Made by a program: the position numbers and the translations under genes
Virus record (IMG/VR): IMGVR_UViG_3300000944_000005
Span: 46,039 to 110,038 of that record
DNA from: a virus
Strand: one strand, 5' to 3'
Length of the DNA: 64,000 bases
The notes under the pieces: generated by a model
What the model was told of the DNA's origin: nothing
The model's input: the letters and a program-made list of their open reading frames with translations, nothing else
Databases searched by the model: none
In this document: positions 1 through 64,000 of the stretch, in pieces
How positions within the stretch are numbered: the stretch's first letter is position 1
Layout of the letters: each line of letters starts with the position of its first letter

Positions 1-1136
1 TTCTCTAACTTATCTCCCAATTGGTCAGTTGTAGTACCACAGGTTGGGCACTCAGCTACACCATCAGTGAAAGATGCGAGAAACCCTTCCAACGACTTGC
101 GGTTAGCTGCTAAATCATCTACCCGAGACCGCATCGACTCTGCTGGTTCATAATCAGTAGGTTGTGTAGGTAACGTCAAAGCTTGTTGTTGACGTTGAAG
201 TATCTCCAGACCGTTTGCAGTCGAGATCCGGAGCTCTTGTTGTTGACGTATCTGATCCAGGTTTCCAAGTGTTACACGTGCTTGTTGTGCTGCTTCTTGA
301 TTACCTTCGTGTGCCTTCATGATTGTGGTGATATCCTGTTCGACCTTAGTCTTGGTTTCACTAACCTGGGACTTAAGTGATGAGGCTTCTCGCCGTTGGG
401 TAGACATAGTATCAATACGAGCGACTAATTGTGTACGCTCGTGGTAATCGCGTACACACTGATTGTTACTCTCGCGATTTGATCGGATCTCTTCGAAACC
501 TGGGATACCGCCCAAATTGGTTTGGACTGTTTCGATAGTCTGTGTAGCTTCTGCGGCTCGCCGACGTAGACCATCTGCGTCAGCCGCGACTGCGGGGATC
601 TGTACAGACTTCAATTGCTCACCGATTAACTTGTAAACCACCTCAGCTTGACCCGTGTGGAATAGTTTCTGAAACTGTGCCGCACGTTTAGCTGGTGTGC
701 GATCTAGGAAACCGAAGATTTCGTCCTGTGCCACGATGACAATATCATTGACTGTAGCTTTGTCGATACCGAGGATTTCCTCGATACGGGCCGTGACCTT
801 AGTATCTCCAATAACTTCTTCACCAGTGGTGTGAATAGTTAATTTAGCTGTCGGACTCAATGGTCGTAGGTTACGACGAACAGTTGCTCGTGTACTACCA
901 TGTTCGAAATCAAGTTCGACGTAGGAGTTCTCTGACTTAGGAGCCAGGTCGCAGATGTTTGCTGCTTTTACGCCGACATTGGGGTTCTCTCCTGTCATCG
1001 CCAGACGAATCGCACCTAATAGGTTAGATTTACCAGACCCATTGGTACCGATCACTGCAGTTAACCCGTCGCTGAATTCTACCACCCGGTGTCGATGTTG
1101 GCAGAAGTTCACTACGGTGAGTTTGGTGCACTTCAT
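1..1136 (-). CDS. sbcC: SbcC/Rad50-like SMC-family ATPase (N-terminal part; runs off the left edge, so it is missing from the ORF track)
   Basis: Manual translation from ATG 1136: MKCTKLTVVNFCQHRHRVVEFSDGLTAVIGTNGSGKSNLLGAI (Walker A), then AQDEI Q-loop, coiled coil and CPTCG zinc hook near position 40-55. Lies close to an Mre11-like gene. Confidence 0.9.
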   Translation of the reverse strand, partial: MKCTKLTVVNFCQHRHRVVEFSDGLTAVIGTNGSGKSNLLGAIRLAMTGENPNVGVKAANICDLAPKSENSYVELDFEHGSTRATVRRNLRPLSPTAKLTIHTTGEEVIGDTKVTARIEEILGIDKATVNDIVIVAQDEIFGFLDRTPAKRAAQFQKLFHTGQAEVVYKLIGEQLKSVQIPAVAADADGLRRRAAEATQTIETVQTNLGGIPGFEEIRSNRESNNQCVRDYHERTQLVARIDTMSTQRREASSLKSQVSETKTKVEQDITTIMKAHEGNQEAAQQARVTLGNLDQIRQQQELRISTANGLEILQRQQQALTLPTQPTDYEPAESMRSRVDDLAANRKSLEGFLASFTDGVAECPTCGTTTDQLGDKLE

Positions 1137-2023
1137 TACTTATTATCTCGCAGTTGAATATTACGTTCACGTGACCGCTTCCGATTTGATTTCGACGCAA
1201 TCGTGAGGCCTTCATTACCCCAATCCATGTAGTACGATCGCCAAGCCTGGTCAGGTGCTATCTCAAACTCCCAATCCAACTTGTCTGCGATTTTCAACGA
1301 AATTGGGTAATCTCGTGGGTCTAGTAATTGAGTACATGATGCGAGACTCACACCACAGAAACTACACTCATTTTCACCTAACCCTGCTCCGCAGATCGAG
1401 CAAAACACGTCTATACGGTGCGGGCCGTGACTACTTAGTATTTCAGCAATTTGAAAAGCATTAGCTGTAGTGAAAAATGTAGCTTGTTCAATGCGTTGAA
1501 GTAATGGGTAACAAGTTGAATCTTCAAGTTCTTGGAACGTCGTATCAAGTAACGTCACACCTGTTGCGCGTACGTCTAACTGATTAAAACGGTTCAACGT
1601 TCTAGGGTCAACTACTTTAATCATACAACGACAATTCGACTTATCCCAAATCAAGGACTCGCCCCAGTACGTTTCGGCAAAATTTGCCACACGATCACGA
1701 TAGTCGTAAATCTTAGGTATAAAACTGTTAGGTACCCGGTTGAAAAACGACTCTTTGCGTCGATAGGTACCAGCCCATCGACACCATAGTTTATTGTCTC
1801 GCCATACTAACGCAAACACCTGCTCAGCACCACGAATCTTCAAAGGTGGTCCTATCGCGTAAGTTACGTCACTACGACCAGTGTGCTCAATTAATTGTGT
1901 AAGCTCTGTAAAGTCAAGGTGTGGAAGTAACGCCCCTACTGAAGTTGTAGTAGCTTCACACTGGTACTCATTCTCTTTGAATGCGGTTAAAGCCGCGATA
2001 TAGTGGTTGTGTTGTTCAGACAT
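1136..2023 (-). CDS. hypothetical protein with double zinc ribbon (CSICG...CSFCG)
   Basis: 295-aa ORF; its TAA overlaps the sbcC ATG (TAATG). Confidence 0.7.
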   Translation of the reverse strand: MSEQHNHYIAALTAFKENEYQCEATTTSVGALLPHLDFTELTQLIEHTGRSDVTYAIGPPLKIRGAEQVFALVWRDNKLWCRWAGTYRRKESFFNRVPNSFIPKIYDYRDRVANFAETYWGESLIWDKSNCRCMIKVVDPRTLNRFNQLDVRATGVTLLDTTFQELEDSTCYPLLQRIEQATFFTTANAFQIAEILSSHGPHRIDVFCSICGAGLGENECSFCGVSLASCTQLLDPRDYPISLKIADKLDWEFEIAPDQAWRSYYMDWGNEGLTIASKSNRKRSRERNIQLRDNK

Positions 2024-2678
2024 CAGTTACATCCTCACACGAACGACGAATGAAGTCCATTGTATTCTCAGGTACTGTAATACACCATCTAGTCGTCACT
2101 TTCCTATTTTGTGTGACAGTGAACTTCTTACCCGATTTGATCAACTCCGTAGTTAACGCAGTTACCGTAAGTAGATTATCCAATTGAATCTCGTGTAGCT
2201 CTTCTGGTTCTGGTTGTGGTTCTGCTTTATCCACTACTGTGTTTTTCAGCTCCCACTTACCAAACAGTTCTCGCCACTTTGGTATCTTCTTGTCGAGTAA
2301 CTTTTTGTGTGTATCACTTATCGAGTCCAGTGTTTTAGGTCGATGGGTTGTCATATCTGGCGGATCCCCAAGAGCTGGACCTTGTGACATGAACGTAATG
2401 TAAAGAGGTATATCCGAATAGCACCCAGTACAGTAATCATCATCGAAAGTGATTACCACGTGAGGACCATCTTTAACTAAAAGATTTTCCGAAATGTGTG
2501 AGAACGTTTTGTCCTCAGTTATATTTCGTAACTTCTTGGTGCTCGGATCCACGACCTCAAACGGGCCGTAAGCGTAGGGTTTACTATTAGCAGCCCCTTT
2601 AAGGTAAACCAATTCATTAGGTTTGACCTTTTTCCAGGTCGTTAACTGGTACCCCGGAATCGTTTTGCGTCTGGGCAT
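2016..2678 (-). CDS. hypothetical protein
   Basis: 220-aa ORF overlapping both neighbours in the same strand run. Confidence 0.6.
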   Translation of the reverse strand: MPRRKTIPGYQLTTWKKVKPNELVYLKGAANSKPYAYGPFEVVDPSTKKLRNITEDKTFSHISENLLVKDGPHVVITFDDDYCTGCYSDIPLYITFMSQGPALGDPPDMTTHRPKTLDSISDTHKKLLDKKIPKWRELFGKWELKNTVVDKAEPQPEPEELHEIQLDNLLTVTALTTELIKSGKKFTVTQNRKVTTRWCITVPENTMDFIRRSCEDVTDV

Positions 2679-3756
2679 AATTAACCTTGAACTCTTCGAA
2701 CATTGTAGTGATCTCCGCTTTAGGTTCCGGAGCTTGTAGTAGTCGGCAAGTACCGTTATGGATCGGAGAATCCTTGGTTACCAGTTCACCGACTGCGGAA
2801 ATCAAACTGTCGAAAGCCCCTTCACGAGTAACTGCCTCGTCAATGACTTCAGTTATCTGTTGACGTTGAGGTTCCAAGAACAGATGACAACGATCAGAAA
2901 ATGTCTGGGTAAGACGCTGGTGTGCGTCAGGGATCTCATCAACGAACTTAACTCGAAGGATCGGTTTCTGGATCACCGGATTGTATGGTGTATCAAGACC
3001 ACCAAGTTCGGTACCGGTTACGAAATCTACCAGTTGTTGTTCGTTCTGCAACTCTTTGTAGAAGTAAGGTCGCGTATCGATACTTTCCCAAGTCACGGAT
3101 AGATCGGAGTGAATTACACCGAAACTTTTACGTGGGTCTTCATTCAAAGCTTGCATACAAGTAGAACCTGGTGAGTAGGCTACCACTCTCCCACCATCTG
3201 CGGCCTTACCCTCACAAGTTGTGGTTACGTGATAGTCACCAGTAATCAACGTGATACTAGTAGGTAACATGTCGAATGAACCTTCAGTGATACCAACACC
3301 CTGAATTTCGTCCCAAGATTGGTGCATCACTAACACCAACGGAGATACTTCGGTAAACAAATTGTTGATAGCGTCTTGTAGTTTATCTTTAGGTTGCCAG
3401 TCGATTCCCGCAAACTCAATACCACTAATATTATCTGCACCTAACATGATTACCCAACCATGAAGTTGCGCCCAACTTGGTGTAGCACGATCATGATTAC
3501 CGTCAACTGCGTAGACTCTAAGCGACGCTTGCTGCATCCGATCCATGGCTTTCATGTAACGATCTACTGAAAGCGAATCTGGTCGTACCTTATCGAAAAG
3601 ATCACCAGCTAGAATCAATGGTAGTTGTTCACGTATACAGTACGTTATGATGTAATCCAACGACTCATACGCGTCGTGTTTCAGTTCTGGGTGCTTTGTC
3701 CAGGTTACTGGTCGGAGGTGGAGGTCAGCCGCGAAGGCTGCAATTGGTCGAGCCAT
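2617..3756 (-). CDS. sbcD: SbcD/Mre11-like metallophosphoesterase nuclease
   Basis: Calcineurin-like motifs ADLH, AGDLFD, GNHD, MHQ, GDYH, YSPGS; near the Rad50-like ATPase. Confidence 0.88.
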   Translation of the reverse strand: MARPIAAFAADLHLRPVTWTKHPELKHDAYESLDYIITYCIREQLPLILAGDLFDKVRPDSLSVDRYMKAMDRMQQASLRVYAVDGNHDRATPSWAQLHGWVIMLGADNISGIEFAGIDWQPKDKLQDAINNLFTEVSPLVLVMHQSWDEIQGVGITEGSFDMLPTSITLITGDYHVTTTCEGKAADGGRVVAYSPGSTCMQALNEDPRKSFGVIHSDLSVTWESIDTRPYFYKELQNEQQLVDFVTGTELGGLDTPYNPVIQKPILRVKFVDEIPDAHQRLTQTFSDRCHLFLEPQRQQITEVIDEAVTREGAFDSLISAVGELVTKDSPIHNGTCRLLQAPEPKAEITTMFEEFKVNYAQTQNDSGVPVNDLEKGQT

Positions 3757-3775
3757 TTTGGTTCCTATTTACCGA

Positions 3776-4153
3776 TTACTCTTCATCTTCATGAGGGACT
3801 ACTGTCTCGTCACCAGATGAGATGATGCTAATGTGGATACCGGGACGTATACGAACCACCGCAACCGCATTATCGCAGTAAGGACTTCCGCAGTTAGGGC
3901 AGAGGTACTTCCGTACCGCATTCCGGTAAAACCGTGTGTTTGTATTGACTGCGCGTAATTGATCACGGGCCATTGTATCAATAGCATCAAGGAAATCAGC
4001 TCCCGCATTGTAAAAACTTTTGGCCATTTCTACGCGTTCGAGTGTTTTACCTGAAGTACCTAATCCGCTCTTCAACCTATTAAGTAGTGTAATCAGTGGG
4101 CAATCCAGTCGGAAAGCTTGGTGGTACAGTGTGTGAAACAGTTCAGTCGCCAT
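3776..4153 (-). CDS. hypothetical protein with zinc ribbon (CPNCGSPYC)
   Basis: 125-aa ORF. Confidence 0.6.
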   Translation of the reverse strand: MATELFHTLYHQAFRLDCPLITLLNRLKSGLGTSGKTLERVEMAKSFYNAGADFLDAIDTMARDQLRAVNTNTRFYRNAVRKYLCPNCGSPYCDNAVAVVRIRPGIHISIISSGDETVVPHEDEE

Positions 4154-4222
4154 TGCTATTTGTCTCTTTAACGGATTCTACTAGGATACCAAAGTTACAT
4201 GGTATGAAAAGGAGAACCCATA

Positions 4223-4459
4223 ATGTTAGTGTTATCACGGAAGAAAAACGAAGTCGTCGTCATTGGTGACGAGAAAACTCTCGGTTTCGTTATTAAGGTT
4301 GTTGTTGTTGAAATCCGCGCCGATAAGGTACGATTGGGTATTGACGCACCCAAAGAAGTACCAGTTCACCGACAAGAAGTATTTGACGCAATTATGCGAA
4401 GTGTCCAAGAGAGCGTAGACGCTAACAACTCAGATTTTGTAGAGTCCGAGACTCCTTAA
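4223..4459 (+). CDS. csrA: carbon storage regulator CsrA/RsmA
   Basis: MLVLSRKKNE...VRLGIDAPKEVPVHRQEV is the canonical CsrA signature; AGGAG Shine-Dalgarno upstream. Confidence 0.95.
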   Translation: MLVLSRKKNEVVVIGDEKTLGFVIKVVVVEIRADKVRLGIDAPKEVPVHRQEVFDAIMRSVQESVDANNSDFVESETP

Positions 4460-4487
4460 ACTGGTTCGCGTTCTATTCGTAAATAGA

Positions 4488-4519
4488 AACAGCTCACCGT
4501 GCCGATCCGGTGAGCTGTT
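4488..4519. terminator. 12-bp stem hairpin between convergent csrA and hldE (probable bidirectional terminator)
   Basis: AACAGCTCACCG-8 nt-CGGTGAGCTGTT perfect inverted repeat. Confidence 0.7.
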
Positions 4520-4592
4520 AGGATTGAATGGCGTGAAAGTTGGTAGTTGGCACGCACACGTCTACGAATATTAGACAAGCAGTTTCTTAACG

Positions 4593-6122
4593 TCAACCGG
4601 AAACAACCTGATTATCAGGATTTTCTTTATCGGGTGATTCCAAGTTTTCACGATCAATTGTGATGTAAAACTGGTCAGTATCGCAATATCTCACATGTCC
4701 ACCAATCGAGGCTACAAAATCAGCCCCAGGAAGATTGGTGTACTTTTGCTTCGCATCATCGCCCTTCACAAGTACTTCCGGACGGATACGACGCACCAGT
4801 CTCTCCACATCCCCGTCGAATCTGACCACTGCGTCAACAGACTCCTGTAACGCAATGTGTGAAGCTCTGAAACTATCAGGTACGTGCGGACGTGCCTCAC
4901 CTTTAAGCTCGCGTAATGATGTGTCATCATTGTAAGCGACTACGAGTACATCACCCGATCGCTTCGCGTACCGTAGCGTCTCTAAATGTCCTGCATGGAA
5001 CCCGTCGAAACAACCGTTTGCTAGTACGATACGAACTGAAGGGTTCATACGACGATGCCGATCTAAGAACTCGGTTAGTTTCGTGTCATCCATCAGTTTC
5101 TTTGTCCAATTGGTTCTTTGCCAAATGAACTCTTCAACTTGATCACGATCAGCCAGTTTACTTCCGAAGTACCGAACTACATAACCTGCACACTGCATAG
5201 CAAAATGTACACAGTTAGACCACTCCAACCCTTCAATTAACCCAACAGCTAATGCCGCGATTACTGTATCACCGGCGCCGCAAATATCACGAGCACCGTC
5301 GGCCTCAGTATCCCCAAACGCGTCGTAATAACTGATACCAATGTCGTCTGTGTAAGCACAACCGTAACGACCACCAGTGACTACTACCAATTGTGGTTCG
5401 TAATCAGCTTTAAGTTGCTGACAAGCTACACCTAGTCGATTAACCGTATCCACCCCCTTGGCAAGACCTGGATGTACGTTATGGGAGAGGTCAAGCATCC
5501 TAATAGCGTCGGAGAGGTTAGGTTTTAGTAACGACACACCACGATAAAGGTGTATCTGATCCGCGCGACAATCTACAAAGATGGGAATGTTGAATTTATT
5601 TGCGAATTCACGTACGGCCTGTACGAGTGTCGGTGTCATGGTACCGTTATCGTTGTCACTGATTACGATAACTTTGATTTGCTCACTGTGTTCAGTAAGT
5701 GTGTCGAGGCCAGTAATTAACGCAGTATCCGCAGCCATACCATGTTGTTGAGTATCGACACGACTGATGATCTGATTATCACAAGTGACGCGGTGTTTCA
5801 CTACAGTAGGTTTTTCGACCACATGCGGAAAGTAAGTCTGGATACCTAACGCTTGAGCTAGTTCGATGAGGCGGTAACCTGCGTAATCGTAATCCTCTGG
5901 TGCGTTTGTAGTCTTACAAGCACCGATAGTAGCCATCAACAACACGTTGTGACCTAGAGCTTTAATGTTAGCAGCTACATTACCTGCCCAACCTAAAGAC
6001 TCCACATGAGAAGTTTGATGAATCGTTGGTACCGGCGCTTCACGAGATACGTCAACAGCATCTCCCTCAGTTCGCCGGTCCAATGCGATGTCACCGATTA
6101 CAAGAGCGGTGGGTGTGTTCAT
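4593..6122 (-). CDS. hldE: bifunctional heptose-7-phosphate kinase / heptose-1-phosphate adenylyltransferase (HldE/RfaE-like)
   Basis: N-terminal PfkB domain (GDIALD, GWAGNVA, LLKPN, DICGAGDTV) fused to a cytidylyltransferase domain (ANGCFDGFHAGH, VLVKGDD). Confidence 0.9.
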   Translation of the reverse strand: MNTPTALVIGDIALDRRTEGDAVDVSREAPVPTIHQTSHVESLGWAGNVAANIKALGHNVLLMATIGACKTTNAPEDYDYAGYRLIELAQALGIQTYFPHVVEKPTVVKHRVTCDNQIISRVDTQQHGMAADTALITGLDTLTEHSEQIKVIVISDNDNGTMTPTLVQAVREFANKFNIPIFVDCRADQIHLYRGVSLLKPNLSDAIRMLDLSHNVHPGLAKGVDTVNRLGVACQQLKADYEPQLVVVTGGRYGCAYTDDIGISYYDAFGDTEADGARDICGAGDTVIAALAVGLIEGLEWSNCVHFAMQCAGYVVRYFGSKLADRDQVEEFIWQRTNWTKKLMDDTKLTEFLDRHRRMNPSVRIVLANGCFDGFHAGHLETLRYAKRSGDVLVVAYNDDTSLRELKGEARPHVPDSFRASHIALQESVDAVVRFDGDVERLVRRIRPEVLVKGDDAKQKYTNLPGADFVASIGGHVRYCDTDQFYITIDRENLESPDKENPDNQVVSG

Positions 6123-6123
6123 A

Positions 6124-7422
6124 CTACTCGTTTCCAGAGACTTCCAACACGTAGGTTCCGTGGTCTGCCACGGTGAATGTGTAAGTACCTACGATAGATC
6201 CTGTACGTGGTCGAAGTTCGTCGACCACGTCGTAGTCTTGCCCTGGTTGTGGTTGACCTTCAGATAAGAAGGCGTCCACATAAGGCCGGACGTTACCGTT
6301 ACCAACTTCACCATTGACGACGTTGATGTATGCAGTACGTCCGTCATTAAACTGAAAGTGGTGCTCGTACAGTGTGTCACCAACAGCCACCGTACCAACT
6401 GGTTGGACCAAATCTAACGCCGTCTTAATATTCGCAAATTCGACTTTACGAATCTTCAAATTGGCTGACTGAATCACTGGGAGTGGATCACCTTCCTGGT
6501 TCTCCTGTACTTGAGGTAACGGCGCATCCGTAATCTCTAACGTAACCACACCAATACCTTTGAACTCCTGACCTTCATCAGACTTGAAGTCGGCAAAGAA
6601 CTGTTTCGACTCTTCGTCTTGCCACACCGCTTGGGTCACACCGCGGTATTGTCGGTTACCTGGACCAGTGTAGATGCACCGCTGGTTCTGGCTGTTTGGG
6701 TGTACCTTTTGCTTCTTCTTACTACCCTTTGCTTTCTTCGGCGGCGTGGCTTCTTTGAACGCACCATCGTTGAACTGTTGGATCATGACCTCACTGGTAA
6801 GGAACTGATTCAACGTGCATGGTATCGGTTCATTCGTACGTTCCGCTTCACGAATCATATCAATGAAGACAGCCAAGTAATCCACCACATCCTTGGCTGA
6901 CCATTTCTGGCGACCAGTTGCGTCAGCGGCTTTCTGCGATCGAGGCAGATACTCTTTGATCGCGTCACCCGGGTGCATTAGGTTCTCTTTGTTGAAGTCT
7001 GCTATTGGTGCAAACAACTCCAAGAACTTTTCAAACGGTAGCGTCGGTACTAACTGACGGATCCACAGATATTGGACCAGCAGTTTGACCTTCTCTGCAT
7101 CACCAGAGTAACGACTACACCCAGGATCTTTAGCGAACGTACGCAAACACTCTTGGATCGTAGGTGGTGCGTCGGCCGGTGGTATGACAACTACCTGGGG
7201 TGAAGCTTCTGTAGGTGTTGTCGGCCCGTCTGCCGGGATAAATGTAGTCTGTGTCAACCCGTCTGTACCAGGTTCGTTAACTGCAGGCGTTGCTGCAGTC
7301 GTCGGTGGGATTGTCGGGGTTGGTGGAGCCCCTCCGTGTTGTACTGGTTGAGTTGTTGCTGGACCAGTTGGTTGTACACCCCAACCTTGTGATGGTTGTT
7401 GTTGTGTTGTGTCTTGCGACAT
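6124..7422 (-). CDS. hypothetical protein with Pro/Thr/Gln-rich N-terminus
   Basis: Long ORF; start adjusted to MSQDTT at 7422. Confidence 0.7.
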   Translation of the reverse strand: MSQDTTQQQPSQGWGVQPTGPATTQPVQHGGAPPTPTIPPTTAATPAVNEPGTDGLTQTTFIPADGPTTPTEASPQVVVIPPADAPPTIQECLRTFAKDPGCSRYSGDAEKVKLLVQYLWIRQLVPTLPFEKFLELFAPIADFNKENLMHPGDAIKEYLPRSQKAADATGRQKWSAKDVVDYLAVFIDMIREAERTNEPIPCTLNQFLTSEVMIQQFNDGAFKEATPPKKAKGSKKKQKVHPNSQNQRCIYTGPGNRQYRGVTQAVWQDEESKQFFADFKSDEGQEFKGIGVVTLEITDAPLPQVQENQEGDPLPVIQSANLKIRKVEFANIKTALDLVQPVGTVAVGDTLYEHHFQFNDGRTAYINVVNGEVGNGNVRPYVDAFLSEGQPQPGQDYDVVDELRPRTGSIVGTYTFTVADHGTYVLEVSGNE

Positions 7423-7423
7423 A

Positions 7424-8326
7424 TTAATAACGTCTCCTGCGGAACCCACGGTAACTCATGTGAGTTCTAAATTTCATTGATTTTTTAGTTTCTAGTAATT
7501 GCTTAGTACGTTCCGGGTCACCAGTCATCAAACCGACTGGGTAACGACACGTCTGAGCAACATACCTACAAATAAGTTTACGTGTAGGTCGTTCAATTCT
7601 TTCACATTTACCCACCGCAGTTAACCGCTCAGGTGTAGCGACATCAGCTCTAATTTTGAGCAACTGTCGATTAGTAATAACCCATTTGGTACCTTCGGTG
7701 TTTGGTTCAAATGTAGTATAGAGTAAAGCACCCACAGGGTCTATTAGACGAATGAAACTTGCTCTCGCTGATGTAATTTGTTGCATCAATTTGCGTAATG
7801 CCTCGATGACACCGTTACCGTCAGTTACCTCGCGATTGAACGTATGTTTCCGGAACAACATGTGATAACGAAACTCAGGCTGTCGTTGTGTAGTAGGGGT
7901 GTCATCTGGATCAATCAGTACATTTCGAAACTCTCGCCCGAGTGATTGCTCCTCTTCTGTTAACTCAACAGGATCAGGTGCGGGAAAACATGAATCGATA
8001 CGTTGCCACACCTCTCGTACGCGTCTAGCGTAACAGAAAGGACAAATAGTATAGTTTCTACATGTTCTCGTTATTGGATTTGCTAATGCAAACGTTGGTA
8101 CGCAGTTACGCGCATATAGGACTGAATGACTGGTGTTACCAGAAAGCCAACCTTGATTAGTCAAGTTACCTATACGCGCTCGCCATTGTTCTTGTAATTT
8201 AATCGTCTCTGCCGTAACACTGAAACCTTGGCTCCGTTTACGTAGAGGGTAGAGCACCGCCAGTCGTTGAACGATGTCAACGTACCTTTGAGGTTCTCCA
8301 TGAAAGGTAAATTCATAATCAGCCAT
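7424..8326 (-). CDS. hypothetical protein with CxxxxxCPFC cluster
   Basis: About 300-aa ORF containing RTCRNYTICPFCYARRV; start adjusted to MADYEF. Confidence 0.65.
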   Translation of the reverse strand: MADYEFTFHGEPQRYVDIVQRLAVLYPLRKRSQGFSVTAETIKLQEQWRARIGNLTNQGWLSGNTSHSVLYARNCVPTFALANPITRTCRNYTICPFCYARRVREVWQRIDSCFPAPDPVELTEEEQSLGREFRNVLIDPDDTPTTQRQPEFRYHMLFRKHTFNREVTDGNGVIEALRKLMQQITSARASFIRLIDPVGALLYTTFEPNTEGTKWVITNRQLLKIRADVATPERLTAVGKCERIERPTRKLICRYVAQTCRYPVGLMTGDPERTKQLLETKKSMKFRTHMSYRGFRRRRY

Positions 8327-8975
8327 TGCTGTCGCCTGCGTCAATCCCCCACGATCGTCCAACCGCTGGGTCTGTACTGGTAAATCTCCCTGTTAAGTTA
8401 CGTAAATTTTGAGTACCAGGTTGGTCTGCCGCTATAGCAGAAGCCATTATCCTAGCTTCCAATGCTGCGAAATCCATACCGACTTCAGTAGGGGTATTTA
8501 CCTGAGTTAAATATACCATCTCGTTGCAGAAATCAGTAAACGCAAGTCGAAACTTTTCACATTCCGCTGCGTCAGCAAACTTACGTGAGTGGTGGTAAGA
8601 TGGGTTACCAACAGCTGTGACATTCACGGTCAGGTAATGGTTTTCCCAAGGTTTACCTATGTCACACGCAGTAGTAGTGATGCTGGTTATCGTTTCAAAA
8701 ATCGAAATGTTCCAGGACGTATCCCAAACTGGTCCTAGATCCACAAACTGTTGCCCACGTATCACTTTGTTAAACGTACACCCAAAAGTTCCCAAGTAGA
8801 TCCGATTAACACACCGTTGTCGAATCTTTGGTAACGTGTCCGTTGCGTTTGCGTAACGTAACAACTCTTCATCCGTTGGAGCAATTGCGTATCGGATCTT
8901 ATCATTTGGTACTACCGCCTCCCCGGCATCGAGTTTGATATCTCGTACGTCGCGTACTCTACTTGACTGTGTCAT
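8319..8975 (-). CDS. hypothetical protein (C-terminal PolA-like peptides)
   Basis: 218-aa ORF with GGGAG SD; contains DFAALEARIMA and TGRFTSTDP. Confidence 0.6.
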   Translation of the reverse strand: MTQSSRVRDVRDIKLDAGEAVVPNDKIRYAIAPTDEELLRYANATDTLPKIRQRCVNRIYLGTFGCTFNKVIRGQQFVDLGPVWDTSWNISIFETITSITTTACDIGKPWENHYLTVNVTAVGNPSYHHSRKFADAAECEKFRLAFTDFCNEMVYLTQVNTPTEVGMDFAALEARIMASAIAADQPGTQNLRNLTGRFTSTDPAVGRSWGIDAGDSNG

Positions 8976-8981
8976 GAATAA

Positions 8982-9812
8982 TCACTCCCTTAGTGCATCC
9001 GCGTCACGATTAATTTCCAGCGCTTCGTGCATTGAAATAATATGCGTAGGGGCTGCTTGGTTAACGTCGCTCCAAACTAATAAACGTAACTCTCCTGCAC
9101 GAAACTCCAAAGCTGCCAAAGTACCATTAGGTCGAAAAGAGTTACTATACCCATCAGCTAATAACATAACAGCTAACGAAGTAACCCTAAGCGTGACTAA
9201 CTGCGTTGGTCGTTGTCGTGATCCTGTGGATGCTTCAAAAGCATCTTGATCCTGTAGTGATTGCCTAATCGTAAGGTTGTTATCACTCGTCGCGTTCACT
9301 CGTTGTGGGAGATTGGTTATTGCGACATCGTTATCTACCCAATACACATGGTTACCTGTGAGTTTACAGTACAAATCCACCGCAGCTTCTTTACTAATTA
9401 AGTCTGCGATATGTTGCGCTACTCCTTCAGGTGTGCGGCCGTACAAACCCCACAGCCTCACATCCACACGTCGAATATCGAATGATGTGAACGCACGAGT
9501 TTCGTGGTTGACGTTTGTGGTTGGTGACTCGCCACCTGCGTCAATAATACTAATTTCAGCAAGTGTACGTAGTGACGACTCACTCAACTGACTATTTGCG
9601 TTAATGATACTTAGAGAATACGACTCACCAATTTCGTGTAGTTGTGTAGTGCTCCCACCGAGTTGCTCATTCAAAACAGCGGCGCACTGATTCAGGTACT
9701 GGTAGAGATCAGTTACGGGGCTATCACCAAAAATACGATCACGCCAGGCGTCATACGCACCGCTTGTGGTGATATTGGTGATCACTTCTAAATAGATGTT
9801 GTTGATACTCAT
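8982..9812 (-). CDS. hypothetical protein
   Basis: Long ORF; ATG at 9812 overlaps the upstream TGA (ATGA). Confidence 0.65.
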   Translation of the reverse strand: MSINNIYLEVITNITTSGAYDAWRDRIFGDSPVTDLYQYLNQCAAVLNEQLGGSTTQLHEIGESYSLSIINANSQLSESSLRTLAEISIIDAGGESPTTNVNHETRAFTSFDIRRVDVRLWGLYGRTPEGVAQHIADLISKEAAVDLYCKLTGNHVYWVDNDVAITNLPQRVNATSDNNLTIRQSLQDQDAFEASTGSRQRPTQLVTLRVTSLAVMLLADGYSNSFRPNGTLAALEFRAGELRLLVWSDVNQAAPTHIISMHEALEINRDADALRE

Positions 9813-10924
9813 GATTGCAACTGCACCAATTCTGTTGAGACGTCTTTCCACGCAAAGTTACGACCGAGTCCTGGTACTGCCGGACTACAGCTCGTCTTAT
9901 ACTTGTAAGGACGTTTCTGGTCATTGTACTCAGTACGGAACTGAAGCCTAGCCTCGGCCGCATTATCTGCCTCACAGACAAACTTAATCGGATCCGGTGC
10001 TTTATCGCCTTCAAACTCCTTGAGTCGAGCCGTGACAGTCCAGAAGCGGTCACCTCGGAAATGGTGCCCGTCACGGTAAAGCCGCTCCATCTCAATCGCC
10101 AGTTTGTAGTAATCAGGATCGACCACAGCCAGTCGTTTAATCTCTTGCCGCTTCATTGCTGGGCAGAAGAAACATGCTGACTTAGGTGGAAGTGGTAGAC
10201 CATGCCGTTTGATAATATCGCGACAAGCTTCACGGTCCATACCGTAATCACGCAACGGGTACGCTACGTCGTAGCGGTCTTTGAATTTTGGAAAACCGTC
10301 TTCGTTACAAATGTTAAAGTTACCTACAGCGTAAGTATCCCCACCACCTTTAACCCGATGATCTTCCCCAGCATCGAAACCGATGCACTTTAGGACGCGT
10401 TGTCCGCGAAGCCACGTTTGCCGGAGTGGTTCCGCGCGGAGTCATATCGGCTCCTGTGCTTCGATTTTCCATTTGACCGAGCAACTCTTACGCCCAAAGG
10501 CGATCCCAGGTAATGTGTAGTTTGCGAGCATGTTACCAACAATACCGTCGGACATGCGTACAATGTCCTCTTCTGTGATTGTCCGTAACTGTAAACGGTC
10601 AACAGCTTCGCGGACAGAATCTGCGTACTTTTTCGACGTCTTTGGAAGAGGTTGATACCGACATTCTTGGGGTGTCGGGTAACCGTGCTTATCTAAGTAC
10701 TCAGCGAACACGTCGCCGAACTCGTAGGTACCGATCTCTTCACCCATTGAAGGATCAGGTCGGCGTTTCTCACCGCCATGGTCTGCGCTGGTAATCAAAT
10801 CAATTGGGATACCGCGTTCGATATCGGCCAGTATCATTGCAGTAGAATTCCACCCTTTACCGTGACATACTGCTCTTGCTGGTGTCTCTCTTGGTTTATT
10901 CTGAAACCATGTAGACTCAATCAT
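9809..10924 (-). CDS. PAPS-reductase-like (adenine nucleotide alpha hydrolase family) protein interrupted by one in-frame TGA at 10442-10444
   Basis: ORFs 10442..11011 and 9809..10255 share a frame and are separated only by one TGA. Joined protein (371 aa) has HGKGWNSTAM, ADHGGE, SCSVKWKI, IGFDAGE, YPLRDYGMDREAC and PPKSACFFCP. Confidence 0.75.
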
Positions 10925-11555
10925 TAAATTTCTTTCGAAAATAAGCCAAACGTTTTTCTGCGTAGCTGTGAGATATACCCATAGCGTCTGCCAACGATCG
11001 GGCAGTGACACGTATTTGTTGTTTACTTAACCTTGCGACTGCGTCAGTCAATCGTTTGTCTGCATCAACTTTTTTACGTAACCGTTGGTTCGGTGGTGGT
11101 GTTTTAAACGACAAGTCTGGGTGATCGTGTGGACAGAAACCATAAAACCCAATTGCCTGGTTACAGTTATGGCATAGTACCCTAAAACCGTCAGGGTAAT
11201 CGTGCTTATTTAACCACCGATAAAGATGACCTTTGATCTCTTTACGATGAGTGTTACCGTTACCCTCAATGTGGTCGATTGAAAGAAATTCATAGGTGTC
11301 TTCACCACAACATTCACATACTGGTTTTACAGTACCAGAATAATGTTGTAACACTCGATAACGTAAGCGTTGACGGCTACGTGTATTTGCTTTCGTGGAA
11401 TCGGTCTTCCCGCCACGTTTACGCGAGGCTTGTTCGCATTCCCGGCATTGACTTCGACGATAACCAGGCCCTGATTTGTTAAACGAAATTATAGATCGAC
11501 GTTTTTTGCATTCAGGGCAGACTTTAAAACGACGCCCTGCTTCTTTAAATGGCAT
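10917..11555 (-). CDS. free-standing HNH endonuclease (probable homing endonuclease) with Zn ribbons and C-terminal HTH
   Basis: CECCG, LSIDHIEGNG, RVLCHNCN motifs; next to the RNR gene. Confidence 0.8.
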   Translation of the reverse strand: MPFKEAGRRFKVCPECKKRRSIISFNKSGPGYRRSQCRECEQASRKRGGKTDSTKANTRSRQRLRYRVLQHYSGTVKPVCECCGEDTYEFLSIDHIEGNGNTHRKEIKGHLYRWLNKHDYPDGFRVLCHNCNQAIGFYGFCPHDHPDLSFKTPPPNQRLRKKVDADKRLTDAVARLSKQQIRVTARSLADAMGISHSYAEKRLAYFRKKFND

Positions 11556-11564
11556 TTGTATCCT

Positions 11565-11604
11565 CCGGATGTGTTATTCCATAGTATACAGAAAACACAT
11601 CCGG
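11565..11604 (-). promoter_or_regulatory. 11-bp hairpin overlapping the Shine-Dalgarno of the HNH gene
   Basis: CCGGATGTGTT-18 nt-AACACATCCGG; the 3' arm on the minus strand includes the first GG of GGAGGA, 5 nt before the ATG. Confidence 0.5.
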
Positions 11605-11695
11605 TAAACAAAGACCAAAAGACAGCGGGGTTACAGACCAAGTGTAAATAAAATCCTTGAGTCCTCCCCCGCCGCCAATCTATCAATCGAGTCGC

Positions 11696-13672
11696 TTACT
11701 TCACAGGACATTGACCTGAAGAGCAGTCTTCTAACGCGAAATCATGGATACCGTGTAGTTGGCTCCAGTCAACTGGGCCAAGTTTTGAAACATACTCCCG
11801 GTATGGTTCTTCTGTCGTCACTTCTTGCGGAAGGTAAGCGTAACCTAAATCCTTCGCTGTCTTGGTAGGATCGTTACGCATCAACCATGACACTGCCACG
11901 AAGTCGTTCCAGTTACGGTACAACCACTCGACAATCTCGTCCAATTCAGACCTGTCCCACGACACAGTGATCGAAGTATTGTGATCGGTCCACAGAGTGT
12001 TCCAACGACGATACGTTTCGAGTTGCTTAATCGCAGAATCTTGATTCACTTCCTTACCGTCGACAACGTCAAAGTCACACCCAGAAAACTCTACTGGGAA
12101 ACAGATCAGTTTGTTGTTGGCGTCAGTCGGGTTATCCATGACGGAGTAACCAGCCTTAGCCAACATGTCTACGATAGGATCATCCTTGGAGAAGTTGATG
12201 TTGTTGAAGATATACCGACCAAGTGGTTTGTGGATACCTTCTGTCACATCCAGGATCTTCGACCCCGTTCCCTCAGGTTTGATTGTAGTCACCAGTTTAG
12301 GTTTTGGTAGCCCTAACTCGTCAGCCATGGAGTAAGCGCCCCACATGGCTGCGTTACGCATCTGTTTGATCTGGTAGTCCGTAAACCAGTTCGCTTGCGC
12401 AAGCCCAGTCAACGACATACCACAGAGACGTAAGGCCGCATTCGTCTGATCCCACTCCGGTCGTAATGTACCGTCGACGAGATCCACACAGGTTTGGCGG
12501 TAATTCGCTCGACCCATGATGTGCAACGCCCGCAGTAAACCTGCGAAGTCGTTCTTGAACTTTGGTGCGGCCGTGGTTACTAAGTTACAGAAACCACCTG
12601 CCGGAAGCAGGATCTCTGCACAAGGATTGAGTCCATCAAACCAAGGAGCCCGATTACGTGCTGCCTCTCCGTTGATGAACCCGGGTTCCGAACCACCACA
12701 GTCCCAAATCAACTGCATGATACTACGAATTTCTCGTTTCGTAGGTTTCTGCCAGAACACAACCGAGTTGTTAGATTGTTGACGGTGAGCATTGTCGTGC
12801 TCCCACCATTTGTTCTTAGCCATTGCGAACTGTTTCCATCGCGGATGTTTATAATCCATTACGGCGATCTGCGCTGATCGTCGCGATGATAAGACAGTCC
12901 CTAACCAATTCACTACATCCAACAGATCAATCTCGTCCAGTAGTTCGCCGGCCTTTGCGTTCATGATCTTGAAGATCGCCTTGTAAGCATCGACTAACGG
13001 TTCGGATCCATTACAGATCCAGCCGTAACCTTTAAGTCGCTTACCTGGCCCACGTACGTCGGTGAAATCAATCGTCAGTTTGTTAACCTTCGACTTGGGT
13101 GGGTTGAGTAGTTTACCTGCACTCTTCGCCCAAGCTTCAGCTGAATCACCGATCTTGATGTACCACTCGTAGTTGTTTTCCGCTGTCGGCTTCACCTCTT
13201 TGTTAGCCGGATCTCCTTTATGATCCGGTGGTTGATTAGATGGATGAATCTCCAAGTCTGGAATCTTCTGAAGGAACCCGTGAAGGTTACCTGTCAACGG
13301 TCGAAAACCCACACCGCATCCGTTGAGTAATAACCAGAAAATATCGACGATCTGGTAAACGGAATTCGCGTGGGTGTAAGAGCAATTGAACTGAGAACAG
13401 GCGCGTGACCGAGAGTACTCGGTACCACCTAACCAAAGTGTACGACCAGCTACTAATGCTTTGCGGTCCAACACGAGGTCGTGTAGTTCCTGCAGTTCAT
13501 CAGTGTTTGGTGTTCCTCCGGCTCCCTCCCATAAATCTTTGTGATGATCAATCGTTGATCGTTGTACAGTTTCCTGCCAGGTTTCAAGAACCTTTCCGTC
13601 CTCGTCTTTAGGACGATTGTAAGTGCGTCGCGTAACGGCTTCAGCGCGAGCACTTGGCGCAATTGTAGACAT
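11696..13672 (-). CDS. nrdJ: class II (AdoCbl-dependent) ribonucleotide reductase
   Basis: RTYNRP, GRTLWLGG, FNCS, NGCGVGF, NPCAEI, FCNL, TTIKPEGTGS and C-terminal CxxxxCP; no beta subunit nearby. Confidence 0.92.
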   Translation of the reverse strand: MSTIAPSARAEAVTRRTYNRPKDEDGKVLETWQETVQRSTIDHHKDLWEGAGGTPNTDELQELHDLVLDRKALVAGRTLWLGGTEYSRSRACSQFNCSYTHANSVYQIVDIFWLLLNGCGVGFRPLTGNLHGFLQKIPDLEIHPSNQPPDHKGDPANKEVKPTAENNYEWYIKIGDSAEAWAKSAGKLLNPPKSKVNKLTIDFTDVRGPGKRLKGYGWICNGSEPLVDAYKAIFKIMNAKAGELLDEIDLLDVVNWLGTVLSSRRSAQIAVMDYKHPRWKQFAMAKNKWWEHDNAHRQQSNNSVVFWQKPTKREIRSIMQLIWDCGGSEPGFINGEAARNRAPWFDGLNPCAEILLPAGGFCNLVTTAAPKFKNDFAGLLRALHIMGRANYRQTCVDLVDGTLRPEWDQTNAALRLCGMSLTGLAQANWFTDYQIKQMRNAAMWGAYSMADELGLPKPKLVTTIKPEGTGSKILDVTEGIHKPLGRYIFNNINFSKDDPIVDMLAKAGYSVMDNPTDANNKLICFPVEFSGCDFDVVDGKEVNQDSAIKQLETYRRWNTLWTDHNTSITVSWDRSELDEIVEWLYRNWNDFVAVSWLMRNDPTKTAKDLGYAYLPQEVTTEEPYREYVSKLGPVDWSQLHGIHDFALEDCSSGQCPVK

Positions 13673-13782
13673 AAAAACGTCAATCCTTTCAAGTACCCCA
13701 GAAAATTGGGGTGGTTAAGATATTTCCAACTAACAAGCTGGCCAGTATACTGGGGCTTGGGTGGAAAAGGTAGATCAGGAAA

Positions 13783-13855
13783 TACGGGTGGAGGGACTCG
13801 AACCCCCAACTATTGGCTTTGAAAGCCACTACTCTACCAATTGAGTTACACCCGC
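13783..13855 (-). tRNA. tRNA with anticodon UCA (opal suppressor / tRNA-Trp(UCA)-like)
   Basis: Minus strand GCGGGTG TA ACTC AATTGGTA GAGT A GTGGC TTTCAAA GCCAA TAGTT GGGGG TTCGAGT CCCTC CACCCGT A folds as a standard cloverleaf. Anticodon loop is UU-UCA-AA, variable loop is short, CCA is not encoded. Confidence 0.92.
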
Positions 13856-13983
13856 GTATCAATCCTAATTTTTACAAGGAACAGAAAATGAAAGACACAT
13901 GATCTAATCAACACGAACCAGGTAAAGTTGTACTATCACTCAACCTTCCAGCCCTTGAAAGACTTTTAGGTGGCGATTCTGAA

Positions 13984-14490
13984 TTGGAGGTTGAGTTGCG
14001 ACAACAGGTCGCGAATTCTTTTGCTGGGAAGCATCTGAAATCTTTACTCAACACCAAGATGGTGAAAGACAGTCTCGCTGATGCACAGTCCGATGTCAAC
14101 AAGTTAGTAGAAGCTGGGCGTAAAGAAGCCCGAAAATATCTAGCTAAACAAGTTGGTGAAATCAAAAAACGGAACTGGCGCGAAGAGGTTGAACTTAATG
14201 ATAAGTTCAAAAACAAAATCTGTCAAAAAATGCGTAAAGCTGCTGAAGACGCGATCCCTCTTGATACGATCGTCGAGAAATTAAACGAACGTACTGAGTA
14301 CTTAAAAGATCACTTTGATCAACGGATAAAAAAAGCAGTACGCGCGTACATGGATGATGGTTTTAAGAAAGCAGTAGACGCTGAAGTTCAACGAATCATC
14401 AGTAACGCTTTCGACATCGGACGTGACCGTAACGATAAGTCACGCGTTGTTCTCGTTGACCCACCTACTCCTTCGACAGAGTCAGCGTAA
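13984..14490 (+). CDS. hypothetical helical/coiled-coil protein
   Basis: 168-aa Lys-rich ORF on the minority strand, followed by a hairpin; start uncertain. Confidence 0.6.
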   Translation: MEVELRQQVANSFAGKHLKSLLNTKMVKDSLADAQSDVNKLVEAGRKEARKYLAKQVGEIKKRNWREEVELNDKFKNKICQKMRKAAEDAIPLDTIVEKLNERTEYLKDHFDQRIKKAVRAYMDDGFKKAVDAEVQRIISNAFDIGRDRNDKSRVVLVDPPTPSTESA

Positions 14491-14665
14491 CCGACTCTGG
14501 GAATTCTTTACTCTCAGCTACTTCCCCCAGCAATTGCTGGGGGATGTAGATGTTCAACGCCTCGCCAGTACTTTCACAAGTACCTGCGTAACGTACACCG
14601 CCAGATCCTTTAGGTCGACGGTCCAGGTTTAGTTTCACTTTCTTTTGTGCCACAATTGTCTCCAC
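14465..14665 (-). CDS. hypothetical protein
   Basis: 66-aa ORF. Confidence 0.5.
   Translation of the reverse strand: METIVAQKKVKLNLDRRPKGSGGVRYAGTCESTGEALNIYIPQQLLGEVAESKEFPESVTLTLSKE
14519..14548. terminator. GC-rich hairpin downstream of the plus-strand ORF, inside the convergent minus-strand ORF
   Basis: TACTTCCCCCAGC-AATT-GCTGGGGGATGTA. Confidence 0.45.
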
Positions 14666-14897
14666 AACAAATTTGGAATAGTTGATTTAAAAGTTGCCGA
14701 CCCTCGATAGGATCATGCATTAAGTCGCTCGACTCAGTGTAGAACTGTTGTTGTCCTGCTGCGTCGAAGACACTCAGGTAATCACCTGAAGGTAAAGCAT
14801 CCGGGTCGTCATGATCTAACCACCCAGATCGAATCTCCATCCCGTTCTGTAACACGATGACGTACTCGTTAGTTGTATCATCAAAATGGGATGTCAT
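14610..14897 (-). CDS. hypothetical protein
   Basis: 95-aa ORF. Confidence 0.5.
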   Translation of the reverse strand: MTSHFDDTTNEYVIVLQNGMEIRSGWLDHDDPDALPSGDYLSVFDAAGQQQFYTESSDLMHDPIEGRQLLNQLFQICCGDNCGTKESETKPGPST

Positions 14898-15423
14898 TGG
14901 AGTTCTCTGGTGGATCTACTTGCACCTGCCGTAATGGTCTTGCGTTCACATCGTTTTTGACATCTTCCCACGCACGTATGACGCTGTCGCGACGATCACG
15001 TAGTTCTTGAATAAACTTCTCTGTTGCAGGTACGTCCATCTGATCAGTGTTAAACAAAGATGGAGCGCCAGGAATGTCGTTGAGTGATGCAAGACTACGG
15101 AAAGTAGCTAACCCTGTTTCGAGTTGAGTTATTTGTTCGTCCAACTGTTGGCGGATCAACCACGGAAACCCGAAGTCTTTATGTAAAACATATAATGGTT
15201 TACCGTCAACCAGTTTTGTGACAGTAATGTTGTAATTACCTTCTTCCAGCAATGTCGCGATCTCACCACGACTCGCTTTACAAAATTTTTGGAAGAAATG
15301 TAGGATCAATTGCAGTAATGAATCCGTAGACGTGTAATACGACGTCTTCAACCCCATGTTATAATCACTAGCATAACCGGAGAAGATATAGGTGGTCTCG
15401 TCATTTTTGTTGCTGTTGCTCAT
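14881..15423 (-). CDS. hypothetical protein ending in SSB-like DIPF tail
   Basis: Start adjusted to MSNSNK; C-terminus is PPENSNDIPF. Confidence 0.6.
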   Translation of the reverse strand: MSNSNKNDETTYIFSGYASDYNMGLKTSYYTSTDSLLQLILHFFQKFCKASRGEIATLLEEGNYNITVTKLVDGKPLYVLHKDFGFPWLIRQQLDEQITQLETGLATFRSLASLNDIPGAPSLFNTDQMDVPATEKFIQELRDRRDSVIRAWEDVKNDVNARPLRQVQVDPPENSNDIPF

Positions 15424-15596
15424 ATATTTTGATCTGTCGTTGAACACGATCGTGGTCGTACTGTCCGGTGTCTGGGTCGACCCAACCACGACAGTCCAAA
15501 GTCTCATGCACAACTTGTGCAATTATTGGTTCCAGTTTCACGTGTGGAAGTAACAAAAGTATTATCGCACAAGGATCCACACAACCCCAAGTACCG

Positions 15597-15950
15597 TTAT
15601 TCGTTGTCGGACTTTCGATTGCAGTGGTCCTCCTTAACGGTGTTTCCGTCAATCTCACCTTCGTTGTAGGCATTAGCTGCCTTGTCCAATACTTCCTGTG
15701 TAATCTTCCCCGACGCAAGAGCGATCATGTAAATCGGATTGTTTAGCATCTCTGCAAAAACAGCCGCGTGACCGGGTGTCTTGTGCTCTAACGGAACACC
15801 TTTGAGTACTGTATTTGACCCGTCGTCCAAGTAAAAATCTTGGGGTCGGGTAGTACTACCTTCAACCACAGTCGCGGTCCCGATTCTTTTACCAAGACCG
15901 CGATCGGGTGAATGCAAGTTTGCGGGTAAATCACGACGTTTTGGAATCAT
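15597..15950 (-). CDS. hypothetical protein
   Basis: ORF from MIPKRR. Confidence 0.5.
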   Translation of the reverse strand: MIPKRRDLPANLHSPDRGLGKRIGTATVVEGSTTRPQDFYLDDGSNTVLKGVPLEHKTPGHAAVFAEMLNNPIYMIALASGKITQEVLDKAANAYNEGEIDGNTVKEDHCNRKSDNE

Positions 15951-16785
15951 TTGGTTTTTGCAACAACACCCAGGTGGTTTTGATGTTAGTACCGGACGCT
16001 TTGAACGTCCCTTCCGGAAGGTAACCGTAGTTCTCGCCTCCACGATCGTGTTGCTCACCGTTCTCTTTCACAAAATTACGGAAAGCGTCCGCCTTCTTCG
16101 TACCATAGAATCTCCACCCTGGAGCCATGATAGCGATGAGCTTACCACCAGGTTTGAGAAACTCGAACGCGTGAAGTACGTGGTCGATATCCTGACCCCG
16201 TGTGAATGGTGGATTCATTATGACATAGTCGACTGCGCCGTCTATATCCTCCAACGTAACGTCCAGAAAATCACCTTCATTGACAATATTACAAGTCAAC
16301 TCAGTTTTCAAGTGTTTGACTCGCTTCGGATCCAACTCGACTGCGATGATCTGGAAATTCATACTTTCTGCAGATTCGATATCCATGAGTGGACCAATCA
16401 TATTACCTAACCCGGCTGAAGGCTCCAGGAAACGTAGCGTGAGGTCCTTATCCGACGGGATATCCAACTTCTCGATCAGATCCTCCACAACCAACTCTGG
16501 TGTGTCGAACTGCTGAAACGCTTTCTTGAGATCAATGTACGTACCAGTCTCTCCGGCTGCGATCATCGACGCTTTCGCGTCTTCGTCTTCAAAGATGATG
16601 GCCGCGGCCTTACGATTCCATTTACCACCGCAGGCCTCCATGACCTTCTTGACTTTTTGGTAGAGTTTGGCGTCAAGTTGAGGCATTGTGAAATGTAACC
16701 CTTCCCAACCACCAGACTCGATAGCGTCACGGACTTCTTCTCCAATGGCTTTTGCGCCTACATCTTTTGTTTTTGTTTTTGTCAT
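15931..16785 (-). CDS. N6-adenine DNA methyltransferase
   Basis: Motif I FLEPSAGLG and motif IV IMNPPF; GGAAG SD before MTKTKT. Confidence 0.85.
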   Translation of the reverse strand: MTKTKTKDVGAKAIGEEVRDAIESGGWEGLHFTMPQLDAKLYQKVKKVMEACGGKWNRKAAAIIFEDEDAKASMIAAGETGTYIDLKKAFQQFDTPELVVEDLIEKLDIPSDKDLTLRFLEPSAGLGNMIGPLMDIESAESMNFQIIAVELDPKRVKHLKTELTCNIVNEGDFLDVTLEDIDGAVDYVIMNPPFTRGQDIDHVLHAFEFLKPGGKLIAIMAPGWRFYGTKKADAFRNFVKENGEQHDRGGENYGYLPEGTFKASGTNIKTTWVLLQKPNDSKTS

Positions 16786-16825
16786 GTTACTTCCTTCGTT
16801 AAATTGATTTCTAATAAAATTGTAA

Positions 16826-17629
16826 TTAATCACTGTCTCGCAAACGAATCTGCCGACAATCTTTTTCGTGAGCTGTAACTTTTGGCGAGCAAGGTCCTTG
16901 AATTAAATTACTGTCATCATCAAACACACCACCAATAACATGAGTGAATTTGGGGTGAGAATCACAGAAACCAATGTGCCAAGTACCTTCTTTCCAAAAA
17001 CCGTTGTACCAGCTACCGGAGTACCAGATACCACTTAACCAAGTACCCGACTGCCAAGTACCTGACCTCCAAGTACCTGTTTTCCAGACACCACTTGCCC
17101 AATTACCATGTGACCAGTCACCTTTGTACCAAGTACCTGACCGCCAAATACCTGTTTTCCAAATACCCGTATACCAACTACCGTCTCGCCAATCACCGTT
17201 TAGCCACAAACCACCCCACCAACCACCACCTAACCAGGTACCATTTTTCCACTCACCTACTCGCCAAGTACCGTCGCACCAAGTACCGTTGTACCAAGTA
17301 CCGTTATACCAAGTACCACTTTTCCAAGTACCATTATTCCAAGTACCGTTATTCCAAGTACCTCTGTACCAAGTACCACTCCCCCAAGTGCCACTCTCCC
17401 AAGTACCACTCTCCCAAGTGCCACTCTCCCAAGTACCACTCTTCCAAGTGCCACTTTTCCAAGTACCGTTATTCCAAGTACCTCTGTACCAAGTACCACT
17501 TTTCCAAGTACCCGAATGCCAAGTAACATGGTTAGTACGAGAATTTACAGTAACAACTGCGTCTTCAGTTTCTGCTTCTCTCAACCATACAGGCCACTCA
17601 GACTTTGGTGTTGGTTTAATATCAGACAT
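16826..17629 (-). CDS. Trp-rich pentapeptide-repeat (WxxGT) beta-solenoid protein
   Basis: 37 consecutive W-x-x-G-x units. Confidence 0.8.
   Translation of the reverse strand: MSDIKPTPKSEWPVWLREAETEDAVVTVNSRTNHVTWHSGTWKSGTWYRGTWNNGTWKSGTWKSGTWESGTWESGTWESGTWGSGTWYRGTWNNGTWNNGTWKSGTWYNGTWYNGTWCDGTWRVGEWKNGTWLGGGWWGGLWLNGDWRDGSWYTGIWKTGIWRSGTWYKGDWSHGNWASGVWKTGTWRSGTWQSGTWLSGIWYSGSWYNGFWKEGTWHIGFCDSHPKFTHVIGGVFDDDSNLIQGPCSPKVTAHEKDCRQIRLRDSD
16970..17521 (-). repeat. 15-nt-period coding tandem repeat (CCAAGTACC core on the plus strand)
   Basis: Periodic ccaagtacc; near-identical multi-unit blocks at about 17340 and 17460. Confidence 0.9.
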
Positions 17630-17945
17630 TTTTGATTAATGTTAATGTTGTCATGTCGTACACCTCTAAACAATTTCGACAGTAAAGGTAACTCGGACCA
17701 CAGTGCGACTCCCACGTATTGGTTGTCTCACACTCTGGACATAGTTGTCCATCACCTGGTTTAGGTGACCTGGGTGGTAGGATCCCTTGGTAGCCTGCGT
17801 ATCTAGCAGCGTCAAAACAATCACCTACAGTAAGCCAGGGTGGCATCAAGTGATTTGGGGCGAGTTGTATTGCTCGCGGTAACGATACACCGTTAGCGAG
17901 TTGGTCTTTGAAGTGATCAACGAGGTTTGTTGAATCATTCATCAA
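17622..17945 (-). CDS. hypothetical zinc-ribbon protein
   Basis: CPEC...CRNC. Confidence 0.6.
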   Translation of the reverse strand: MMNDSTNLVDHFKDQLANGVSLPRAIQLAPNHLMPPWLTVGDCFDAARYAGYQGILPPRSPKPGDGQLCPECETTNTWESHCGPSYLYCRNCLEVYDMTTLTLIKNV

Positions 17946-18165
17946 TCATATCCTCTGCGCGTTTACGGCAATCCGTGCACCAACCCTCTGGTAGGTGTGA
18001 CTGCGTACCCCAACTCGTTAACGGTATCTGAGTAGCAAAAACAGTATGCCCACAGAGCGATTTAGTTTTATCGTCAGTATCGCGCAGTTGTAAGTGATAA
18101 TTCCAATAGGCTTCGACACCCTCGACTACGACTAACTGGTCAGCGATTTGTTGTGGGATACTCAC
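17935..18165 (-). CDS. hypothetical protein
   Basis: 76-aa ORF coupled to its neighbours. Confidence 0.5.
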   Translation of the reverse strand: MSIPQQIADQLVVVEGVEAYWNYHLQLRDTDDKTKSLCGHTVFATQIPLTSWGTQSHLPEGWCTDCRKRAEDMIDE

Positions 18166-18333
18166 GTGTTGTACTCTTTTCGTTGACCAGGTCGATACGA
18201 TATCTTGTTGCAGTCATGTTGCGGAATGTCCTCAGTTTGCTTCAACAAAAAGACTTGACCACAACCAGCACAAGGCGCTGGGCTGCGATTTGCGGATTCA
18301 TACCGAGGACTCAACCTGACTGCAGTTTTGATG

Positions 18334-19431
18334 TTACCCTGCATCGTCGTCACCTAAAATAATTCGACGAAACTCTCGTTCGCCTGGACGTCTTGTTGTA
18401 GGTGTTGCCGGGACGGCGTCGCCCCACAAAGCTAAACCATACGCACTGAGACCTGCGCGTAAAGACTCTAACGAGACTGGTCCGAAATTAATCACAGCAA
18501 GTAACTCCTCAGGTGCTACGAGTAGTAGATCCCGTACAGTCCGTGGGTTGTGCTTGTACCCAAGACCTAACGCGGAGAACGTGAAACTCAGCCGCGAGGA
18601 AACTGACTCAAACAATGTTGGCCATGGCATATCCAGAAGTCGTTTATTCTCTATGTCGAGTCGATCTTCCGGATCATCTCCGAACCAACCAGGTACTTCT
18701 GAATGCAGTTCAGTACCAGTTGAATACTTGCGTCGATGGTAGAATTCCAAAACTGCGTGATACGTAAGTTGACGCGCTGACAGATTTTCAAATTCTGGGT
18801 TACGGTTTACGTCAGTTAAACAATCACACCACAACGCCCAGTACTCTCGGAAATTATTTGTGAGTGAGTTCCGATAACGGATTGCGTGTACTAACGCATC
18901 TGCCTTAGCGCGTTTATGTTCTAACGAGTTACGTATGTTATAGTTGCACGAGATCGGAAACACTTCTGAGCGACGTTCACCATCAATGATCACACGCACG
19001 GTCCAACAATGTGGATACTCATAGATGTTCGGACGATACTGATCAACTGTGAAGACCAACTGACGAAAATCTTCTTCGGAAATTATCTCAACGGGTTCTT
19101 CCGGAGGAACGACGATGCCGTAGTGTACTAACGCTTGACGCTGTGCGTCTTCTAGAGCAGTAACTGTGGCGTCCTCTGCACCTTTTCGTAAACCCTCAGC
19201 GTGACCACGTTTGTAACCACGACGCTGAGCGCTGACCTCTAAAGTGGTTATCTGAATATGTGATTGTTTAACAATTTTAACGGCTTCATCACGGGCGTTA
19301 GCAACGATAGTTTGTGCGGTAGTTTCACCTTCCGACTTACCTTTCTCGTAACCGGATTTGTAGCCTGCTCTTGTAGCAGTCTTGACTGACGCATCAGTCA
19401 ACCATGTACGTAACCAACGAAATAACATCAA
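18334..19431 (-). CDS. multidomain protein: FliH-like GYxxG repeats, AP2-like domain and C-terminal RNA polymerase alpha-CTD-like domain
   Basis: TVRDLLLVAPEELLAVINFGPVSLESLRAGLSAYGLAL resembles the alpha-CTD HhH (..[36 protein letters not shown]). WTVRVIIDGERRSEVF...ALVHAIRYRN is AP2-like. Confidence 0.6.
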   Translation of the reverse strand: MMLFRWLRTWLTDASVKTATRAGYKSGYEKGKSEGETTAQTIVANARDEAVKIVKQSHIQITTLEVSAQRRGYKRGHAEGLRKGAEDATVTALEDAQRQALVHYGIVVPPEEPVEIISEEDFRQLVFTVDQYRPNIYEYPHCWTVRVIIDGERRSEVFPISCNYNIRNSLEHKRAKADALVHAIRYRNSLTNNFREYWALWCDCLTDVNRNPEFENLSARQLTYHAVLEFYHRRKYSTGTELHSEVPGWFGDDPEDRLDIENKRLLDMPWPTLFESVSSRLSFTFSALGLGYKHNPRTVRDLLLVAPEELLAVINFGPVSLESLRAGLSAYGLALWGDAVPATPTTRRPGEREFRRIILGDDDAG

Positions 19432-19691
19432 TCACCGTCGAGTTGAATATTACGAAGCTCTCGTTGCGCCAACCGTTCTGACGCCTCTAATTCCTGTATA
19501 CGCTGAGCGTCTTCGTCTGCTAGGCGTTTTCGATAATAGTCCACCTTATCTCGGTAGGCCTTAATTTTAGCAGCGGCCGTGATGGATTTGGAGATCCAGT
19601 TGGTGAGGTTTTTCTCATACCGATTTAACTGCTTCACGACAGAGTCGCGATCGCGAGCACGCTTCATCGGAGTTTTACGTTTCTTTGCCAT
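19428..19691 (-). CDS. hypothetical basic coiled-coil protein
   Basis: Start adjusted to MAKKRK; AGGAA SD. Confidence 0.6.
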   Translation of the reverse strand: MAKKRKTPMKRARDRDSVVKQLNRYEKNLTNWISKSITAAAKIKAYRDKVDYYRKRLADEDAQRIQELEASERLAQRELRNIQLDGD

Positions 19692-19932
19692 TTGGTTCCT
19701 ATTTACCGCGCGACTGATACCCCCGACAGATCGCCGGATAGTCGACGAATGAGGTGTTAAGTTAGGTAAGATATCAAACAGATTTAGGGTCGTGACCAAA
19801 AAACTACGACGATAATATCGTCGGATATACATTGTATGTTATTGTAGGTGGTTGCTAGCAGAGTTAAAAGTCGCCGAATGTGACGTAAACCTCGTATTTG
19901 CAAGGTTTACGTCAAAAATCGTCCGTCAGACC

Positions 19933-21276
19933 CTATAACATACAATGTATGTTATTAACTACTACGTATCTTTCATCATTTATCCTCCGCCGCCTAACGG
20001 CGGGGAGGATGATGAAGGGAGATGCATCGAATACTCTCGCTGCGAGGTCTGTATTATTCTCAGCACGTGTACTTACAACCATCCAGCGACATCTCGCCTC
20101 GTGGTCGTCAGGGAGTCTTACAACGCGTCCTGCAGCCTCAGGGTCCCAGTTCACCTCAATACATGAGAAGAAGGGTGCCAGTGGGTCTGGGACGCTCACA
20201 TAGGTCACACAGCCGTCATATACTCCTAAGTGTAGATTCACACCGTCTGCGATCGCAGCAATCGCTCTGGCGACGCCTGGGCCTTCCACATTGGCGAGTA
20301 ACCGATCGCAGCCATCTGCGTGGGTGTACCGTACGTGCCACCGGCCGGTAGGTGTATGTTGTGTGATCCGGTAATTCCCTGGTTCCTGTGGTTGTAACAG
20401 TTGATCCTCCGGAACTGGTTGTACTGGTACTACCGGTGTGATATGATCACTGGTTGTGTTCAGTCGGACTGGGCGTTGGTACGTTCCGGCCTGGATAGCA
20501 TCCATCGCAGCTTGGCGTGCCGCTTCTTCGCGTTCCTCTTCTTGACGTACGAGACTTGTAGGTGGGGAGACTGGGTTACCGAACACATCACGATAAATTA
20601 CCTCGTTAGTGCGAGTATCTAATTCTTGCGTAACAGTCGCAGAGTTCTCGACCTCATCAGTACTCGCAAAGTAACGGGTCAACCGATCGATGAAAACTCC
20701 GTGGTCTCCATAACACGCACCTAACCACTCGTACAATCCTTCGATTACAAGCATGAATGATCCGTGTATTGACGGTTCTAACGCAGTAGCTACTCTACAC
20801 ACTCTACTCACTAGCGTGTCGGCGTTGAGTTCACCGGCGAGTATGAGTCGACCTAATTCCTCTAGGTGATAACTCATAGACGCTCGTGGTGATGCGTCTT
20901 CAGGTAGTGGTGACGCCTGGGGTAACCTTACAGTTGGTTCAACCCGCCAGTTAATAATGATTGGTTCACCGAAGATACTCCAAGGTACGGTGCCGTGTGA
21001 TTCGTTATTCTCGTTTATCGCATGTAGGATAGTAACTACTAGATCCCCACAGATACCGATGTGCGGGGTCATGACCGCAGCCAACGCCTCTACCGGTAAC
21101 CTGTAAATATCACCTGGTACTAACTCGAACAACGATCGTTGTTCTTCCGTAGGTGTTATTTCGTTCGTAACCCAACCATGTTGCTCGTCGATTTCATTGA
21201 GTGCATCTTGTTCAACGAACTGTAGATAGCTGATCGTAAGTACGTGAGGAGGTGTTGTTGCGTCAGCGGATGTCAT
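19933..21276 (-). CDS. hypothetical protein
   Basis: 447-aa ORF. Confidence 0.7.
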   Translation of the reverse strand: MTSADATTPPHVLTISYLQFVEQDALNEIDEQHGWVTNEITPTEEQRSLFELVPGDIYRLPVEALAAVMTPHIGICGDLVVTILHAINENNESHGTVPWSIFGEPIIINWRVEPTVRLPQASPLPEDASPRASMSYHLEELGRLILAGELNADTLVSRVCRVATALEPSIHGSFMLVIEGLYEWLGACYGDHGVFIDRLTRYFASTDEVENSATVTQELDTRTNEVIYRDVFGNPVSPPTSLVRQEEEREEAARQAAMDAIQAGTYQRPVRLNTTSDHITPVVPVQPVPEDQLLQPQEPGNYRITQHTPTGRWHVRYTHADGCDRLLANVEGPGVARAIAAIADGVNLHLGVYDGCVTYVSVPDPLAPFFSCIEVNWDPEAAGRVVRLPDDHEARCRWMVVSTRAENNTDLAARVFDASPFIILPAVRRRRINDERYVVVNNIHCML

Positions 21277-21547
21277 CGTTCTCGTCCTTTGTTCTGGCTT
21301 TAGTCACTCCTGACGACACCGCAGCCGCCAGGACGCGGCGCCAACATGTAAACGTAATACCATGGAAGCTCCGGTCTATGGCTCCACGCTCGGCTTGTTC
21401 TTCTTCGCCTCTTGCCCATCGCATCAGAGCATGTTCAATGACCATTCGGGTTTTGGGTTCTTCGTAACCACACAGTTTCAGTTCTGCCATTCCTGCTTTA
21501 ACATCAACTGGATCGACGTTGTGGCCTGTTATCAATCCTGTTCGCAT
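21263..21547 (-). CDS. hypothetical protein
   Basis: 94-aa ORF. Confidence 0.6.
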   Translation of the reverse strand: MRTGLITGHNVDPVDVKAGMAELKLCGYEEPKTRMVIEHALMRWARGEEEQAERGAIDRSFHGITFTCWRRVLAAAVSSGVTKARTKDENDDIR

Positions 21548-21568
21548 ATTTCATTCACTTTATTTGTT

Positions 21569-22168
21569 CTAAGGTATTCGACCCACCAGTGCGGATTCGA
21601 GAATGTAAACGGTTTGCCGGAATTGGCTGACGTCGATGTCCTGAATCGGGGTAGCGTCAGAGTCCATCTTGGCTTCGAAGTCACCGCACCCATCGCTGAT
21701 ATTGACGTTGAATGAGTCGGTCGTCGTGAATAACGTGATGTTCCAGATATGCTCGGATAAACATCGCGGGTTACCGTCCTTCCACGTCACGACACATATC
21801 GCCTCGTCGTACAGTGGTCGTTCGTCCATCTCTTCGGCTTTCGTCAACACCTGATGAGTGCCGGCGAACTCTAGATTCGTAAGGTCAGCGTAGGTCGCAA
21901 CTTTCCACCCCTTCGGCGGACCGTCGTACCACTTGTTACCCCACTGCTCAGGTGTTGGTAACATGGTATCAGCAAGGTCTTTCAGGTCTTTCGCCATACG
22001 GGCGACTAATGCGATATCTTTCTTTTTAACGCACACGGTATCGCTATCTCCAGGTCCCTGCTGTTGAAGATTTGAGCAGTGCCGACTTATGCTGTCCGCC
22101 ACATTTCGCATATTTTTTACTCTGGATTCGACACTACCCAGTTCAATCTTTATGTCGTTAATTTTCAT
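21569..22168 (-). CDS. hypothetical protein
   Basis: 199-aa ORF. Confidence 0.65.
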   Translation of the reverse strand: MKINDIKIELGSVESRVKNMRNVADSISRHCSNLQQQGPGDSDTVCVKKKDIALVARMAKDLKDLADTMLPTPEQWGNKWYDGPPKGWKVATYADLTNLEFAGTHQVLTKAEEMDERPLYDEAICVVTWKDGNPRCLSEHIWNITLFTTTDSFNVNISDGCGDFEAKMDSDATPIQDIDVSQFRQTVYILESALVGRIP

Positions 22169-22188
22169 AGTTTTACTTTTTTCGATAG

Positions 22189-22647
22189 TTAACTAGTGGT
22201 CCCGTGAACATCCGGAATCTCGTAATCTTCGCCGTAAACGTCCATGACAATCTCGGGACGTACACGAGAAATCATGTTACAAAACTGTCTAACACCACCG
22301 TGGCGGTTACCACAGTGTTTACCATTGAGTACGACACCCGCATGTCCGTTGGTGTTTACGATCTCAACTTTGATAGAAAGTTCATCGCAAGGCGAAGCAG
22401 TCCAAACGTCACCGATTTTGCTTTGCCAAATATGGTTAATTATTCCTGCGATGATATGCAGGCGTGTCTTTGACGGTCCATTTTCAGGATCCATCTGATG
22501 TAGTACCCAGTCTTGGTAAGATTGCCGGGTACTATCTTCAGCGACTTCATGCCGCCAATCTTGGAGAGGGTAGTTGGGGTGTTGCCACCAGAGATCATTT
22601 TTGAAATGTTCGATGGTGTCTTCGTAACTAATCTGTGTCGCTGACAT
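22189..22647 (-). CDS. hypothetical protein
   Basis: 152-aa ORF. Confidence 0.6.
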   Translation of the reverse strand: MSATQISYEDTIEHFKNDLWWQHPNYPLQDWRHEVAEDSTRQSYQDWVLHQMDPENGPSKTRLHIIAGIINHIWQSKIGDVWTASPCDELSIKVEIVNTNGHAGVVLNGKHCGNRHGGVRQFCNMISRVRPEIVMDVYGEDYEIPDVHGTTS

Positions 22648-22837
22648 AAAAATTTTCTTCGTTTTGGGGACAGTTTCGACGCATCATCACCAGACACCGT
22701 TTGACTGATTTAGCAGATGTGCCGCCGGATTCTTCTGTATGTCCGCATTGCGTACAGGTTGCTTCAACGCCGTCAATAGGACGACCATTGAATTCAACTT
22801 CTACACCACGGACTTCGCAATCAACTTTGTTTCCCAT
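22628..22837 (-). CDS. small Cys-rich hypothetical protein
   Basis: CTQCG ... CL ... CPQ. Confidence 0.6.
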   Translation of the reverse strand: MGNKVDCEVRGVEVEFNGRPIDGVEATCTQCGHTEESGGTSAKSVKRCLVMMRRNCPQNEENFYVSDTD

Positions 22838-23690
22838 CGGGATTTTCCTTTTGTTTCAAGCCTTGCTTACGCAGGCATCTACGGCAGTAATCAACTAAGT
22901 TCTCTGGTCCTACTTTAGGTGGACGAGTGTACGCTATTTTGAATAACCGATTTTTGACTTCGATTCGTGTAATACCAAACTCGGTTGCCAGTTTGTCGTA
23001 GATGTTCTCTGGTTCGACAATCTCACCGTTATCGTTGTAACCGAGGGCCTTGGTGTAGAACTCATGATCATGTTGCATGAGTTTACCTTTTGTTTCCTCC
23101 AAAGCATTTCGATACTTCTCGATCATGGTAGCTTCTTGTGTAACCACTGTGTGATTTAGGTCGACATAGTTAATGGTCTGGGTGTCCAACCATCCGAGTA
23201 ATTCCACATCACAATCATCATCTTCGAACATACTGCCGTAGTGATAACTGAATTGCCACACTGTAATAATATGGAAGTGTCGCTCATCGTGTTTAGATTG
23301 ATTCAATCGATGTTGTTTCGCTTGATTCAATTGTTTCAGTTGTTCCTGTTTATGGAGGAACATCTTTAGTAATTGATCATGGTAAGGTTCGAATACATAT
23401 TCGGCACCGGTGGAATCTATCATCCACTTAACACCACTCATTTCTAGCTCAGAGATTATGCTCCAAGTGAAGACCCAGAACTCTTCGGTAACTTCATGTG
23501 TACCCTTTGGGTGGGGTGTGAAGGTATCAGGTTTTACCTCTGGTGCGACGTGGTCTTTGACCATGTCTTCAATACAATTGTCACCAATAACAATGTCATC
23601 ATTATTTAAAACCGCGTCCAGGAACACTAGTGATCCCACAGGATAATGGGTTGCTTGGATCTCGATTAGACAATCAACGTTATTCGGCAT
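22821..23690 (-). CDS. hypothetical protein
   Basis: 289-aa ORF. Confidence 0.65.
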   Translation of the reverse strand: MPNNVDCLIEIQATHYPVGSLVFLDAVLNNDDIVIGDNCIEDMVKDHVAPEVKPDTFTPHPKGTHEVTEEFWVFTWSIISELEMSGVKWMIDSTGAEYVFEPYHDQLLKMFLHKQEQLKQLNQAKQHRLNQSKHDERHFHIITVWQFSYHYGSMFEDDDCDVELLGWLDTQTINYVDLNHTVVTQEATMIEKYRNALEETKGKLMQHDHEFYTKALGYNDNGEIVEPENIYDKLATEFGITRIEVKNRLFKIAYTRPPKVGPENLVDYCRRCLRKQGLKQKENPDGKQS

Positions 23691-24156
23691 GACGCCTCGC
23701 TCTTTGTTTACGACTATACTCTATGTGTTGGTACTCGCGATTCGATTTCGCTAAGTGACGCTTCCGCCAATTAGTCGCTAGACGGATCGCTTCATCTAGT
23801 CCGTGTTCCTCAACATTCCAGGAACGACGTTCTACCTTTTTTGGATAACGTACTTGAGCACGGATACGCACGTAAGTCCCGTGTTGACGAGGCTCAGTGA
23901 CTTTGATGACACCAGGTGTTTTCAGTCCGCGACTACTTCTTCGATGGCTAATCACTTTGCGAGGGGCGACTAGCTTGGTGAGGTAGCTGTCTCGATATTT
24001 TACAGCCGCAGCTTTGGCTTTTCTTGTACCACCGTACGTGCGGTCACTGAATAGTTTTGTGACATGCTTCCCTGTGCGTGAGCAGAAAAATTGCCACCCA
24101 TGAGTATGACCGACATCTACTCGGCGAATGTTAGGTGAGTTCTTCATGTTCTCCAA
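23680..24156 (-). CDS. AP2-domain DNA-binding protein (two AP2-like repeats, no HNH)
   Basis: IRRVD...GW...KLFSDRTYGG...AKAAAVKYRD and RRSWNVEEHGLDEAIRLATNWR. Confidence 0.7.
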   Translation of the reverse strand: MENMKNSPNIRRVDVGHTHGWQFFCSRTGKHVTKLFSDRTYGGTRKAKAAAVKYRDSYLTKLVAPRKVISHRRSSRGLKTPGVIKVTEPRQHGTYVRIRAQVRYPKKVERRSWNVEEHGLDEAIRLATNWRKRHLAKSNREYQHIEYSRKQRARRHAE

Positions 24157-24503
24157 CCTTCAGACAAAGAAAGTTTTGCGATACGAGTATCCCCACCGTT
24201 ACCGTCATTTGGTGACAGAAAATATGCTTGACAATAATCATCTTCTGGGTCAGAGTCCATCACGAAAACATTCAGACCATGCCATTCGTGATCTGGTTGT
24301 AAACTTGACGGTTGATTAATCCAACACTTTTTTAGGTGAGGAGCTGGTGTAATAATACGTACTGGTTGCTCTTCATCAATTTGCATCGTACGTAAGTTAG
24401 GTAATCGAATTAAGTGTTTACCCATTGCTGGTGGTTTAGTTGTTTGGATAGAGATAGACCACCATTCGTCATCTATTCTACTTACTGTCGCGTTTGTGAT
24501 CAT
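24144..24503 (-). CDS. hypothetical protein
   Basis: 119-aa ORF. Confidence 0.55.
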   Translation of the reverse strand: MITNATVSRIDDEWWSISIQTTKPPAMGKHLIRLPNLRTMQIDEEQPVRIITPAPHLKKCWINQPSSLQPDHEWHGLNVFVMDSDPEDDYCQAYFLSPNDGNGGDTRIAKLSLSEGWRT

Positions 24504-25621
24504 ACATCCTCGCGGAATCGTAACGCCACCGGAAACACTGGTACCGGTGTATCGGTTTCACTGTAGTTCTGGAACTTTACGGTGAGCATCTTACCGATGT
24601 ACTGATCGCGTGAATTCCAGAACGTTTTCTTGTCTTCGTGCGTACCAGGTGCGGTGACGTCGAACACGTGCCCGTCGTCTGTCGTACACCGAAAGATAGC
24701 CATTCCCGCGAACTTGCCTCGACCCTCGGTACAACCGACGACTTCGAATTCAGCGTCCTGGAATGTCTTCATCTTGAGTAGGCCGTGACACCGTTTCCCG
24801 TTGAGGTACTTGTAGTCACCGTGTCGCAACATGGCGCCTTCGTAACCGTTCTCAATGCACTTAGCTTGGAACGCGATAGCGTCAGTTTCTGAAGTAACTT
24901 CTTGAGTCCTTGCTAAGTGTAAATTTGGGAATCTGTCATTACCCCACATTCGCACAGTCGCGAGTAGTTGCCGATACCGATCAGCAAACACACTATCGTA
25001 AGACGGCATGTCGTACATCATGTAACAAAGTTGTTCAGACTCTGGTTGTTGTCGTTTGATGTAAGAGCCAATTGTGTTCAACGGAAGTCCGTGCACATAA
25101 AGCTCGCCGTCGAATACTGAGTTACTAGGCATACAACCTTGTAACTGTTCCACGATGTGATTACACGTAGTGATCTCAACACCTTGACGACTGTAGAGTG
25201 TGATTTCTTGAGCCGCGTTACAGATGGCCAGGCATCTGTGCCCGTCGAATTTAGGTTGTATGCGGATGAAATTTGATTTCTCCCAGTCAACTTTGTTAGC
25301 GTGGTCTTCGTAGACGTGAGCCAACATAGGTGCGGTCTTCATCTTTTCGTCGGACTCTTCGACTGTCAGGCCGTAACGTTCGCGATCGAGTTTCTTCTGC
25401 CACTTTGCCTTTGCTTCTTTTGTAGCCTGTTGTACGGCCGTGGTGGCGTTTTTCTTACCAGTGTTTTTACCTTCGGTAATTCTTTCTGTATCGACCTGTT
25501 TCTGACCGTCAGTAAGTCCATGTGTTACTGTAATCGTTGCGGTGTCATCGAGTTGATGCATCACCTCGATCGACCACTGTTGGATCTTGCCGCCTTTAGT
25601 TCGTTTGTAAAGCGTCTCCAA
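24500..25621 (-). CDS. lig: ATP-dependent DNA ligase
   Basis: KFDGHR (motif I), FDGELY, YDMP, EGAMLR, LLKMK and an OB-fold C-terminus. Confidence 0.92.
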   Translation of the reverse strand: METLYKRTKGGKIQQWSIEVMHQLDDTATITVTHGLTDGQKQVDTERITEGKNTGKKNATTAVQQATKEAKAKWQKKLDRERYGLTVEESDEKMKTAPMLAHVYEDHANKVDWEKSNFIRIQPKFDGHRCLAICNAAQEITLYSRQGVEITTCNHIVEQLQGCMPSNSVFDGELYVHGLPLNTIGSYIKRQQPESEQLCYMMYDMPSYDSVFADRYRQLLATVRMWGNDRFPNLHLARTQEVTSETDAIAFQAKCIENGYEGAMLRHGDYKYLNGKRCHGLLKMKTFQDAEFEVVGCTEGRGKFAGMAIFRCTTDDGHVFDVTAPGTHEDKKTFWNSRDQYIGKMLTVKFQNYSETDTPVPVFPVALRFREDV

Positions 25622-25624
25622 TGT

Positions 25625-26029
25625 TTAGTCCTCCATATTAAGACAATGTTCGCATCCACCATTCTGGACGCATTCAGATTGTTGGGTGATCAGTTCAAAT
25701 GTACAGGTTTCAACCATACCAGTAATCTCGTCGGCTGTTTCTTTAGCGTCAGCGATTACTTGGTCAGGATCATCGGCATCTGCGCTACGAAATGTGAATT
25801 GGAACGCGTCACCGTCTTCGTCAAAACCGCAACCTCGCCAGACTGTTTTACCGCAGCCCCAATAAGCACCTTCATAGTCGTAAGCACCGCACGCGGTCGG
25901 GCACTCATCGGTGATCGGTTCTAGGAACACTTTACCGTGTGGTTGACCTACTAAATGTCGACCCATTTGCGAACCACGACGACCGGAACCGTTTGGTAGT
26001 TTAGGTATCTCGTTTGTTACTTGGTTCAT
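25625..26029 (-). CDS. hypothetical protein
   Basis: 134-aa ORF. Confidence 0.55.
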   Translation of the reverse strand: MNQVTNEIPKLPNGSGRRGSQMGRHLVGQPHGKVFLEPITDECPTACGAYDYEGAYWGCGKTVWRGCGFDEDGDAFQFTFRSADADDPDQVIADAKETADEITGMVETCTFELITQQSECVQNGGCEHCLNMED

Positions 26030-26538
26030 ACTTCCCTCGGATTAGTTACGGATATTCCAAGTAGGTCAAGTCTCTTCGACATAAACCATTTAGCTGTTTC
26101 TGGATCAGCAATTTCACTGACGCGATCGGATAGTTCAGCACACAGACCGTCACGACCTCGCTCGGTCATCTCGTTTTCGAAGTAGGCGTGAGCTTCTTTG
26201 AGTTTGATTGACCAAACATCATCCCAACCTACACGTTGACAGAAGATTTCTAGTACGGTTGGTTCTTCAGTGATGATGATGTCGAACTTATCTTCATCAA
26301 TATGAGCGATCGGTTCGTTCCACGTATTGTCATCAACACATATCATCCACCCATCACCTTCCTGATCACAGATTAGTTTGTGATTCGGGATGGTGCGATA
26401 ATATTTCCGGCCGTACGGTACGTCTTCATAGATGAGTTTGACTTTGACTTGTTTAGGCAATTGTTCCCTCGTTGCGTTAGATCGGTTGGATTTTTGTTGT
26501 ACGTCCTCGGTAATCGATAAAACCGGCTTTGATACCAA
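26026..26538 (-). CDS. hypothetical protein
   Basis: 170-aa ORF. Confidence 0.55.
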   Translation of the reverse strand: MVSKPVLSITEDVQQKSNRSNATREQLPKQVKVKLIYEDVPYGRKYYRTIPNHKLICDQEGDGWMICVDDNTWNEPIAHIDEDKFDIIITEEPTVLEIFCQRVGWDDVWSIKLKEAHAYFENEMTERGRDGLCAELSDRVSEIADPETAKWFMSKRLDLLGISVTNPREV

Positions 26539-26896
26539 GCTTGTTTACGAGATCGAATACCTCGTTACCTACGGTACCGCCGATCAAGACAGGGTTACCG
26601 TTATCGTCGTGACCTTTTAGGTTCTGGACTGAGCACCAACAAAAACAGTTCTTACGTTCTGTGGCGTAATCATCATCACCTTCAACAATAATGACGTTTT
26701 TCTGGTCAAGCCAGATCACACCGTCATCTGTCTCGTCGGGCGTATCACCGCTGTAGTCACATACAGCAATACCTCGCGTACCGTCCAGTTTCGTACCACG
26801 GAACCATTTGTGGCAACGGTCTGACGTGAACAGGTGTGTCCACTGGTAGTCATGTGACGTGTTAACTATTTTTAACAACAGTTGTTCTCCGTACAC
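26477..26896 (-). CDS. hypothetical protein
   Basis: 139-aa ORF. Confidence 0.55.
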   Translation of the reverse strand: MYGEQLLLKIVNTSHDYQWTHLFTSDRCHKWFRGTKLDGTRGIAVCDYSGDTPDETDDGVIWLDQKNVIIVEGDDDYATERKNCFCWCSVQNLKGHDDNGNPVLIGGTVGNEVFDLVNKLGIKAGFIDYRGRTTKIQPI

Positions 26897-27270
26897 TTAC
26901 GCAACCCTGTGACACCTTGCCAGAGCTCTTTATTCGCGTCCCAACCCCAACAGACATGGTCGATGGGTTTGGTCAGGTAACCGTGCACGGTAAGCTTATC
27001 GTTAGCGTAACGGTACTTGTACTCGGCGTTGAACAGAATGTTGTAACGCTCTTCAAGGTTATCGAGATGATCAGCGTCTGCGGCCGTGTACTTCAACGGA
27101 CTGACACCGATCACAGGTAAGAGATTGATGATCTCAAGATGATTCAACCCAATACGATCGAGTGAGTTAATGGTCATTGGTCCGATCCCGAAACGTCCAT
27201 CACGTTCCTGGATTTCAGATAATTGGCGGTTCTCCGGATTCATCCAAGTACGCGAGTTGGTTAACGTCAC
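26872..27270 (-). CDS. hypothetical protein
   Basis: 132-aa ORF. Confidence 0.55.
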   Translation of the reverse strand: MTLTNSRTWMNPENRQLSEIQERDGRFGIGPMTINSLDRIGLNHLEIINLLPVIGVSPLKYTAADADHLDNLEERYNILFNAEYKYRYANDKLTVHGYLTKPIDHVCWGWDANKELWQGVTGLRKCTENNCC

Positions 27271-27488
27271 GGTAACTCCAAGAACATTTTTATTTCATTA
27301 GCCTTGTAACCTTCACGTACTGCCATCTTTCGGAACACGGAAGTTTGCGTACGCTTAGGCGGTACGATTTTGCAGCGATCACCGGATACTGTGTAACCAG
27401 CTCGCGTCCAAATGTCAAGAAGTCGGAACCCACGCTGGATTCCGACTTCTTCTTCAAACGCTCTGTGTGCGTCTTGTTCTGTTACCAT
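27267..27488 (-). CDS. hypothetical protein
   Basis: 73-aa ORF. Confidence 0.5.
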   Translation of the reverse strand: MVTEQDAHRAFEEEVGIQRGFRLLDIWTRAGYTVSGDRCKIVPPKRTQTSVFRKMAVREGYKANEIKMFLELP

Positions 27489-27943
27489 TAGTCTCTCAAG
27501 TCAATTGAACGAAACTCTTTTGTACGCGGAGCTGGGTCCGGCGGTGGTTCTTCGTCCTTGACAATCTTGTTTGCGGCGATCAAGTCACCGATACCTTCGT
27601 AGATGAGAAAATTCCCATCATGTAATGTCACAGCCATAGTTAAAGTCTCCTCGTGATTATTGATAAGTTTTTTCCAGCGATAGTGTGCCTCTAACGGTTC
27701 AAGTCCACTAAACTGTATCGGTATGTCTGGACCGTCTAACTCCGACGGACCAGAGTCTCGTACTAAACGGTTGCGCCCGGAGATAACTACCATACCACAA
27801 TCGTAGCATCGGCAGATTGTAGCTACTTCATCGTGTGTGTGTTGGCGGAAGATAGCTCCAGCGAATGCGTTACCGCATTCATCGTTCAGGTGGTCGTAGA
27901 ACGCATCAAAGTCTACGATGTAGTGAAATTCATCGTTGTCCAT
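27488..27943 (-). CDS. hypothetical protein
   Basis: 151-aa ORF ending KEFRSIDLRD. Confidence 0.6.
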   Translation of the reverse strand: MDNDEFHYIVDFDAFYDHLNDECGNAFAGAIFRQHTHDEVATICRCYDCGMVVISGRNRLVRDSGPSELDGPDIPIQFSGLEPLEAHYRWKKLINNHEETLTMAVTLHDGNFLIYEGIGDLIAANKIVKDEEPPPDPAPRTKEFRSIDLRD

Positions 27944-28299
27944 CCAGGCACATAAGCTCGTACAAAGTTATTACGTAACGTTCTGTAGTCGGTGACTAAA
28001 CCACCAGATAGATTCATGACGCGACCTTTAGGGTCAACACACTCGATGGACCATGAGTAATCAGTGTAGTCATTAATTGCTTCAGTGGCACAAATTGACT
28101 CAAGACCCAAACGTAGTCGTGCACAGATTATTCTGGTGACCGTAGGGATCGTAATGTGCATTCCGGTTACCAGGATCCATTCACGATCTTTATCTTCACG
28201 TGTTGGTGGGTTGTCGGCGTCACCACAATGTACGACGACACCATCAGTGGTGATCCAGTATGCCCCTTTAACCGATAGTTGTTTGACTTCTCCTACCAA
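27913..28299 (-). CDS. hypothetical protein
   Basis: 128-aa ORF. Confidence 0.55.
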   Translation of the reverse strand: MVGEVKQLSVKGAYWITTDGVVVHCGDADNPPTREDKDREWILVTGMHITIPTVTRIICARLRLGLESICATEAINDYTDYSWSIECVDPKGRVMNLSGGLVTDYRTLRNNFVRAYVPGWTTMNFTTS

Positions 28300-28694
28300 A
28301 GTTGCGCTCCGTTAATGTTATAGCGTCTGTTAAGTTCTTCCTGGCTAATTTGCCGCTCTTCTTTCATCGACCGAAATTCAAAGAAGGATGTGTACTGAGG
28401 AAAATAATGAACAACTAATCTTGCGTAAAGTGCAAAGAAATCGTTATTGATCTTAAACGTCGCTGCACCACGTGTAGCGACGAAACGATCCCACCGAATT
28501 TTATTCAGTATTAACCAAATTGAACATCGCTGGATGTTCATTTGTTGTAACTGAAGTATGTACTCAATTATTTCATTGAACACGTTTGGATTTGCCCAAT
28601 GGAATCGTTCAAATCTATCTAGGAGTAAACGATCCGATTCGCTGAACAACCCATCTCGTGGTACGCGGTGGTAGTCGTAGTGTACGTTACTCAT
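28293..28694 (-). CDS. conserved phage hypothetical protein directly downstream of the CRISPR array
   Basis: FERFHWANP...KIRW...FKINNDFFALYAR...FFEFR pattern recalled from uncharacterised phage proteins. Confidence 0.6.
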   Translation of the reverse strand: MSNVHYDYHRVPRDGLFSESDRLLLDRFERFHWANPNVFNEIIEYILQLQQMNIQRCSIWLILNKIRWDRFVATRGAATFKINNDFFALYARLVVHYFPQYTSFFEFRSMKEERQISQEELNRRYNINGAQLW

Positions 28695-28740
28695 CGTTAA
28701 CAACTTTAATTATTTGAGATGGCGTCGAACTGAAACAAAA

Positions 28741-30354
28741 GTCACAATGCACAAAGCCCATTGTAGGCTGTTGAGTGCGAACGCATGCTGTCACAATGTA
28801 CAAAGCCCACTGTAGGCGTTGAAATCACAACGGGTGTCAGATACGCTGTCGTCACAATGTACGAAGCCCACTGTAGGCTGTTGGGATCACCCGCATTCTT
28901 GTCACAATGTACGAAGCCCATCGTAGGCTGTTGAGATCCAACTAATTTGAAGTCACAATGTACGAAGCCCACTGTAGGCTGTTGAGTCTCGGAGTGATGC
29001 TGTTACAAGGGTCACAATGTACGAAGCCCACTGTAGGCGTTGAATCTATTATAGCTTGTCCTTGCCGGTCACAATGAACTAAGCCCATTGTAGGCTGTTG
29101 AGTCACGGAATGGCCACAGTCACAATGTACGAAGCCCACTGTAGGCTGTTGTTGTCGCTCCCTTTCGTCACAATGTACAAAACCCATTGTAGGTGTTGAA
29201 CCTGTTAACTACGAGTCACAATGTACGAAGCCCATTGTAGGCTGTTGTCAATGATGGGGAACCAACTGGTCACATCAAACTAAGCCTGATGTAGGCTGTT
29301 GAGATCATTCGCATTCCGTCACAATGTACGAAGCCCACTGTAGGCTGTTGAGGTAGCGTGAGTCCGCTATCGTTCGACCCACTTTTGACCGAGTCACAAT
29401 GAACTAAGCCCATTGTAGGCTGTTGAGTCGCGGAATGGACGCTGTCACAATGTACGAAGCCCATTGTAGGCAGTTGTGTTAGTTATTTCAGTTTGATGTA
29501 CGAGTCACAATGTACGAAGCCCGTTGTAGGCGTTGAGATAATTGTTTCTTGATGGTCAACGGTCACAATGTACGAAGCCCACTGTAGGCTGTTGGTATCA
29601 GTCCGTCGCACCGGTCACAATGTACGAAGCCCATTGTAAGCTGTTGGCATCACTTAATGGCCGTCACAATGAACGAAGCCCACTGTAGGCTGTTGAGGGT
29701 CAACGCATGCTGTCACAATGTACGAAGCCCACTGTAGGCGTTGGTTTCATTCGGGCCACGTCACAATGTACGAAGCCCACTGTAGGCGTTGGTAGTACTG
29801 AAGTCAAGCATGTCACAATGTACGAAGCCCACTGTAGGCGTTGAGTACTCAATTGCCCAGGTCACAATGTACGAAACCCATTGTAGGTGTTGAATGAATA
29901 GTCACCCCAAAATAGTCACAATGTACGAAGCCCACTGTAGGCGTTGAGATCCAACTAACTCTCGTACTGTCACAATGTACGGAGGCACATTTGAAGTCAC
30001 AATGAACTAAGCCCATTGTAGGCTGTTGAGACTTCAGGTGTAATACTTAATACCAATAACATCTGTCACAATGTACGAAGCCCACTGTAGGCGTTGAATT
30101 TTTGAATTGTTTTCGCCAGTTGGTTACAATGTACTAAGCCCATTGTAGGCTGTTGAGACTTGGTTGAAGATGGCGCCCACAACGTAGTCACAATGTACGA
30201 AGCCCACTGTAGGCGTTGATATTCTGCGACTTGCACAGTCACAATGTACGAAGCCCACTGTAGGCTGTTGACTCAATCGATTCTTTTTGGTGCCCACTCA
30301 ATTACAGGCACACCATCGTCACAATGTACGAAGCCCACTGTAGGCTGTTGAGAC
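28741..30354 (-). CRISPR. CRISPR array: 29 full repeats plus 1 truncated repeat (29969-29981), spacers 15-47 nt
   Basis: Plus-strand core GTCACAATGTACGAAGCCCACTGTAGGC(T)GTTG; likely full minus-strand repeat GTCTCAACAGCCTACAGTGGGCTTCGTACATTGTGAC. Stem AGCCUA/UGGGCU forms only on the minus strand (U.G wobble versus C.A mismatch), which is the same strand as the adjacent cas gene. Confidence 0.95.
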
Positions 30355-30379
30355 CCTACCAGTTCAACCTGGTAGGGTC
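30352..30379. other. perfect 11-bp hairpin abutting the cas-proximal repeat
   Basis: GACCCTACCAG-TTCAAC-CTGGTAGGGTC. Confidence 0.7.
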
Positions 30380-30430
30380 ACACAGTTATAACCATTATTT
30401 ACTAACTTATGTTAACGGTACTTGTCGATT

Positions 30431-32341
30431 TTAGCGACGTTTTGCTTCTGCGAACTCCGTATAAGGAACTGCATCAGGTATCCGCGATAACATAATGTTC
30501 GCGGCGTTGATGTCTTGATCAACTGTGTAGGTACAATGTGAGCAATGATACTCAAGTTTAGCCGAATCCCAATCTTCCGTAACCTGTCCGCAGGTCGAAC
30601 ACGTACGAGTCATGTTGACAGACGTGACAACACTCACATTACTCTGACCGAAAATTTCTACGGCACATTGACGGAGTAAACCGGGAGAAGCGATCCTCGC
30701 TAGTCGCCGTTGGTTAGCCACCAACACAACTTTCTCGTCGTCTTTCTCCTTCTTCCCGAGCGTAGCCCAGTTTGTAGAGTCCACAATCAAATGTGTGTAA
30801 CGACCGGACAACCTGCGTAACCAATCACGGTAAACATGTTTACGATTGCGTATCGCTTTCTTATTGATAGAAGCAGACTCTTGTAAGATATGCCGATCCC
30901 ACGATCGCCAAAATTCCATGATACCAAACACAGTTTGTATGTCGGATGGGTGACGTTTTCTTCTAACTGCAGGGCTATTTAACTTTGACTCTGCCCAAGG
31001 TAGTGAGTTAGTAAAGAACTGCGCTGAAGTTTCAGTATCCATCACAAACCGATTATCTCGCCAGAGTTCTACTGTTCGATATAACGATTCTGGAGATTGG
31101 TGACTAGCTAGTGTCTGAGTACGTTCAACCAACCATTCAGGTACATCGATACTGGCTAACCAGTCAAGGAATTCACCTCTTATGATGTTGAACCGATCGG
31201 CGCGAATTCCTTGTAACGAATCTGGTCTAGAGAATCGGCGAAGTTTATCACTGGATAGAAATAGTTGACTAACTTGCTGCGTAGCATCCATTACTGTGGC
31301 ACACCGTAACTGTTCATCAATCATGCGATGACCCAGGTGTAACACACAGGTATTGGATTTATCAACTGTCGAAACAACATCATCAACTTTGATTGTGAGT
31401 CGTATCTCCCAGTACTCCTTTTTACCCACACGTTTCAGATGTGCGAACCCATCAATGATTTTCGCACTTGCGGGGAAGTCACGATGATGCACATAAGGGA
31501 AAGTAGCAAATACAGGATTACCGTCGTCGTCACGGCACACGAGGAAACGTATTGTACCTTTCGCAACCTCTCCGCGATCTTGACCAATAACAAGTCGTTC
31601 GCTCCCTGGTGGGATGTGGATGTGTAGAATTTCAGAGTTGTTTTCCATTACTGCAGCTACTGGTTTACCTCCTTGAAACCTTACTCCGATAGCTCCACTA
31701 CCTTCCCAACGACGGAACTTAGGCGGTGGACCTTTTTTGTAAGTTTTTTCCGCAATCTGTTCCATGATTCTGGAGGTACCCCAGTAAACACCAGATTGCT
31801 GTCGCGCAATTTTAGCTTCACGTGCGTGGGCTATTTGTCCATCATCTAAACCGGCTTCCTCCACCAGTTCAAAATAACGCACCTTTCGCTGACGCTTTAA
31901 CTGAGACTCAGTTTCATCAGCTAACTGAGTGATCTCCTGGGCAGCTTGATCTTGATAAACCTTATGTGCATCTCGAATCAATTTCTTCGCAACTTTGTAT
32001 GCGGCATCTAGTTGTGCGATCGCTGTTTTTCTTACAGCTTTGGCTTGATTGATTCTAGCTTTTTGTGAATCAGTAGGTTCATGACGACGACGAGCTCGTT
32101 GACGTGAAAGACGTAAATCTTTATAGGCCTCATCAAGTTCGGCAACTGCCCGATCGTAGATTGTTACAGCATCTGCGTAAGCTGGGCACAAAGATGCAGC
32201 TAACGTTTTGTAAGTAGCACGCCGATTATGCTCTAACTCGATTAATTGATTACGGTAGCGGTGGTTGAGTAAGATTTGATTCTTAACCGCTGCAACATTT
32301 GTTGGTTCTTCAGAACGGTACACCCAGTTAATCACTGGCAT
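30431..32341 (-). CDS. cas12m: type V-M (V-U1/C2c4) CRISPR effector Cas12m-like, with non-canonical RuvC
   Basis: 636 aa, adjacent to the array. Motifs match those recalled for Cas12m: long Arg-rich coiled coil, YWGT, RRWEGSGAIGVRFQ, VHHR, RuvC-I VLHLGHR (D to H), RuvC-II IVDST (E to D), SPGLLR, TRTCSTCG...CSHC zinc ribbon and RuvC-III DQDINAA. Confidence 0.85.
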   Translation of the reverse strand: MPVINWVYRSEEPTNVAAVKNQILLNHRYRNQLIELEHNRRATYKTLAASLCPAYADAVTIYDRAVAELDEAYKDLRLSRQRARRRHEPTDSQKARINQAKAVRKTAIAQLDAAYKVAKKLIRDAHKVYQDQAAQEITQLADETESQLKRQRKVRYFELVEEAGLDDGQIAHAREAKIARQQSGVYWGTSRIMEQIAEKTYKKGPPPKFRRWEGSGAIGVRFQGGKPVAAVMENNSEILHIHIPPGSERLVIGQDRGEVAKGTIRFLVCRDDDGNPVFATFPYVHHRDFPASAKIIDGFAHLKRVGKKEYWEIRLTIKVDDVVSTVDKSNTCVLHLGHRMIDEQLRCATVMDATQQVSQLFLSSDKLRRFSRPDSLQGIRADRFNIIRGEFLDWLASIDVPEWLVERTQTLASHQSPESLYRTVELWRDNRFVMDTETSAQFFTNSLPWAESKLNSPAVRRKRHPSDIQTVFGIMEFWRSWDRHILQESASINKKAIRNRKHVYRDWLRRLSGRYTHLIVDSTNWATLGKKEKDDEKVVLVANQRRLARIASPGLLRQCAVEIFGQSNVSVVTSVNMTRTCSTCGQVTEDWDSAKLEYHCSHCTYTVDQDINAANIMLSRIPDAVPYTEFAEAKRR

Positions 32342-32411
32342 ACTTAAACTCCTGTTTGTTTATTTACGTCTTCGTGGTCGTAGGGTTTGGTTAGTGTGTA
32401 ACCATTTTTTT

Positions 32412-33134
32412 TTACCCATATCGATTTCTTGCCCTAAAACCCATAGGTCTCGCCCATTTTAAGACTTTATCGAAAAAGGGTGGGCTAATGGGACGAACCT
32501 TCTGAGTAAATTCTAATACGTTGTTGTCAGTATGTATCAAAACAGGTACTCCGCCACCCGCAGTAATGGCTATGAACTGACCTAATTTAATTTGACCCTC
32601 TTCTGAGAATGGTGATCCGGTTATAGAGTACAACTCAAATTCCAGTACTGACTCTTCTTTAGGTAAAGGTGTATGTGTACACGGGGTAGGTGCCAGCGGC
32701 ATTTTTTCCCGCAAGCTGTAAAAGTTTTTTATGTAAGCTTTTAGGTCAAAGGTTTCGATTGATCTAGCCGGTAAAAGGTCTTTTGTTTTTCCAAGAAGTG
32801 ACAATTCCTCTATCGTTTCAAGTTTAGTAATCCGCTGACTGAGTCGCAATATTTCCTCGTCACGTTGTTTAATCGTGGTGTGGAGTGCTTGGGTACCTTT
32901 TACCTTCTCTGTGGTAATTTTTTCCGCTTGAGTTTGTAGTGATTCTGCTTCTTTAACTTTCACTCTCAACAAGTCGATCGTCTTCTGTGCGTTTTCCAAT
33001 TCTTGTTGAGTTGCTTGATGAGCTTTGTGTTTGGCAGTACACTCCCTAACGACGTCGTCAAGTAGTTTCAAACCCTTTCCGTCTTTATTTAGATAGGTTT
33101 TTAAAACAGCTACCTTTTTCTTCAATTTGTTCAT
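32412..33134 (-). CDS. hypothetical coiled-coil protein upstream of cas12m
   Basis: 240-aa ORF with N-terminal heptads. Confidence 0.65.
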   Translation of the reverse strand: MNKLKKKVAVLKTYLNKDGKGLKLLDDVVRECTAKHKAHQATQQELENAQKTIDLLRVKVKEAESLQTQAEKITTEKVKGTQALHTTIKQRDEEILRLSQRITKLETIEELSLLGKTKDLLPARSIETFDLKAYIKNFYSLREKMPLAPTPCTHTPLPKEESVLEFELYSITGSPFSEEGQIKLGQFIAITAGGGVPVLIHTDNNVLEFTQKVRPISPPFFDKVLKWARPMGFRARNRYG

Positions 33135-33141
33135 TTTGCAA

Positions 33142-34101
33142 TCAACTTTTCTTCTTTTTCAGGTCGTGTAAACCAGCATCAATCTTCTTGGTTAGTTGAA
33201 AGAACTCTTCCACGTGTACGACTGCGTCACCTTTTCGCTGGATATTTTTTATCGCAGTCAACGCTGCCCTGAGCGATCTACGGAGTAAAATGTCGTCAGC
33301 CATCACTGCACCTTTACGCCCTTTGATTCTAGCGACTACTTCAGGGTTATTGTTAAACTGTTCGAATCGTTTACGTAACTTACCGAATGGTTTATTCGTA
33401 TCAGTAATCCCACTAAAGAATTCTTCTACGTAGGGTGTAGCGTCCACGGTAGAAAATTTTCCATCTTTCAATAAACGGAAAAAGTTGGCAACTGGTTCAG
33501 CGCATTTAGCCACAACCGTAGGATTTGTGTTACTCGCAACTACGGCCAATAGGCTGTCAGTCATGGTAGGGCCGTTGATACTTTCGACTAGTTTATGCCA
33601 CTTCAGTACGTTCGCTGTTGTCTTGATCTGACTGACAGACCAACCACCCATACGCGCCACTTCTTTTAGGCTTAATCCTTGATCAAGTACGAGTACCTCA
33701 ACAGCGCGTTTCCGTGTCCACTCAGGTGGTTCTTGTCGTCCTTGTAATCGCGCGTTAGCCAGTACACGGATAGCGGTAACCGTTTTGATTGAGTCACATT
33801 CTACGATGTATCCGGAAAGTTGAGTACTGTCTGCCATACTGGCGGCAACAAGTCGCTGAATACCGTCGAGAACTTCTAACCCTGCGTCAGTTTTCCAAAG
33901 GATAGGTGACGGGGCCGGTGAACCTGCCTGCATCAAACTGTTGTATTCAAATACAGCTTCCTCACGTACCGGTACTGGTCGAGCCATATTGGTTTTATCC
34001 CAATCCTCAACTAGTTTTTCGAATGTGATGCTGTTGGAGTACCGAAATTCGACTCCCATTTGTCTTAGAAAGTTTTCTGTTCTGTTATCTTTCGTAAACA
34101 A
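33142..34101 (-). CDS. ParB/Sulfiredoxin-like protein with HTH
   Basis: ILWKTDAGLEVLDGIQRLVAA (ParB-like DGxxR) and LSLKEVARMGGWSVSQI (HTH). Confidence 0.65.
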   Translation of the reverse strand: MFTKDNRTENFLRQMGVEFRYSNSITFEKLVEDWDKTNMARPVPVREEAVFEYNSLMQAGSPAPSPILWKTDAGLEVLDGIQRLVAASMADSTQLSGYIVECDSIKTVTAIRVLANARLQGRQEPPEWTRKRAVEVLVLDQGLSLKEVARMGGWSVSQIKTTANVLKWHKLVESINGPTMTDSLLAVVASNTNPTVVAKCAEPVANFFRLLKDGKFSTVDATPYVEEFFSGITDTNKPFGKLRKRFEQFNNNPEVVARIKGRKGAVMADDILLRRSLRAALTAIKNIQRKGDAVVHVEEFFQLTKKIDAGLHDLKKKKS

Positions 34102-34130
34102 TGTTTACCTCTAAAATTGAATGTTCTTTG

Positions 34131-34511
34131 TTATCCTCGACCCACTACCTCATGCATCGAACGCCCGACGTCGAGTAACATGTTACGACAAAACTCGAAG
34201 TGTCGAATTGCGTCTTGCATCTTCTTATGTTCGAGTTCGACGAAGTGACCGTCTTCACCAGGAAATTGGTGAGGCCACTCGACAATGTATTTAGTCTTGG
34301 CTGTAGCTTTCGTAGTGATGAAAGCGAGTCGTAACCATGAGTTACGGTCCGTAACGTAGACACAATGTTCTGGGTTCACCTCAATGTTTAGGCGAGAGAA
34401 CACAAAGTCTTCTACTTTGATAGATGGAGCTATCTCCAGAATTGCTCGCTGGATCGATAGCTCGTATTCACCAACTGGTGCGATTGAGTTTTCGGAAGGA
34501 TCTAAAGGCAT
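34131..34511 (-). CDS. hypothetical protein
   Basis: 126-aa ORF. Confidence 0.55.
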   Translation of the reverse strand: MPLDPSENSIAPVGEYELSIQRAILEIAPSIKVEDFVFSRLNIEVNPEHCVYVTDRNSWLRLAFITTKATAKTKYIVEWPHQFPGEDGHFVELEHKKMQDAIRHFEFCRNMLLDVGRSMHEVVGRG

Positions 34512-34532
34512 ATTGTTAAACCATTGTTTGTA

Positions 34533-34784
34533 TCACGGTGAGTACTCAGCGATTGTTTCCAGATAAGCGAGTAGATAATTTCGTCCGGCTGAGTCATCAG
34601 GTGGATTAGGAAACTGGTCCCAAAGCTCCAACCCAATATGTTGTAATCCGAATTCACCAATTTTAGCGCTTCCGATATGTCGAATTCTTTCTGACGCGAA
34701 CAACGCGTCAAACAACTCAGCTTTCCGTTCCGTCGTCATTGCAGATAACGTTTTCTGTAGGTCCTGTCCAGACATCTTCACCAC
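34533..34784 (-). CDS. hypothetical protein
   Basis: 83-aa ORF. Confidence 0.5.
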   Translation of the reverse strand: MVKMSGQDLQKTLSAMTTERKAELFDALFASERIRHIGSAKIGEFGLQHIGLELWDQFPNPPDDSAGRNYLLAYLETIAEYSP

Positions 34785-35250
34785 TCGTTACGATTTGGAT
34801 TAATTTGTATTCGTCTTTCCAGGTGGCACCGCATGCAACGCACTCGACTGGTTGAACGGCTATCCCGTCATCCTGTGCGCGGAAACGACCGGCGTGGATA
34901 TCGGTTGATCGACAGAATGGGCAGTACAACCCACCAGCTTTACAGTATTGACGTATATCTGGTTGAGTGATGAAAGCGTGAGCACCTCGCCCGATCGCGA
35001 ATTGATAGGTGTCATCATTGTTAGTCAATGTGTAAGTCTGATCAATAACTGTACCTGGTATTTCAGCTTTAGCAACTCTGGTGTCCGAACTGTCGAACAA
35101 TGACACATGTATCGAGTCTTTTTGTACAGAGACTTCCATAGAAAAACTGTTATCAAACTCTATGGAGAAAGACTGGGTAACGTTGCTACCATCCCGAGCG
35201 AGTTCGGTTACCCTGTCTCCGGATACGATGAGCGATTGGTAATACCTCAT
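34717..35250 (-). CDS. hypothetical protein with C-terminal zinc ribbon
   Basis: CPFCRS...CVACG. Confidence 0.6.
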   Translation of the reverse strand: MRYYQSLIVSGDRVTELARDGSNVTQSFSIEFDNSFSMEVSVQKDSIHVSLFDSSDTRVAKAEIPGTVIDQTYTLTNNDDTYQFAIGRGAHAFITQPDIRQYCKAGGLYCPFCRSTDIHAGRFRAQDDGIAVQPVECVACGATWKDEYKLIQIVTSGEDVWTGPTENVICNDDGTES

Positions 35251-35618
35251 TAATTACTCCACTGGTCTGATGAGAAATATTTACTCATTCCGCGTAGGTA
35301 CCAAAGTCGTTCGTCTCGATTGACTGGACGCCAACGCACAAGTAAATCATGATGTACGGATTGAATCTCCATTAGGTGATTCTCATAGTACATCAGTACG
35401 TGATTTGTCTCATTGTGTTTGTAAGTAGGTGCCCACCCAAACATGTGAAATCGTTTGAGTAGTGTGTAACCGTGTTCAGATAAATCGGGTACTTTACCTT
35501 TATCTTCTTTTTCACGAGCGTAGAATTTGGTCGGACCTAACTCATGAGTATCTGATTTACCAGTGGCTCGTTTACTGGCGAGATCCCAGATGGTTTTCTC
35601 GTCGATTGTTGACGACAC
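35250..35618 (-). CDS. hypothetical protein
   Basis: 122-aa ORF. Confidence 0.55.
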   Translation of the reverse strand: MSSTIDEKTIWDLASKRATGKSDTHELGPTKFYAREKEDKGKVPDLSEHGYTLLKRFHMFGWAPTYKHNETNHVLMYYENHLMEIQSVHHDLLVRWRPVNRDERLWYLRGMSKYFSSDQWSN

Positions 35619-35740
35619 GTTTAGCTAACCCCATTTTGATCAGTTGTTCTGATGTTCGTAGCAACCCTTTACCGTTGCATAGTCTGACAAGATGGAGACG
35701 TGTCCATGGGTCAAACCGGCCGTAGTCCCAAACGATGTAC

Positions 35741-36397
35741 TTAACTTGCATTATGTGCGTAGGGATCAAGAGGTTGCTCAGTATCCGGATCGAAGAACGT
35801 GAGGTTACCGATCGCGTTAGCTGCTCGAATAGCCGGATCTTTTCCGACTACATAAGACTGATCACCTGCGTTGATTACCTCGCGGCGGGTAAGGCCCGCC
35901 ATCAAATCCGCGGCCCAGTTCAACTCAGTGGTCATACGAGGCGCCCAGTGGAAGTTGCAGTGGTAACCGAGTCGACGATACTCACGCATTGCAGAGAATA
36001 AACCGATGTGCTTACGCGGAAGCTCGCTGTGGCCTTGCATAGCCTTAGTACCCCAACCAGCAATTACCTGAGAGTCCGTAAGGATATGCACTCGCAGCAT
36101 CCCTAGTTGCTTCAACAAGGCTTTCCCGTGGTGTGCGTCGTACCAAGTGATTGCTTGGATGTAAGGCATGGATTCAGCGAAGTTCACTGACCCACAATCC
36201 ATTCCGCCGTAAAAGAATCGACGAGCTTGATGGCGACGACATATTAGGGTTGCCGCCCACCCGCACGCGTGTGCCCAACCGCTACCAGAACCATCTCCTA
36301 CGAGGAGTACATCCCATTGCGGGTTACCCATCTTGTTTAGGAGTAGTTGGAGCGTTTGAGTTTCAGGACGCGTCTCCTGTTTGCTTCTTTGCGACAT
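35741..36397 (-). CDS. RNase H-like protein
   Basis: LVGDGSG, NFAE, ILTDSQ, HWAPR and NWAAD acidic pattern of RNase HI. Confidence 0.7.
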   Translation of the reverse strand: MSQRSKQETRPETQTLQLLLNKMGNPQWDVLLVGDGSGSGWAHACGWAATLICRRHQARRFFYGGMDCGSVNFAESMPYIQAITWYDAHHGKALLKQLGMLRVHILTDSQVIAGWGTKAMQGHSELPRKHIGLFSAMREYRRLGYHCNFHWAPRMTTELNWAADLMAGLTRREVINAGDQSYVVGKDPAIRAANAIGNLTFFDPDTEQPLDPYAHNAS

Positions 36398-36845
36398 TGA
36401 TCTTCGCTTCTAGGGCTACGAGCTCCTGCTGTTTTACTGCGATCTGCTCATTAAGTTCGGTAGTTTGGTTTTGGATGGTTTGTAGTTCGTTCGCCTTCTC
36501 ACCCATCAACTGGTCGAGGCCGCGAATCACTCCAAAACTTTGTTGTGTCACGGCGTGAGTTGTTTTACTCAGCTGAATTAACATGTGTACGAATTCACTA
36601 GGCGTAGTCAGATTTCCCGACTGCCCCATCACTACGGCCGTAGGTAGCTCCTGATTTTCGATACTGTAACCGAATATAATGGCTACGCTTTCAACCAGTG
36701 GTACGTTGTTGAGTATCATACCAGCGTAATTACTTGCACCCGTCTGTAGCTCGTTAGCTATCTGCGTAGGTTCAATTTTTAGTTTACTTTTTTGATCTTC
36801 AGACTGGTCCGTAGGTTGATCTGTGGATTGGTTATTAGAAGTCAC
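36363..36845 (-). CDS. hypothetical protein with C-terminal coiled coil
   Basis: 160-aa ORF. Confidence 0.6.
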   Translation of the reverse strand: MTSNNQSTDQPTDQSEDQKSKLKIEPTQIANELQTGASNYAGMILNNVPLVESVAIIFGYSIENQELPTAVVMGQSGNLTTPSEFVHMLIQLSKTTHAVTQQSFGVIRGLDQLMGEKANELQTIQNQTTELNEQIAVKQQELVALEAKINVAKKQTGDAS

Positions 36846-37290
36846 GATCGTACTTGGCTCCGTTAGGTAAGATTGAATTAATGATGTTACCCATGCGTGT
36901 GACTGCTAGTGAGTATAAAGGTAATTTAAAAAGAAAGGTCCAATGCTCTGATTGAATATCGTAGAGCATTGGACAAAAGAATAGCAGTATCAACACCCAT
37001 GGGTGATACGACAAACAAAATGAACAAAGTAATAAGTCTACCAACCGTTTTGGTAGTAGCCTGTCAGCGACTCGCATTATGATTGGTAAAGGTTCACCAC
37101 CATCTATTTCGTCGAGATCGCTTGAGTCGTCAGACTCAGGTTCCGGTAACTCCAGATCATCTGGTAACACCAGGTCTTCAGTTTTTGCTTGGAGGAAGGC
37201 CCTCCACTCACCGAAGATTGATCCGTTGAACCACACGTCAATGACGGCGCCGGAAGACAGAACTATAATGAAAAAATCAAACAAAGTCAT
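36835..37290 (-). CDS. membrane protein (DUF1360-like CxFCxS motif)
   Basis: Hydrophobic segments and LLLCSFCLSYH. Confidence 0.5.
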   Translation of the reverse strand: MTLFDFFIIVLSSGAVIDVWFNGSIFGEWRAFLQAKTEDLVLPDDLELPEPESDDSSDLDEIDGGEPLPIIMRVADRLLPKRLVDLLLCSFCLSYHPWVLILLFFCPMLYDIQSEHWTFLFKLPLYSLAVTRMGNIINSILPNGAKYDRDF

Positions 37291-37442
37291 TTTTTAGTTA
37301 ACTGATTAGCCAGTAGTAGTACTGAAGACAAGCCACCTAACGCTAACACAGGTACGATCGATTCCGTTACGTAACAGAAAAGACCAACACTGAATATCGA
37401 GAGTAGGCTGAAACTTGAAAATACTTGAGTAGGTTTACTCAT
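37287..37442 (-). CDS. small membrane protein (51 aa)
   Basis: Manual translation MSKPTQVFSSFSLLSIFSVGLFCYVTESIVPVLALGGLSSVLLLANQLTKK; TGA overlaps the next ATG. Confidence 0.5.
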   Translation of the reverse strand: MSKPTQVFSSFSLLSIFSVGLFCYVTESIVPVLALGGLSSVLLLANQLTKK

Positions 37443-37926
37443 ATTAAAACCCCTTGAAGAGATTTAGGTGCCGCATATTTCAAACTCGCCATGTGGCCAA
37501 GCTTTCGTCATGCCGCCATCTGTAGTATGTGTCCCTTGACTGTGTAAAACATCGGGCCACGGGTGCGGTGGATGCAACGGAATTTGATGGACGCGATTCC
37601 GGCAGAGGTTAGATCGGGGAGACGGTAGTCTCCGCGTAACTCGATCCTCTGGGATACGTCGTTCCTGGAATAGTTTCGCGCTCTGACTTAGAGGTGGTGT
37701 ACAACCCTGGTAGAAAGTTAGGGTACAATCACCACGCATAAAAACACAGTTAGCTGTCGTTTAACCGCTAAACGTGTTCACTCGTTAGTCGTCTTGATGT
37801 TGACGATCTTCGAGTTTTGTTGAGAACATTGTAATTGGAAGCGTTAGTAGCGTCCAGATCACAGTGATAAGGTTTACAATGGCATCTTCCAGCCACTGAA
37901 GTTCAGATTCAGGTTTATTATTTGAC

Positions 37927-40900
37927 ATGACGTCGATTCAAACAGTAAGTAAAACATCAGCTATATCGACTGCTGATGTTGGTAAGATCCTCACCGCGAT
38001 CACCGCGGATAAGGTATCAGGGCGTAAACAAAGTAACGTCGACCGAATTGTACAGATCCGGAAACTTGCGCAACAAGGGGGAATGCATACACTGGAACCG
38101 CTTCTCCCGTTGTGTTTAACACTGCAAGGAGAACCGTACGAATTATCGGATCACTTCCCATTCTCACCTGTGTTCCATACGACAATGCCGTCGTCACTGG
38201 TTCTAAAAACTGGCCGGCAGGTTTCGAAATGCGTCCGAAAAAACTCAGTGTTCAACCGTGTCTACGACCAGTACGGTCGACGTAACCGGTTGGAGGATTT
38301 AACACCGGGTCAACTGGTGCAATCTCTGGACATCAAAACTTTTCGATCAGGTAACCGTGAGGTCCTATTTCAACATCGCAACCCGACCAAAACCTGTTAC
38401 TTCATTCGTACCCGTAGGGGTGTCGAAATGGAGTTGGCTGGTACTCATCCGCTGTACACGTACAACGGGTGGACCACAGTGGGTGATCTTGATGTAGGTG
38501 ATCGCATCATTCACGTTCGTCAGGGTGGGAAGTTCGGACGTAAGAAAGTTGATGACCGGCGTATTCGTGTCACAGCCTACATGCTGGGTGATGGGTCTTT
38601 TCGCGGTAGTTACAGTTTTACGGCTAACCGCGAGACAAGCGCCCTTACGGAGATGCGAAGCCTACTTCAAGACTTCAGGGAGTACCCAAAATCAGAGAGT
38701 AAGGCGACTAGTCTTTGCGTTAATCACGACCATGTAATCTACGACTGGTCGCGTGAGGATAACTTACATGGCAAACTATCACACGAGAAATATATTCCGG
38801 ATTGGGTGTTCTTGTTACCACGTGTTAGTACTCGTACGTTTATTGAGCGACTGTGGGCAACCGACGGAATGGTTAAACTGCATAAGTCCAAAGCAACAAT
38901 TTCGTACACGTCTACGTCCCGAGAACTTGTTTACGATCTCAAGTCATTACTTTCAAAGTTCGGTATTCCGACGTCAGTTAAAGAGAGAACTGGTGCTTAC
39001 AAGAAGCCTGACGGGAGGAAAGTTAAATGTCGGCAATACTGGGTACTCCGCGTGGAGACTTTAGCAGGTTGGCGGACGTTTATGTCGGAGTTCAATGTAC
39101 CCGATAAACCAGGATTCGCGTTACCTGAACGAGAACCCAACAACAACCGATACACGACACCGGTTGAAATCGGTGAGCTTATCAGTGATATTGCGGGTGA
39201 GTGTAGAGGTACTAGTAAAACTGCACTCTTACAGTACGGGCTAAGGAAGAAACCAAAGTACCCGCCGTCACGGGCTAAGATGCGACGTTATTTGGATTTC
39301 TTTCAGGCGTATCGTCCAGACCATCCGAGACTAGGTGAGTTTTCGAAATATGTTGACCGATGTGTAGATTGGGACGAGATCGTAGAGATCCGAAATATCG
39401 GTAAACACGAGTGTATCGACATAGAGGTAGCGGATACTCACAACTACTTACTGGACGGCGTAGCCGCACACAATTCGACGTCACTCGCGTCACACGGCGT
39501 GATGCTGGCGAATTGCATCCCCTTTTTTCGAACCCTGTATGTGACTCCACTTTACGAACAGATCCGCCGCTTCTCCAATAATTATGTAAGACCGTTTATT
39601 GATCGCTCACCGATCAAACCTTTATGGTCCGGTACCTCAACAGAGAACTCAGTTCTTCAACGTTCATTCAAGAACTTGTCGATGATGATTTTCTCTTTCG
39701 CATTGATGGATGCGGATCGTGTTCGTGGTATCTCCGCTGATAAAGTTGCGATCGACGAAGTCCAGGACATGGATCCTGATCACCTCCCGATTATTCGTGA
39801 GGTTATGTCACACTCCAAATACGGGTTGTTTCAATTCACCGGGGTCTTGGCCCCGTCCTTTGGTTAGGGCGGGGCCAAGGCCTTGAACATGTAACTCCAA
39901 AATCTTTGGACAACCCTCTCGAAGGTCTCTTCCGTAGATCGTCACAAGCAGAGTGGTTCATCCCATGTCATGCATGTGGTAAGGATAACATCCCGACAAT
40001 CGAGTTTCATATTGATGCGATGATCGGTCCGTATCATGACGAGATTTCAGAGAACTGTCCGGCAACAATTTGTTACAACTGTCGTCGTCCGATCTTTCCT
40101 CGTCAAGGTCGTTGGGTTCATCGTTACCCGCAGCGGCGTTGGAAGATGGCTGGGTATCATGTACCTCAGATCATCATGCCGTTGCACTACAGTTCACCAG
40201 ACAAGTGGGCGACGTTGTTAGCTAAACGGGAGGGTTGGGGTAACACAACTCAAGCGATGTTCTACAACGAAGTCTTGGGTGAGTCTGTCGATGCGGGGCA
40301 GAAGCTTATCTCAGAATCGGAACTACGTGGCGCTGCAAGTCTTCCGTGGAAGAACAACCCAGATGATCCTAGTCGTCTGATGACTGACCGTCTTCAACAT
40401 TACACCAAACGTGTGTTGTCTGTTGACTGGGGTGGTGGCGGTGAAGACGGTACTTCGTTTACAGCACTTTCGTTGTTGGGTATGACACCTACTGGGCAGA
40501 TCCACGTACTTTGGGGTAAACGATTAATCGTCTCACAGGAGCATTTACGTGAAGCTCGTGAAGTGTTTCACTGGTTCCGTGTGTTCAATTGTCACTTGAT
40601 GGCACATGACTATACCGGAGCCGGTACAGTACGTGAGACTGTTATGGTACAGGCCGGTATATCCTTAGACAGTGTGATGGCGATGCGGTTAGTACGATCA
40701 GCATCTGCAGGTTTGGTGACATTCAAACCACCGACTCCGATTCATCCGCGTCAGCACTACAATATTGATAAGACGAGAACGTTACTCTACACATTCCAAG
40801 CGATCAAACTTAAATTGATTCAGACGTTCTCGTACGACTATGTAAATGACGACAACCCAGGCCTTCTCTCCGACTTCCTTGCGTTAGTCGAAGAGAAAGC

Positions 40901-41138
40901 TGAGAGTCGTTTGTCTAGCGACATTTATACGATCACACGTAACCCGATGTTAACTGATGACTTTGCTCAGGCAGTTAACTTAGGTTGTGCGGCGTTGTGG
41001 CACTCTGAAGGTCGTTGGCCGAACTTTGCAGAGGCCGCAGCTATTGGTCGCGTGACCAACAGTCAGATCCTGGCAGCAGGAAATACTGATTATGGCTGGA
41101 ATGAAGATCGCCGAGGCGGGTTCTTCAATATGCCTTAA
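37927..41138 (+). CDS. terL: large terminase subunit (gpA-like), with an intein and split by a 50-nt frame-breaking hairpin at 39844-39893
   Basis: KTGRQVSK|ST Walker A, RVRGISAD, IDEVQD Walker B, FQFTG|TPKS, CHACG/CYNC Zn, FYNEVLG and VDWG nuclease motif. Confidence 0.85.
38230..39474 (+). mobile_element. intein (415 aa) with LAGLIDADG homing endonuclease, inserted in the terminase Walker A
   Basis: Starts at C (K|CVRKNS) and ends HN followed by S (AAHN|STS); HPLYT block B; LAGLIDADG-like YMLGDGS and LWATDGMV. Confidence 0.93.
39844..39893 (+). other. 50-nt GC-rich hairpin coding gap in terL
   Basis: GTCTTGGCCCCGTCCT-TTGGTT-AGGGCGGGGCCAAGGC stem (16+ bp) with an in-frame TAG; removing it joins FQFTG to TPKSLDN. 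Confidence 0.75.
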
Positions 41139-41150
41139 AGGGTACTGTCC

Positions 41151-41462
41151 TTAGCGCATCCTCCTTCGCGTCCCTATGTAGGCTACTAGCATAGAAAGCT
41201 CGCGATCAGTGGCGAAGCGATACCCCCGCCTGTCGTCGTTGAGGTACCTACATAGGGCTTCTTTGCTTTCATAGGAGCCATGAACCAAACCGTCGGTCAT
41301 AGCAATGAGGTGGATCATGCGTGAAGTGGGGTTGTACCCTACTTTCCACAGCACCGAAGCCAAGTAGCTAGTTGAATCATCGCCAGAGACCCGAAGTAGG
41401 TATTGGCCCGAACCTTCGAAGTCTTCTAACCTGAACGATTGCCGGGTGGTTTTACTGTTCAT
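41151..41462 (-). CDS. hypothetical protein
   Basis: 103-aa ORF. Confidence 0.55.
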   Translation of the reverse strand: MNSKTTRQSFRLEDFEGSGQYLLRVSGDDSTSYLASVLWKVGYNPTSRMIHLIAMTDGLVHGSYESKEALCRYLNDDRRGYRFATDRELSMLVAYIGTRRRMR

Positions 41463-41700
41463 CCTCGTAACCTTTCGTTAGTTCAAGTTTGTTTTGGATT
41501 CCTCTTGAAATGATACCGATGATAGTTCTTACGCTCATGAATACAGCCTCGTCGGGGTAATTGTATTCATCTTTCGCCAGTTCTCTTTTCATTTCAATTC
41601 TGTACTCTGCGCATATTCCTACACCGGTTATACCGCTGGCGTCTGGTCTTGTTAGTTGGACGTAATACCATGTACTATCATGTGAACCGAACTGGTCCAT
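41452..41700 (-). CDS. hypothetical protein
   Basis: 82-aa ORF. Confidence 0.5.
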   Translation of the reverse strand: MDQFGSHDSTWYYVQLTRPDASGITGVGICAEYRIEMKRELAKDEYNYPDEAVFMSVRTIIGIISRGIQNKLELTKGYEDEQ

Positions 41701-41908
41701 GACTTTCTTTGTAAGTCAGTTTTCATCATCGGTGACGTCTATCATCATGTCAAAATCTTGATTCATCAACCAGGACCAGATCATAGGCAATGTCAGTATT
41801 TTTGGTATGTGCTTGAACAACTTGAATTCTGTGTTAGTTGCACTCATCGTTTTCCTCTGTTATTGAAATCGTTTCGTTATTACCCGCTGATACCATTGGT
41901 ATCTTTAA

Positions 41909-42193
41909 TCAAAACGGCATACAATCATCACAAGCTCCGCAGTAACGCTGCGCTTTTTCATTGTAAGCGGCAGGTTTACCGCAAGCACAAATACTTGGAT
42001 CTGTTTTACTATAAGGTTGAGATTCCTCGGGTACGAGTTGACGGTTGGTCACACCAATGATTTGAATCTCTTCCTCTTCTTCCGTTTCACCAGACTCAGC
42101 TAATTCTTTAGCTTCGTCTAGTGTTTTGGCTTCGACTGTGTACTGCATACGGTAGTCGCGTGTTTCCCACACATCAATCTTGAACTGGGGCAT
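41909..42193 (-). CDS. hypothetical protein with C-terminal Zn motif
   Basis: From MPQFKIDV; CACG...CGAC. Confidence 0.55.
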   Translation of the reverse strand: MPQFKIDVWETRDYRMQYTVEAKTLDEAKELAESGETEEEEEIQIIGVTNRQLVPEESQPYSKTDPSICACGKPAAYNEKAQRYCGACDDCMPF

Positions 42194-42300
42194 TATCTTT
42201 CGGTTCCATGGGTTTCGGAGGTTCAGGTATGTCAATTAGTATAGTACCGGCCGGTGTTAGCGCGAACGCTGATGTAACAGGTACGAAATCACGAACGTCA

Positions 42301-45015
42301 TCAAGCCATGTTATTGTTGTTGACATATTTTTTCCAATTCTTCAATTTTTTGTTCCACCATTTAAGCGGTAGAAGCCACCCGATCTCATTATCGTTTCGG
42401 GTACCTTCACAAACCATTACGTTGTCGTCTTTCAACTTTTCAGTGATCAACAACACATCTGGTTCGATAGAGCCTTGACTCCGGACAGCGTCGACGAATC
42501 GACCTTGCCCAATCCACATCAGTTTTTCGTCTGTAAGTTGGTAGATTGCAGGAAGCCCAGCGTTACGGTCGTCACGTTCGTCGAACTCACCGTCGCCTCG
42601 GGTTAAGTGCCCTTCTGTGTGTAACTGGAACACCAGGTACGCAAACCAATCACTAGCACGCGTGTGCTTAGGTGTGTAAAGAATCTCGTGCGCAGATTCA
42701 ACTGCATCCGGACTCCCACCGATATGGTGGAACCACTCCTGTAGATCCGATAGGATATCGCGAGCGAGATCCGGGTGTTTCTGTGGGAGTAGTAATTTAC
42801 GCCTGAACAAGTCGCGTAAATAACTGGGTATCAAGTACGGAACTGCGGACTTACACAAACTCAGTGAACCGAGTTTCCGCGACTGCCATACGACATTAAC
42901 GTTATGTTGTATGGCAAGTATCTTTGATGCAACGCCGGTAAGTGGTACTAACAACCGATCGGACCAAGGCCCAGTCAGGTCATCACTATCCGAAACTACA
43001 GTTTTTGGATTCAACACCACAGGCCATTGATGACCTTGGAAGCTTTGTTCGAGTGATTTTAGTTTGTTGGAGACTAAACAACCTAACGCTGTAGCCACGC
43101 CTACCCCGATAGTCTCAGCACCGTCTCCACATAACAGAGTTAATTTTTGGTTCCTATTTACCGCGTCAGCGAGAATGTTGGCGATTACGCACGCGGTTGT
43201 AGCCCAGACGATCTGAGTCTCTTCATTGAACGCACTAAGCGTCTTCAGGTGTTTTGTAGGAAACGCGTCAGGTGGACTTTTTAATTTACACCCAGGTAAC
43301 GACAACTCCGGGAAAAGACTTCGGTAATCTTCGGATAACGTACCGCCTTTCTCAATCACGAAATTCGTAAAGTTGAATCGTTGCTGTTCGTTATCCCACC
43401 CAATGGTCCGTACGCCATCTACAATTTTGGGTGAGTTGAATCGTAATGCTAGATGTACGGCTTTACGATTCCATTTTGGATATATCTGTGGTACTCCGAC
43501 GCCTTGCTGGTCTCGGATGAAACCTACAACCCAGTTCAACAATCCTTTATGCAGTACGTCTTGCAATTCAAGGAACGGATACTCTTTACCTTTGTACTTT
43601 ACAACACCTCGGTAGTAACTCCGATTATTGGTGCGTATAACTAAATCAATGCGTACGCGAGCATCAGATATACACTCTTCGGCTTTTCGATCAGCTTTGA
43701 CAAACCAACCGTCTGCGCGATCATGGACTATACGTCCGTTAAACCTAACAGTGTTGTGCCAACTACGACTCTCTTTGAGTGTCTCTATACGTTTACAGAT
43801 ATGGTCAGGGCACCCGTCAATAAAAGCAGACAAGTCACGACCAAAAATTCCGAGTTCACTAAACACACGATCAATTTCGTTGTCAGGTAACTCAGTGATA
43901 TACTGCTGTAACGCTTGGTGCCAGGGTAAGAACTCATTTTGTAGTCGATTGAGTAACTGGAGCGGTCCAAAATTTTCCAACGCCTTCACGTTTACAGTAC
44001 GTTTTTTTATCACATCACATGCGACGTTGGCGTTCGCGGCCATCGCTTGACTGATTGTTTTAAGCGGGTCAGTACCATGGAATATGAGACGCTTACGATC
44101 AAATAACTCCCACACATAACCAGCGGTGTAACCAGGCGAATCGAATGTACCAATAACAGGTAAAGGTTGACTGGATTCACGTAACTGTGCTATCTGAAAA
44201 CAAGCAGCTAACTCAGGATTCGTGAACACGAAGTTGTATCGGTTTAATTGGTACTTCGCACAGGAGACGATAGCAGGTAAAAAGATAACACCACTTTCCC
44301 GTTCACTCTCAATACTGTCGGGTCGGTGACGGTAAGGTACAAATTGCCAATCGTCAGCTCCAGCATCGCGTCCGACACACAACAATCCTGTCGGACGACC
44401 AGGTAACGCGTATGCGGGAAACACCATCAGGTGGTTCCATTTTTTACCTTTGAATAATTGAGATCGTGTTATTTTGTTGAACTGTTTGGAATTAGCCTCT
44501 ACAACACTATTCACAATATTTCGATGACTCATCCCCATAAGCGGCGTAGTACGCTCCAACCACGTGACATTCGGGTTGTGTTTGAAAAAGTGCCGCTGCA
44601 ACATTTGTGAACTGGTATTTGGTGGGTCAAGCATGTCACGCCGGAGTTCCCGAATCAGTTTTAGGTAATTTTCCCGGTATTCTCCGTAATACTTAACATG
44701 ACTTGCTACCAAGACTGGGTCGACTATTGTTGGGTCGAAATTATGCTCGGTTACAAGTCTTTGTAAGGTCTGCGGGATTGTGAGCTTCCAAGCAGCTGCA
44801 GATAGGGCTATCATATCACCCGCAAACTCACATGCGCGGCAGTAGGCCCATGTTCCCGAATCGATGGGGTCGTCGTACACGTTCAACCGTGTAGCTGCAC
44901 GACAAACCGGGCACCTTGCTGTTGCAGGTAGAGCTTTCGACTTGGTTTTGCAACCATGCAGTTCTAAAATTTGATGACAATCAACTTGTCGATTCAGGGA
45001 GGAATATCTCGTCAT
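42301..45015 (-). CDS. putative primase / replication protein with N-terminal CHC2-like zinc-binding domain
   Basis: CPVC...WAYCRACEFAGDMI pattern of the DnaG Zn domain; IGWD...FNF in the C-terminal half resembles DUF927-type primase-helicases. Confidence 0.6.
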   Translation of the reverse strand: MTRYSSLNRQVDCHQILELHGCKTKSKALPATARCPVCRAATRLNVYDDPIDSGTWAYCRACEFAGDMIALSAAAWKLTIPQTLQRLVTEHNFDPTIVDPVLVASHVKYYGEYRENYLKLIRELRRDMLDPPNTSSQMLQRHFFKHNPNVTWLERTTPLMGMSHRNIVNSVVEANSKQFNKITRSQLFKGKKWNHLMVFPAYALPGRPTGLLCVGRDAGADDWQFVPYRHRPDSIESERESGVIFLPAIVSCAKYQLNRYNFVFTNPELAACFQIAQLRESSQPLPVIGTFDSPGYTAGYVWELFDRKRLIFHGTDPLKTISQAMAANANVACDVIKKRTVNVKALENFGPLQLLNRLQNEFLPWHQALQQYITELPDNEIDRVFSELGIFGRDLSAFIDGCPDHICKRIETLKESRSWHNTVRFNGRIVHDRADGWFVKADRKAEECISDARVRIDLVIRTNNRSYYRGVVKYKGKEYPFLELQDVLHKGLLNWVVGFIRDQQGVGVPQIYPKWNRKAVHLALRFNSPKIVDGVRTIGWDNEQQRFNFTNFVIEKGGTLSEDYRSLFPELSLPGCKLKSPPDAFPTKHLKTLSAFNEETQIVWATTACVIANILADAVNRNQKLTLLCGDGAETIGVGVATALGCLVSNKLKSLEQSFQGHQWPVVLNPKTVVSDSDDLTGPWSDRLLVPLTGVASKILAIQHNVNVVWQSRKLGSLSLCKSAVPYLIPSYLRDLFRRKLLLPQKHPDLARDILSDLQEWFHHIGGSPDAVESAHEILYTPKHTRASDWFAYLVFQLHTEGHLTRGDGEFDERDDRNAGLPAIYQLTDEKLMWIGQGRFVDAVRSQGSIEPDVLLITEKLKDDNVMVCEGTRNDNEIGWLLPLKWWNKKLKNWKKYVNNNNMA

Positions 45016-46207
45016 GAGTCAAGTTATAACCGATCACACGCAGGATCTTACAGGTAGTGAACAATATCGACTGACCCAGCTTTATCAACCACCGGGGTTC
45101 GTGAAGCAAGCCAGTCATGAACAGCTCTGCGGCGGACCTGAACAAATTCCGCAGCATCTCTACGCAGATCCTCGTAACCGTAACTTTCCTTGTCATACCA
45201 AGGCTGCTACGTGGATGTCCGCACTGTTCTTCGGGGATGTACGCAAAAGTCTTGACCCAGAAGTGGCCGAGACTGTTGCAACAAAACTTATCAAGACCGC
45301 AGGATACTGGAAGATCAGCCCCGAGGTAACAGAACTTTGGGAAAAGATGGCACAAGATGAAGCCCAAGGTCAACCGCGTCTGGCGGATTCGGACTTTGCA
45401 TTCGTGTGGCAGGCCGGTGACCAGAAAGAGCGACATTACCCATTACGTAATCCAACTGAGGTAAAAATGGCGTCTCACTGGTTCGGTGAGCACCATGATC
45501 AGTTCAATTTTGAAGACAAGCATACTGTGGCTCGTAAGATCCTAGTCAAAGCTAGTCAGATGGGCGCCGTTGTTGACAACCAGGAGCTCCTGGATCGTTG
45601 TGCTGGTTTTGGTTATTGCTCGTCAGAAGATGCAGCAAAGGCCTGGGACAAGCGAGCACACTTACTTCAATCTAGTCATCCCGAGTACTCTAATGAAGCG
45701 GTGAAAGTTGCAACTTCATTACGTAGTGCTACTTTTGAAGCACGTGATCAAGGTAGGCGGATCAAGATGGCTGGGTTGATGGGTCAATTCGATCAACAAA
45801 CTCATTTGAATCGGTTGTACGATGACGGCCTTGAACGACCAGAAGACGTACTATTTCAGATTACTGAGAAAGTAGCTTCTGAGTTCTTACAAAGTAACGT
45901 CACAACCACCACAGGCGCCATCTACGAAAAGATGGCCCTGGAGCGGTTGGACATTGAAACAGTTCGTTCGTGGCTTGGTGACGACCTTGCTGAAGCCTGT
46001 GGTGGAATCAGTATGGACGTGGAGAAGTTGGCAGAAATTCTACCAACCCTCCCTCGTCCCGACGCCGAGATGTTCGAACGGATGGCACAAGCAGCTGGTA
46101 TCTCAGTTTACGCTCGCGAGAAGTCTGCTGCCGATCGCGGGATGTCACTGGATGAGATGCGGGCAGCAGCTAAGCAGTACAAACCGACAGAACAACCGAC
46201 ACTTTAA
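45014..46207 (+). CDS. hypothetical protein (possibly virion or morphogenesis)
   Basis: 397-aa ORF with GGAGG SD; recurring KxA(S) peptides. Confidence 0.7.
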   Translation: MSQVITDHTQDLTGSEQYRLTQLYQPPGFVKQASHEQLCGGPEQIPQHLYADPRNRNFPCHTKAATWMSALFFGDVRKSLDPEVAETVATKLIKTAGYWKISPEVTELWEKMAQDEAQGQPRLADSDFAFVWQAGDQKERHYPLRNPTEVKMASHWFGEHHDQFNFEDKHTVARKILVKASQMGAVVDNQELLDRCAGFGYCSSEDAAKAWDKRAHLLQSSHPEYSNEAVKVATSLRSATFEARDQGRRIKMAGLMGQFDQQTHLNRLYDDGLERPEDVLFQITEKVASEFLQSNVTTTTGAIYEKMALERLDIETVRSWLGDDLAEACGGISMDVEKLAEILPTLPRPDAEMFERMAQAAGISVYAREKSAADRGMSLDEMRAAAKQYKPTEQPTL

Positions 46208-46557
46208 TTGTCAGTGAAGTCTCCCGGCCGTATCTCTTGAGACTTAGGGATCTCCCCAATGAACTCCCATTGTGGGAGATCCTCTTTGATCTCATCCAGG
46301 TTACGATCGCTATATCGGACACCGTGTACGAGGCAAACAAATTGCTTCCGTTGGCCGCACCATGTTGTGATAGTGAGTTGGTTATCTAACGGTGCGTCTG
46401 GTCCGTGTACGTTTGGCATTCCTTCTACGTTGATTAAACGTAACCCAGGGAACAATGTTGTACCCGGTGGGAAATCGTTATATTTCATTTCGAATAGCCA
46501 AAGCATACCTTTGTGGCAACTGACAGGTAGTTGGAAAACTACTGGTAGGTTATTCAA
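46204..46557 (-). CDS. hypothetical protein
   Basis: 117-aa ORF. Confidence 0.5.
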   Translation of the reverse strand: MNNLPVVFQLPVSCHKGMLWLFEMKYNDFPPGTTLFPGLRLINVEGMPNVHGPDAPLDNQLTITTWCGQRKQFVCLVHGVRYSDRNLDEIKEDLPQWEFIGEIPKSQEIRPGDFTDN

Positions 46558-46804
46558 CTGAGTCTCCGGATGTCGGTGTTGTGACCTTTTGTGGTTTCCC
46601 TAAACCAAGCTCAGCGCGGACGATGCGTACACAACCAGGTGCGTTGGTACCGATACGCACTACTGATCCTTTGATCTTCGCTACTGTAGAAGTAATAATA
46701 GCAGGTTCGCCTGTCTGTTGTACTTCAGCAAGCAACGATTTTAAAGTTGCCTCATCTAGAATATGGTGGATTGATTGATCTACTCTTCTTGAGAGTATGA
46801 GCAT
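46550..46804 (-). CDS. divergent CsrA-like protein with internal helical insertion
   Basis: MLILSRRVDQSI ... VVRIGTNAP..VRIVRAEL matches the CsrA termini, with about 18 extra residues. Confidence 0.75.
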   Translation of the reverse strand: MLILSRRVDQSIHHILDEATLKSLLAEVQQTGEPAIITSTVAKIKGSVVRIGTNAPGCVRIVRAELGLGKPQKVTTPTSGDSVE

Positions 46805-46867
46805 ACTGCTCTCCTTATCTTTTAAAAATTCCCTAGTACTCGGATATTCGTATCAGGTTTACGAACA

Positions 46868-47585
46868 TTAAACAGCCGGTGCGGTAATCTCGTCCGGCGT
46901 GCGTTGGAGGTGTTCGAGTAGTTGTTCTTCCCAACGGGATTTCTTCTGTCTCCAGCAGATCCCGCAAGTAGAACAGGTGGTCTTCCGTTTTTGTGTGATC
47001 CCCATCTCTGTGGGACATACAGGAATACCATTGGCACGTTTCAAGATTGTGGCTTGCCCGTCCCGAAAGACGAGATCACAATCGTTGGGTGCGTTTTGAG
47101 CGTCGATGTCGTTGATAGCCATATAGTAGGGGCTGGTCCAGTCTCGCGGTCGATAGACCACCAGAGTTCCATGTTGGGCAACCCAGCAAGTTTAACTAGC
47201 TCAGGTAGCATGTGATCAACCCGCCACGATCGTGTGTAAGCGAAGAACTGAATACTCCGTGATCGCTCTATGACTTCAATCCATTTGTGAATGTATGGAT
47301 TAGAATAGAAGTCACCAGAGACGTGAATCCTCATGACTCGTACGAAATTCGACTCAAGTGTCGAAACCATCCAGTCAGTAAACTCAGGTTGCTGACTGTA
47401 CTTGAAGTTACGTTTGTGACTCTCTGACACATTAGGCATCAGAAAGAAACCACGTTTCGCATAACATCTTGTTCTACAGAGACAGCTCTCACCTGGACAT
47501 CCCAATCACGGCCGGCCGGTATCGACCAACTGTTGATTAAAGGACCCAGTTTATTGTTGGTGTGAGATATTGCTGCTACTGGCAT
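46868..47585 (-). pseudogene. Gp88-like (radical-SAM-related) gene broken by two -1 frame changes
   Basis: MPVAAISHTNNKLGPLINSWSIPAG | GCPGESCLCRTRCYA...RIHVSGDFY...FAYTRSW...WSIDRETG | YMAIND...DLVFRD...VCP...CSTCGIC. Breaks fall at a GGG run (about 47500) and a CCCC run (about 47130) on the minus strand. Confidence 0.6.
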
Positions 47586-48156
47586 CGGGTTCTTTTATAA
47601 ACTCCAGCTCGTTTTGATTGACACAGATTAGTTGACCAGGTTGTCCGTCACGAAACGGGGTGATCAATTCGACCAGAGTAACCGCGTGGGATTCAGGAAA
47701 CTCATCAGTAACGTCGTGGTGGGCAATGTAGTAACCTTCGAAGACCTTATCGTACACAATCGGATGACCGTATACGTCTTTGTCGGTTGGTAATTCTTCC
47801 GGGCGATCCTTTAAGTATCGGAACCAGACTTTGGAATCACTTCTCCAGATCACTTTACCGTCACGTTCGACACGACTAATACCGACGGTAGGAAGGTAAA
47901 GATGTTCTCCGACAATATCTGATTCACAACAAACACTGCTCTGCTTCCTAGGTCCAATAACTTTCTTAGTCCTAATAACTGCGTAACCCTTACGGGCAGT
48001 ACAGTATCGGAACTCGCTGAACGTGAACTGTCTGTCGCTGCGAGGAAACACCAAGTCACCGGGTTGTATAAGCTCAGTGAACTCAGCTTCACTTCGATCC
48101 ATCTCTTCGAGGATCTCGTTGATTACCTCATCTACTTCGTCTACTTCGTCTGTCAT
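47551..48156 (-). CDS. hypothetical protein
   Basis: 201-aa ORF. Confidence 0.6.
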   Translation of the reverse strand: MTDEVDEVDEVINEILEEMDRSEAEFTELIQPGDLVFPRSDRQFTFSEFRYCTARKGYAVIRTKKVIGPRKQSSVCCESDIVGEHLYLPTVGISRVERDGKVIWRSDSKVWFRYLKDRPEELPTDKDVYGHPIVYDKVFEGYYIAHHDVTDEFPESHAVTLVELITPFRDGQPGQLICVNQNELEFIKEPDASSSNISHQQ

Positions 48157-48611
48157 ACCATCCCTATCTCAGTTTTGAATTCGTCGGTGAAAGTACCATC
48201 GTCTTCGAATACGATAAGTTCACCGCCGTCAGATCCCGCACACACGATGTTGTAAGGGGATTGGCAGTTGAGCATTGAGTAGATACGCAATTCAGTGTCA
48301 CGATACATCTTTCTTTTGTAGTAGAAGAACAGATTCTCACATTCAAGCCCGCCGTCCTCTGGTCTTTGATCGATGATGAACCCAGCAAGACCTTCCCAGT
48401 TACCATATTCGATACGAGTTTCCCACGTTTGATCGAAAACGTACACCAACGGACAGTTTCCGTCTTCGATTAACATCGTAAGACGAGCTAATCCTTTGAG
48501 GAACTTGGCCTCGTTGAAAGCATCTCTTGGTAAGACACGTTTATACACCACCGTACCTTTCGTTAGCTGCTGTAACCACTGCAAGTAAATCATCATCACT
48601 GATGAGTACAT
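48153..48611 (-). CDS. hypothetical protein
   Basis: ORF; true start probably near 48550. Confidence 0.5.
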   Translation of the reverse strand: MYSSVMMIYLQWLQQLTKGTVVYKRVLPRDAFNEAKFLKGLARLTMLIEDGNCPLVYVFDQTWETRIEYGNWEGLAGFIIDQRPEDGGLECENLFFYYKRKMYRDTELRIYSMLNCQSPYNIVCAGSDGGELIVFEDDGTFTDEFKTEIGMV

Positions 48612-48738
48612 CGTCAGGTAGGATGTCTTCTAGTAACATCACCCAGGTAGGTCCCATCCCTACCTCAGGACTAACGTCGTCGTACTTTCTACGCCAGTAT
48701 AACGCGGTCACCCATGCGGTAATTTCTTCAGGTGACAT
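48541..48738 (-). CDS. hypothetical protein
   Basis: 65-aa ORF coupled to upstream gene. Confidence 0.5.
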   Translation of the reverse strand: MSPEEITAWVTALYWRRKYDDVSPEVGMGPTWVMLLEDILPDDVLISDDDLLAVVTAANERYGGV

Positions 48739-49088
48739 TATGGATTTAACTCCTGATTAAGATCATGGATATCTTGTATAGTAAAGTCCTTGTCTTTAAG
48801 GTCATCCTCGAAATCGAAATCTTCGATATTCGCTGAGAGGAAACTGACGGCTAACATGATAATTTGATCACGTTTTGTGGTTTTAGGTAATACTTCCGAG
48901 GGTGCTGGACAAAATTCAGATTTGTACCCAGCAGGTATGAATTCGCGATACTCTGCCAGGACATACCCGACAATTGTATCTACGGGATCTGTAATTCTGT
49001 AACGATCACAACCGTCAGTATTGCGGTTGCAGATACAGCACATGTGAAAATGTCCTGGTTGTTGCCACGTCCAAGTACGTTCAGTCAT
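48738..49088 (-). CDS. hypothetical protein
   Basis: 116-aa ORF. Confidence 0.55.
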   Translation of the reverse strand: MTERTWTWQQPGHFHMCCICNRNTDGCDRYRITDPVDTIVGYVLAEYREFIPAGYKSEFCPAPSEVLPKTTKRDQIIMLAVSFLSANIEDFDFEDDLKDKDFTIQDIHDLNQELNP

Positions 49089-49543
49089 TAGTCAAGCATA
49101 ATCCCTCGAAGCTCACGGCCGTTGAACTTCTCAACGTGCTTTTCAGCTTCACGAATGTTATTGATGGAGACCGTTTCGACCTTCTTGGCTTTACAGTTTT
49201 TGATCTCCATCATGTCTTTTGTATGTTTGCACTGGCGGGGTTTGCCTTTCTTTTTCATGGCCCACCCAGGGCAGTTGCAACTGCATCGCTTGTCTTTAGT
49301 GACAGGATGCTCCCACTTCACAGTGGTGTAGTTGGTGATTCCGTTAGACGACTCCCAATGGATAGCTTCCACAGGTACTTGTTGTGTCCCGTCGACGACC
49401 ATGTTACCGGCCGAGAATACAACACCATCAGTAGATTCTACGGATTTGTAATCAGCATGTACCTGATTAGCAGACATGACGTTTTCGTCCTGCTGCGCTG
49501 TTGTGCGTGATTGTGATTTAGCCATAACGTTTTTCATGTTCAA
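49088..49543 (-). CDS. SWIM-type zinc finger protein
   Basis: CSCNCPGW...CKH. Confidence 0.65.
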   Translation of the reverse strand: MNMKNVMAKSQSRTTAQQDENVMSANQVHADYKSVESTDGVVFSAGNMVVDGTQQVPVEAIHWESSNGITNYTTVKWEHPVTKDKRCSCNCPGWAMKKKGKPRQCKHTKDMMEIKNCKAKKVETVSINNIREAEKHVEKFNGRELRGIMLD

Positions 49544-49564
49544 ATGCTAAACAAAAATCCCATA

Positions 49565-49590
49565 CCCCGTAGGCTATTACACCTACGGGG
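49565..49590 (-). terminator. rho-independent terminator
   Basis: CCCCGTAGG-8 nt-CCTACGGGG followed by a T-rich tract on the minus strand. Confidence 0.65.
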
Positions 49591-49610
49591 CACAGGTCGA
49601 TGCTCAGAGG

Positions 49611-50813
49611 TCAGTCGAGATCGATGGAACGGAACTCTCGCCCAAACCGGCGTGAGTCTGTTGCCGCGCGATCCTCGTCCTGTACCTCGTTCATAAATGC
49701 CGTAATTGCTTCGCTGAAACCGTTGTTCGCCGCCGTGACACTATCAAGTGCCGTTGGCGTTGTTTTATTCAAACGGGTTTCCATGTCCTTGATTTGTTCG
49801 AGTAGTTCATCACTTGCGACGAAATCGAACATACGGACTTTAGCGATTGCATTACGTACGGGGTTAAACGACCGTTGAGTCAGTCGACCATCCCGTTGGA
49901 TCAATTCATGTAACGTGGCCAAGGCTTCAGCAAGTTGCTGACGAGGACCTGAAATCATTTCATCAATAGCTTCCTCAACGCGGCGTTGGCAAGCTTCTTG
50001 TACGATCACCGAGTGTTCATCGAGATCGTCTTGTGTCAACTCTGCTGCGTGTTGACTGGCTAGTTCAACTGGTACAACGTCCAGGTGGAACTTGGATCGC
50101 ATATCAGCGTTTGGTCCCGGAACCTTATGCTCAACTTTGTTGAACATCGTGTTACGGAATTTAATCTGTTTCCGGATACTGACCCAGTTATCGCAAAACT
50201 CACTCGCTGCGTTATGCAGCTGGTAAGCGACCGATTGGTCTTTAATTTTAGTACCCTTCGCGTAGTCGAACACTGGTATGCGATCGGACACAGGAATGGG
50301 TTCACCGTTCTTTCTGTATTTCTGTTCACGGTGAACGATGTCATTGATACGCGTTTGGAGCGTAGCGGCAACTTCAACTTGACCGTCGTCTACAGCACGT
50401 TGATGTTGTCCGCGTAATCGACCTAATGTCAATCCGTACAGTTCGGACATGAACTCTCGCCCACGGGACTTAGGGATGATGCGTACACCCTTGATCGGGA
50501 ACGGTACGGAGAACTTCTCTTTGATCGTAGACAACTTTGAGTTGATTTTTGTGAATCGTTTCTTCCAGGATTTACCTTCAGAATCGACAGGGTAACTGTC
50601 AGTCATCAGTACGGCACACGGTGTTGTGATATCCGTTTTACGCGCGGTCTGTCCGCCTGTAGTGACTTCGGTGTTTTTTCGCGGTAGTTGATACCGTCCA
50701 ACCCACCAACCCAGTGTGGGACTGATGAGGAGTACGCGTTGCTCTAACGCTTCCTGGCGAGTTACCAGTTCTTGTTCTTCTTGCCGTTCTTCTGTCATTT
50801 CTGCAATGGCCAT
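49611..50813 (-). CDS. DUF3150-like helical protein
   Basis: About 400 aa; start adjusted to MAIAEM, downstream of a terminator. Family call from recalled motif layout only. Confidence 0.55.
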   Translation of the reverse strand: MAIAEMTEERQEEQELVTRQEALEQRVLLISPTLGWWVGRYQLPRKNTEVTTGGQTARKTDITTPCAVLMTDSYPVDSEGKSWKKRFTKINSKLSTIKEKFSVPFPIKGVRIIPKSRGREFMSELYGLTLGRLRGQHQRAVDDGQVEVAATLQTRINDIVHREQKYRKNGEPIPVSDRIPVFDYAKGTKIKDQSVAYQLHNAASEFCDNWVSIRKQIKFRNTMFNKVEHKVPGPNADMRSKFHLDVVPVELASQHAAELTQDDLDEHSVIVQEACQRRVEEAIDEMISGPRQQLAEALATLHELIQRDGRLTQRSFNPVRNAIAKVRMFDFVASDELLEQIKDMETRLNKTTPTALDSVTAANNGFSEAITAFMNEVQDEDRAATDSRRFGREFRSIDLD

Positions 50814-50851
50814 ACGGGTCCTTGTAGCAGTTTCATTATAGGTAAAAAGAA

Positions 50852-50879
50852 AACCCGGTGGAATTGCTCCCACCGGGTT
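50852..50879 (-). terminator. rho-independent terminator
   Basis: AACCCGGTGG-8 nt-CCACCGGGTT followed by TTCTTTTT on the minus strand. Confidence 0.8.
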
Positions 50880-50924
50880 ATTGTCTTTTAGCGTTGTGAC
50901 ACGTTAGGTCACTAGGTCACAAAG

Positions 50925-51737
50925 TTACTTCGTCCCACGGATTGGTGCCGTTGCCGGGATTTCGTCGGAACCAGTTGCGACCGTATTAAATGCTTCGGTT
51001 TCTGATTCAGTTACCAAAGGTTGCGGATCCGGTACAGGCACGGGTACAGGTACTGGTGTATCCACCGCGGCCGTATCACTGTCGATTGGTAATTGAAATA
51101 CTTCAGAGGTATCGGAGCTGAGTACATCGGAGCTGAGTACATCGGAGCTGAGTACATCGGAGACGACGGAGACATCATCCCCATATCTGTACACGGCATC
51201 TGCCGAGAAGTAATCCGCCGTATAATCGGTTGAAATTGTAGTCGCGCTGAAGCAACATGGGTCGCTTGTTTGGATCACCGGTGCTGGTGGGTCGACGTAT
51301 TCAATGATGGGTGTACTGTATTCGATCGGTGTTGTAATGCACTGAACCGCTGGCGTACTAAACTGGATAGTCGGCACCTCCGAGACCGATACGTACGAAA
51401 ACGTCTTTGTGGGGCATGCATTAAAGTAGGAAGCTTGTGATTGAATCGCTGACTGTCTTACGACGGTACGTTGATTCGCTCGACACTGTGCGTTTTGCAC
51501 AGCTTGGTTTCTTCGCGTACAATTATTGGTGCGTACTTGTTGAGTAACACTTCTAAAGCGTGCTGCGAGTCGCTGGGTGCCGGCAGTTGCTCTCTGTAGG
51601 CCAGTGATAACTGGTCGGGTCAGTTGGTTACAACAATTGTTGTTTTGCGCATCACACGCGACGGTGGTGAGTGTTGTCAACACGACAAAAATCATGGTAG
51701 TCAAGGACAGCCGAAGGGTACCTGCAAGGGTCTTCAT
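50925..51737 (-). CDS. putative secreted/lipoprotein-like low-complexity protein
   Basis: Hydrophobic N-terminus ending VACD; Ser/Thr/Pro-rich tail. Confidence 0.55.
   Translation of the reverse strand: MKTLAGTLRLSLTTMIFVVLTTLTTVACDAQNNNCCNQLTRPVITGLQRATAGTQRLAARFRSVTQQVRTNNCTRRNQAVQNAQCRANQRTVVRQSAIQSQASYFNACPTKTFSYVSVSEVPTIQFSTPAVQCITTPIEYSTPIIEYVDPPAPVIQTSDPCCFSATTISTDYTADYFSADAVYRYGDDVSVVSDVLSSDVLSSDVLSSDTSEVFQLPIDSDTAAVDTPVPVPVPVPDPQPLVTESETEAFNTVATGSDEIPATAPIRGTK
51111..51162. repeat. 15-nt tandem repeat x3.5 (SDVLS coding)
   Basis: ATCGGAGCTGAGTAC x3 plus ATCGGAG. Confidence 0.9.
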
Positions 51738-51828
51738 AGAGTTTCTCCAAAGTTCTTCAGAAATCGAAATCGAAAATTTGTTTGGGGTTTTAACCCCAGA
51801 TCAAAGAATTACCGTAAGCGATTAATGT

Positions 51829-52284
51829 TTACGAATCAACCACAGTATCTTCTTTTTTCTCGGTACAAGTACCGCATGTTGGAATGTTGTGCTCGTGAAG
51901 CCACTTGACTTCATCAGCTAGGGCCTGATCGCGTTGATCAGGTGGGTATGGTCCTAGTACCACGTCGTGACCTGTTGGAGTCATGTCTGCGAACCAGTGT
52001 GAACTAAATTCAGATTTAATTGAATGTTTTTTACTAGTACTGGTAGCTAGGTTTATCACATCCACTCTTGTTGTCGATAACGCGCGAAACGCTTCTTGAC
52101 TCAACCCGGAGCCTGGTTCAACGTGAGAGGCTCGTTGAGTCTCAGTGGTACCTAGCGCGCCGATGACAGCACTAGTAACAGGGTCGTAGACTGCTCGTGG
52201 GTTATTACTCCCGGTCGCAATCCCCTTCTTTGGAATGATGATCTTGTGCTTCTTTTCGGTCGTCATGTGTCCAAATCTTTCCAC
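51829..52284 (-). CDS. hypothetical protein
   Basis: 151-aa ORF; likely start MTTEKK. Confidence 0.55.
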   Translation of the reverse strand: MERFGHMTTEKKHKIIIPKKGIATGSNNPRAVYDPVTSAVIGALGTTETQRASHVEPGSGLSQEAFRALSTTRVDVINLATSTSKKHSIKSEFSSHWFADMTPTGHDVVLGPYPPDQRDQALADEVKWLHEHNIPTCGTCTEKKEDTVVDS

Positions 52285-52412
52285 AGGTACAAGCTACAAG
52301 GATAGTACGAAACGGACTCCCCAGCGTCCATGTCTCAGCACAGTGCGCTGGGGTATCCAATCGTAACAAGTGCCACATCAAGTGACACCAACGCAAGAAG
52401 CGGGATTTGACT

Positions 52413-52655
52413 TTAATAGCCACCGCCACCGTCGCCGTCACCTTCCCCGCCTTCGCGAAGGAATTCTTGCCGTTCTTCGGTGTCGTAGTATTCGGACTTG
52501 AGTTCTTCTGACTCAACTCCGCCTAATGCGTTTTGGAACGCTTCAGTTGCTGCTTTACAACCGGTACCAGTGAAGCCGTCAGCCTCAAACTTGGTATGTC
52601 GTTTTCCAGTGGAGATCCCATCAAGTGGGACGATCGCGGTAACAGTTTTTGCCAC
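52413..52655 (-). CDS. DUF2997-family protein
   Basis: FEADGFTGTGCKAATEAFQNALG...KSEYY. Confidence 0.75.
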   Translation of the reverse strand: MAKTVTAIVPLDGISTGKRHTKFEADGFTGTGCKAATEAFQNALGGVESEELKSEYYDTEERQEFLREGGEGDGDGGGGY

Positions 52656-52701
52656 GTTAGTTCCTCGTTTGTGTTTGTCGTTAAAATATCATTGTAAATA
52701 A

Positions 52702-52731
52702 AAACGGGCGTAAGTTTAACTACGCCCGTTT
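52702..52731 (-). terminator. rho-independent terminator
   Basis: AAACGGGCGTA-8 nt-TACGCCCGTTT. Confidence 0.75.
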
Positions 52732-52757
52732 AAAGATTTTCAGTTACCAGTCAGGGA

Positions 52758-53135
52758 CTAGTACTGCAGAGAAGTCATCGTCAGTTCGACGTCACCGTTC
52801 TCTTGAACTTCTTCGACAACCGTGTAACCTTGGGCTTCCGCTTCTTTCTGCGTACGGCAGATTGAATACCGCTGGACCAACTTGTCCAACTCAGTCTGCT
52901 TACCCCAAGACCCGTTGTAGTTGTCGTACTTTGCTTCACCTGACTCAGGATTCACGACGACAGGGTAACTCCAACCAGGAAGCTTGAAACCAATACCTTG
53001 TGCTTCCTGACGGTTGTACAAGATGTGTTTCTTGTTCACGCCACCGTCGACCAATTCGAGGCCCAGGTGTTCGATTGCAGCTCGCAATGACTCTTCATCT
53101 TTCATCTCAACTTTGCACTTAACGATGTGCGACAT
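52758..53135 (-). CDS. DUF1257 (Ycf35-like) protein
   Basis: MSHIVKCKVEMKDEESLRAAIEHLG...LVQRY...AEAQGYTVVEE..ENGDVELT. Confidence 0.8.
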   Translation of the reverse strand: MSHIVKCKVEMKDEESLRAAIEHLGLELVDGGVNKKHILYNRQEAQGIGFKLPGWSYPVVVNPESGEAKYDNYNGSWGKQTELDKLVQRYSICRTQKEAEAQGYTVVEEVQENGDVELTMTSLQY

Positions 53136-53227
53136 ACTTCTTCTCCAAAAAGGAATCAATTGATTAATGCCCTCCGTCGAGGGCGACACGCGTCAACTCA
53201 AATTGTAATGGTTCAGGTCAACAAAAG

Positions 53228-54786
53228 CTAGGTTTGGTCAACTTGCACCGAACGTGTACGGTCACGGCTCTTCTTAGATGGTGTGGTCACCGGCTGAGCT
53301 TTACCTTTACAGTACTCGCGAATTTTGTTCATACCTTCCGGATCCCGCCGGGTCATCGGTACAGTACCACCGATTGCCTCACTTAAATGGTCAAACGTCG
53401 GATTACCGTGGATACTGGTACCGGCGTTAACCGATTCTTCCAGAGCCAGGTAACGAGCACTTTTGATGACTTCTTCAAGTTCCGAACCAACGAAACCTTC
53501 AGATTGTTTCACGATCTCTTTCCAGTCACTGGCGTCGAGGTCAAGTGTCGCGGGATCCACACCACGCTTACGCAGGTGGATCTCCATGATTAACTTACGC
53601 TCCACTTCGTTCGGAAGGTCAGTGTAGAACATGGCGTCGAAACGTCCAGCTCGTGTCAGTTCCGGGGGTAGCCCCTCGGTACGGTTCAGTGTCATGATGC
53701 AGAACGTCTTGGACTGGTTCTCAGCCAACCAAGTCAGGATCGTACCAAAGACACGTCGTGTGACCCCGCTGTCACCTTGGGAACTGTGAGCGTTACCTAG
53801 AGCCTTGTCAGCCTCATCGATCACCAGAACACATCCACGCTGGGCGTCGATCTGTTTGAGGACATCACGGGTACGCTGCTCGGACTCACCAACCAGGGAA
53901 CCGAACAATGATCCGATATCCAAGATGTAGGCCGGAAGATTTAGAATTTGGGAAGTTGCCTTAGCGACAACAGATTTACCCGTACCCGGTAGCCCGATGA
54001 TGGTACAACCTTTCGGGTAATCGATGTTGTGCTCACGTGCTTCCGGCATGTACGCCAACTTACGACGGTTAAGCCAGTTACGGTACTGATCCCAACCACC
54101 GATGTCGTCGAGTGACTGCACCGAGTCTTCTGGGATGTAGGTGAGTACCTCTCCCTTCTTCACGATCGCTGCCTTCTCTTCTTTCACTGTGCGTAACATG
54201 TCAGGGTTGAACCCACCATGTCGTACGAGACAACGCGAGAGACAGTTGTCAGCTTCAGTAGCCGTCAACCCGAGAAGGTTAGCAGCTAGGTCTAACCGCA
54301 ACCCATCGTCAAGATTGGTACGGTTCGAATCCTTACTCTTAACTGACGAGCGGATGAAGTCGATCTGCTTGAGCATGTCGTCTTCATCCGGCAAATTGAA
54401 GTCCAGTACGGTGACTGATGATCGTAACTTTGGGTGAATATCCAAAGTCGGCGACAAGATGATTACCGGTCGCGTGTGTCGTTTGTTAACAAGGCGGTTA
54501 CCTTCAGCCAACGAACGGATACGGCGGCGGACCATCGGGTCTTTAGTAAAGTCATCCAGGTCGCGGAACACGAACACGAAATCCTTCTTGTTGAACGCAT
54601 CGTTCACGCGTCAAAGATGTCCCAAGTAATCACACCCATTTTGAGCTTCTTAGCTACAGCGTCAATAGATGCCTCAACGCGGCTTTCTTCGGAAGTCGGG
54701 ATGTACAGGATCTGATATCCTGCTCGTAAGTGCTCGTCAAACGAGTCTTCAAAGGTGGGTTTTGTTACAGTTGTGGCGTTACTCAT
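53228..54786 (-). CDS. Ycf46-like AAA+ ATPase, split into 54604..54786 and 53228..54607
   Basis: N-terminal LRAGYQILYIPTSEESRV...WD fragment in one frame; GLPGTGKS, IDEADK, TLNR and RAGRFD in a second frame; GTGA overlap at the junction. Confidence 0.8.
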
Positions 54787-54799
54787 TCAGTCTTACCTT

Positions 54800-55525
54800 C
54801 TAAATCAGAGAGTCGTTTTTTGATTGACCTAAGGATTGAATCATTTGATTCACAACTCCTTTGGTCTGTCCAATTCGCAGAGGTAGAGCCTCCAGTTGAT
54901 CACCCAGTCGCTGTATATGCGTGCGTATTGCGTTATTGATATCTTCCGTTTTGGAAGCTTCAAAATCGTGCATCGCGTTATACATGATGGGGTCATCGGA
55001 GAACTCGCCAATCGCTTGGCTATTGTCTGTATCCCTGACTGCAATTCTGAGTACGTCAGGAGGATTGATAATCCCCTCGTCGTCCAGAACTTTCCCGATG
55101 TAAGCGACGATCTCTTCTGCAAAGGGTTCGTCGTCGTCATCATCAGGAGGGTTGAGCATTAAGCTTTCAGTAATACCCCACGCACACTCAACAGCGTCCG
55201 CAGGATCGAATGAGCGAGGATCGTACGTGTCTCCGCTCAATATGTTGCAGTAGTTCACAAAGTCCGGTAACGATTTATAAAAATCATCGGACAGTAAAAG
55301 ATTGATACCAGTCATAAGCCGATCAAGATTAGCTCGGGGCATCGTTACATTGAAGTCTTCTTCCAACTCCATCTGTATTGTTTCAGGTGACCATTGGAAA
55401 CCCTCAGTACCGTAAGTCTCGACGAATATCGTGATTAGGACTGTGGTGTAGGTTCCACTACCGGTCAGGGCTTCTGCGAGATTGTTCATCCTTGATTCTC
55501 CTACACATAAGCTTGTTACGCTCAC
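54800..55525 (-). CDS. hypothetical acidic protein
   Basis: ORF; likely start MNNLAE. Confidence 0.65.
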   Translation of the reverse strand: MSVTSLCVGESRMNNLAEALTGSGTYTTVLITIFVETYGTEGFQWSPETIQMELEEDFNVTMPRANLDRLMTGINLLLSDDFYKSLPDFVNYCNILSGDTYDPRSFDPADAVECAWGITESLMLNPPDDDDDEPFAEEIVAYIGKVLDDEGIINPPDVLRIAVRDTDNSQAIGEFSDDPIMYNAMHDFEASKTEDINNAIRTHIQRLGDQLEALPLRIGQTKGVVNQMIQSLGQSKNDSLI

Positions 55526-55809
55526 GAAGTACAGTCAGGTCGTAACCTAATTACCAACATCGGTTGTGCTTTAGACGATACCATCTTATCAAGTGCATCA
55601 CTGAGTTCCTCGAACAGGAGCGATTTCTGCTCAGGGTCGAGGAACTTCAGTTTGTCAATCAACAGGAAAATCCAGAACTGCCAACATACGAGACTGCTTA
55701 ATTCTTCAGTACTCGTTGGTTGTTTGCTGAATCCAATCTGCCTAAAACATGCACGTAACTGTAACGGCGTCAGGCCGGTATTTCGCGTCAAGACGTCGAC
55801 AGTAAACAA
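55522..55809 (-). CDS. hypothetical protein
   Basis: 95-aa ORF. Confidence 0.5.
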   Translation of the reverse strand: MFTVDVLTRNTGLTPLQLRACFRQIGFSKQPTSTEELSSLVCWQFWIFLLIDKLKFLDPEQKSLLFEELSDALDKMVSSKAQPMLVIRLRPDCTS

Positions 55810-56079
55810 TTACAGACCCCCAGTGATCTTGTAATCACAGCGATAGGCTTTAACTGTACCTTGCCCTAAGACCAACGCGTCACTGGTCTCACCGTTCTCA
55901 TCGACAGGGTAAGATGATTCCTGACCACCGACACCAGCACGGGAAATTCCGTTAGCTTGTGCTTCATTGATAGCCAATTGTTTTGCGGCCGCAGACATTA
56001 CTTCTTCTTGCGTGTCAGCCTCGACAGTGACGATACCACCACGATCGTTCAACTCTTTATTTACTACGCGAACTGCCAT
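55810..56079 (-). CDS. hypothetical protein
   Basis: 89-aa ORF with AGGAG SD. Confidence 0.65.
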   Translation of the reverse strand: MAVRVVNKELNDRGGIVTVEADTQEEVMSAAAKQLAINEAQANGISRAGVGGQESSYPVDENGETSDALVLGQGTVKAYRCDYKITGGL

Positions 56080-56103
56080 TTCTGTGTGAACTCCTGAGAG
56101 ATG

Positions 56104-56583
56104 TTAAGAATAACGAATGTAACTTTCGTGCTTTATGATACCTCTAGCAGCGTCCTTAATCAATGGAAGCGGTAAACCCGTTGTTTGATACAGTAGTTTG
56201 CGATTGTTTTCCCAAGTAACCTGGAATTGTATTGATATTATCTTACTCAAATCAGCCTTGGTAAAATCAATAATCAATTCCGTTTTACTGACAATGGGTA
56301 TTGCAGGACCAGGTGGTAGTGGTGGTGGTACCTCAACTGGAATGATAAGATTTTCGAAAAGTTTTGTCGTAATTGGGTGTTGTCGGGTAAAGACCCTTAC
56401 TTTGGACCTCCAAGCAAAGCGTAACTCCCTGACGTCGATATCACAGTTACGAAATCTGGTAGCACGATTGTAATTACTTAACAGGTAATTCATCATACCT
56501 ATATCTGCGTGTATGAGCGCCCCAATATCTCCACCGCTTGGTGGTTGTACACTCTCATTACGTGTACGCGTTAACCAATACAT
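56104..56583 (-). CDS. hypothetical protein
   Basis: 159-aa ORF. Confidence 0.55.
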   Translation of the reverse strand: MYWLTRTRNESVQPPSGGDIGALIHADIGMMNYLLSNYNRATRFRNCDIDVRELRFAWRSKVRVFTRQHPITTKLFENLIIPVEVPPPLPPGPAIPIVSKTELIIDFTKADLSKIISIQFQVTWENNRKLLYQTTGLPLPLIKDAARGIIKHESYIRYS

Positions 56584-56971
56584 ACTGATAGCTAAACAAA
56601 AATGTAGGTAAAAGAGAAATTTAAAGCTTTTTGCGATCCAATATTAGCCATGAAAACGATACTCACAAGTTTGTTTTTCGGAAGTAACGCATTCATGACC
56701 AACATTGGATCACTAAAGCGACGATCACTATTGAGGGATAGTGAACGAACCGTCAGAATTTAGACGGATAGACGACGTGGGTCTCGCGACAACTTCACCG
56801 TTAATGACGGCAAGTGTGTACGAGGGGGTTTGCACAACAGGTGCGACTTTAACTGTATCCGCTTTTCGCGGATTAATAGTTGTTGAATTCATTTCTGACC
56901 TCTGATTTTAAATTTATTCTGTTGAAACTGGTCGCGACGTACGACCTATACGGTTTCAGTGACGTTGTTTT

Positions 56972-57676
56972 TCAACTACCAGGCACTAACGCAGGTTTCT
57001 GTTGTTCAGATTCGTGCGATACTTCGTCGTCAGACAGTATTTGTTGGTCTGACGGGGTAACTGAAAACGTCGGTGAGAGATTCGATGGATCGACAGTCTC
57101 GTCGTGTCCAGTAAATTCGACACTCTCTGGGTTTACATACGGATCTTGCTGATCTTGCTGATCTTGCGGCGACGCAGTGACAGAATCACTTTCGTATTGC
57201 GCAGCCTCGTCTAGTAACATGGCAGTGTGCGACACGATATCGCTCACTTTTAAGTCACCAAGGTGTGGATTTGCACCACGCAGTTCAATCGGTAGACCAT
57301 TAGCGAGTTGTGTTAGCTCATGGAGCGTAACATTATCTAGGTCGATGTACCGTCCTTTTGCTTTAGTTACGAACTGATCAACTAATTCGTAAATTTGGCA
57401 AGAAAGCTGCTGTAATAATTCCGGATTTTTCGACGGTAAACTGAATCCTCCGACTTCGACTGTCACAAATTTGTAACTGTCTCGACGTACATAAGTAGCT
57501 TCCGGAAAACCGATACCACAACTATACCCAGGCTCGGTAACCTTGAGTAATCGCACGCTCCATTTAAAGAAATTAGCTGCATGGGCGAACCCTACAGCTA
57601 CAAACGCAAGTACGATCGCCAACGGGATGACGAACCATTTGTAAGCAGTGCTAATTACCTGTTTGATCGTGTGCAT
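56972..57676 (-). CDS. membrane-anchored hypothetical protein
   Basis: N-terminal TM helix, acidic tail; AGGAG SD. Confidence 0.6.
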   Translation of the reverse strand: MHTIKQVISTAYKWFVIPLAIVLAFVAVGFAHAANFFKWSVRLLKVTEPGYSCGIGFPEATYVRRDSYKFVTVEVGGFSLPSKNPELLQQLSCQIYELVDQFVTKAKGRYIDLDNVTLHELTQLANGLPIELRGANPHLGDLKVSDIVSHTAMLLDEAAQYESDSVTASPQDQQDQQDPYVNPESVEFTGHDETVDPSNLSPTFSVTPSDQQILSDDEVSHESEQQKPALVPGS

Positions 57677-57748
57677 GAGTAACTCCTCTCAGTTAAAAAG
57701 ATGACAACCACGCGACAGAATTACGTATCCTGATAGGTATACGCGTAG

Positions 57749-57763
57749 CTCATTATATATGCC
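57749..57763 (-). promoter_or_regulatory. putative promoter motif GGCATATATAATGAG
   Basis: 14/15 identical to 58290-58304; contains TATAAT; lies upstream of a minus-strand gene. Confidence 0.5.
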
Positions 57764-57800
57764 CCCTTTTTCTCTTTGATTTAGGTACCTTGCGTACGAC

Positions 57801-58229
57801 TTACAGGAGTTGATTCGTTGGCCAATCGTCCGCGATCGGTGGTACGACCGGTGGCGTCTCAAGTTTGACGGAGAGTATAACCTCATCACCAGATCGGTGG
57901 GCTGAGAGTAATTTCAATTGACTTTCCAACCTAAGTGAGTACGCAGTGAAACTGGCCTGTACAAGTTGATTTAACAACTGTTCAATCTCTCTCTCAGCCC
58001 GCCCCGCATGGTCGTTGTTACCCAGTTCATTAAACCAACTGGGTACGTTGAAACTTGCAGTCTCCGGATCCCAAACAACTATTTGCCCAGTACCATCAGG
58101 TTCGACTATGGCAAACTTGTTAGTGTTCACCTGCTCAAAGCGACGTGTCAAATCAGAAAGGCACCAGGACACAAGGAACGCAATCGCAAAGGCGTCAGGG
58201 ATATCGGTGCGTAGTTTGGTGTTAACCAT
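57801..58229 (-). CDS. hypothetical protein
   Basis: 142-aa ORF with GGAG SD. Confidence 0.6.
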   Translation of the reverse strand: MVNTKLRTDIPDAFAIAFLVSWCLSDLTRRFEQVNTNKFAIVEPDGTGQIVVWDPETASFNVPSWFNELGNNDHAGRAEREIEQLLNQLVQASFTAYSLRLESQLKLLSAHRSGDEVILSVKLETPPVVPPIADDWPTNQLL

Positions 58230-58289
58230 TTTAAAAACTCCATTTTAAATTACGACAATTGGTAAAGAGTAAACGATAGTTAAATCGTT

Positions 58290-58304
58290 CTCACTATATA
58301 TGCC
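58290..58304 (-). promoter_or_regulatory. putative promoter motif GGCATATATAGTGAG
   Basis: Second copy of the intergenic motif. Confidence 0.5.
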
Positions 58305-58321
58305 GCAATCCGAGCTTTCAT

Positions 58322-58633
58322 TTAGAAGGTGTACTTCACCCGACGCCCAGCGCTGTTACGTACGATCATTCGTAGTTGTTTCGCACCCAAGGCTTTTTTA
58401 AGATCATCCAGAGCCTTACCGCGTGTGGTAAGGATACAACTCTTGGCTTGTTGCAATGCTGCGTCGTAGATTTTCTTTTTTTTGAAACTACACTTGGCGC
58501 AGTTCTCTCCACCTTTTTTGATGGAATCCAAATCTCGCTTCGGTTGAACTAAGCAGGGAATGATCCTTAGAATATTTGGATCGTTCATCATGCTTTTGAC
58601 GTTCTTATCTTCAATCTTAAGTAGGTTGATCAT
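58322..58633 (-). CDS. small basic hypothetical protein (CAKC)
   Basis: 103-aa ORF. Confidence 0.6.
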   Translation of the reverse strand: MINLLKIEDKNVKSMMNDPNILRIIPCLVQPKRDLDSIKKGGENCAKCSFKKKKIYDAALQQAKSCILTTRGKALDDLKKALGAKQLRMIVRNSAGRRVKYTF

Positions 58634-59772
58634 CCGTGGACCCTATAACAGATTTCGAGTGTAACTGCTCCCAACTCAACTTGCGCATCTGTGTTGTAAA
58701 AATCGTTCCCAACTACGATACCTAATCCGAACGCTCCGTTTTTTAAGTCGCGTACCGTGATCCCTGTGTTACTAAACAAATGATTGTCGTGCGTCAATTC
58801 CTGCCAGTCCTCGGTAAGTACCTCACTAGTAGCTAGATTAGATCCAAGCATGAAGTGTGGATGTTGTAAGGACAAGAAAACTAGACGCGCATGCGGTTCA
58901 CCAGGATCTACTAATGGGACAACCGGTACTTGAAAAGTTGAACCAATTGTCATTGGTGGAATTGTTGGATGCCCTGCGATACCGACTGTAGCGTCATTTA
59001 CTGGATCAGAAGTCGCGGTATCCCTCAAACTGATTCGTGACTTGATTGACTCGACAACTGCGTCATCGGGTAACGCTGAAAAGTCGAACCCGTTTGTAAG
59101 TAATAATTGGCTTGTTTGACCCGCTGCTAACTCTACACGACGCGTTTCCGGATCGTCGCTGGAAAAACTTACATTACTCACACTACTTACTGAGCTGTCA
59201 GAAAGAATGTCATCGTCTAAGGTACTTGTACCCCAAGGGACACCAATCCCACTCAATAGTTCATTTGTAGGTTCGGCCGTGATACAAGTCAAAGGACCTA
59301 GTTCAACCATCTCTGCTGACATAGAACTCATCGGTGGTTCGATTGGTGGGGGTTCTGGGTCGCAGTCAGTACCGCCATTGCAGACGATCAGGGTATCTTC
59401 TGACGCAGTGAAGTTGTCCATGGTACACAACGTATCCATGAGGCGACGAAGATCACCTATCACACACTCAAGGAAATTTTCGGCCTCATGAACAGATCGT
59501 AACAATATGTCTACGTAAGACAATCGGAACCACTCTGGTGAGTCACCTGGACATGGCGCATCTTTTGGCATCTCCGCCAAGTCCACGGGAGACGCGATGT
59601 GATCGAAGTGTCCTTGATTGTTACCATGAGGATCTACTGGCATCATCCGATAAACGAACACACCAGGACAGACACCGCTGGTACAAACAACTTCGATCCG
59701 GATACGGATACCGTCGTGACGACCAATGATGTACGGACTACTCGCGTGACGGATTTTGAGGGAACGGGCCAT
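58630..59772 (-). CDS. hypothetical protein (possibly virion structural)
   Basis: 380-aa ORF with a beta-rich C-terminal domain. Confidence 0.6.
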   Translation of the reverse strand: MARSLKIRHASSPYIIGRHDGIRIRIEVVCTSGVCPGVFVYRMMPVDPHGNNQGHFDHIASPVDLAEMPKDAPCPGDSPEWFRLSYVDILLRSVHEAENFLECVIGDLRRLMDTLCTMDNFTASEDTLIVCNGGTDCDPEPPPIEPPMSSMSAEMVELGPLTCITAEPTNELLSGIGVPWGTSTLDDDILSDSSVSSVSNVSFSSDDPETRRVELAAGQTSQLLLTNGFDFSALPDDAVVESIKSRISLRDTATSDPVNDATVGIAGHPTIPPMTIGSTFQVPVVPLVDPGEPHARLVFLSLQHPHFMLGSNLATSEVLTEDWQELTHDNHLFSNTGITVRDLKNGAFGLGIVVGNDFYNTDAQVELGAVTLEICYRVHG

Positions 59773-59783
59773 CCCTGGTCTCT

Positions 59784-60119
59784 CTAGAATGTAAACGAAC
59801 GGATTCTTCCCTGCTTACTGTCGCGGTAGTATAGCACGACCTCGGAAATGATGTAACCTTTCCTTTTAGACAACCAGGCCTTGATTTTATCAAGTACGGC
59901 AGCATCAACTGATTTTGTTTTCAGGAAAAATGCATCACACACACCTTTCATAAACCTGAACTCTTGATGGCAACGCACACAGTCACGTTGATCAAGAAAC
60001 ATCTGGTAAGCGTCACGCGCTGACTGTCGAAGATACTCGAACTCTGGTACGGCCTGATAGAAATCATCAGCCCGAAGTAGTTGTGAGAGGTGATTACGAT
60101 CTAGGACTAACCGCGTCAT
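59784..60119 (-). CDS. small hypothetical protein (CVRC)
   Basis: 111-aa ORF; similar layout to 58322..58633 (CxxC, C-terminal basic ...F). Confidence 0.6.
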   Translation of the reverse strand: MTRLVLDRNHLSQLLRADDFYQAVPEFEYLRQSARDAYQMFLDQRDCVRCHQEFRFMKGVCDAFFLKTKSVDAAVLDKIKAWLSKRKGYIISEVVLYYRDSKQGRIRSFTF

Positions 60120-61261
60120 GGTAGTTTGACTCTTCTTAGTTTTGGTTCACGCGGTGTTTGTAGTTGTGGTTGCTGCATCCCGGGTTGTGGCGGTGTCAGT
60201 ATCTTTGCGGTAGTAGGGGCAGCTATTTTGTCGATTGTACTACTGGTGACACCGCGTCGCGGTACCGAGGACGTGTTAACGAATTGTTTCTTGGTGTTGA
60301 ACATTTTTATGGTGTAGCCTGCTTGGTAAAGTTGTTCACCGATTTGCCAGTCACCACCGTTATGCGTCAACCCTGTTCCGAGATCAGGAATGTCTGCAGC
60401 AATCATCGCTTCATGTGTAATCGCCCAGAATCCACCACTGACGAATTGAATCTTACTACCATTCGGGCTCGGTTCACCATTGTGTTGCCGCCAAGGTCGA
60501 TTGTGGTACCACGGTCGTGAAGACATTATCTGTCGCTGTTTACTATTGGTAGTCCAAACCATTTTGGTACCAAACATGTGTGCTTCATTATTACGGTGAC
60601 GTTGTGTGATTAGTAACGCAAGATTGTGTAACCACTGAGAGTCAACACAAATTGAATCGTCGTCAAACCAGAGCACCCATTTAGTATCGATAGGGTGATC
60701 AGGATCGTAGAACATCTCTCGCATTACTGGGTACTTGTACGCGTTTTCTGTGTGACGGTAATGTTTTGCGATCACACCAGTGGTTACGAATTGTTCAATC
60801 ATCGCAACTGATTTATCGTTTAACTGATTAGATCCGACACGTAGGTCTACACGATCTCGTGACGTGGAGTCTAGTAAACTGGTTAAGCATTGTTTATGTA
60901 GCTGGTGGTACTCTTCCCCACCGTAGAATAAAATGAACACAGTCACACGTCCACCTACAAGTGGGTGGTCGAGAATCTTGTCATTTTTGAACAGTGGGGC
61001 ATGTTGACCTGGTTTATCTACGATCGGAGAATCCGCGTCCCGTATTACCACATCAGCATCTGGGTTAACCATGATGATCGGTGGTACAATGACAGTACCG
61101 TGTTCAGTGACATTGGTTGTGAGGGGTGGGGTAACTGTACTATCACTTTTATCGATCTTCATTGTGACGATAGCGCCGTCACCACGCTGGTAACGTAACG
61201 ACCCATCGGATTGAATAGGTTGATACGCGGTATCAGTGAATTTGGTAGTATGTTTATCCAT
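60116..61261 (-). CDS. GT-A fold (GT2-like) glycosyltransferase
   Basis: WFDDDS DxD motif, GGFW, GGDWQIG. Confidence 0.7.
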   Translation of the reverse strand: MDKHTTKFTDTAYQPIQSDGSLRYQRGDGAIVTMKIDKSDSTVTPPLTTNVTEHGTVIVPPIIMVNPDADVVIRDADSPIVDKPGQHAPLFKNDKILDHPLVGGRVTVFILFYGGEEYHQLHKQCLTSLLDSTSRDRVDLRVGSNQLNDKSVAMIEQFVTTGVIAKHYRHTENAYKYPVMREMFYDPDHPIDTKWVLWFDDDSICVDSQWLHNLALLITQRHRNNEAHMFGTKMVWTTNSKQRQIMSSRPWYHNRPWRQHNGEPSPNGSKIQFVSGGFWAITHEAMIAADIPDLGTGLTHNGGDWQIGEQLYQAGYTIKMFNTKKQFVNTSSVPRRGVTSSTIDKIAAPTTAKILTPPQPGMQQPQLQTPREPKLRRVKLP

Positions 61262-61267
61262 GCTTAC

Positions 61268-62299
61268 TTAATCAATTTGAGTACGCGTTAAACCAGGTAG
61301 TCCGTCAGTAGATAACGTACCATCGTAATAATACGACGTCACGGCGTTTAAAACCATCGCAGGTTTTATCATCATTAAGCATTCAGCCACTGGAATCTCT
61401 GGTGTTGTGATCGGGCGTTTACACACAGACGTATCAGATCCGATCTTTACAACTTTGTTTTTCCAACAACCCACGTGTCTGCAACAATCTAATAACCCGA
61501 TCGTGTGTAAGTATCGGTGCGGTACAGGGTGGGGTGGGCAACTTGGTCCAAACCCTTTGTTTTCCTGACAGTAAGCCTCCCACCACCAAGCCTCGCGACC
61601 ACCACCAAGAACCACACAAGGTTTGTGCAAAGCTGCAGCTATGTGCATTGCGGCCGTGTTACCACAGATCACACCTTCAGCATGGTAAATCTGGGTGACG
61701 AACTCGCGGAACGTACCCCAACCAACTAGGTCGATAACGTGATCACCTTTGAGTCGTGGGTGCCAGTGGCCTTTACTCACAGCTCCAGTTTGTACGACCC
61801 CCAATCCAAGTTTGTCTAACTCATCAGATACTTCTTGGAAGTAGTCTTGATGCCATACTTTAATAGGAAAATCAGATTTTCCGCCAGTGATCACTAACCA
61901 GTAACGACCGAGGATTGGTGGTGTATTCTTTTCATGATCACTTAAGTGAATGTCCCCATGCGGATAATGTACTGGTACGTGGATACCAGTCTGTCGCTCA
62001 AAGTCACGATGAAAATAAGCAGCAAAGTGGATTGTTTCTTTGTTCTGTTCTTTTAACCCTTTACCATAATCACACTTGATCATTCGCGTATTAGGTACAT
62101 CAATAACTACGTTGTCGCTGTCATGATTCCACAGTCGTGTAATGTACGGGTTGTTTTCCCATATTGGTGTAACTGTAGTATTGAAATCCGTTTCGAACTT
62201 ACCTGGGTACGTCAGGTGAATATCTCGCATCAAAGCGGACAAACACACCAAGTCTCCAGGACTGCGAAAATGGGATAGTATAAATCGTTGCTTACTCAT
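61268..62299 (-). CDS. GT9 (ADP-heptose:LPS heptosyltransferase-like) glycosyltransferase
   Basis: SPGDLVCLSALMRDIH, IWENNPYI, IDLVG, NTAAMHIAAALHKPCVVLGG. Confidence 0.8.
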   Translation of the reverse strand: MSKQRFILSHFRSPGDLVCLSALMRDIHLTYPGKFETDFNTTVTPIWENNPYITRLWNHDSDNVVIDVPNTRMIKCDYGKGLKEQNKETIHFAAYFHRDFERQTGIHVPVHYPHGDIHLSDHEKNTPPILGRYWLVITGGKSDFPIKVWHQDYFQEVSDELDKLGLGVVQTGAVSKGHWHPRLKGDHVIDLVGWGTFREFVTQIYHAEGVICGNTAAMHIAAALHKPCVVLGGGREAWWWEAYCQENKGFGPSCPPHPVPHRYLHTIGLLDCCRHVGCWKNKVVKIGSDTSVCKRPITTPEIPVAECLMMIKPAMVLNAVTSYYYDGTLSTDGLPGLTRTQID

Positions 62300-62309
62300 T
62301 AACCTGATT

Positions 62310-63290
62310 TCATGCGATGTGTTGCTCAGTTTCTTTAAGTAGTTTGTTCGGTTGATCACCCCACGCGTCCTTCAGATTACCGATCCAGTCTGGTTTACGT
62401 TCGGTGATATCTAGGCATTTACGTAAAGCCCATGTTGCACCTAACCAATCTTTTTGTCGATGAAAGAATCTACCGAGTTCGAACCAAAGCTCGCGACAAT
62501 CTGGAAATACGCTAGTGGCTTGAATCAACCAAGAAAGTGCGTTAGTTGAATCGTTTAGGTTGATGTAATTTATACCAAGTAAACGCATAGCATCTGCGCG
62601 TTCGGAAGCCCATGTAGCCGACGGATGCTGTAAGTATTCTGTCAATGTTTGGATAGAATCTCTCGGGCGTCCCTGATAATAATATTCACGGCCAAGGTAG
62701 TACAGTGTTCGGGGGTTACGACACTCACGTACACCTAATTCGAGTAAGTTGATGTAGTTGGGTCGCCCTTTACGCACCATGTAATGGTGGATCTCAAGTT
62801 TATCCGTCGTGACTGGTTTAATCTTCGACATGCAGGTAAGGGCTGAGTGACCTGGGTGACGCCAATGGAATCCGGATCTTGCATGTATGTGGCCAGTCTG
62901 GAAACGCACACCTGGTACTTCACCAAGTTTAATCCAGTTCCACGTATACCAGTACTTGAGCTGATTCGTACCTTTTACCCAGACACGCTCAATTTCTTCT
63001 CGCCACGACGACCCGTCAGTCATGTGAATGATTTCGTCGAGATCCAGTTTCACACAGACATCAACGTCATCAGGTACATTAAACAACGCAGCGTTGGTTC
63101 CATGATCGAAACGCCAAGGGATTATACGTGCGTCCCGTACTTGAACTCCGTGATCACGTAAAGCATCTTGTGTACCGTCATTACTACCGGTGTCGGTAAC
63201 TATGACGACATCAGCTTCTTTTGTTGTCTCAACAAATCGCGTTACATGTGCGACTTCATTTTTAGCCATAGCGTAAACAGCAATTTTCAT
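62310..63290 (-). CDS. GT2 glycosyltransferase with C-terminal TPR repeats
   Basis: AKNE, DTGSNDGT, LDLDE; TPR helices LYYLGREYY, ELWFELG. Confidence 0.85.
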   Translation of the reverse strand: MKIAVYAMAKNEVAHVTRFVETTKEADVVIVTDTGSNDGTQDALRDHGVQVRDARIIPWRFDHGTNAALFNVPDDVDVCVKLDLDEIIHMTDGSSWREEIERVWVKGTNQLKYWYTWNWIKLGEVPGVRFQTGHIHARSGFHWRHPGHSALTCMSKIKPVTTDKLEIHHYMVRKGRPNYINLLELGVRECRNPRTLYYLGREYYYQGRPRDSIQTLTEYLQHPSATWASERADAMRLLGINYINLNDSTNALSWLIQATSVFPDCRELWFELGRFFHRQKDWLGATWALRKCLDITERKPDWIGNLKDAWGDQPNKLLKETEQHIA

Positions 63291-63371
63291 CCTACCCTAC
63301 TCTTCCATTCTTAAATGTTTAATGTAACACCACCAATCATATCAAAATAAAACTCAATCGAAAGTAGAACC

Positions 63372-63932
63372 TTAGGTATCTACATAAACCCACTCGACAG
63401 CGAAAACACGAGGTGAAAAGTTGAGGTCAGGATGCTCAAAACGTACAAACACCCTACCGAAATAATCGTTTACTGATGATGCTGTAGCTGACGCCGTCGC
63501 TGTTTCGGCGTTCCCTGTCTGAGTATTGATATTTACGTTTCCTAATATATTCTGATCTGAGTGAGGTGGGTTGGATACCAATGTTGACCGTATTACGAAC
63601 GTTATATCATCATTAAATTCGTGCGAAATACACTCTTCTAGGCCGATCAGTTCCGCGTTGATTGTGACTTCAACGCTAACACCGTCCTGCTCTATCGTAG
63701 TCGTATGCATGAAGACGGTCGATGGACCTTGCTGGATAACAGGATCCCCATTTACGGGTTCGGATTCCCAAATGACAAACAATCTTCTATCACAGTCGTC
63801 CATACCACCTGTGTCGCCGCCGCCGTCTGTGTCGTCACAGCAGCACGGACCACTGGCGAGAACTAACCGATTTCCGTTACGCAAGAGCTTACCATCGGCA
63901 CCTAGCATTAAAGGACTCACTCGGCACCCCAA
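63372..63932 (-). CDS. hypothetical protein (possibly tail-associated)
   Basis: 186-aa ORF with CCC motif and beta-rich body. Confidence 0.5.
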   Translation of the reverse strand: MGCRVSPLMLGADGKLLRNGNRLVLASGPCCCDDTDGGGDTGGMDDCDRRLFVIWESEPVNGDPVIQQGPSTVFMHTTTIEQDGVSVEVTINAELIGLEECISHEFNDDITFVIRSTLVSNPPHSDQNILGNVNINTQTGNAETATASATASSVNDYFGRVFVRFEHPDLNFSPRVFAVEWVYVDT

Positions 63933-64000
63933 TAACCCTCAGGGCATGATTGTGAAGCCCACGACAATTTATTCGGGAACACCTTTCGGTCGTGCAAGTA

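Follow-up and report, generated by a model that had tools for sequence, protein, structure and literature searches.

To our knowledge, efficient long-range translational bypassing has been established experimentally essentially only in gene 60 of phage T4 and its relatives and in the byps of yeast mitochondria. A matched landing codon is thought to be central to bypass in gene 60. The T4 gene 60 bypass cassettes are a precedent for a coding gap skipped within a phage gene (Manning and Atkins, bioRxiv 10.1101/2022.08.31.505936; PMC5009743; PMC5462505). The byps of Magnusiomyces capitatus mitochondria occupy 81 sites and involve an unused A-site codon, and some of them have no matched landing codons (PMC5009743). 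In the gene for the large terminase of Streptomyces phage Hau3, two 10-nt inserts have been described as candidates for bypass; they begin with the rare codon UUA and have been put forward as sensors of host tRNA availability (PMC10732093). A search of the literature found no hairpin gap described in a terminase gene beyond these 10-nt Hau3 candidates.

The locus described here lies in a 64,000-nt stretch of DNA (the window) from an uncultured marine phage; the window is a single metagenomic contig, and the record to which it belongs is rated about 75% complete. The gene, terL, encodes a GpA-type large terminase (PF05876 in homologues) consisting of an ASCE ATPase and a C-terminal nuclease, with Walker A GRQVSK(S/T), Walker B IDE and motif III TGT. 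The TerL fold was confirmed by the top Foldseek matches, which are HK97, Sf6, T4 gp17 and D6E TerL (E ~1e-12). A second terminase was looked for in the 155-kb record and was not found, leaving one terminase gene only, and this is called as two ORFs of 646 and 410 aa. Its parts are as follows.

37927..38229, + strand: terL N-extein in frame 1, ending in Walker A ...KTGRQVSK (ORF translation; tblastn, residues 11-103 of homologue P0003)
38230..39474, + strand: LAGLIDADG intein of 415 aa inside Walker A, with Cys1 ... His-Asn and then +1 Ser (Pfam Intein_splicing, LAGLIDADG_3)
39475..39843, + strand: post-intein ATPase segment of terL in frame 1, with Walker B AIDE at 39748 and the core strand LFQFTG, whose last codon is Gly GGG at 39841-43
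39894..41138, + strand: terL continuation in frame 0, TPKSLDNPLEG... and the nuclease domain, ending in a TAA stop

Frame 1 reads ...SHSKYGLFQFTG up to the Gly codon GGG at 39841-43, continues with VLAPSFG and ends at a TAG (39865-67), and the terminase resumes one frame back, in frame 0, as TPKSLDNPLEGLF, starting at ACT 39894. The join 39843|39894 is exactly where tblastn of P0003 puts G226|T227, which bears out the claim of a preliminary description of this DNA that reading resumes in the -1 frame and that removal of exactly 50 nt restores G-T-P. The hairpin and the in-frame TAG that it had claimed are likewise present, the stem being 20 bp long. The elements of the gap are listed below; L029 is a more distant contig from ENA.

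39844..39893, + strand: frame-breaking insert (coding gap) of 50 nt, equivalent to 39843-39892 given GGA as the ancestral Gly codon
39840..39859, + strand: 5' arm of the 20-bp hairpin, from folding
39860..39865, + strand: hairpin loop UUUGGU, 6 nt
39865..39867, + strand: in-frame UAG at which the upstream frame stops, conserved in every carrier
39866..39885, + strand: 3' arm, holding 5 of the 6 variable stem positions, 4 of which still pair
39886..39893, + strand: AU-rich tail of 8 nt, conserved in length, with 4 of 8 positions different in L029
39835..39868, + strand: 34-nt block identical in the window and L029, comprising TTC ACC GGG, the 5' arm, the loop and UAGG

The stem pairs 39840-39859 with 39866-39885 and includes 4 G.U pairs; the codon GGG (39841-43) is paired with 39882-84, the upper stem beginning at 39844. 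The 5' arm can fold by itself, at 39840-39855, into 6 bp capped by a CUUG tetraloop. The predicted energy of the hairpin is -40.3 kcal/mol (z = -7.0), a stability reached by 0 of 200 shuffles, and it forms the most stable 56-nt window in the whole 155,625-nt genome (-41.8 vs a mean of -10.2, sd 4.0), where it is present in a single copy. It is unlikely to be an intrinsic terminator, because no U-tract follows the full stem; a terminator scan flagged only the small 5' hairpin with UCCUUUGGUU. Alternative genetic codes were also rejected: with TAG as a sense codon frame 1 stops at the TAA at 39892 without a family match, and with TGA=W frame 2 gives unrelated sequence.

Over the parts of the insert that they cover, five independent assemblies, which come from at least three studies, show gap-free agreement, and the insert is therefore not a sequencing error; the indel that the preliminary description had proposed to check for is thereby excluded. 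The Logan contigs of run X1 are identical to the window, and run X2, from another study, gave a 318-nt contig over 39632-39949 with 10 substitutions and 0 gaps. L029, only about 85% identical to the window in protein, carries a gap-free insert of 50 nt at the same codon. The X4 and L030 contigs, both lacking the intein, also carry the insert at this codon and stop inside it near 39885-39887, so that its 3' end is unseen; the intein is thus polymorphic among hairpin-bearing phages. The frame break is real and conserved, and is not an artefact. Because the two carrier lineages are not sisters, the distribution among related phages being patchy, the element is optional or mobile. When hairpin-core patterns were run against IMG/VR, JGI metagenomes and GTDB genomes, no related copy came up; the matches were unrelated GC-rich hairpins of intergenic or terminator-like kind, and one of these lies between two genes in L019. 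With a single copy in the 155 kb and none in these scans, a multi-copy mobile hairpin family was not found. Two short homologous ORFs were considered as further split genes and dismissed, since one (P0087/L011) is due to an intein at the Walker B site and the other (P0035/L012) to a scaffold N-run.

Codon changes in the flanks of the X2 and X4 contigs are 37 synonymous vs 1 non-synonymous, which places both halves of terL under purifying selection. In L029 both halves are open, with ~84% and >71% amino acid identity to the window, while 25 of 46 and 46 of 76 four-fold sites in the two halves differ (~55%). Against this neutral divergence, all 34 nt from TTC to UAGG are the same in the window and L029; the identity covers the synonymous positions of TTC-ACC-GGG, as would be expected of a recoding site. 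The insert itself changes differently. Each of its 3 substitutions in X2 is non-synonymous in two of the three frames, and in L029 the residue is altered in 3 of the last 4 frame-0 codons; judged from sequence comparison, the insert is without protein-coding constraint. Six stem pairs vary among the variants, and pairing is kept in five (UG to UA twice, GC to GU, CG to UG, GU to GC), the only broken pair being the terminal one in L029. The structure is constrained on the mRNA sense strand, and the tail is free in sequence and fixed in length.

Homologues of 630-640 aa read without interruption through ...[TASC]-G-T-P-K..., and G-T-P is invariant and indel-free in about 170 of them; the alignment with related terminases suggested in the preliminary description thus gave no homologue that tolerates an insertion here. 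In the AlphaFold model of P0003 the core strand spans residues 221-226 and has the junction at its C-terminal tip, 28 residues past Walker B, at the site of motif III. Taking alignment and model together, insertions at the junction look intolerable.

Since terL has been kept functional in several diverged strains, the most likely course is that ribosomes skip the hairpin, and with an indel excluded, no insertion in homologues and no conserved internal start, bypass is the leading explanation. That the 50 nt are a non-coding gap in a functional terL mRNA, bypassed by translating ribosomes, is a quite plausible reading, held here tentatively and somewhat short of probable. It is favoured by frame 0 having no conserved start codon after the gap and by the lack of a slippery heptamer, which the preliminary description had also noted. 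That description had proposed a programmed bypass or frameshift, and of the two it is bypass that leads: no -1 frameshift heptamer was found upstream of 39840, and a shift upstream of the stem would ruin the conserved FQFTG.

In the proposed mechanism, the ribosome would read as far as GGG (39841-43), the Gly codon at the base of the hairpin, where codon-anticodon pairing would be lost and the peptidyl-tRNA retained on the ribosome. The mRNA would then slide through, and its arms would re-pair, forming compact tetraloop hairpins to begin with and, behind the ribosome, the 20-bp stem afterwards, this re-pairing being the presumed source of the direction of the slide. Decoding would restart at ACU 39894 to give the native ...FTG-TPK... 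junction, and ribosomes failing to take off would stop at the UAG at 39865.

Ahead of ACU stands GUA in the window, UUA in L029; there is no landing triplet cognate to tRNA-Gly at that place, and the tail lacks any GGN. Just one same-tRNA codon pair, ACC 39838 / ACU 39894, is common to both carrier lineages, and a hop between these would delete the invariant G-T. A 47-nt hop between Val codons, from GTC to GTA, had been considered in the preliminary description; as a conserved mechanism it is rejected, since in L029 the triplet before the resume codon is TTA, and the GT...GT boundary of the insert, also claimed there, is not conserved in this second carrier lineage. As there is no tRNA-Gly landing triplet and the tail keeps its length and not its sequence, what fixes the resume point would more likely be the distance to the re-formed stem, with 5-6 nt between stem end and P-site triplet, than a match of codons. 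Bypass at this locus would be of a non-canonical form. It is possible, though we would not think it likely, that the locus represents a new, independently evolved class of bypass, in which a re-forming 20-bp hairpin would act as both motor and ruler, decoding would resume at a fixed distance past the stem without a codon-matched landing, and the signal would reside on a small optional element moving between the terminase alleles of related marine phages.

The likeness to T4 gene 60 put forward earlier stands as regards architecture. In both, the two halves of a single essential phage protein are linked by a frame-shifting non-coding gap of about 50 nt, the base of a stem-loop holds a Gly codon and the upper stem-loop begins from the codon after it, an in-frame UAG lies within the structure, and the gap's 3' portion is AU-rich; both also show pairing-preserving changes in the stem and an optional, patchy occurrence in related phages. 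Several defining features of gene 60 are nevertheless absent. There is no sequence similarity, and the interrupted gene encodes motif III of a terminase, whereas that of T4 encodes a topoisomerase subunit. Unlike gene 60, the terL gap has no matched landing codon, and its stop lies 7 codons past the putative take-off, the codon after GGG being an ordinary GUC (15.7 per 1000 in the genome) that is neither stop nor rare, whereas the T4 stop is adjacent. The terL gap also lacks a Shine-Dalgarno (SD)-like motif 5-7 nt before the landing site, the nearest being AAGG (AAGA in L029) at 39877-80, 10 nt upstream and within the stem. There is no dedicated N-terminal extension or nascent-peptide signal either, since the upstream peptide ...DMDPDHLPIIREVMSHSKYGLFQFTG is ordinary family sequence and is the same in homologues without the insert. 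No mobA-type endonuclease gene adjoins terL; eight neighbouring ORFs gave no Pfam match, and the LAGLIDADG intein, which lies about 370 coding nt upstream of the hairpin, is the sole endonuclease. Finally, the 20-bp stem is far bigger than the compact tetraloop take-off hairpin of T4.

The Hau3 inserts resemble the terL insert in that they disrupt the frame at highly conserved junctions of the large terminase, where an invariant junction would be broken if the insert were translated. Unlike them, the terL insert is 50 nt long and forms a hairpin, and it has neither a UUA in the take-off position nor a rare codon. The byps, which are neutralised by bypassing, share with it the character of short (tens of nt), GC-rich, hairpin-type coding inserts; they are multi-copy and mitochondrial, whereas the terL element is single-copy and was found nowhere else in the IMG/VR, JGI metagenome and GTDB scans.

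Other explanations of the gap were weighed against bypass. The insert might be translated, if recoding within the hairpin returned the ribosome to frame 0 and produced a terminase with a loop of 15-17 aa between G and T of motif III, either by a +5 'stop-hop' from GGU at 39862 over UA onto GGG/GGA at 39867-69 or by tRNA-Pro slipping by -1 on C-CCC-G at 39851-55. Frame 0 is indeed open across the whole insert in the window and in L029, the length of the insert is conserved, Gly codons flank the stop in GGU-UAG-GG(G/A), where the G-to-A change at 39869 keeps the frame-0 Gly, and a loop at the end of the modelled strand could in principle bulge out. Such a protein would, however, have its motif split at the ATPase active site, at a point where about 170 homologues are free of indels. 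No X-XXY-YYZ slippery site is present, the frame-0 residues vary freely (G to D, E to N, H to A, V to L), and because a shift site inside the hairpin would deprive the stem of any role as a downstream stimulator, the conservation of the stem would go unexplained; this reading is considered unlikely. The exact native junction without matched codons, and the conservation of the adjoining exon nucleotides and the 5' half of the element, would also be accounted for if the 50 nt were cut from the mRNA and the ends rejoined into contiguous ACC-GGN-ACU, by a self-catalysed mini-element or by a nuclease and ligase of host or phage. This is improbable: an intron of group I or II would need more than 50 nt, and the boundaries G|GU...UA|A are those of neither class, the stem runs unbroken and has no bulge-helix-bulge motif, and Rfam cmscan at E up to 10 returned no ribozyme, only two sub-threshold miRNA-like matches. 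Models of RtcB and of Rnl2-type RNA ligase (PF09414) had no match in the 155-kb record; the T4 Rnl1 model gave none either, a result without weight because its control also gave no match. We know of no such mRNA splicing in bacteria.

A further alternative acts at the level of DNA or population, the hairpin being a selfish or protective insertion and terminase being supplied in trans by a minority of insert-free genomes, arising by precise excision or belonging to co-infecting relatives. Terminase does act in trans, the carriers are patchily distributed and non-sister, and intein presence is equally polymorphic in terL. Four sequencing runs nevertheless held no contig or joint without the insert (at a depth of only 3-9x), there is no flanking microhomology for precise deletion, and the long-term purifying selection on both halves argues that the insert-bearing alleles themselves are expressed, making this account decidedly improbable. 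It is highly improbable that an N-fragment ending ...FTGVLAPSFG associates with a C-fragment made from an internal start. The ORF list offers TTG at 39906 in the window as such a start, a possibility that the preliminary description had named as one that would refute its reading and that is rejected because this codon is CTC in L029; frame 0 has no ATG, GTG or TTG between 39801 and 39906 and no SD before 39906. The C-fragment would also lack the invariant TPKSLDN residues, and the core sheet of the ATPase would, on the model, be cut at motif III. That the gap is an assembly or indel error, or that terL is a pseudogene in a defective phage, is an idea prompted by the single, incompletely recovered metagenomic contig, and is scarcely credible given the gap-free agreement of the assemblies, the 37 to 1 ratio in the flanks and the conservation of both halves in L029.

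If the preferred reading of ribosomal bypass is true, terL is a new natural case of translational bypassing. The locus is compact and directly clonable (~100 nt of context), and its natural variants separate what is constrained (the 5' arm, loop and UAG, the pairing of the stem, and the length of the tail) from what is free (the sequence of the tail). Having no matched landing codon, it could show whether re-folding of the mRNA alone sets the resume site. Gene callers split such genes, and essential phage genes are therefore mis-annotated as broken. A minor observation concerns the tail, in which both carrier lineages have an ATG before the conserved TAA at 39892-94 (ATG-TAA; ATG-CTT-TAA).

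The phage record that contains the window (IMG/VR; 155,625 nt, 47% GC) encodes a large terminase of the lambda GpA type in a single gene (terL), which is interrupted twice, and no second terminase gene was found in these 155,625 nt. PF05876 is present in the terminase homologues, which are 630-640 aa long, and an AlphaFold model of the closest homologues without the insert matched the TerL structures of HK97, Sf6, T4 gp17 and D6E.

Features of the interrupted terminase gene (window coordinates)
37927-41138: large terminase gene, lambda GpA type, a single gene interrupted twice
38230-39474: LAGLIDADG intein of 415 aa in the terL Walker A motif
39841-43: Gly codon GGG, the last codon of ...YGLFQFTG (frame 1)
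39886-93: AU-rich tail of 8 nt, directly 3' of the stem
39894: ACT, start of the continuation TPKSLDNPLEG... (frame 0)

The GGG and ACT codons are separated by 50 nt, and the G226/T227 junction of the insert-less homologue P0003 was aligned by tblastn exactly to 39843/39894. The comparison with related terminases suggested in the preliminary description supported this junction: the motif x-[TASC]-G-T-P-[KL] is unbroken in about 170 homologues, with G-T-P invariant and no indels. In the AlphaFold model LFQFTG forms core strand 221-226, 28 residues past the Walker B Asp-Glu, and the break falls at the C-terminal tip of this strand, where we place ASCE motif III by reference to T4 gp17.

Logan contigs of run X1, an algae metagenome and the probable source sample, are identical to the window, and a 318-nt contig of X2, a marine metagenome from a separate study, covers 39632-39949 with 10 substitutions and no gaps. 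A contig of run X4 lacks the intein and carries the hairpin as far as the contig end at 39885. Two N-terminal protein-database fragments terminate in the hairpin-encoded ...FTGVLAPSFG; their source ENA contigs are L030, which is 99% identical, intein-less and ends inside the insert, and L029, which has about 85% amino acid identity, its own intein and an insert of exactly 50 nt at the same codon. Sequencing error as the cause of the frame break, considered earlier as a possible indel, is ruled out by the gap-free contigs of X1, X2 and L029.

Some irregularities of these assemblies were noted. The 3' end of L029 and the C-terminus of the protein P0123 translate to CLLYTSPSPRD, which looks like untrimmed transposase-library adaptor, so the divergence measured at the contig end is slightly inflated. 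At about 300-330 (window ~39510), L030 lacks one base of a C/T homopolymer compared with the window and P0123, and an alternative-frame ORF is thereby joined to terL; this is probably a low-coverage assembly error. The X1 contigs around 39729-39910 are broken at two places, 39729-47 and 39891-910, the second of them exactly 30 nt past 39880, a G-to-A site in X2, X4, L029 and L030. This suggests that a second strain, also bearing the hairpin, co-exists in that sample, rather than a variant free of the insert.

The Walker A intein, with junctions GRQVSK/C...HN/STS, is polymorphic: it is precisely absent from X4 and L030 (95-99% identical), where the sequence is K-S-T-S, and in L029, the distant carrier, this site is occupied by a different intein. 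A second intein site lies inside Walker B (...DE / C-QDMDP) in the family members P0013, P0020 and P0032 and at locus L011:1595-3000, so that terL is a hot spot of selfish insertion in this phage clade. The frame also changes within the intein region of L011.

The coding gap is real, conserved and selected, and lies in an essential gene. Codon changes in the X2 and X4 flanks, each half being read in its own frame, comprise 37 synonymous and 1 non-synonymous. Four-fold degenerate sites are near saturation between the window and L029 (25/46 differing upstream, 46/76 downstream), and both terL halves are open and conserved in L029 despite that divergence. Since the insert was kept through long divergence in a still-selected gene, some mechanism must read across it.

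The insert forms a 20-bp stem (39840-39859 / 39866-39885, including 4 G.U pairs) with the loop UUUGGU, and its fold (-40.3 kcal/mol, z = -7.0) is single-copy and the strongest local one genome-wide. The upstream frame enters the 5' arm as VLAPSFG and ends at UAG 39865-67 on the 3' edge of the loop. Either arm alone can form a 6-bp tetraloop hairpin (CUUG in the 5' arm, CAAG in the 3' arm). From TTC 39835 to G 39868 the window and L029 are identical at 34/34 nt, a block running from the third-last upstream codon through the 5' arm and the loop to UAGG; the coding flanks are less conserved, with 24-32% nucleotide divergence. Judged from this comparison, conservation of the block exceeds what coding and pairing constraints require. 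The 3' arm is changed at 5/20 positions, of which four retain pairing via one-sided transitions, the terminal pair alone being broken; across all variants, 5 of the 6 variable stem pairs are still paired. As the G.U pairs are sensible on the sense strand only, the constraint acts on mRNA or plus-strand ssDNA. The tail differs at 4/8 positions, approximately the neutral rate, with its length kept. Right after the stem (39886-39894), the upstream frame contains an ATG in either carrier lineage, as ATG-TAA in the window and as ATG-CTT-TAA in L029; the TAA that ends both is shared and overlaps the resume codon ACU by 1 base.

On a maximum-likelihood tree of 58 sequences, L029 groups with the insert-less P0019 (support 96/96) and the window is nearest to the insert-less P0004; the two carrier lineages do not form sister groups, and carriers were united in none of 200 bootstrap trees. 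Empty sites read ACN-GGA/GGG/GGT-ACN. The element is thus optional, having been either exchanged between alleles or precisely lost on several occasions, in the manner of inteins and introns. The synonymous states TTC-ACC-GGG and ACT beside the insert are common to both carriers and differ from the insert-less sisters, which points to functional constraint or a short co-conversion tract.

Translational bypass is tentatively regarded as the leading, best-fitting explanation, at somewhat below an even chance, and would be non-canonical in its details. It fits best because a Gly codon lies at the foot of the stem, the structure is a sense-strand one with an in-frame stop, the tail is fixed in length and unconstrained in sequence, and the putative take-off codons are conserved at the nucleotide level. 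The 47-nt Val-Val hop from GTC to GTA proposed in the preliminary description fails in L029, which reads TTA, and an ACC/ACU hop, the sole conserved same-tRNA pair, would remove the invariant G-T. Landing may instead be fixed by geometry: the stem, once re-formed, would occupy the mRNA exit, with 5-6 nt between it and the P-site triplet downstream, and a tail conserved in length but free in sequence agrees with this. A short hop or slip within the hairpin, most clearly a +5 hop at GGU-UAG-GGG/GGA, is the main rival; motif III would then contain a 15-17-aa loop, and the open frame 0 of both carrier lineages is compatible with such a product. Whichever frame is read, most changes in the insert are non-synonymous, so it is not under ordinary protein constraint.

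Other mechanisms are excluded or unlikely: a classical -1 frameshift, since the stem is misplaced and there is no slippery heptamer, as already described; separate production of the two halves from an internal start, as L029 has CTC in place of TTG 39906; an alternative genetic code; and a known ribozyme or intron. Neither an RtcB- nor an Rnl2-type RNA ligase was found in the phage record, and the T4 Rnl1 model gave no match there, nor in its own control.

Compared with the gene 60 features listed by Manning and Atkins (bioRxiv 10.1101/2022.08.31.505936), the terL gap has no matched landing codon, adjacent stop or hungry codon, SD-like element near the landing site, nascent-peptide extension or mobA-type neighbour; by these features the terL element is not a gene 60 copy. 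No description of such a hairpin element in a terminase was found in the literature searched, the nearest precedents being that 50-nt bypass in T4 and the 10-nt inserts in the terminase of the Streptomyces phage Hau3 (PMC10732093).

The sole tRNA gene that ARAGORN detected in the 155-kb record (13783-13855 of the window, 59821-59893 of the record, minus strand) has a UCA anticodon and was called tRNA-SeC. It is a UGA-reading tRNA and does not concern the terL gap, since the frame is not restored when TGA is read as Trp. Outside the window, at ~33437-33492 of the record, a tandem 18-nt repeat (GGTGGTGCCACCTGTTGA-like) gives the genome's second most stable local fold.
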